Positions 1 to 24,527 of a stretch of DNA of 24,527 nucleotides are shown one piece after another; position 1 is the first letter of the stretch; each line of letters begins with the position of its first letter. Both the position numbers and the translations under genes were made by a program. The notes under the pieces were generated by a model that was not told the origin of the DNA, made no database searches, and saw nothing but the letters and a program-made list of their open reading frames with translations. The DNA comes from a virus. Lineage: Duplodnaviria; Caudoviricetes. The stretch lies in the IMG/VR virus record IMGVR_UViG_3300049205_000115, positions 1 to 24,527 of that record. One strand, written 5' to 3'.

Positions 1-2
1 GC

Positions 3-380
3 TTACAATGGTACCATAGGGGCAAATGTCACGTAGATGATGGACTTATTTATCCAAGCATTAATTGGGTTATCTGTGGCGGTGAAAGTGGCCACAATGC
101 AAGACCTATGCACCCTGACTGGGCGAGGTCATTACGTGATCAATGCATTGAAGCTAATGTTCCATTTTTTTTCAAGCAATGGGGTGAGCATATACCTATA
201 AGCCAAATGTCAAAAAAACAAATTGACGAAATAGATCCGGATGATTTACATGATAAAAACCGGGTAAACCACGAACTTGACCCGTATCAATCGATTTGTA
301 AGATGGGCAAAAAATGGACCGGCTCTTTACTTGATGATCGTGAATGGAAAGAATTTCCGGCAAGTAATTATTCTATATAG
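3..380 (+). CDS. DUF5131 / phage Gp37-Gp68 family protein, C-terminal part (5' truncated by window)
   Basis: The frame of the 108..380 ORF is open back to nt 3 and reads ...INWVICGGESGHNARPMHPDWARSLRDQC...VPFFFKQWGE, the characteristic C-terminal motif of this family. Confidence 0.88.
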   Translation, partial: LQWYHRGKCHVDDGLIYPSINWVICGGESGHNARPMHPDWARSLRDQCIEANVPFFFKQWGEHIPISQMSKKQIDEIDPDDLHDKNRVNHELDPYQSICKMGKKWTGSLLDDREWKEFPASNYSI

Positions 381-395
381 AATTAAATAAATAAT
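365..395. repeat. Copy 1 of 31-bp junction motif TAATTATTCYWTAWAGAATWANWTRAATAAT (palindromic core 368-385)
   Basis: TAATTATTCTATATAGAATTAAATAAATAAT; aligns without gaps to copies at 5146, 9025 and 18048; overlaps the stop of ORF1 and the ATG at 394. Confidence 0.75.
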
Positions 396-951
396 GAAAC
401 CAGCTGAAGGAAAAGCTATATTGGACAGCGTACTGAAGCGCGGGTGGGTGAGGAACGGTGATAAGGTCCTCACCCCTTCCGAGGCAACAGCTTTAAATCT
501 GAAAACCAAAAGAAAGGTAAAATTACCAAAGGCAAAACGGACTGGATGGATTGATGATGACCTCAATTTGCGAAACTTAGGTAAAAATACCGATGTTTTT
601 ATCCGTCTGGTCAAATTGGATTTAGACCTGGTAGTTTGGCCAGAATTTTACTTTACCCTTGAAAAGCAATACCGATTTGATTATGCCATACCGGTAGCGG
701 CTGACGGCAAAGTATTAAAAATCGCCATCGAAGTCGAGGGGGGTATATGGGCCAAAGGTAATAGTGGTCATTCATCTGGTACCGGCATAGCCAGGGACAT
801 GAAGAAAAGCACACTGGCCAACATTAACGGGTGGACTCTAATCCGGTGCACACCCACTGAAATAAATAAAGAACCGGGCAAAATTATTGAATTAATCAAA
901 AAAGCATTATTAACCATTCAATCAAAAACCCATTTGAAACGCACCCACTAA
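394..951 (+). CDS. PD-(D/E)xK nuclease-fold protein (DUF559/Vsr-like, common phage type)
   Basis: EFYF...YRFDYA...IAIEVEGGIW...GH..G.G...D..K...A...GW..IR.T pattern typical of this phage endonuclease family. Confidence 0.75.
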   Translation: MKPAEGKAILDSVLKRGWVRNGDKVLTPSEATALNLKTKRKVKLPKAKRTGWIDDDLNLRNLGKNTDVFIRLVKLDLDLVVWPEFYFTLEKQYRFDYAIPVAADGKVLKIAIEVEGGIWAKGNSGHSSGTGIARDMKKSTLANINGWTLIRCTPTEINKEPGKIIELIKKALLTIQSKTHLKRTH

Positions 952-953
952 CG

Positions 954-1007
954 ATGTTTATGCTGCTTATGCTAGTGCTTGCAATTGCTATTTACTTTTT
1001 AAATTAA
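954..1007 (+). CDS. Putative 17-aa hydrophobic micropeptide MFMLLMLVLAIAIYFLN
   Basis: Not in the ORF track; fills the gap between the stop at 951 and the ATG at 1010 with 2-nt spacers; almost wholly hydrophobic. Confidence 0.4.
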   Translation: MFMLLMLVLAIAIYFLN

Positions 1008-1009
1008 AT

Positions 1010-1513
1010 ATGAAAGTATTATCACTATTACAACCATGGGCGTCGCTCGTAGTGACAGCCCACCCAAATGTCTGCATAGTTGGACCAAACGGAAAAGAAG
1101 CCAGAGGTATTAAACAATGGGAAACCAGATCGTGGCAGCCAAAGGATCCAACGCTCATCGAAGTATTAAAAACGGAAGGATTTCTAATCCATGCATCAAA
1201 AGCGTGGAAGAATGATCAAAAACAGTTATACTATCAATGGCCATTTACAGAGTATTCAGAAAATTTAAATCTGGCGTTCGGTTGCATTATTGGACATGTT
1301 AAGCTTGATCAAATCTGGTCATCTGATAAATGGGTTAGCAATACTTCAGTATCAGAGTCGGAAGGTATCCAGGAAGAGTATTACTTCGGCGATTATTCGC
1401 CCGGTAGATTCGCGTGGTTATTGAGGTCACCAATATTATTCAAAGAACCAATCCCAGCAGCTGGCGCCCTTGGTTTCTGGAACTATAATGGACCATTGCC
1501 CGAACTATCATAA
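1010..1513 (+). CDS. ASCH domain protein
   Basis: N-terminal LSLLQPWASLVV, GIKQWETRSW (GxKxxExR), LIHAS, G.IIG.V.L and a C-terminal AWLL..P...PIPA.G.LGFW, all hallmarks of ASCH/PUA-like domains. Confidence 0.9.
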   Translation: MKVLSLLQPWASLVVTAHPNVCIVGPNGKEARGIKQWETRSWQPKDPTLIEVLKTEGFLIHASKAWKNDQKQLYYQWPFTEYSENLNLAFGCIIGHVKLDQIWSSDKWVSNTSVSESEGIQEEYYFGDYSPGRFAWLLRSPILFKEPIPAAGALGFWNYNGPLPELS

Positions 1514-1546
1514 TTAACTTATTAATACACTAAAATTATAAATAAC

Positions 1547-1957
1547 ATGAAATTAAAACTATTTAAGCCAACAGATTTGGAAGCCGTCGTATATGGCAAA
1601 GTTGGCATTACATTACGCACCGATGGTGTATTTTCATTTTCGGTAGCCTTAACGGAATTAATGGGATTGAAAGCTGATGATAAAGTGCTGATTGCTCAAG
1701 ATGAAGAAAAACCATTAGATTGGTATATACTAAAACACGAAGAGGGTTTTATATTAAGACACCCCGGTAAAGAGAAAAAGGGTGTGAGTTTTAGCAACAA
1801 ACGGCTTAGAAAAATAATACTTGAAGCAGTATTATTCGAAGATAAAACCTGCTCGTTTTTGGTTGCAAAGGAACCCACCGAAATCGATGGAGTTAAATAC
1901 TGGGCCATAATAACTAAGTCGGTTAAGGCAAGTACAAGACCAGCCATTAAAGCATAA
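1547..1957 (+). CDS. Hypothetical protein
   Basis: 136-aa ORF with an A-rich start context, coupled to the next gene (TAATG overlap). Confidence 0.7.
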   Translation: MKLKLFKPTDLEAVVYGKVGITLRTDGVFSFSVALTELMGLKADDKVLIAQDEEKPLDWYILKHEEGFILRHPGKEKKGVSFSNKRLRKIILEAVLFEDKTCSFLVAKEPTEIDGVKYWAIITKSVKASTRPAIKA

Positions 1958-2505
1958 TGATGGGAAGTATTAAAGAGTTAATAGACTATCTACTCAACGT
2001 AGTTAAATTTTGGATAATAGTTAATCCGTGGGAGCGTGCTATAAGAGTACGTTTCGGGAAGAATCAAAAATTACTTAAGGGCGGAGTGCATTTCAGGATA
2101 CCTTTTTTAGATAATTTTTATATTCAGTGCATTCGTCTTCGGGTAGTTGCCCTATCCATGCAAACACTTACTTCTAAGGATATAAAGACTGTTACTCTAA
2201 ACGGAGTTGCCGGGTATGAGATTACAAACATTGAAACGCTATACAATACCATGCTGTACCCTGAATCAACTATCAGCAATATCATTCAAGGTGAGTTAGC
2301 GGCTTATATCTATTCCCATGACATAGTGAATATTTTACCTGAAGAAATAGAGAAAAGTGTAATGACCAAGCTAGGTGACTTGAACAAATACGGAATAAAA
2401 GTTTCCTATTTCAAGCTAACCAATTTCGCTATAGTTCGCACCTATAGGCTTATACAAGATCATAGCTGGTTTAATGAGGGTATAAAGCTAACTGAAAGTA
2501 AATAA
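1957..2505 (+). CDS. SPFH / Band-7 (prohibitin/HflC-like) domain protein
   Basis: IVNPWERAIRVRFGK...GGVHFRIPFLD...QTLTSKD..TV after a hydrophobic N-terminus, typical of SPFH domains; lacks the long C-terminal coiled coil. Confidence 0.85.
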   Translation: MMGSIKELIDYLLNVVKFWIIVNPWERAIRVRFGKNQKLLKGGVHFRIPFLDNFYIQCIRLRVVALSMQTLTSKDIKTVTLNGVAGYEITNIETLYNTMLYPESTISNIIQGELAAYIYSHDIVNILPEEIEKSVMTKLGDLNKYGIKVSYFKLTNFAIVRTYRLIQDHSWFNEGIKLTESK

Positions 2506-2506
2506 A

Positions 2507-2746
2507 ATGTCTGATACGGACCCACAACGAAAACCATATGAACGAATTCCCATAGGCGGACGTGTTTGCTTTGCTATAGCAACAACGGTCTTTTATGACT
2601 GTGGTTCAATTGAAAGGGGCGATTATGGCAAACGGGTTAATAGCATACACCCAGGAATTTATATTCAATGGGATAATATACCGGGTGTAAGCTATTTAGT
2701 ACGTAGGCGACAATTACATTATCCTATAAACACAAATGGAAAATAA
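2507..2746 (+). CDS. Hypothetical protein
   Basis: 79-aa ORF tightly packed between neighbours. Confidence 0.6.
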   Translation: MSDTDPQRKPYERIPIGGRVCFAIATTVFYDCGSIERGDYGKRVNSIHPGIYIQWDNIPGVSYLVRRRQLHYPINTNGK

Positions 2747-3119
2747 ATACGAAATAGAGGTAGTAAACTTTGGTGATGATTATTTCATTGAAAGCGAAAT
2801 TGCAATCCTAACAGGGTTATCATTGGAAGAAATTTTAATAGTTACGAAGGGTGTACAAAGGCATCCTGGTCAGTGGTATGTTAGGGCTTTTCAAAAGTTG
2901 GGTTATAACTGCAATAATAGGTTTATAAAGTTTGACAAAAAAACTCAATATCCCTGTATGATGCGTTGTAAAAAACGGGGAGTAAATAATTGTTGGTACG
3001 GTTGGATTTATTATGATGGTCATATATATGATATACATGAAGGTAAAATTACCTGGGCCAAATGGAACGCGTTATGGCCAAATTTCAAAGTAACATCAAT
3101 GCTGCAGGTATGGATTTAA
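2736..3119 (+). CDS. Hypothetical protein (possibly a degenerate papain/C39-like fold)
   Basis: IAILTGLSLEEI...AFQKLGY...WIYYDGHIYD resembles phage C39-like proteins, but the expected catalytic Cys and His are not apparent. Confidence 0.6.
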   Translation: MENKYEIEVVNFGDDYFIESEIAILTGLSLEEILIVTKGVQRHPGQWYVRAFQKLGYNCNNRFIKFDKKTQYPCMMRCKKRGVNNCWYGWIYYDGHIYDIHEGKITWAKWNALWPNFKVTSMLQVWI

Positions 3120-3472
3120 ATAATATATCCCTTGATGAATTAGTCCAGGTCCTAAAACATCAGCGTTTTGCCTTACATCAGGAAAAGGAATTACAGGCAG
3201 GCATAGAGCAGCTGTTAATTCAAAAAAGCATTGAATACACCCGGGAGGTGCCATTGTCCAAAGGAAGTATAATTGATTTTATGGTCGGTAATATCGGCAT
3301 TGAGGTTAAAATCAAAAGCGCGCCGAAGTCAATATACTATCAGTGTGTTCGGTACTGTCAGTTCCAGGAAGTTAATTCCATCATACTGCTAACAAACAAA
3401 ATCATCAAACTACCCTCAACTATTAACAAAAAGCCCACCCGGGTTATAAATTTAGGAGAAGCATGGCTTTGA
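3110..3472 (+). CDS. Small PD-(D/E)xK restriction-endonuclease-fold protein
   Basis: EKELQ...YTREVPL...IIDFMV..IGIEVKIK...QC.RY (E, D-x-E-x-K, QxxxY); start placed at ATG 3110 (MDLNN) to avoid a long overlap with the upstream gene. Confidence 0.75.
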   Translation: MDLNNISLDELVQVLKHQRFALHQEKELQAGIEQLLIQKSIEYTREVPLSKGSIIDFMVGNIGIEVKIKSAPKSIYYQCVRYCQFQEVNSIILLTNKIIKLPSTINKKPTRVINLGEAWL

Positions 3473-5148
3473 AAACATATGGCGAATTAATCTATGACGG
3501 CGATCGCAATCGCTTTGTTATTACTAAAGCAGATCCACACGTCTGTATAAAACTTAAACACATATTTCCGCGCATACCGGCCAATGGGGTTATACCGTTC
3601 CATTTCACCAACACTCCAGAAATATGTGCCGACTTACGGTGGTTCATCACCCGTTACCCATTAAAAGCATTGCCGGCCGTTATAGATAAGATTAAGGAAG
3701 GTAAATTACTGTTTGAAAAGAATATTAATGAACTGGAGGCAATACATATGCCGGGTTATGTTCCTGAACCAGTAATTTTAAATGATGGATACTTGCCGCG
3801 GACATATCAACTAACGGGCAAACAAACCCTCATAAAAACAAAACGGCTATTGTTGGGTGATGACCTCGGGCTTGGTAAAACCCTTACTGCAATACTTTCA
3901 TTTTTTACACCGGGAACATTGCCGGCTATTGCTGTAGTGCAAACACACATGCCTCAGCAATGGAAAACCGAAGCTGTTGAGAAGTTTACAAACCTCAGCG
4001 TCCATATTATAAAGGGCACTAGACCATACAGTCTGCCAAAAGCAGATGTTTATATTATCAAATATTCCTGTCTTACTGGATGGGTTAATGTCTTCCAGGA
4101 ACAGTTTTTTAAAATGGCCATATTTGATGAGTGCCAAGAGTTACGAATTGACTCGAGTTTAAAATATGGCTCAGCAATGGTACTATCAAGAAGTGCCGAA
4201 TATGTGCTTGGTTTATCGGCAACCCCTATTTACAACTTTGGTGATGAAATCTATAATGTTTTAAACCTTATTAATCCGGGATGTCTTGGCAATCGTGTTG
4301 ATTTTCTAAGAGAGTGGGCAACTCCCCATGGTCAACATCATCGTATTAATGACCCGCAAGGCCTTGGCTCTTATTTAAGAGAGAAATTCTTATTCCTTCG
4401 CCGTACACGTGCTGAAGTTGGCAGGGAATTACCACCAATCAATAAGATAATTCATACTGTTGGCTTCGATGAAAAGGAAGTGAAAAAATCAGAGGAACTT
4501 GCCAGACAGTTAGCAATGCGGGTAATGACGGGTTCTTTTGTTGACCGCGGTGAAGCCGCCCGAGAATTAGATATGTTGGCCAGATATACCACCGGCATTT
4601 CAAAGGCAAGGGAAGTAGCTCAATACGTTCGAATATTATTGGAAAACAATGAACCTGTTGTTTTAGCCGGCTGGCACAGGGATGTATATTCAATTTGGTT
4701 GGAAGAACTTGCTGACTTTAACCCAGTGATGTATACCGGTAGCGAAGTCGGAATGCAGAAGGAACGGGCCAAAGCTGCCTTTGTAAATGGTGATACTAAT
4801 CTATTCATTATATCCTTGCGGTCAGGCGCTGGTCTTGATGGATTGCAGAAACGATGTAAAACCATTGTGATTGGTGAACTTGATTGGTCGCCGAAAGTTC
4901 ATGATCAATTAATAGGCCGTGTCGATCGGGATGGCCAGCAGGAACAAGTAACAGCGATTTTCCTGGTAAGTGATAGTGGTAGTGATCCAGTAATCATTAA
5001 TTTATTGGGCCTTAAAGCTTCACAGTCTCATGGTATTGTTGACCCATTGCTTACGCCAACCGCGCAACACAGTGATGAAAGCCGTATTAAATTGCTCGCT
5101 CAAAACTATCTTAAAAAAGGGCAAACAGATATCTTTTCAAACAACTAA
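3463..5148 (+). CDS. SNF2-family (SF2) helicase/ATPase
   Basis: LLGDDLGLGKT (Walker A), IFDECQ (motif II), LSATPIYN (III), LRRTRAEV..ELP, G.GLDGLQ (V), W.P....Q..GRVDRDGQ (VI). Confidence 0.95.
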   Translation: MALKTYGELIYDGDRNRFVITKADPHVCIKLKHIFPRIPANGVIPFHFTNTPEICADLRWFITRYPLKALPAVIDKIKEGKLLFEKNINELEAIHMPGYVPEPVILNDGYLPRTYQLTGKQTLIKTKRLLLGDDLGLGKTLTAILSFFTPGTLPAIAVVQTHMPQQWKTEAVEKFTNLSVHIIKGTRPYSLPKADVYIIKYSCLTGWVNVFQEQFFKMAIFDECQELRIDSSLKYGSAMVLSRSAEYVLGLSATPIYNFGDEIYNVLNLINPGCLGNRVDFLREWATPHGQHHRINDPQGLGSYLREKFLFLRRTRAEVGRELPPINKIIHTVGFDEKEVKKSEELARQLAMRVMTGSFVDRGEAARELDMLARYTTGISKAREVAQYVRILLENNEPVVLAGWHRDVYSIWLEELADFNPVMYTGSEVGMQKERAKAAFVNGDTNLFIISLRSGAGLDGLQKRCKTIVIGELDWSPKVHDQLIGRVDRDGQQEQVTAIFLVSDSGSDPVIINLLGLKASQSHGIVDPLLTPTAQHSDESRIKLLAQNYLKKGQTDIFSNN

Positions 5149-5176
5149 TTATTCTATATAGAATAAGATGAATAAT
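5146..5176. repeat. Copy 2 of 31-bp junction motif (perfect 18-bp palindrome TTATTCTATATAGAATAA, 5149-5166)
   Basis: TAATTATTCTATATAGAATAAGATGAATAAT, beginning with the helicase stop codon. Confidence 0.8.
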
Positions 5177-5207
5177 TAGTAAATTACTTGGGCAATAGCT
5201 GCAAAAC

Positions 5208-5489
5208 ATGAAGGCTAATAAGAGTGCACGGGTAATTTTAAATTCCTGTGATGGTAAAACACGTTACAATACGAAGGCTGAATCTAATAAGTATGTGACC
5301 AACTTAAACCGAACCAACGGTACTAAGCGGGTAAAGACTTATTATTGCCCTGTGTGTTTGGGTTATCATTATGGTCATCAGAAGCAAACGCGGATGAAAA
5401 AGAATAAGCAAAACCATGTTGCCGACCTTAGCATTGATCATAAGCCGCGAAAGTTCAAGGGCTTTTTTATTATCAAGCAGAATTTTTAA
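5208..5489 (+). CDS. Small basic putative zinc-binding phage protein
   Basis: C.GK.RY.T..E...YYCPVCLGYH (C...CxxC...H), a recurring phage motif. Confidence 0.65.
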   Translation: MKANKSARVILNSCDGKTRYNTKAESNKYVTNLNRTNGTKRVKTYYCPVCLGYHYGHQKQTRMKKNKQNHVADLSIDHKPRKFKGFFIIKQNF

Positions 5490-5520
5490 ATATGTCATGT
5501 TACGTCGGCGGATTTTTTAC

Positions 5521-5528
5521 TAATTTTG
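5521..5528 (+). promoter_or_regulatory. Candidate Bacteroidota sigma -7 element upstream of the parB-mom cassette
   Basis: TAATTTTG matches TAnnTTTG, 31 nt before ATG 5560; no clear -33 TTTG box seen. Confidence 0.45.
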
Positions 5529-5559
5529 TTTTAATCATATATCAATATTCTTAACATCG

Positions 5560-6183
5560 ATGAATAATACCGACATATCCATAAGGAGCCGGGTCATTGA
5601 AACACGTCCTTTTGACTGGAAAAGCTTCAAGTTTATCCAACAGGATGATTTCAAGGAACACAACGCTATAGATAAAGCCAGGCTTAAAAACTCATTACTT
5701 ACTAATGGATTTATTGCGCCCTTCTATGCCTGGGAACATGAAGGTGTGGTTTATTGCCTTGATGGTAAACACAGATCACTTGATTTGGAACTGTTAATTA
5801 CCGAGGGTGTAGATGTGCCGGAATTGCTTGATACTACCTTCCTACGCCTTGATAGTATTGAACAGGCTGCCAAGATGGTATTATTGTTCTCATCCCATTA
5901 TGCTCAAATAACAAAAAACGGGTTAAGTGGGTTTATTGATATGTATAACCTGAACATTGATATTTTATTGGATGAAATATCATTGCCTGATATGCCTTTG
6001 ATTGAACCGCCAGTACTGCCGATACCGGATGATCTGATCAGTGATGGCCGTAATAAGCCTTCAACCTTAAAAATAACATTTGAAAGTGTTGAAGATGCAG
6101 AGCGCGCGATGCCTATGATTGACAAACTGATCAAGGAACATTTTAAAAACGCATTCTTTTCTGTTTCTTCTGGTGAAATATGA
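5560..6183 (+). CDS. ParB/Sulfiredoxin-like N-terminal domain protein
   Basis: RLKNSLLTNGFIAPFYAW...LDGKHRSL.L..L (ParB-N DGHxR-like motif); ATGA overlap with the mom-like gene. Confidence 0.75.
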   Translation: MNNTDISIRSRVIETRPFDWKSFKFIQQDDFKEHNAIDKARLKNSLLTNGFIAPFYAWEHEGVVYCLDGKHRSLDLELLITEGVDVPELLDTTFLRLDSIEQAAKMVLLFSSHYAQITKNGLSGFIDMYNLNIDILLDEISLPDMPLIEPPVLPIPDDLISDGRNKPSTLKITFESVEDAERAMPMIDKLIKEHFKNAFFSVSSGEI

Positions 6184-6797
6184 GATTAGAGTTGGCCACA
6201 TACGAAGCAGTTAAATATGCATGCCTTAATTTTCATTATGCTAAGGCTGTACCTACAGCATTGTGTAGCTATGCGGTATTTAACAACGATAACGAGTGGT
6301 GTGGCTGTATAGTTTATTCATCAGGCTCAAATCGCCATTTGGGTACCAAATTCGGGTTAGTTCAGGGCCAGGTGTGTGAGTTAGTAAGGATGGCTTTAAA
6401 TGGAAAGCAGGAAAGTACTTCAAAAGCATTATCTTTATCCCTGAAATTACTCGCCAAACATAACCCGTTATTGCAAGTCGTGGTAAGCTATGCAGATTGT
6501 GACCAGCAACATGCCGGCATCATCTACCAGGCTACGAATTGGATATATGAGGGTAAAGTACAATTGAATGGCGGTACTCCGAAGTTTTTGATCAATGGAA
6601 AGGTTACTCATAGTAGGACCATTGGCCAAAGAGGCTGGAAACAAAATATTGACTGGATAAAGAAATATAAGTGTCCTACTGCAGAGTTGGTTTATACCAC
6701 CGGCAAACATAAATACTTATACCCCCTATCCAAAGCATTAAAAGAAAAGTGTAATAAATTAAAACAACCATATCCAAAACCCGCGGTGATAGCTTAA
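6180..6797 (+). CDS. mom: Mom-family (GNAT-fold) DNA adenine hypermodification enzyme
   Basis: FHYAK..P, G.IVYS.G, CELVRMAL, S.ALS.SL.LL, VVSYAD..Q.H.G.IYQATNWIY.G and a terminal K..YLYPL...PYPK, the pattern of phage Mu Mom homologues. Confidence 0.85.
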   Translation: MRLELATYEAVKYACLNFHYAKAVPTALCSYAVFNNDNEWCGCIVYSSGSNRHLGTKFGLVQGQVCELVRMALNGKQESTSKALSLSLKLLAKHNPLLQVVVSYADCDQQHAGIIYQATNWIYEGKVQLNGGTPKFLINGKVTHSRTIGQRGWKQNIDWIKKYKCPTAELVYTTGKHKYLYPLSKALKEKCNKLKQPYPKPAVIA

Positions 6798-6855
6798 TTT
6801 GGTAAAGCGGCAGGCCCTCCAGCTTGCAGATAACGTTCGAGTCGATTTCACCGCT
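6783..6855 (+). ncRNA. tRNA-Gly-like RNA (non-canonical) overlapping the mom 3' end
   Basis: Acceptor GCGGTGA/TCACCGC (7 perfect bp) + discriminator T; T8-A9; D-stem GCTT/AAGC with GG in the loop; anticodon stem GCAGG/CTTGC with 8-nt loop CCCTCCAG containing TCC; T-loop TTCGAGT, but T-stem TAACG/CGATT is mismatched; followed by CAA rather than CCA. Confidence 0.8.
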
Positions 6856-6892
6856 CAATTATTTATATTAGCAGGCTAAAAAATAGCTTGCA

Positions 6893-7132
6893 ATGACAAA
6901 AGAGGAAAAATTAAGATTTATGGCTGAGGTAAAACAAAATGTACTCAATTATTTGCAAGATGAACTTGAAGTAAATACTGCTGCCTTAAAAAGCTATGAG
7001 GATAGGGAAAGCGTTATAAATGGGGATGATCAAATCAAACGCATGCGTGAAATAGAAGCTATGAAGTTACGTGACCGTATCCACGAGTTGAACAGGCACA
7101 TTAAGGTAATTAACAGAATGTATAATGGCTGA
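6893..7132 (+). CDS. Hypothetical helical/coiled-coil protein
   Basis: 79-aa charged helical ORF overlapping the next gene. Confidence 0.65.
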   Translation: MTKEEKLRFMAEVKQNVLNYLQDELEVNTAALKSYEDRESVINGDDQIKRMREIEAMKLRDRIHELNRHIKVINRMYNG

Positions 7133-7571
7133 GGAAGCTGAAATAGACAGTAAAGCCGAGAAAGCTAAAAAGGCAAAAGCTTCCAAAATTGAACATGAGT
7201 CACGCTTAAGGGTTGTGATGGAATGGATCTTGGAAGATTACATTTATGCCGATATGAGAAAGAGTGCTGTCGCTAAATGGGAAATATCCGAGCGCCAGGC
7301 TGAACGTTACATAGCGGATGCATATAAACTTTGCTCGGAATCAATTTCTAAAAACATTGAACAGAAGAAGGGTTATTATATATCTCGGAAAAGAAAGTTA
7401 ATTCGTGATATGGACCCATCAGAAAAGAAGACAGCCGCGGGAGTTACTGCCATAAATAAGATTTTAGATACTATGGCAGAGATAGAGGGTATTAAGACTA
7501 AGAGCGAAACCCCTATCGAAAACAATATAACTCTTAAGATTGGTTATGGCCCAAAAAACGCTGAAGATTGA
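7125..7571 (+). CDS. Probable terminase small subunit
   Basis: Directly upstream of and overlapping terL; HTH-like KWEISERQAERYI and a helical C-terminal region ending in a short beta tail (ITLKIG). Confidence 0.65.
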   Translation: MAEEAEIDSKAEKAKKAKASKIEHESRLRVVMEWILEDYIYADMRKSAVAKWEISERQAERYIADAYKLCSESISKNIEQKKGYYISRKRKLIRDMDPSEKKTAAGVTAINKILDTMAEIEGIKTKSETPIENNITLKIGYGPKNAED

Positions 7572-9027
7572 TTTTAACCCCGATCTATTTAATAATGTTT
7601 ACTGGCATTTATTAAACGCGTTCAATAATGTATTAATTCGATACATCTGGTTATTCGGCGGCTCATCCGCAAGTAAAACCTACTCAGTAGTCCAACTACA
7701 GATTGTTAAAATGATGGAGGCGCCCAATGAGAACGCCCTCATCTTACGTAAATATGCTGTAGATATCAAAGACAGTATATTTGCTGATTTCGAGTCCATT
7801 ATCGATGAATGGGGCTTAAAGGATTACTTCATCATTCAACAAAACTTCATTAAGTGTAAGGTCACCGGGTCATATGTCCGCTTTCGTGGATTGGATGATA
7901 GTGAGAAAATTAAAGGTATATCCCGATTTAAGCGGGTTATATTGGAAGAGGTTAGCCAGTTTGATGAAGTGGACCTTAAACAAATCAGGAAGCGTTTACG
8001 TGGTAAGGTTGGCCAGCAGATCATCGGGATATTTAATCCCATCAGTGAGGACCATTGGATAAAGAAAAATGTTTTCGACACTGAACTTCTTACGGAGTTA
8101 GAATCTGATATCTCCGGTATGTGGGTTAATGAGAAAGGTAACCTGGTGATCATGAAAACCAATTACTTAGACAACCGGTACATTGTCGGGCCCAACTTTG
8201 TCGATCAGCACGTAATTGATGATTTCGAGAAGGATAAGCTGACTGATAATAATTACTATCAAATATATGGTTTAGGCAATTGGGGTAAACTCCGTACCGG
8301 TGGCGAATTCTGGAAAGACTTTAACTCAAACATACATAGTGGCAATCTTAAATGGGATGAAGAATTACCTTTACATATCACTTGGGATGAAAACGTTAAT
8401 CCCTACCTTACATGCTTGATATGGCAAATAATACCATTGATCGGTGATGATGGTAAACCTACCGGTGAAAAGAAAGCATATCAAATCGATGAAATCTGCT
8501 TAGAGGACCCGCGCAACCGTGTCAAAAACGTTTGTGATGAGTTTATGGCCAGATATCCACAAGGCCGGGTAAAGGGTTTATTCATCTACGGCGACCGTAC
8601 ATCAATCAAGGAAGATACCAAAATGGAGAAGGGTGAGAACTTTTTTACCAAAATTATCCAATATTTAAATTTATATTCACCAACTTTACGTATGCAAAAC
8701 GTAAATCCCTCTATCGTTCAGAGTGGGGGATTTATCAATCAGGTGTTTGCGGGCAACGTTGAGAATTTAAGCATAGTTATAAATACGAGGTGTACCAGGT
8801 CATTATATGACTATCAATATGCATTAGAAGATAGTGACGGCACATTAAAGAAAAGTAAAAAGACACATCCGGTTACCAAAGTGCCTTATGAGGAGTTTGG
8901 CCACCCGAGTGACGCGATGCGATACTTTATGACAGTTGCATTTGGCACTGAATACATATTTTATTTAAAAGGCGGTAAACGTGTGAGTATATCAAGCGGG
9001 AAAGCGGCGAGTAGAAATAGCTATTAA
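7546..9027 (+). CDS. terL: Terminase large subunit (PBSX/SPP1-like)
   Basis: Walker A variant GGSSASKT, ALILRK, FRGLDDSEKIKG, Walker B VILEE, FNP..EDHWI, TNYLDN, YQIYGLGNWG, and C-terminal RNase-H-like nuclease WD.N ... H.SDAMRY. Start at 7546 (ORF track gives 7540). Confidence 0.95.
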   Translation: MAQKTLKIDFNPDLFNNVYWHLLNAFNNVLIRYIWLFGGSSASKTYSVVQLQIVKMMEAPNENALILRKYAVDIKDSIFADFESIIDEWGLKDYFIIQQNFIKCKVTGSYVRFRGLDDSEKIKGISRFKRVILEEVSQFDEVDLKQIRKRLRGKVGQQIIGIFNPISEDHWIKKNVFDTELLTELESDISGMWVNEKGNLVIMKTNYLDNRYIVGPNFVDQHVIDDFEKDKLTDNNYYQIYGLGNWGKLRTGGEFWKDFNSNIHSGNLKWDEELPLHITWDENVNPYLTCLIWQIIPLIGDDGKPTGEKKAYQIDEICLEDPRNRVKNVCDEFMARYPQGRVKGLFIYGDRTSIKEDTKMEKGENFFTKIIQYLNLYSPTLRMQNVNPSIVQSGGFINQVFAGNVENLSIVINTRCTRSLYDYQYALEDSDGTLKKSKKTHPVTKVPYEEFGHPSDAMRYFMTVAFGTEYIFYLKGGKRVSISSGKAASRNSY

Positions 9028-9055
9028 TTATTCCATAAAGAATAAGTTAAATAAT
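9025..9055. repeat. Copy 3 of 31-bp junction motif (core 9028-9045)
   Basis: TAATTATTCCATAAAGAATAAGTTAAATAAT between the terL stop and the adaptor gene start. Confidence 0.75.
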
Positions 9056-9059
9056 AAAA

Positions 9060-9932
9060 ATGAGCTACATTATTTTATCGGACTATAAGAAGTCAATACA
9101 AACATTAAACCTTCAGCAAATCACAGGGGGCGATTCTGCTATACTGGAAGAGTGGCAAAGGGCTGCACAAGCTAAGGCAGTATCATACCTTACCCAAAAA
9201 TATGATACTGCCGCGGAGTTTACTGATACGGCAGAATGGAGTAATTCAAAAGTATATGCACCTGGCCAGCGTGTTTATCTTGATGCACCTGCTTATGTAG
9301 CCACTAACAATTACTTAGAGGGTGACCTGGCAGTATTTCAAAACAATGTTTATATAGCCAATGACGCAACTACAGGCGCTTTCGTACCCGACAAATGGGA
9401 TTTAAAAGGACCTCAATACAAAATGTATTATGGCTCTTACCCCTATCCTTTCTTTGACATCAACCAATTTTACAATACCGGTGATATAGTATTTTGGAAA
9501 GGTAAAACCTATACAGCGAAGACAACAAGCTTTAGCGCGGACCCAATTCAATATACAAACACAACAAATTTACCACCAAAGAACTTCTTCCCCGACCAGC
9601 TGGTAAATAACCAGGCTAACTCTCAATGGGGTGTCGGGACAGCCAACACCATACCGGCAGGTACCGCATTTACCGATCCGCTTTGGACCGATGGGGACAA
9701 TCGATCGGCTGAAATGTTGAATTGCTGCATTGATATAGTGCTTTACTTCGTCCATAAACGCATAAGTCCGATGAACATACCTACTCATATAGGCAATAGC
9801 TATAACATGGCTATACAGTGGCTAATGGATTGCGCAACTGGCCTGGTTACCCCGGCGTTGGCAGTTAAACAGCCCAACCAAGGGCATCGCATAAGAATAT
9901 TTGGTAAACCAAAACTAGACAATAGCTACTAA
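9060..9932 (+). CDS. Head-tail adaptor, Mu gp36/DUF1320-like, with inserted CBM5/12-like repeats
   Basis: The N-terminus (YI...DY...I....L..IT......E..A......SYL..KYD) and C-terminus (DNR...L..C.DI.LY..H.RI.P..IP......Y..AI.WL) match DUF1320; the middle has three W/Y/F-x4-Y-x2-G[DQ]-x-V repeats. Confidence 0.75.
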   Translation: MSYIILSDYKKSIQTLNLQQITGGDSAILEEWQRAAQAKAVSYLTQKYDTAAEFTDTAEWSNSKVYAPGQRVYLDAPAYVATNNYLEGDLAVFQNNVYIANDATTGAFVPDKWDLKGPQYKMYYGSYPYPFFDINQFYNTGDIVFWKGKTYTAKTTSFSADPIQYTNTTNLPPKNFFPDQLVNNQANSQWGVGTANTIPAGTAFTDPLWTDGDNRSAEMLNCCIDIVLYFVHKRISPMNIPTHIGNSYNMAIQWLMDCATGLVTPALAVKQPNQGHRIRIFGKPKLDNSY

Positions 9933-11323
9933 TGGCCAAGAATCATAAATCAACATTACCCGTACTCGCTAATCAAACTCAAGGAATAGTGAGTTCATCC
10001 AGTGGTTTACAAGGGCAACAAAACCTGCCTGATAACGTAAAGCAAAACTTATCCCGTTTTATATCCCCGGTACAACTAGCGCGTATAAAACAAGATGTGC
10101 GAATGTGGCGTGCTGCAGTCGATGAAGCAGAGTATGCCTACTATCCACAGCGGATCAGGATGCAACGCCTTTACCTGGATACAGATCTAAATGGCCACGT
10201 TGAAGCATGCGCGAACCGTCGCCTTAACTTAACATCTCAAAGGGATTTTGCATTGAGCAGCAAGAACGGGGAAGTTTATGAAGATATCACCGAAATGTTT
10301 AAAGCAAACTGGTTTGATGATTTTGTATCGTTATCATTAGATTCAGAATACTTCGGCTATAGCCTCATTGCTCTTGGTGATGTTGTAGATGATGCCTTCC
10401 CGAATTTAGGACCTATAAAACGATGGAATGTTAGTCCAGATCGGTTTAATGTTACCTCATACATATATGCTACTACCGGGCAAAGCTTTTTGGATCCCAA
10501 AGTAGCGGACTGGCACGTGTATGTACCTACCCCGAATAAACACGGTACCAGCCCGTGCGGTTATGGCCTTTATTATAAAATCGGCATTTACGAGATATTT
10601 CTGCGTAATTTATTAGGGTTTAACGGAGATTTCGTTGAAAAATATAGCATGCCGTTTATGGTGGCCAAGACCAACAAAACGAACGAAGATGAGCGCGGAC
10701 AGTTGGAGCGGGAATTAATAGCAGCTGGTGCAAATTCTTATGCAATTATCGATCCTAATGATGAACTCTCATTTTTGGAGGCCAAGCTAGCCGGTACTGG
10801 TTGGAATGGTTATGATAACCTTGAACAGCGTTGTGAAAAGAAGATATCTAAAATGATGTTGGGCCATGCTGATGCCATGGATAGCACACCCGGTAAACTT
10901 GGCGGCGGTCAGGATGGTGATGATAGCCCCGCAGCGGCGGCGTTAAGTGCTACCCAATCTAAGGACGGCAAGAAAATAGAAAGGATAGTAAACAACCTGT
11001 TAATCCCTAAGATGCGTCGCCTGGGATTTTCGTTGCCCGATGATTTGGTCTTCAAGTATAAGAATGATGATGAGGCCCAGGATCAGCGCAAGAAAGAGGA
11101 TGAGAGTAACACAGCCACCGCAACTGTCGCTAAAACAATGAAAGAGGCAGGCCTAGAAATGGACCCGAGTTATTTTACTAAGCGTACCGGTATCCCTGCA
11201 ACCAAGATAGCGCCTGTTATTCCTCCATCTATACCCGGAAAGCCTGATGATGATAATGAGGTTGAGCAGCTACCGAAACCGAGCGAAAAAATACAAAATA
11301 AGTTAACGGAACTTTATAAATAA
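9932..11323 (+). CDS. Portal protein, Mu gp29/DUF935-like
   Basis: D.H...C.NRR, YFGYSLI, G.GL..K, W/F.E.Y.MP...AK, EKKISK.MLG, ...IER.VN..LIP; position after the terminase. Confidence 0.88.
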   Translation: MAKNHKSTLPVLANQTQGIVSSSSGLQGQQNLPDNVKQNLSRFISPVQLARIKQDVRMWRAAVDEAEYAYYPQRIRMQRLYLDTDLNGHVEACANRRLNLTSQRDFALSSKNGEVYEDITEMFKANWFDDFVSLSLDSEYFGYSLIALGDVVDDAFPNLGPIKRWNVSPDRFNVTSYIYATTGQSFLDPKVADWHVYVPTPNKHGTSPCGYGLYYKIGIYEIFLRNLLGFNGDFVEKYSMPFMVAKTNKTNEDERGQLERELIAAGANSYAIIDPNDELSFLEAKLAGTGWNGYDNLEQRCEKKISKMMLGHADAMDSTPGKLGGGQDGDDSPAAAALSATQSKDGKKIERIVNNLLIPKMRRLGFSLPDDLVFKYKNDDEAQDQRKKEDESNTATATVAKTMKEAGLEMDPSYFTKRTGIPATKIAPVIPPSIPGKPDDDNEVEQLPKPSEKIQNKLTELYK

Positions 11324-11327
11324 ACCT

Positions 11328-11624
11328 ATGCACGAAGAAAAAACCGAAGAGCATCAAATTGAGGCCCGCAAAGAAGCAATCTATAATCGCATTAACATTA
11401 TCCGTAGTATGGTTAATAAGGGCAGCGTGGCACCTAAAGGTTACATCTATTATGTAGTGAAATACAAGACCTTTAAGGATGTAAAGTATGAAGGTGTGCG
11501 GATGATTGATAAGGAAAAAGAAAATGCCTTGGGTATGCCCGCTATTGTCTTAAACATCAAAAAGCAAATAGCAATTAAACATTTTGATGCTAAACTTTTT
11601 GAGGGGGAAGCCGAAACAATATAA
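11328..11624 (+). CDS. Hypothetical protein
   Basis: 98-aa ORF coupled to the MuF gene (TAATG). Confidence 0.65.
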   Translation: MHEEKTEEHQIEARKEAIYNRINIIRSMVNKGSVAPKGYIYYVVKYKTFKDVKYEGVRMIDKEKENALGMPAIVLNIKKQIAIKHFDAKLFEGEAETI

Positions 11625-13246
11625 TGAAATATTCAGCGGACCAGGTAGAGCAGCTACTTAAAGAAATCCATGATGGGAAGATTACTGATCGCAATCTTCC
11701 GAAGGACCTTTACTTTGCTATTGCCGAATATTTAAAGGACGCTTTATATAAGGGGTTCGGTGGAAATATTGATGATTTCGCCGGGGATGCGTTGAATAAC
11801 CTTTTGAACCTGCGCGATAATATTTACTTATTTTCCGGTGCTAAGAACTTCCAATTCATAAAGGAAGCAACCGAACTGTTAGTAGATGAAAATGGAGTAT
11901 ACAGGTCCTTTAGTCAATATAAACCCCATGCTGAAGCATTATATCAAAAATATAATGTTAATTGGCTTGAAGCTGAACACAAAACAACAATAGGCCAGGG
12001 CCAAATGGCCAGCCGTTGGCAGGATATTCAAAGAAACATTGATGTGCTGCCTATACTGCGTTTCAGTACTAATGGACACCCCTGCCCTATCTGTGACCCA
12101 TTTGAGGGGTTAACTGCCCGTGCGACTAACCCTATTTGGCGTATTGCAAGCCCGTTGATGCATTTTGGTTGCTTTTGTGTCCTGGAAAGTCATGATGATG
12201 AGACACAAGAAAGTGATAAAGGGTTCATGGACCAGCTGGCGCCAAATCTTGAAGCTATTCCCCCATTGTTTCGCAATAACCCGGGCATGACCGGTGAGGT
12301 GTTTAATAAATCACATCCGTATTTTGATGTTCCAAAAAAGGATAAGAAGTTTGCCCAAAGTAATTTTAATTTACCGGTACCAGAAAATGATGGGCAACAT
12401 GGCATCGACCTGACTAAGAGGATAGCACATATTAAAAAACATGCCCCTGCCCTTGTAGTTAAAGCTGAGAAAAATATTATTGAAGCTAATGAAAGTAGTA
12501 TATTTGAACTCAATAAGGAACTGAAGGCAATAAGCCCAACCTTGAAAAAATATAGTGCTGACCTTGGTGTTGAAAAATATGAAGAATTGGCCAGAGAGTA
12601 TAATGAAAAGGTTCGTAGAATAAACGACCTACAAGCTGAAATCAAACTATATAAGAATAAATATGCAGAGCGGGCAGCAGATTTATTAAAGGCACCGCGG
12701 GCCGGCGCAATAACGCTAAACGGAGGCACAAGCGAAAATATCGTGCGCGGCCATGAAATCTTTAAGAAAATTGTAGGTGATAAAACCGCTTTGCAGAATA
12801 AAGTTTTAAAGGTTAAGATTAAAGGTGGCCGGGCAGGATACCAGGTGCGTACAAATACTGTTCTGCTAAGTCGTGATTCACCTTTAAAAACAGTAGCCCA
12901 TGAAATGGGTCATTGGTTGGAGGATCAGGATCCGGAATATTTTGCTAAGATTAAGGATTTCTATCAGAAGAGAACCGCTGGTGAATCAGTCAAAACGATG
13001 TCTCAATTGAGACCAGGAAAAGGATATTCAACCAGTGAAATAATTAAGGAAGATAAGTTTTGGAATGCATACACTGGCAAGCTGTATACAGATCAAAAGG
13101 TTGGTTTAACACTTATAAATAAGACTAAGCAATATGCTACAGAGATAACGTCAATGTGGTTTACCCATGTTCTGGAAGACCTTGAAGGGTTTATAAAAAA
13201 CGATCCGGAACACTTTGAGTTTATATATAAATTATTACACGAATGA
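11624..13246 (+). CDS. MuF / SPP1 gp7-like minor head protein with a C-terminal HExxH zincin-like extension
   Basis: N..FS.AK, YN.NWL.AE, CPIC..EG...W....P..HFGCFC, F.NNPG.TG.VF...HPYF (MuF), then a coiled-coil linker and TVAHEMGHWLE ... YTGK.Y ... ATEITSM ... DPE.F.FI. Confidence 0.85.
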   Translation: MKYSADQVEQLLKEIHDGKITDRNLPKDLYFAIAEYLKDALYKGFGGNIDDFAGDALNNLLNLRDNIYLFSGAKNFQFIKEATELLVDENGVYRSFSQYKPHAEALYQKYNVNWLEAEHKTTIGQGQMASRWQDIQRNIDVLPILRFSTNGHPCPICDPFEGLTARATNPIWRIASPLMHFGCFCVLESHDDETQESDKGFMDQLAPNLEAIPPLFRNNPGMTGEVFNKSHPYFDVPKKDKKFAQSNFNLPVPENDGQHGIDLTKRIAHIKKHAPALVVKAEKNIIEANESSIFELNKELKAISPTLKKYSADLGVEKYEELAREYNEKVRRINDLQAEIKLYKNKYAERAADLLKAPRAGAITLNGGTSENIVRGHEIFKKIVGDKTALQNKVLKVKIKGGRAGYQVRTNTVLLSRDSPLKTVAHEMGHWLEDQDPEYFAKIKDFYQKRTAGESVKTMSQLRPGKGYSTSEIIKEDKFWNAYTGKLYTDQKVGLTLINKTKQYATEITSMWFTHVLEDLEGFIKNDPEHFEFIYKLLHE

Positions 13247-13458
13247 GATTTAAATTTAAGAACATACCGGTAGAAATTAATGAGGATGGGAAGCTGACCA
13301 GCGATGATCAAGTAACTACTGATTTATTAAGCCCACTAATTGAAGACGCGGCTAGTGGACCGGAGGAAGGCAACCCTTATATCATTGCTATCACTGATGT
13401 ACATGGTCCTGATTCCGTTACTGAAGTTGAGGATGATCAAAACGATTTAATAAACTAA
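13243..13458 (+). CDS. Small acidic protein, candidate immunity/partner of the MuF C-terminal domain
   Basis: 71 aa, D/E-rich, ATGA-coupled to the MuF gene. Confidence 0.55.
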   Translation: MRFKFKNIPVEINEDGKLTSDDQVTTDLLSPLIEDAASGPEEGNPYIIAITDVHGPDSVTEVEDDQNDLIN

Positions 13459-13459
13459 T

Positions 13460-13759
13460 ATGGCTAAAACTGCGGTATTTCCAGTAGATGGTGAAGGTGG
13501 AAGGCTTGCATGGATATTCTGTCCAGGCTGCAAAATGCATCATACATTTAAATTGGACACTCCGCAAATCAACGGCGCCATATGGAATTTTAACGAAAAT
13601 GTTGATAATCCTACGTTCAATCCCTCATTGCTTGTTTTCGCAAGCAATCCGGATTGTAGATGTCATTCATTTGTATGCGATGGTAACATTCAATTTTTAG
13701 ATGATTGTTATCATGGGTTAAAAAATCAGACAGTTAATTTGCCAGATATAGATTTATAA
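13460..13759 (+). CDS. DUF6527-like Cys/His-rich protein
   Basis: CPGC..HH...W.FN.N.D.PTF.PSLLV...CHSFV.DG.IQFL.DC.H.L..QTV.LPD. Confidence 0.75.
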   Translation: MAKTAVFPVDGEGGRLAWIFCPGCKMHHTFKLDTPQINGAIWNFNENVDNPTFNPSLLVFASNPDCRCHSFVCDGNIQFLDDCYHGLKNQTVNLPDIDL

Positions 13760-13761
13760 AA

Positions 13762-14058
13762 ATGAGTAGAACAAAAAAAGGTGCTTACAAGCCAACCGGG
13801 AACATAGCAGTTGATATGGTGGCCGCTTGTATTTGGCATTTTGAAAAACAAGACATAAAACTAAAGGCCATCAGGTTAGATGCTATTCATTGGACCATGT
13901 TCACCGGGTTTATACTCGAGAAAATACCAATGTATGACCTTACCAACGGTGAAGTTGATTTTGATGATGTTATCGTTACCCAGGGCAGTGTATTGCAGGA
14001 CGGTCCTATGATTTATGAATTGCCGAAAAAGGAAAGCAAAATTTATTTACTAAATTAG
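13762..14058 (+). CDS. Hypothetical protein
   Basis: 98-aa ORF in the operon. Confidence 0.65.
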   Translation: MSRTKKGAYKPTGNIAVDMVAACIWHFEKQDIKLKAIRLDAIHWTMFTGFILEKIPMYDLTNGEVDFDDVIVTQGSVLQDGPMIYELPKKESKIYLLN

Positions 14059-14061
14059 TGC

Positions 14062-14202
14062 ATGCCTAAAGTCACAATTCAGGAAGATGAAAAAACAGGT
14101 GCCATCAAAATAACTTGTTCATTAATAGAAGATGATTCAATGACTGTCGTAAATGACGAAGAAGCAACTATAATACAGTTGCCGGATAAAGGGGATGAGT
14201 AA
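14062..14202 (+). CDS. Small acidic hypothetical protein (46 aa, MPKVTIQEDEKTGAIKITCSLIEDDSMTVVNDEEATIIQLPDKGDE)
   Basis: Below the ORF-track cutoff; starts 3 nt after the previous stop and overlaps the next ATG. Confidence 0.55.
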   Translation: MPKVTIQEDEKTGAIKITCSLIEDDSMTVVNDEEATIIQLPDKGDE

Positions 14203-14671
14203 ATTTAATTTTCAGCAAGTACGCAAGAATATAGGGGCTATGAAACGCGATTTGCCTCGATTACTTGCTAACGATGCTCAAAATTACTTTCTATCATCTT
14301 TTAGAAATCAGGGTTGGAATGGTAACCCATGGGAAGATGTACAAAGGCGCATTGAGGGAACACCAGCATTTAGGTACCCAAAGCATAAAGGATTGACCCG
14401 GCGTACATTGCCAATATTACAAGGAAGAACAGGAAAGCTTCGCAGGGAAGTTTCAAATTTAGCGGGCAGGGCGATTATCAATTATGCTGCCTTTAATTTT
14501 ACAGTTACGCTTAAAATTAATGCAAGTGTTGTACCATATGCTCACTACATTAACAAAGGCACACCCCGTATGGTAGCAAGGCGGTATATGGGTGATGCTC
14601 CTCCATTGAGGAGAAGATTAAGGAACAGAATAACTCGGTATTTAGATAGATCATTTAAAAGCGCAGCATAA
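14195..14671 (+). CDS. Phage virion morphogenesis / neck protein (Mu gpG, tail-completion-like)
   Basis: F...F..QGW....W ... IL...TG.LRR ... VPYA.Y.N.GT..M.AR.YMG; basic protein. Confidence 0.8.
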   Translation: MSKFNFQQVRKNIGAMKRDLPRLLANDAQNYFLSSFRNQGWNGNPWEDVQRRIEGTPAFRYPKHKGLTRRTLPILQGRTGKLRREVSNLAGRAIINYAAFNFTVTLKINASVVPYAHYINKGTPRMVARRYMGDAPPLRRRLRNRITRYLDRSFKSAA

Positions 14672-15273
14672 TGGCTGGAATATTAGTACCAATTACAGAT
14701 GTATTAACCAAGTTGGGCACTTTGGATGTGATCAATATGGATGGCACGACTGGTAAGTTATTTGCCAGAACGTGGAATGATCAGTTTCGCAATCAGGAAG
14801 AGGGCGATATTGAAGCATTTCCATTGCCTGCCGCATATGTCGAAATACTAAATCCAGCAAGTTTTCAACGTATTGGTGTTGGTTTTGATGCCGGTGATAT
14901 TATAGTAAGGATACACGCTGGCCACTGGCAAGCTGATGCAGGTGATGGAACTTTCGCGCAGGATCTAAACATTTTTTCATTGCGTGACAAGATTGTTAAG
15001 TTGATATCAAACTTTAAGCCTACCGGATGCGGGTTGCTTGTACATATTGGGGATGGCCAAAACTATGATCATAAGAACGTTTACGTTTATGAAATAGATT
15101 TTACCTGTCATTTTATTGATAGCAAAGCAAGTCCTTATGATCCGGACGCAGGTAAATATATTAATAGTACACCGCCTACTGGATTAGAGATTGATGTCGA
15201 TAAAGTAGATAGCATAGCCGGGCAGGTAAATATGGGATTGGGAGCATTCAGGATACCAAATAATAAATTATGA
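14671..15273 (+). CDS. Probable tail terminator / tail-completion protein (Mu gp37-like position)
   Basis: WN.Q......F..PA.YVE...IRIH...D.H....Y...F pattern; follows the neck gene. Confidence 0.55.
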   Translation: MAGILVPITDVLTKLGTLDVINMDGTTGKLFARTWNDQFRNQEEGDIEAFPLPAAYVEILNPASFQRIGVGFDAGDIIVRIHAGHWQADAGDGTFAQDLNIFSLRDKIVKLISNFKPTGCGLLVHIGDGQNYDHKNVYVYEIDFTCHFIDSKASPYDPDAGKYINSTPPTGLEIDVDKVDSIAGQVNMGLGAFRIPNNKL

Positions 15274-15425
15274 AAAAAAGTTACTCATGGAATGACATAA
15301 GGATGTTCATAAACGGGAAAGAAATAACCGGCATAACATCCATTAAAATAACACAGCCGTGGATATCAAAGGATCTTTCCTTACAGGCCCGGAAATACAT
15401 AGATCAACCACATATTAAAAATTAA
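15270..15425 (+). CDS. 51-aa ORF resembling the N-terminus of the tail tube protein
   Basis: MKKSYSWNDIRMFINGKEITGITSIKITQPWISKDLSLQARKYIDQPHIKN; ATGA-coupled upstream and ends 2 nt before the next ATG; 9/23 ungapped identities with tube residues YSWANITLILFGVPVVGITKISY. Confidence 0.6.
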   Translation: MKKSYSWNDIRMFINGKEITGITSIKITQPWISKDLSLQARKYIDQPHIKN

Positions 15426-15427
15426 AT

Positions 15428-16291
15428 ATGGCACGTTCAATCGCCGACATTCAAAAGGGGATGCTTATAGATGTGAATGCCACACCTGAACTTAATGGTT
15501 CGTTGGCCACACCACCATTTACACTTAGTCAGTCCAAAAGGGCAATTTATCGCCTGTGGACATTTATCATTGCAACTGCGATAAATGTCCTTGAAAATAT
15601 AATGGATGTTTACCAAGCTTTCCTGGAAACAATCGCTGCAAAAGCTGCCGCGGGAAGTGTACAGTGGGTACAGGATAAAATGTTTAAGTTTCAATATGAT
15701 GTGGTCAACCCTCAGATAATTCAAATAATAGACACAGTACCTACATATGTTCCGGTTGATCCTACCAAAAGAATTATTACCAGGTGCGCAGTAAAAACAA
15801 CCCTCTCAAATAATGTGTCTATTAAAATTGCTCAATTAGAACCCCCCGCGGCCTGTGATGCTGCAATGATAGCGTCCGCCCAAGGTTATATCAACACCAT
15901 TGGTGTAGGTGGAATAAATTACAGTGTTACATCAGGAGATCCGGATCGTTTATATATAGCAGCTGACGTTTATTTTAATGGTCAGTACTCTGCTACTATT
16001 CTTGATAGTATTTCAGATGCTATTAATGATTTGTTAGCCAATCCGGAAAACTTCGGCGGCGCTATTAAAATCAGCGATCTGGAAAGTGCTATTAAAAATG
16101 TAATAGGTGTTAATGACGTAATCCTTACGCACGTAAGCGCGCGGCCGAATAGTATTGCATACCCTGGTACTGACCTCGTTTTAAATAGTCAGATTATCTC
16201 CAGACTATGGAACAACACAACCGGTTATATTATTCCGGAAGACACTGCCGGGTATGAATTGGTTGACAGTTTAAATTTAATAGCACAATAA
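15428..16291 (+). CDS. Baseplate J-like / wedge protein
   Basis: MARSI..I...M, S..AIYRLW.FI.A.AI..LE, ...KFQY...; C-terminal D.L.I...VY...I..AI..L...FGG....S.L...I..V.GV.DV. Confidence 0.75.
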   Translation: MARSIADIQKGMLIDVNATPELNGSLATPPFTLSQSKRAIYRLWTFIIATAINVLENIMDVYQAFLETIAAKAAAGSVQWVQDKMFKFQYDVVNPQIIQIIDTVPTYVPVDPTKRIITRCAVKTTLSNNVSIKIAQLEPPAACDAAMIASAQGYINTIGVGGINYSVTSGDPDRLYIAADVYFNGQYSATILDSISDAINDLLANPENFGGAIKISDLESAIKNVIGVNDVILTHVSARPNSIAYPGTDLVLNSQIISRLWNNTTGYIIPEDTAGYELVDSLNLIAQ

Positions 16292-16293
16292 AG

Positions 16294-16971
16294 ATGAGCG
16301 ATATATACGATTTAGATACTAACCAACAGGTAATAGAGACACTGCCACCTGATAAACGGTATACAAAAACCGTTAAGTGGTTACAGGCCTGTTTAAAATC
16401 TACTGTGCAGTGGTTACGGGATAGGTTGCTCAACGATTATCGCAATGGCTCCTCAGCTGCTATGTATGCTGCTGGCACATACTCATATGGAGACTTTGTG
16501 CAATACGAAAGGGCCATCTATGTATCATTAATAGACAACAACACCGATTTACCAACCGTAACTAACTCCTGGTATAAAACCCAAGGCTCATTTATTGGCT
16601 TGAATGAGCGAATATTATACAATGGCATAACCCTTACCCTCACTTTTGCTTTAAACAAATGGTTTAACACCACTTTTAGGCAACCAGCTGCTGGATTAAG
16701 TGATATTTATCTGGTAACTAATCCTCAGCATGCATCACCGTTTTTAGTGGGTGGTGACAACAATAATTCTTCGTTGGTATATGCTGACAGATCCATTGAA
16801 TTGATTACTGATGAAACAAATTTTACAACTATTCCAAACATGACGGTTATGATACCATTAGCAACTTACAATTCCCTTGGAGATAATAATACGACCAGAA
16901 CAAATATTGTTCGGTCATTTACTGATCAATATATTACTGCCGGCATAATTTACGATGTCCAAACATATTAA
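16294..16971 (+). CDS. Baseplate protein (gpI/Mu gp48-like) with a CBM-like insert
   Basis: LPP.KR.....WL...L..VQWL ... YNG....L..ALN..F ... YI.AG..Y.V.TY; follows J-like gene; insert YAAGTYSYGDFVQYERAIYVSL...W. Confidence 0.6.
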   Translation: MSDIYDLDTNQQVIETLPPDKRYTKTVKWLQACLKSTVQWLRDRLLNDYRNGSSAAMYAAGTYSYGDFVQYERAIYVSLIDNNTDLPTVTNSWYKTQGSFIGLNERILYNGITLTLTFALNKWFNTTFRQPAAGLSDIYLVTNPQHASPFLVGGDNNNSSLVYADRSIELITDETNFTTIPNMTVMIPLATYNSLGDNNTTRTNIVRSFTDQYITAGIIYDVQTY

Positions 16972-16974
16972 ACA

Positions 16975-17844
16975 ATGAGAAAATTAGACGTTTCCGCAAT
17001 CTCTATTTCAAATGCAATGCCGTTTAAGGCCGGCACATTTGAACACATTCAATTTGCCTATCAGGAAGCAATTGCCGAACTAGGCAAGGCTTTATTTAAT
17101 GGTAACTATGACCCAACCAAGGTTTATATTCTTAGTGGAGTTATAAATTCAGGATCCGGATCAAATTATGATGTATCGGCCGGGGCAGTATTTTATAATG
17201 GAGAGATATTCCTTGTCGATGCTGTTGCATTTACCATATCCGGAAGTAATGTTGCTGTAGGAACTATAACCACAACTTTTTATGCGAATGGTGTTAGGGC
17301 TGACGGTGTAGACTTTACCGATGGTATTACTCGAAACATCCACCAAATTCGTAAAATGGTTTACGGGCCTGCATTAGCAGGAAGCGGAGATGGTGACTTT
17401 GAAGATTTGGTAAACTTAGCTTACCGTCCAGTTGGTGGCATTGGTCAAACCGTGGAATGGTTAATGCCGGGATCTGGTTCTCAAAATTCATTATTGGCAA
17501 CCTACTTTGATGCTACATCTTTGGAAGGTATCCACCCATTAACTTTAGGATGGAAAATAGATGATGGCGGTTATTTTACTGCAGCATATAAAGCAGGAGA
17601 TACCAACTTTGGTACAATTGGGCAAACTGGTGGGGCTTTAGATCATCTAATTATTGCATCGGAAGTACCTAAACCGGCCGGTCTTGTGCCTGGCTTAGAT
17701 GGTCCGCGCCAAAAGCCAGCCGATGGTGGTGGCGACCCGATATACTATGTAACAGGTCCTATAAGTGGAGCAACCGCGGCCACAACTCCACTAAGTTTAA
17801 TTCCAAAAAATAAAACCAAACTTAAAATAACCAGATATTACTAA
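16975..17844 (+). CDS. Baseplate/short tail-fibre protein with a collar-like C-terminus
   Basis: ILSGV...V..G.VF.NGEI N-terminus; C-terminal GW...G.F.A.Y......FGTIGQTGG...H.I...E.P ... PLSLIP......I.R resembles tail-collar domains. Confidence 0.6.
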   Translation: MRKLDVSAISISNAMPFKAGTFEHIQFAYQEAIAELGKALFNGNYDPTKVYILSGVINSGSGSNYDVSAGAVFYNGEIFLVDAVAFTISGSNVAVGTITTTFYANGVRADGVDFTDGITRNIHQIRKMVYGPALAGSGDGDFEDLVNLAYRPVGGIGQTVEWLMPGSGSQNSLLATYFDATSLEGIHPLTLGWKIDDGGYFTAAYKAGDTNFGTIGQTGGALDHLIIASEVPKPAGLVPGLDGPRQKPADGGGDPIYYVTGPISGATAATTPLSLIPKNKTKLKITRYY

Positions 17845-18050
17845 TGGCCAAGTCAGTCGCACAAGAAAGAAAATTAACCGTTTACCCTGATACCAAATAC
17901 CACAGGCTTGTAGTAGCTGAAAGTGTGGTTAATGGCGTAAGTAAGAGTGAGCAGGTAAACCGTGCGCTGAAGTTTTATTATGATAACCTTTCGGATCAGG
18001 AGCAGAGGGATATTATTGAGCGTTCAAAAAATCCTTTATTTAAAGTTTAA
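17844..18050 (+). CDS. Ribbon-helix-helix (Arc/CopG-like) DNA-binding protein
   Basis: Beta strand RKLTVY, helix H..LV.ES, turn GVSKSE, helix VNRAL..Y. Confidence 0.7.
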   Translation: MAKSVAQERKLTVYPDTKYHRLVVAESVVNGVSKSEQVNRALKFYYDNLSDQEQRDIIERSKNPLFKV

Positions 18051-18078
18051 TTATTCTTTATAGAATAATATAAATAAT
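18048..18078. repeat. Copy 4 of 31-bp junction motif (core 18051-18068)
   Basis: TAATTATTCTTTATAGAATAATATAAATAAT, starting at the RHH stop codon and lying just upstream of a -7 promoter box. Confidence 0.78.
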
Positions 18079-18082
18079 TAAT

Positions 18083-18090
18083 TATATTTG
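18083..18090 (+). promoter_or_regulatory. Candidate Bacteroidota -7 promoter element for the tRNA
   Basis: TATATTTG matches TAnnTTTG, 2 nt before the tRNA 5' end. Confidence 0.55.
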
Positions 18091-18092
18091 AG

Positions 18093-18165
18093 CGTGCGTT
18101 GGAGCAGTTGGTAGCTCGTTGGGCTCATAACCCGAAGGTCGAGGGTTCGAGTCCCTCACGCGCAA
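18093..18165 (+). tRNA. Initiator tRNA-fMet (CAT)
   Basis: C1:A72 mismatch, D-stem GAGC/GCTC (A11-U24), anticodon arm TTGGG-CTCATAA-CCCGA with three G-C pairs, T-arm GAGGG-TTCGAGT-CCCTC, A73; CCA not encoded. Confidence 0.95.
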
Positions 18166-18167
18166 CA

Positions 18168-18272
18168 TTCCATCAACCAGCAGAGAGGGCCATAAAAAGC
18201 GATCGGAGTGTAATAGTACTGGCAGCCATCCATACAGTGCTATTCGAGGCAGTAATTTAGTTACTGATGGAA
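18168..18272 (+). ncRNA. Candidate structured RNA following the tRNA
   Basis: Closing stem TTCCATCA(18168-75)/TGATGGAA(18265-72), 10-bp stem AATAGTACTG(18212-21)/CAGTGCTATT(18235-44), and hairpin CAGTAA/TTACTG (18250-66). Confidence 0.4.
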
Positions 18273-18319
18273 AACAAAAAATGGTGACGCGGCCCATAAC
18301 GAAGAAAGCCTATAGGCTG

Positions 18320-18350
18320 ATACCCCGGGCAAATGGTCCGGGGTATTTTT
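18320..18350 (+). terminator. Rho-independent terminator
   Basis: ATACCCCGGGC-AAATG-GTCCGGGGTAT 11-bp stem followed by a T run. Confidence 0.8.
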
Positions 18351-18386
18351 AAAATGTCTTCTCATAATTTAGGTTTATAATTGGTT

Positions 18387-18419
18387 AAAAATCCCGAAGC
18401 GCCCGCCTAGGGATTTTTT
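18387..18419. terminator. Second, possibly bidirectional, terminator hairpin
   Basis: AAAAATCCC...GGGATTTTTT with A and T tracts on both sides. Confidence 0.65.
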
Positions 18420-18492
18420 CATTCATCGCCATTATAAAAAAATGTGGCGTACATTCTAATTCCTGATTTACCACCTGTCTACTTTTATAGCA

Positions 18493-19680
18493 ATGGAATT
18501 CAAATATACCGTTGACCCACTTGCGCCTATTCCTATCATGCTGTTAACCGATGATATTGGTTTTGATGCAGAATCAGGTAAAGGAATAGATGGTGCAGAG
18601 TTTCAACGTGAGTTATTAGCCCTTGATAATATGGGTAAAAGGTCCATCGACATATGGATTAACTCACCCGGGGGCAATGTAACAGATGGGTACAACATTT
18701 ACGGCACGATGCTAAAATGTAAAACACCGGTTGATACCCATAATTTAGGAATGGCTGCAAGTATAGCAGGTATAATATTCTTAGCAGGGAGAAACAGGAT
18801 AATGGCTGATTACAGTTGGCTTATGCTTCATGATCCGCATGGAGGTAATGATAAAAAGCTGCTAAATGTAATGAAAGACAGCATAGCCACTATGGCGTCC
18901 AGGTGTGGAAAGACTGTTGATGAGATGCTCTCGATCATGAAAAAAACCACATATATCTATGCGGTTGAAGCGAAACAAGATGGGCTATGTGATATAGTTG
19001 AGCCAAGTGATCAAAAGAACAAAAAAAGGTTAAGCCTATTTGCTGCTGAACCTACAGCCTTTCATAAAGAGGCGAACTTAATTCTAAACAAAATAATTGA
19101 AAAGCCAACACATAAAACTATGATCAAAGTTGCAAATAAATTAGGCCTGAACCCGGATGCCAGTGAGGATAGCATCCTTTCTGCTATCGAGCAAGTCCAA
19201 AATAAAGCTAAAACCGATTTAGAAGCGGCAGAGGATAAAATTAAGGATGCTCAAAATGCCCTTAAGGAAGCTGAAGATGAAATGGATAAGCTTAAAAAGG
19301 AAAAAGCTTCACTAAAGGACGAAAAGGACAAAGTTGAAAAAGAAAAAAATCAACTGGCTACTGACAATGAGGCCTTGCAAAAAGAAAAAGATGATGCTGA
19401 AGAAGCTTCATTAAAAGTAAAATGTAAAGCAATGGTTGAAGGCTATGCCAACACCGGCCGCATTAAAAAGGATGCCAAAGTAATTGATTTTTATACTGAG
19501 TTGGCTATGGCTGACAAAGGAAAAGGCTTTGATATCGTAAAAGACCAGCTGGAAGCGTTGCCGCTTAACAAGATCGCTCCGGTTATCACATTAGAGGCTG
19601 ATGCGAAACCTAAGTACACTTTTGCCGCGGCAATGGGTACGATAGCAAACAAAGTAGAAACCCAAAAAAATAATAAATAA
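18493..19680 (+). CDS. ClpP-type (S14) prohead protease fused to a coiled-coil scaffold
   Basis: INSPGG.V.DG..IY, GMAASIAG (catalytic Ser), LMLHDP (His), A...GL.D; C-terminal ~185 aa is a charged coiled coil. Confidence 0.92.
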   Translation: MEFKYTVDPLAPIPIMLLTDDIGFDAESGKGIDGAEFQRELLALDNMGKRSIDIWINSPGGNVTDGYNIYGTMLKCKTPVDTHNLGMAASIAGIIFLAGRNRIMADYSWLMLHDPHGGNDKKLLNVMKDSIATMASRCGKTVDEMLSIMKKTTYIYAVEAKQDGLCDIVEPSDQKNKKRLSLFAAEPTAFHKEANLILNKIIEKPTHKTMIKVANKLGLNPDASEDSILSAIEQVQNKAKTDLEAAEDKIKDAQNALKEAEDEMDKLKKEKASLKDEKDKVEKEKNQLATDNEALQKEKDDAEEASLKVKCKAMVEGYANTGRIKKDAKVIDFYTELAMADKGKGFDIVKDQLEALPLNKIAPVITLEADAKPKYTFAAAMGTIANKVETQKNNK

Positions 19681-19683
19681 CCC

Positions 19684-20610
19684 ATGGACGGTTTTGTAAT
19701 TAATGACACCACGTATGCCGGCGAGGCCGCATCACAGTTTATCGTTAAATCATTAACAGGTGCCGACACCATCAATGGGGGCCACGTTTATGTTAAAGAC
19801 GGTATCAAAAAGAAATTTACCATTCCACGTTGGGATGCTAACTATGAAGATTTAATCCAGGATCGCGCGGCAACCCCGACCAGTAAAGGTGATATGACCG
19901 TTACCGGGCAAGCGCTTGACCCTAATGATTACATGATCTACATGGAGTTTAACCCACGTGATTTTGAAGATCATTGGTTTGCTACCCAGTTAAATGACAC
20001 ATTGATTGACCGCGCGTTACCTTATAGTGTTGAGTCAATTGTGGTTCAGGAAGTATTAAAGCGTCATGCTAAATACTTCAATAAGTTGATTTGGAATGCA
20101 GATTTGACCTTAACCAATATCTACAAGTATTTTGATGGCTTCTTGAAAAAAGCTAAATCAGCTGCAGACACTAAAATTGTAACCTCTCCTACCACCTTAA
20201 CTGTTAACAATATCCAAGGTGAGTTTTTAAGGGGTTATAATATGATTGAAGACGCTTTGCGTTATGATCCGGATATGAAATTCTTTTGTTCATATGCTAC
20301 CTGGGATCTGTATGACCAAAGCCAGGTTAATCAAACTTACAAAGGTGTTGATATCACCCGCGAAGGTATTGATTCATTCAAAGGCCGTAAGGTGGTGAAA
20401 ATCGCGGACTTCCCGGATAACACTTTCTTTATTGCTAAGGGTAAACCAACAATGGAAAGTAATCTTTGGATAGGTCTTAACTCAATAGCTGACGAAGGTC
20501 TTCAATTAGCTCGCTTACAAGCTAACTCTGAAAAATACTTCATCAAAATGCTGATGAAAGCCGATGTTCAGATCGGTTGGAATAACGAAACTGTTTATTA
20601 CGGAGCATAA
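19684..20610 (+). CDS. Major capsid protein
   Basis: 308 aa immediately after the protease/scaffold; TTYAGE.A..FI ... IWN.D ... FDGFLK pattern typical of Bacteroidota phage capsids. Confidence 0.8.
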   Translation: MDGFVINDTTYAGEAASQFIVKSLTGADTINGGHVYVKDGIKKKFTIPRWDANYEDLIQDRAATPTSKGDMTVTGQALDPNDYMIYMEFNPRDFEDHWFATQLNDTLIDRALPYSVESIVVQEVLKRHAKYFNKLIWNADLTLTNIYKYFDGFLKKAKSAADTKIVTSPTTLTVNNIQGEFLRGYNMIEDALRYDPDMKFFCSYATWDLYDQSQVNQTYKGVDITREGIDSFKGRKVVKIADFPDNTFFIAKGKPTMESNLWIGLNSIADEGLQLARLQANSEKYFIKMLMKADVQIGWNNETVYYGA

Positions 20611-20621
20611 TAACATCTATC

Positions 20622-21149
20622 ATGACCAACGATTTAAAAGCACACTTATTAGCCAATCCACATTTACAGATCATATATGTGAATGATAAAGGCGAATATC
20701 TTTTCCATAAACGCGCTGGCTTTGAAAAAAGTTACAGCCGCGATGAGATATTAGAAATGGAAATAGCTTCGGAAACTCCAACTGTAGACAATATTGCTAA
20801 ACAAACTGGGCCTGCCATCATCCCCGATGCGCAAAATGGAAAGGGCGGCAGTGAAAAATTGGACGAGTTGCGCGATGCTGTTCGCAAAGAGGTTTTGGAA
20901 GAAATAAGATTAAACCTTGATCAATTTGAGGCCGACAAAGCAGAGCATGCTAAAGCGGTTGAAGATTTCGAGATCGAGCGTGAAATTCTAAATACCGAAG
21001 TAAATAACCTTAAATCTGAGCGTGAACAGCTTGAAGCCGATAAGTTAGAATATGATTCAAAAGTAACTGAATTGGAAAATGACAGGAAGAAATTTGAGGC
21101 CGACAAAGCAGAGCATGCTAAAAAAGAAACTAATAAAGGTAATAAATAA
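20622..21149 (+). CDS. Hypothetical acidic coiled-coil protein (head-associated?)
   Basis: 175 aa with a C-terminal heptad pattern and FEADKAEHAK twice. Confidence 0.7.
   Translation: MTNDLKAHLLANPHLQIIYVNDKGEYLFHKRAGFEKSYSRDEILEMEIASETPTVDNIAKQTGPAIIPDAQNGKGGSEKLDELRDAVRKEVLEEIRLNLDQFEADKAEHAKAVEDFEIEREILNTEVNNLKSEREQLEADKLEYDSKVTELENDRKKFEADKAEHAKKETNKGNK
20923..21122 (+). repeat. Perfect 32-bp direct repeat (20923-20954 and 21091-21122)
   Basis: AATTTGAGGCCGACAAAGCAGAGCATGCTAAA twice, 168 bp apart and in frame. Confidence 0.9.
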
Positions 21150-21152
21150 GAC

Positions 21153-21857
21153 ATGGCCACAAGATCAAGATTTACCGGGTTGCCCAAGGATGACAACACC
21201 GATCGTATACTAAAAAACAACTATTTAACACCGGCTTATGCTGCAACCATAGCGTTATTAATTAACGGCCTGGATGCAAAGACCATAATTAAACCAGCTG
21301 CATTAACAGGCGCTGTAACCTTTACAGTAAATGTGGCGGATTCTGTTTCAGGTGATGCTGACAATGGTCCATTTGTGGGCGATATTTTAGAATTTCATCT
21401 TACTGCAGACAGTACAAGCCGTGTTGTAACCTTTAGTACCGGGTTTTCAGCAAATGGGACTTTAACCGTTACTGGAAGCAGTACTGCCATAATTGTATTT
21501 AAATTTAATGGTACAGCATGGCAACAAACTGCAGTTGGAAATCCACGTGATGTTATAGATATTCAGACACCTGCTTATGCTGCGTCTATTGCTATTACCA
21601 CTACGAAAAACATAACCAAAGTAATACCTGCACAATTAACAGGAGCACTCACTTTAACAGCAGTTGTAACTTCTGCAGTAACCGGCGATATTTTAATTTT
21701 TGCCTTTGCCGCGGATGGAACTAATAGGGTTGTAACCTTTAGCACAAACATTGCAAGTGCAGGCACATTAACTGTTGTGGCCAGCAAATACGGCAGTGCG
21801 ACATTCATCTACAACGGTACTACCTGGGTAGAAACAAGTAGGGCATTAACCGCTTAA
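21153..21857 (+). CDS. Virion structural protein with two tandem ~100-aa beta-rich repeats (decoration/fibre-like)
   Basis: TPAYAA.I ... PA.LTGA.T.T ... GDIL.F...AD.T.RVVTFST ... GTLTV ... F.(F/Y)NGT.W occurs twice. Confidence 0.65.
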   Translation: MATRSRFTGLPKDDNTDRILKNNYLTPAYAATIALLINGLDAKTIIKPAALTGAVTFTVNVADSVSGDADNGPFVGDILEFHLTADSTSRVVTFSTGFSANGTLTVTGSSTAIIVFKFNGTAWQQTAVGNPRDVIDIQTPAYAASIAITTTKNITKVIPAQLTGALTLTAVVTSAVTGDILIFAFAADGTNRVVTFSTNIASAGTLTVVASKYGSATFIYNGTTWVETSRALTA

Positions 21858-21868
21858 TATAGCAATAA

Positions 21869-23392
21869 ATGGCATTATCAAATATTACATTTGTAAAAGG
21901 GAGTGGTGGACTTGGCAGGCCTTTGGCCGGACAGGACCACTTCTCTGCTTTAATATTTTATGCGAGTGCATTACCATCTGGCTTCAGTTCTAATGCAAGA
22001 ATTAAAAAGTTCTTATCATTAGCTGATGCAGAAGCTGCTGGCATACGTTTGGATTATGCTGATGAAACAAAAGCAGCTGGCTCATACGAAGTTACAGGTA
22101 TTGGCGCCAATGGTGACACTGTCAACATTAAGGTTACCGAACCTTATGGCGCTGTTATTGATCTGGGCACTTATACAAAGGCGGCAGGACAAACTACAGT
22201 AACCGCTGTAGCCGCGGCTATTGTAGCTATAATAAATGCCGGAACATCAACACATGGTTATACTGCCAGCAACACTGCCGGAGTAATAACCATTACTGCA
22301 CGTCCGGGTTTAGGAATATTTTTAAACTCAGGTACCCCAATAACTGTTGCTACTGTTGGTACAATAGCTGGAACGCTTACTCAGTTTACTGCTGGCGCAT
22401 TCTCTCGAACTGCTATTTATCATTATCATATAAGTGAATTCTTCAGGTTACAACCTAAAGGCGTTTTATATGTAGGTATTTTTGCAGTACCAGGTTCTTA
22501 TACATTTAGTGAGATTGACACTATACAAAGTTTTGCAGATGGTACAATCCGTCGTGTAGGTATTTATAAAGACAGCTCGGCTTTTGCTACTGGTGATATG
22601 ACACTTATTCAAGGTGTATTATTAGCACAGGAGGCTTTACATAAGCCGTTAGTTGCCATATATGCCGCGAATATTGCCGCAGTAACAGACATAAGCACTT
22701 TAACAGATTTAAACACCTTCAGTAATTACGAGGTGTCTCCATGTATTAGTCAGGATGGTGCCGCGGTTGGTGCGTTGTTATATTTAACAACTGGTAAATC
22801 AATTACCACACTAGGCGCTTACTTAGGGGCATCTGCTTTTGCTAAAGTGAATGAAAGTGTTGCCTGGGTACAAAAATTCAATATCAGTAATGGTGTTGAA
22901 TGCGAAGTACTAGCTTTTGCTAACGGTCAATTATTCTCTGCTGCTGCTATTACCGATAATTTACTAAATATGTTGGATCAATACAGATATGTATTCCTTC
23001 GTAAATTCATCGGACAGTCTGGAAGCTACTTCAATGGTGCTAACTCCGCATGCTCATTAAGCAATGATTATGCATACCTGGAAGATAATCTGACAATTCA
23101 GAAAGCCATGCGCGGAGTTTACTCCAGCTTATTACCAGCATTATCGGGTCCATTGCAATTGAATGCTGATGGCACTTTGTCGGATAATACGATTGCGTAT
23201 TTGGAAAGCCTGGCCACACCGAACCTTGATCAGATGGTGCGCGATTCGGAGATATCAGCATACGGCGTAAGAATTGATACTGCACAGAATGTCTTAACAA
23301 CCGGTAAGATCATTATCAGCGTACAGATAGTACAACAAGGCGTAGCAAGGCAAATAGAAGTTCCTATTGGTTACACAACATCATTAAGCTAA
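21869..23392 (+). CDS. Contractile tail sheath protein (DUF2586-like)
   Basis: I.F.KG.GGLGR...GQD..S.L, YHISEFFR..P.G.LYV, L.L...RY.F.R...G..G.YFN, DYA..E.N..I.KA.R, ID..QNVL.T ... GVAR.I.V.IG(Y/F); precedes the tube gene. Confidence 0.85.
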   Translation: MALSNITFVKGSGGLGRPLAGQDHFSALIFYASALPSGFSSNARIKKFLSLADAEAAGIRLDYADETKAAGSYEVTGIGANGDTVNIKVTEPYGAVIDLGTYTKAAGQTTVTAVAAAIVAIINAGTSTHGYTASNTAGVITITARPGLGIFLNSGTPITVATVGTIAGTLTQFTAGAFSRTAIYHYHISEFFRLQPKGVLYVGIFAVPGSYTFSEIDTIQSFADGTIRRVGIYKDSSAFATGDMTLIQGVLLAQEALHKPLVAIYAANIAAVTDISTLTDLNTFSNYEVSPCISQDGAAVGALLYLTTGKSITTLGAYLGASAFAKVNESVAWVQKFNISNGVECEVLAFANGQLFSAAAITDNLLNMLDQYRYVFLRKFIGQSGSYFNGANSACSLSNDYAYLEDNLTIQKAMRGVYSSLLPALSGPLQLNADGTLSDNTIAYLESLATPNLDQMVRDSEISAYGVRIDTAQNVLTTGKIIISVQIVQQGVARQIEVPIGYTTSLS

Positions 23393-23396
23393 AAAC

Positions 23397-23813
23397 ATGA
23401 TCACACCTTTAATAAATGGCGTAAATTATTCATGGGCAAACATTACCCTTATCCTTTTTGGTGTTCCTGTTGTGGGCATAACCAAAATCAGCTATAAGCG
23501 TGCACAAAAAAAAGAAAATAACTATGGTATGGGTGCACAACCCGTGAGCCGTGGTTATGGAAATTATGAGTACGGCGGATCCATCGAATTATATCTTGAT
23601 GAGTGGAACAGAATTATTGCTGCAAGCCCTAACCGTGACCCTTTTCAAATTGGTCCTTTTGATGTTCCTATCACTTTTGGTGGTAACGGTGTACAAGCTA
23701 CTAAACACGTATTACGTGCCGTAGAATTTACTGAAGATAATTTTGATAGTTCACAAGGCGATACTAAAATAATGATTACTGTGCCTCTAGTAATTGGTGC
23801 AATTGACAAATAA
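23397..23813 (+). CDS. Tail tube protein
   Basis: ING..YSWA.I.....G..V.GIT.I.Y...Q.KEN.YG.G..PV.RG.G.YE..GSI.L ... L..VEFTE; directly after the sheath. Confidence 0.88.
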   Translation: MITPLINGVNYSWANITLILFGVPVVGITKISYKRAQKKENNYGMGAQPVSRGYGNYEYGGSIELYLDEWNRIIAASPNRDPFQIGPFDVPITFGGNGVQATKHVLRAVEFTEDNFDSSQGDTKIMITVPLVIGAIDK

Positions 23814-23814
23814 T

Positions 23815-24162
23815 ATGAAGTTCGAAACATACGAAGAAATTAATGCAAAGGCAGAGGAACTAACCAAATCACATGGTACTAAAGTTCATGCTTTTACTGC
23901 CCTTAACGGTACTGAAGATGATAAGGTGGTGGCTTTTATTAAAGAGCCCAGCCGCTTGATCAAAAGCAGGGCCATGGATAAAACCTATGGTGGCATGGGC
24001 TTTACCGCTGGTGGCGAAATGCTTGAAGCTTGCATTATAAAAGAAGAAAGCGACCCACGCATATTGAGTGAGGCTCCGGAATACGATAAGTTTTACTTGG
24101 GTGCTGCTAAATTTTGTGCAGATCTATTGATCATCTCAACTGATAACACAAAAAAAAACTAA
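23815..24162 (+). CDS. Tail assembly chaperone (lambda gpG analogue)
   Basis: Between tube and tape measure; ATG 23815 follows the tube stop; ends in ACA AAA AAA AAC TAA slippery run. Confidence 0.8.
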   Translation: MKFETYEEINAKAEELTKSHGTKVHAFTALNGTEDDKVVAFIKEPSRLIKSRAMDKTYGGMGFTAGGEMLEACIIKEESDPRILSEAPEYDKFYLGAAKFCADLLIISTDNTKKN

Positions 24163-24332
24163 TCGAAAGCTTCCGGGTAACCGAAGACAGTGATGAGGAT
24201 AGTAAATGGGCAGCACGCCTAAGGTACTATTCTCATTTTCGTTTAAACCCGGATGTGATGAGTGATGAAGAATTTTATAAACATGTAGAAGCAATGAAAT
24301 TCTGCTTAAAAGAGAGAGGAGAAATGGAATAA
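24150..24332 (+). CDS. -1 frameshift extension of the chaperone (gpGT analogue)
   Basis: A9C run at 24150-24159; the -1 frame is open as LIESFRVTEDSDEDSKWAARLRYYSHFRLNPDVMSDEEFYKHVEAMKFCLKERGEME* up to the TAATG overlap with the tape measure. Confidence 0.8.
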   Translation, partial: KKKLIESFRVTEDSDEDSKWAARLRYYSHFRLNPDVMSDEEFYKHVEAMKFCLKERGEME

Positions 24333-24527
24333 TGCCTGAAGAAGTAAAATATACAATGTCCCTCAATGATCTTGTTAGTCCAAAGATCACAGCGGCAGAT
24401 GAAACTGCAAATAAGTTTGAAACTACGCTTAACAAAATAACACAGACTGCCGGCAAACTTGGTATTGCCTTAAGTATTGCTTTTGCTGTAACAGCTATAT
24501 CTGATTTCAGCAAAAGCGTAGTAGATG
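24332..24527 (+). CDS. Tape measure protein, N-terminus (runs off window)
   Basis: MPEEVKYTMSLNDLVSPKITAADETANKFETTLNKITQTAGKLGIALSIAFAVTAISDFSKSVVD; typical position and helical, Ala-rich composition. Confidence 0.8.
   Translation, partial: MPEEVKYTMSLNDLVSPKITAADETANKFETTLNKITQTAGKLGIALSIAFAVTAISDFSKSVVD

Follow-up and report, generated by a model that had tools for sequence, protein, structure and literature searches.

The mom-like gene of this phage runs at its 3′ end into the gene of a small tRNA-Gly-like RNA, and comparison across Mom homologues indicates that the RNA is a real, conserved family linked to the enzyme, which probably serves as a dedicated glycine carrier for the neighbouring Mom. 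The window, i.e., the whole stretch of DNA analysed (24,527 nucleotides, positions 1 to 24,527 of the IMG/VR virus record IMGVR_UViG_3300049205_000115; Duplodnaviria, Caudoviricetes), is a 24.5-kb phage record that includes terminase and portal genes (Pfam). The ParB-like/Mom/RNA/terminase module is opened by a gene on the plus strand at 5560..6183, whose stop overlaps the mom start and whose 207-aa product is probably a ParB-N-like protein. This ORF has no direct Pfam match, and pairwise tests also failed; in the ESM Atlas, the best matches are at 0.96-0.97, 23 of the 30 matches being clusters in which a minority of members have ParB_N, and one match to a structure bears the name ParB_N. Upstream of related mom loci, PF02195 (E ≤ 0.01) was found in 82 of 102 ORFs tested, from 122 extracted. 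On the other side of the RNA, relatives often carry the terminase small subunit (43 ORFs tested of 114 extracted), and in the window the large subunit lies at 7540..9027 on the plus strand (PF04466, E 8e-41), which places the module in the interior of the phage, directly before the packaging genes, and not at a prophage edge. A putative −7 promoter element, TATATTAG (6864..6871, plus strand), has one mismatch to TAnnTTTG, the Bacteroidota −7 consensus (PMC7366714), and possibly drives the downstream packaging genes; a sigma-70 promoter and terminator scan of the window gave a chance-level result (10 found vs 9.3 expected). Elsewhere in the window, a gene for an SNF2-type helicase precedes the module (3463-5148, Pfam), and ARAGORN placed another tRNA gene, tRNA-Met(CAT), ahead of the genes of the capsid region (18093-18166).

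The mom gene itself (6180..6797, plus strand) encodes a predicted Mom-family GNAT DNA-adenine modifier of 205 aa. It matches the Pfam Mom family PF25680 at 122.4 bits (curated cut-off 27.1, E 2.5e-35), phrog_1384 (E 1.7e-44) and Mu Mom 8bv8 (E 5e-5), and by these sequence matches it is an additional member of the known Mom family. A GNAT fold is predicted from the profile matches, and the protein aligns in sequence to the HTH-like insertion region of the GNAT-fold Mom family. In a pairwise alignment with Mu Mom (29% identity over 141 aa), R111, S124, D149 and Y159 of Mu correspond to R70, S81, D106 and Y116 of the window protein, while H58/Y59 correspond to H19/Y20 by motif alone. In Mu Mom, R111, S124, D149 and R151 matter, and R151 is essential (PMC13219725, available text). 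The R151 position is D108 in the window Mom by the same alignment, and an arginine is found there in 1 of the 104 RNA-bearing Mom clusters. Since a residue essential in Mu is replaced here, the activity or chemistry of the RNA-linked Moms may differ. The window Mom is like Mu Mom (PF25680; PDB 8BV8) in its family and in keeping the equivalents of R111, S124, D149 and Y159, whereas the settings differ: Mu has Com upstream, has no RNA after mom, has R151 in its Mom and uses host tRNA-Gly, and the window has a ParB-like gene upstream, an RNA overlapping the mom 3′ end and a replaced R151.

The non-canonical tRNA-Gly-like RNA gene (6783..6855, plus strand) overlaps the final mom codons and the stop. 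The first-pass annotation had placed the end of a Mom-like gene within a cloverleaf; the sequence agrees, with the stop TAA (6795-6797) inside the D-arm, and PF25680 confirms that the gene is a mom. Its description of most of the RNA holds as well: the acceptor stem GCGGTGA/TCACCGC has seven pairs, U73 is at 6855, the D-loop has a GG, the T-loop reads TTCGAGT, and the eight-nucleotide anticodon loop, CCCTCCAG (6815..6822, plus strand), has a C before TCC in place of U33, with C35/C36 at 6819-6820. C74 is at 6856, and the CCA is not encoded (CAA next). Thus, G1-C72, C2-G71, C35, C36 and U73, which form the bacterial GlyRS identity set (PMC9976931, available part), are complete in the window RNA. 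An undetermined or pseudo call had been expected from tRNA finders, and ARAGORN reported a tRNA-??? at 6783-6856, with Rfam RF00005 scoring 36.7 bits at 6783-6855 (gathering score 29, E 1.2e-5).

The T-stem is indeed abnormal, as had been claimed, but not by two mismatches in a five-pair stem; it is better described as a T-arm (6832..6847, plus strand; AACG/CG-A-TT) with four pairs and a bulged A at 6845. In this bulged register, all four pairs form in 32/32 clusters of the four-pair type, whereas in the canonical register pair 49-65 forms in 1/32 and pair 51-63 in 0/32. The window has AA/TT in the stem where the family usually has GG/CC, which is a compensatory change. The eight-nucleotide loop, to which the annotation had given weight, is likewise present but is one among several loop forms of the family (27/83 cloverleafs). 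Compared with a canonical tRNA-Gly, the window RNA lacks a seven-nucleotide loop with U33 and an unbroken 5-bp T-stem; as in the staphylococcal non-proteinogenic type, it has neither of the strong EF-Tu pairs G49-U65 and G51-C63. When folded alone, it is unexceptional (z −1.35) and its MFE structure is not a cloverleaf, so that the cloverleaf rests on comparison and not on folding energy. The covariance model R1 gives it 66 bits, the window RNA being part of the R1 training set.

We therefore rely on the comparison of 255 mom loci, the window included, which fall into 132 clusters at 85% protein identity, and which were scanned with a structure parser for Gly-like cloverleafs. In 83 clusters the 3′ end of mom carries a cloverleaf (sense in 72, antisense in 11), 29 have a D-armless form, 19 have none and 1 is truncated; the cloverleaf predicted beside other mom homologues was thus found in 83/132, with the 29 D-armless forms in addition. 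At score 40, the cloverleaf parser gave 1 hit in 354 control windows, and the background of the D-armless parser was 1/128. G1 was imposed in the cloverleaf scan and GC for the D-armless forms; without imposing G1, the 83 cloverleafs were identical. The loci are related, so these are not counts of independent events, and both the search pattern and the parser come from the same set of loci. The D-armless RNAs, of 65-68 nts, lie directly 3′ of mom (L271:2100-2170, L303:1185-1254, L282:2097-2164 and 26 further clusters); 21 clusters were parsed and 8 more were recognized by eye, 7 of these 8 being confirmed by R1. They consist of an acceptor stem, a short linker, an anticodon hairpin, a bulged T-stem and an encoded CCA (21/21 parsed), with a five-nucleotide loop in the 16/21 that parsed cleanly.

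Among 80 mom loci on metagenome contigs, 65 have a cloverleaf, 11 have none (9 of them from one lineage) and 4 are on contigs that end early. The module is also carried by cultured phages: in the Arthrobacter phages Zartrosa and Sicarius2 the RNA is unannotated and overlaps the mom stop as in the window, and in Salinibacter phage B2_17 and Microbacterium phage Appa it is annotated as tRNA-Gly, lying outside the ORF in Appa. In the B2_17 record, mom is split across two frames (L088:1495-2110), either by a sequencing error or by a real frameshift. Some phages have two Moms, in tandem or distant with one of them RNA-bearing (L300:860-1489, L353:507-1085; G012). ARAGORN detected the element in 28/80 of the first loci, and because of this low sensitivity the custom parser and R1 were used; Rfam found no family in seven loci with bulged or D-armless forms, four of them D-armless.

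The linkage is seen in the reverse direction as well. A pattern that combines the bulged T-arm with the acceptor end and ignores mom matched 120 viral loci, and 77 of the 80 with long flanks have a Mom match within 1.2 kb. The three misses are on contigs that stop 67-282 nts beyond the RNA, one of them with a partial Mom at its end. The other 40 loci, with flanks of at most 300 nts, were left out of this count (20/40 have a Mom match and one is not a tRNA). Since the pattern was taken from mom-linked loci and many of the loci are near copies, this is a tight linkage within the family and not 77 independent events. One RNA that a genome-wide search placed far from a chi-like mom in fact sits on the end of another mom, a more distant one. 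Two loci (L189 and L204) have a bulged T-arm and CCA with an unparsed D-arm, the former 62 nts past a mom, and are possibly further reduced forms.

Across the 104 parsed clusters, the marks used for charging are nearly invariant: G1-C72, C2-G71 and C35C36 are present in 104/104 and U73 in 103/104, and CC occupies the 35/36 place in 83/83 cloverleafs. The marks used on the ribosome drift or are deleted. Position 34 of the cloverleafs is T in 62, A in 16 and C in 5; the anticodon loop has seven nts in 53/83 (B2_17 included) and eight in 27/83, with a family range of 6-9 nts, and a seven-nucleotide loop with U33 is found in 29/83. The D-loop GG is kept in 45/83 and the T-loop TTC in 41/83, and at most 6/83 have all the canonical marks at once. 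The bulged A is present in 87/87 bulged forms (32 four-pair and 55 five-pair), while a plain 5-bp T-stem was parsed in 17/83 cloverleafs, at least two of which look bulged by eye.

The fold is conserved through compensatory change. Among 64 distinct bulged cloverleafs, 96.7% of the cells are paired, two-sided changes occur at 15/18 pairs, and the covariation score is 0.782, vs 0.198 after shuffling and no more than 0.175 when pairs are slid; in the D-armless rows (n = 21), the acceptor and T stems are 100% paired. As stand-ins for the host of the window phage we took tRNA-Gly genes from three Bacteroidota genomes, all six of which are canonical in the loop, the T-stem and the other marks, with the bulged A absent. 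The CCA is not encoded in four of these six, so its absence from the window RNA is ordinary. Comparison of the sequences thus indicates that the altered T-stem reflects a conserved architecture with a bulged A, not decay. The expectations set out in the first-pass annotation, namely a cloverleaf near most moms, acceptor-stem covariation, and an invariant GCG..CGC-U with variable translation features (the latter across the 104 parsed clusters), were all borne out, which supports its interpretation.

We also examined transcription signals and the overlap with the mom coding end. TAnnTTTG occurs within 45 nts upstream of the antisense RNA in 38/46 distinct copies, vs 2.6% of random windows and 0/46 on the downstream side. 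Among sense copies whose peptide context is suitable, 14/20 have the motif within the last mom codons, vs 1/271 elsewhere in mom; this mom-embedded motif lies about 33-44 nts before the RNA (L009, L014, L016, L048, L049 and 9 more). It was not found just upstream of the window RNA, which would depend on transcription together with mom. In 81/93 sense copies, the RNA begins no more than 8 nts from the PYPK end of Mom, and Mu Mom terminates exactly at PYPK. The stop codon of mom falls within the RNA or past it in 87/93 sense copies, so that excision of the RNA would leave a stop-less mom message; the mom ORF also runs into the RNA in 10/11 antisense copies.

The RNA is dispensable for the Mom family as a whole, since 19/132 clusters and the chi-like Mom clade have none nearby (0/80 loci; 0/81 with Mu) and five RNA-less records that were searched whole gave zero matches. 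Two RNA-less Mom groups have conserved C-terminal extensions past PYPK, of a W-K-IDR type and a GENK-Y-LG type (mom 3′ ends at L228, L236, L237, L240, L245 and L254; L386-L465), whereas the C-terminal tails of RNA-linked Moms look neutral. The conserved tail possibly substitutes for the RNA in these enzymes. In the RNA-less L025 lineage, a different long hairpin lies just past mom (L025:3625-3720, z −3.2). The distances between RNAs and between Mom proteins correlate modestly (Spearman 0.30, 0/999 permutations), and in a FastTree tree of 131/132 clusters, with the truncated L269 left out, the RNA classes are clustered yet mixed (28 changes).

Mu Mom moves glycine from Gly-tRNA-Gly onto adenine N6 to give 6-NcmdA (Silva et al. 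2026, PMC13219725, available text); the donor named in the first-pass annotation is thus published for Mu Mom. The same text reports that each of the three E. coli tRNA-Gly isoacceptors can serve Mu Mom and that Gly-tRNA-Ala is rejected. Against this background, the RNA is likely to be a dedicated glycine carrier, which would be cut from its transcript, have CCA added and be charged with glycine by the host glycyl-tRNA synthetase. EF-Tu affinity is governed by pairs 49-65, 50-64 and 51-63 (PMC3239215), so the bulge is located where EF-Tu reads; we infer that the bulged A weakens EF-Tu binding, the energy table in the available part of that paper covering no bulges. The bulged T-stem is thus predicted to keep the RNA away from ribosomes, leaving its glycine to the adjacent Mom homologue, which would use it to modify phage-DNA adenines. 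The benefit would be a free donor pool late in infection, without draining host translation. As Mu Mom uses any E. coli tRNA-Gly, the chemistry does not require a private donor.

The same linkage to mom could be explained if the RNA were a translating tRNA-Gly that replenishes a host pool drained by Mom, possibly with an altered anticodon loop that evades tRNA-cutting defences. In favour of it, no canonical mark examined is missing from up to 6/83 cloverleafs, the T-stem is a plain 5-bp one in most actinophage-type copies, some of which could still decode, and two cultured phages have the RNA annotated as tRNA-Gly. However, the window and most copies show a bulged T-stem, a loop of 6-9 nts, or the absence of U33 or of TTC, position 34 is variable next to a fixed C35C36, and 29 clusters have no D-arm, with a five-nucleotide loop where cleanly parsed (16/21). 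We consider this explanation unlikely for the family, and a translating top-up tRNA plausible just for the plain-stem actinophage copies. An eight-nucleotide loop, as in the window and 27/83 clusters, together with the frameshifted mom in the B2_17 record, would fit a +1 frameshift-suppressor tRNA, but the loop has seven nts in 53/83 clusters, B2_17 included, and is shorter in the D-armless forms, the window mom is intact, and suppression requires delivery by EF-Tu, which makes such a role very improbable. Least credible is an origin by decay from a host tRNA-Gly used as an integration site (att): the resemblance to tRNA-Gly and the weak scores in tRNA finders fit with it, but it is largely refuted by covariation, with compensatory changes at 15/18 pairs, and it does not account for the shared bulged A that host tRNA-Gly lacks, for the interior position between the ParB-like/mom and terminase genes, or for the presence in lytic cultured phages such as Appa.

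A decoy that absorbs anti-phage enzymes targeting tRNA-Gly (TacT-like acetyltransferases or FaRel2-like synthetases), in a counter-defence cassette with mom, would retain the same marks as a glycine carrier, as TacT reads U73 and G71 of Gly-tRNA-Gly (PMC9976931) and FaRel2 is described as picking tRNA-Gly via the acceptor stem, both in the portions available. It offers no reason for the near-restriction of the bulged form to mom 3′ ends (77/80) across phages whose hosts differ widely, and we give it a small probability. A similarly small one attaches to an element acting in cis on the mom transcript: as a tRNA mimic it would limit the dose of a toxic enzyme, either because its processing takes away the stop codon or by binding Mom or GlyRS. 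The stop inside or beyond the RNA in 87/93 sense copies and the RNA start within 8 nts of PYPK in 81/93, where Mu Mom ends, fit with this role, whereas 11/83 cloverleaf clusters are antisense and mostly have their own promoter motif, the ORF enters 10/11 antisense copies too, and CCA is encoded in all 21 parsed D-armless forms. A cis effect may be secondary, arising in sense copies, and not the chief function of the RNA.

The proposed glycine carrier resembles known RNAs in part. Like the NP1, NP2 and NEW tRNA-Gly of Staphylococcus aureus, which serve as Fem donors, the window RNA keeps glycine identity, has a T-stem altered at EF-Tu contacts and is a proposed donor for a GNAT-fold transferase; the non-proteinogenic staphylococcal RNAs lack the strong pairs G49-U65 and G51-C63, are chromosomal, weaken EF-Tu binding by other base pairs and supply cell-wall Fem enzymes (PMC12256121, PMC3239215, available portions). 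Unlike them, the RNA studied here is phage-borne and gene-linked to its enzyme, its T-stem has a bulged A or lacks a pair, and some of its forms are D-armless. The irregular 8/4 and 9/3 tRNAs (Mukai et al., PMC5389517, available text) likewise have a non-canonical T-stem length, with a bulged A in some, and some are charged yet unused in translation; the acceptor here has 7 bp, however, and theirs are for other amino acids, and a word search of that paper found no mention of Mom. Mitochondrial tRNA-Ser(GCU) lacks the D-arm, as do relatives of the window RNA, but it translates, whereas the D-armless relatives are from bacterial viruses and have bacterial glycine identity (PMC9976931, available part). 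Term searches of the main text, text supplements and preprint of PMC13219725 gave no mention of a phage-encoded tRNA, and the available portions of Iyer et al. on jumbo phages and of a Microbacterium phage survey hold no description of the RNA, which is also undescribed in Rfam. In the literature searched, with subscription papers mostly outside the search, no phage enzyme with its own rebuilt carrier RNA (bulged T-stem, D-armless) was found. Hence, the Mom family and the staphylococcal non-translating tRNA-Gly donors are known, and the pairing of a phage enzyme with such an RNA was not previously found described.

The Mom donor was identified only recently, as ordinary host tRNA-Gly (Mu Mom, PMC13219725, available text). 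If the glycine-carrier reading is true, many phages supply their own donor RNA, and the module shows how a DNA-modifying enzyme obtains aminoacyl-tRNA despite competition from EF-Tu. Many members of this RNA family are missed by Rfam and ARAGORN; the cultured phages Zartrosa, Sicarius2, Appa and B2_17, whose hosts are harmless, carry the module, so the reading is directly testable. It is possible, though we would not yet lean towards it, that a large ParB-linked Mom branch consists of two-part DNA-modification systems, each with its own RNA, pared from a tRNA-Gly to a bulged-T-stem form and in many phages to a minimal D-armless, CCA-ending carrier, which host GlyRS would still charge and the cognate enzyme would prefer or need. 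Such RNAs would be a class of D-armless aminoacyl-RNAs that serve DNA chemistry in bacteria instead of translation. Should the carrier role hold, dedicated non-translating tRNAs would extend from staphylococcal cell walls to the protection of phage DNA, and the family would provide natural examples of an EF-Tu anti-determinant, the bulged A, and of D-armless chargeable bacterial RNAs.
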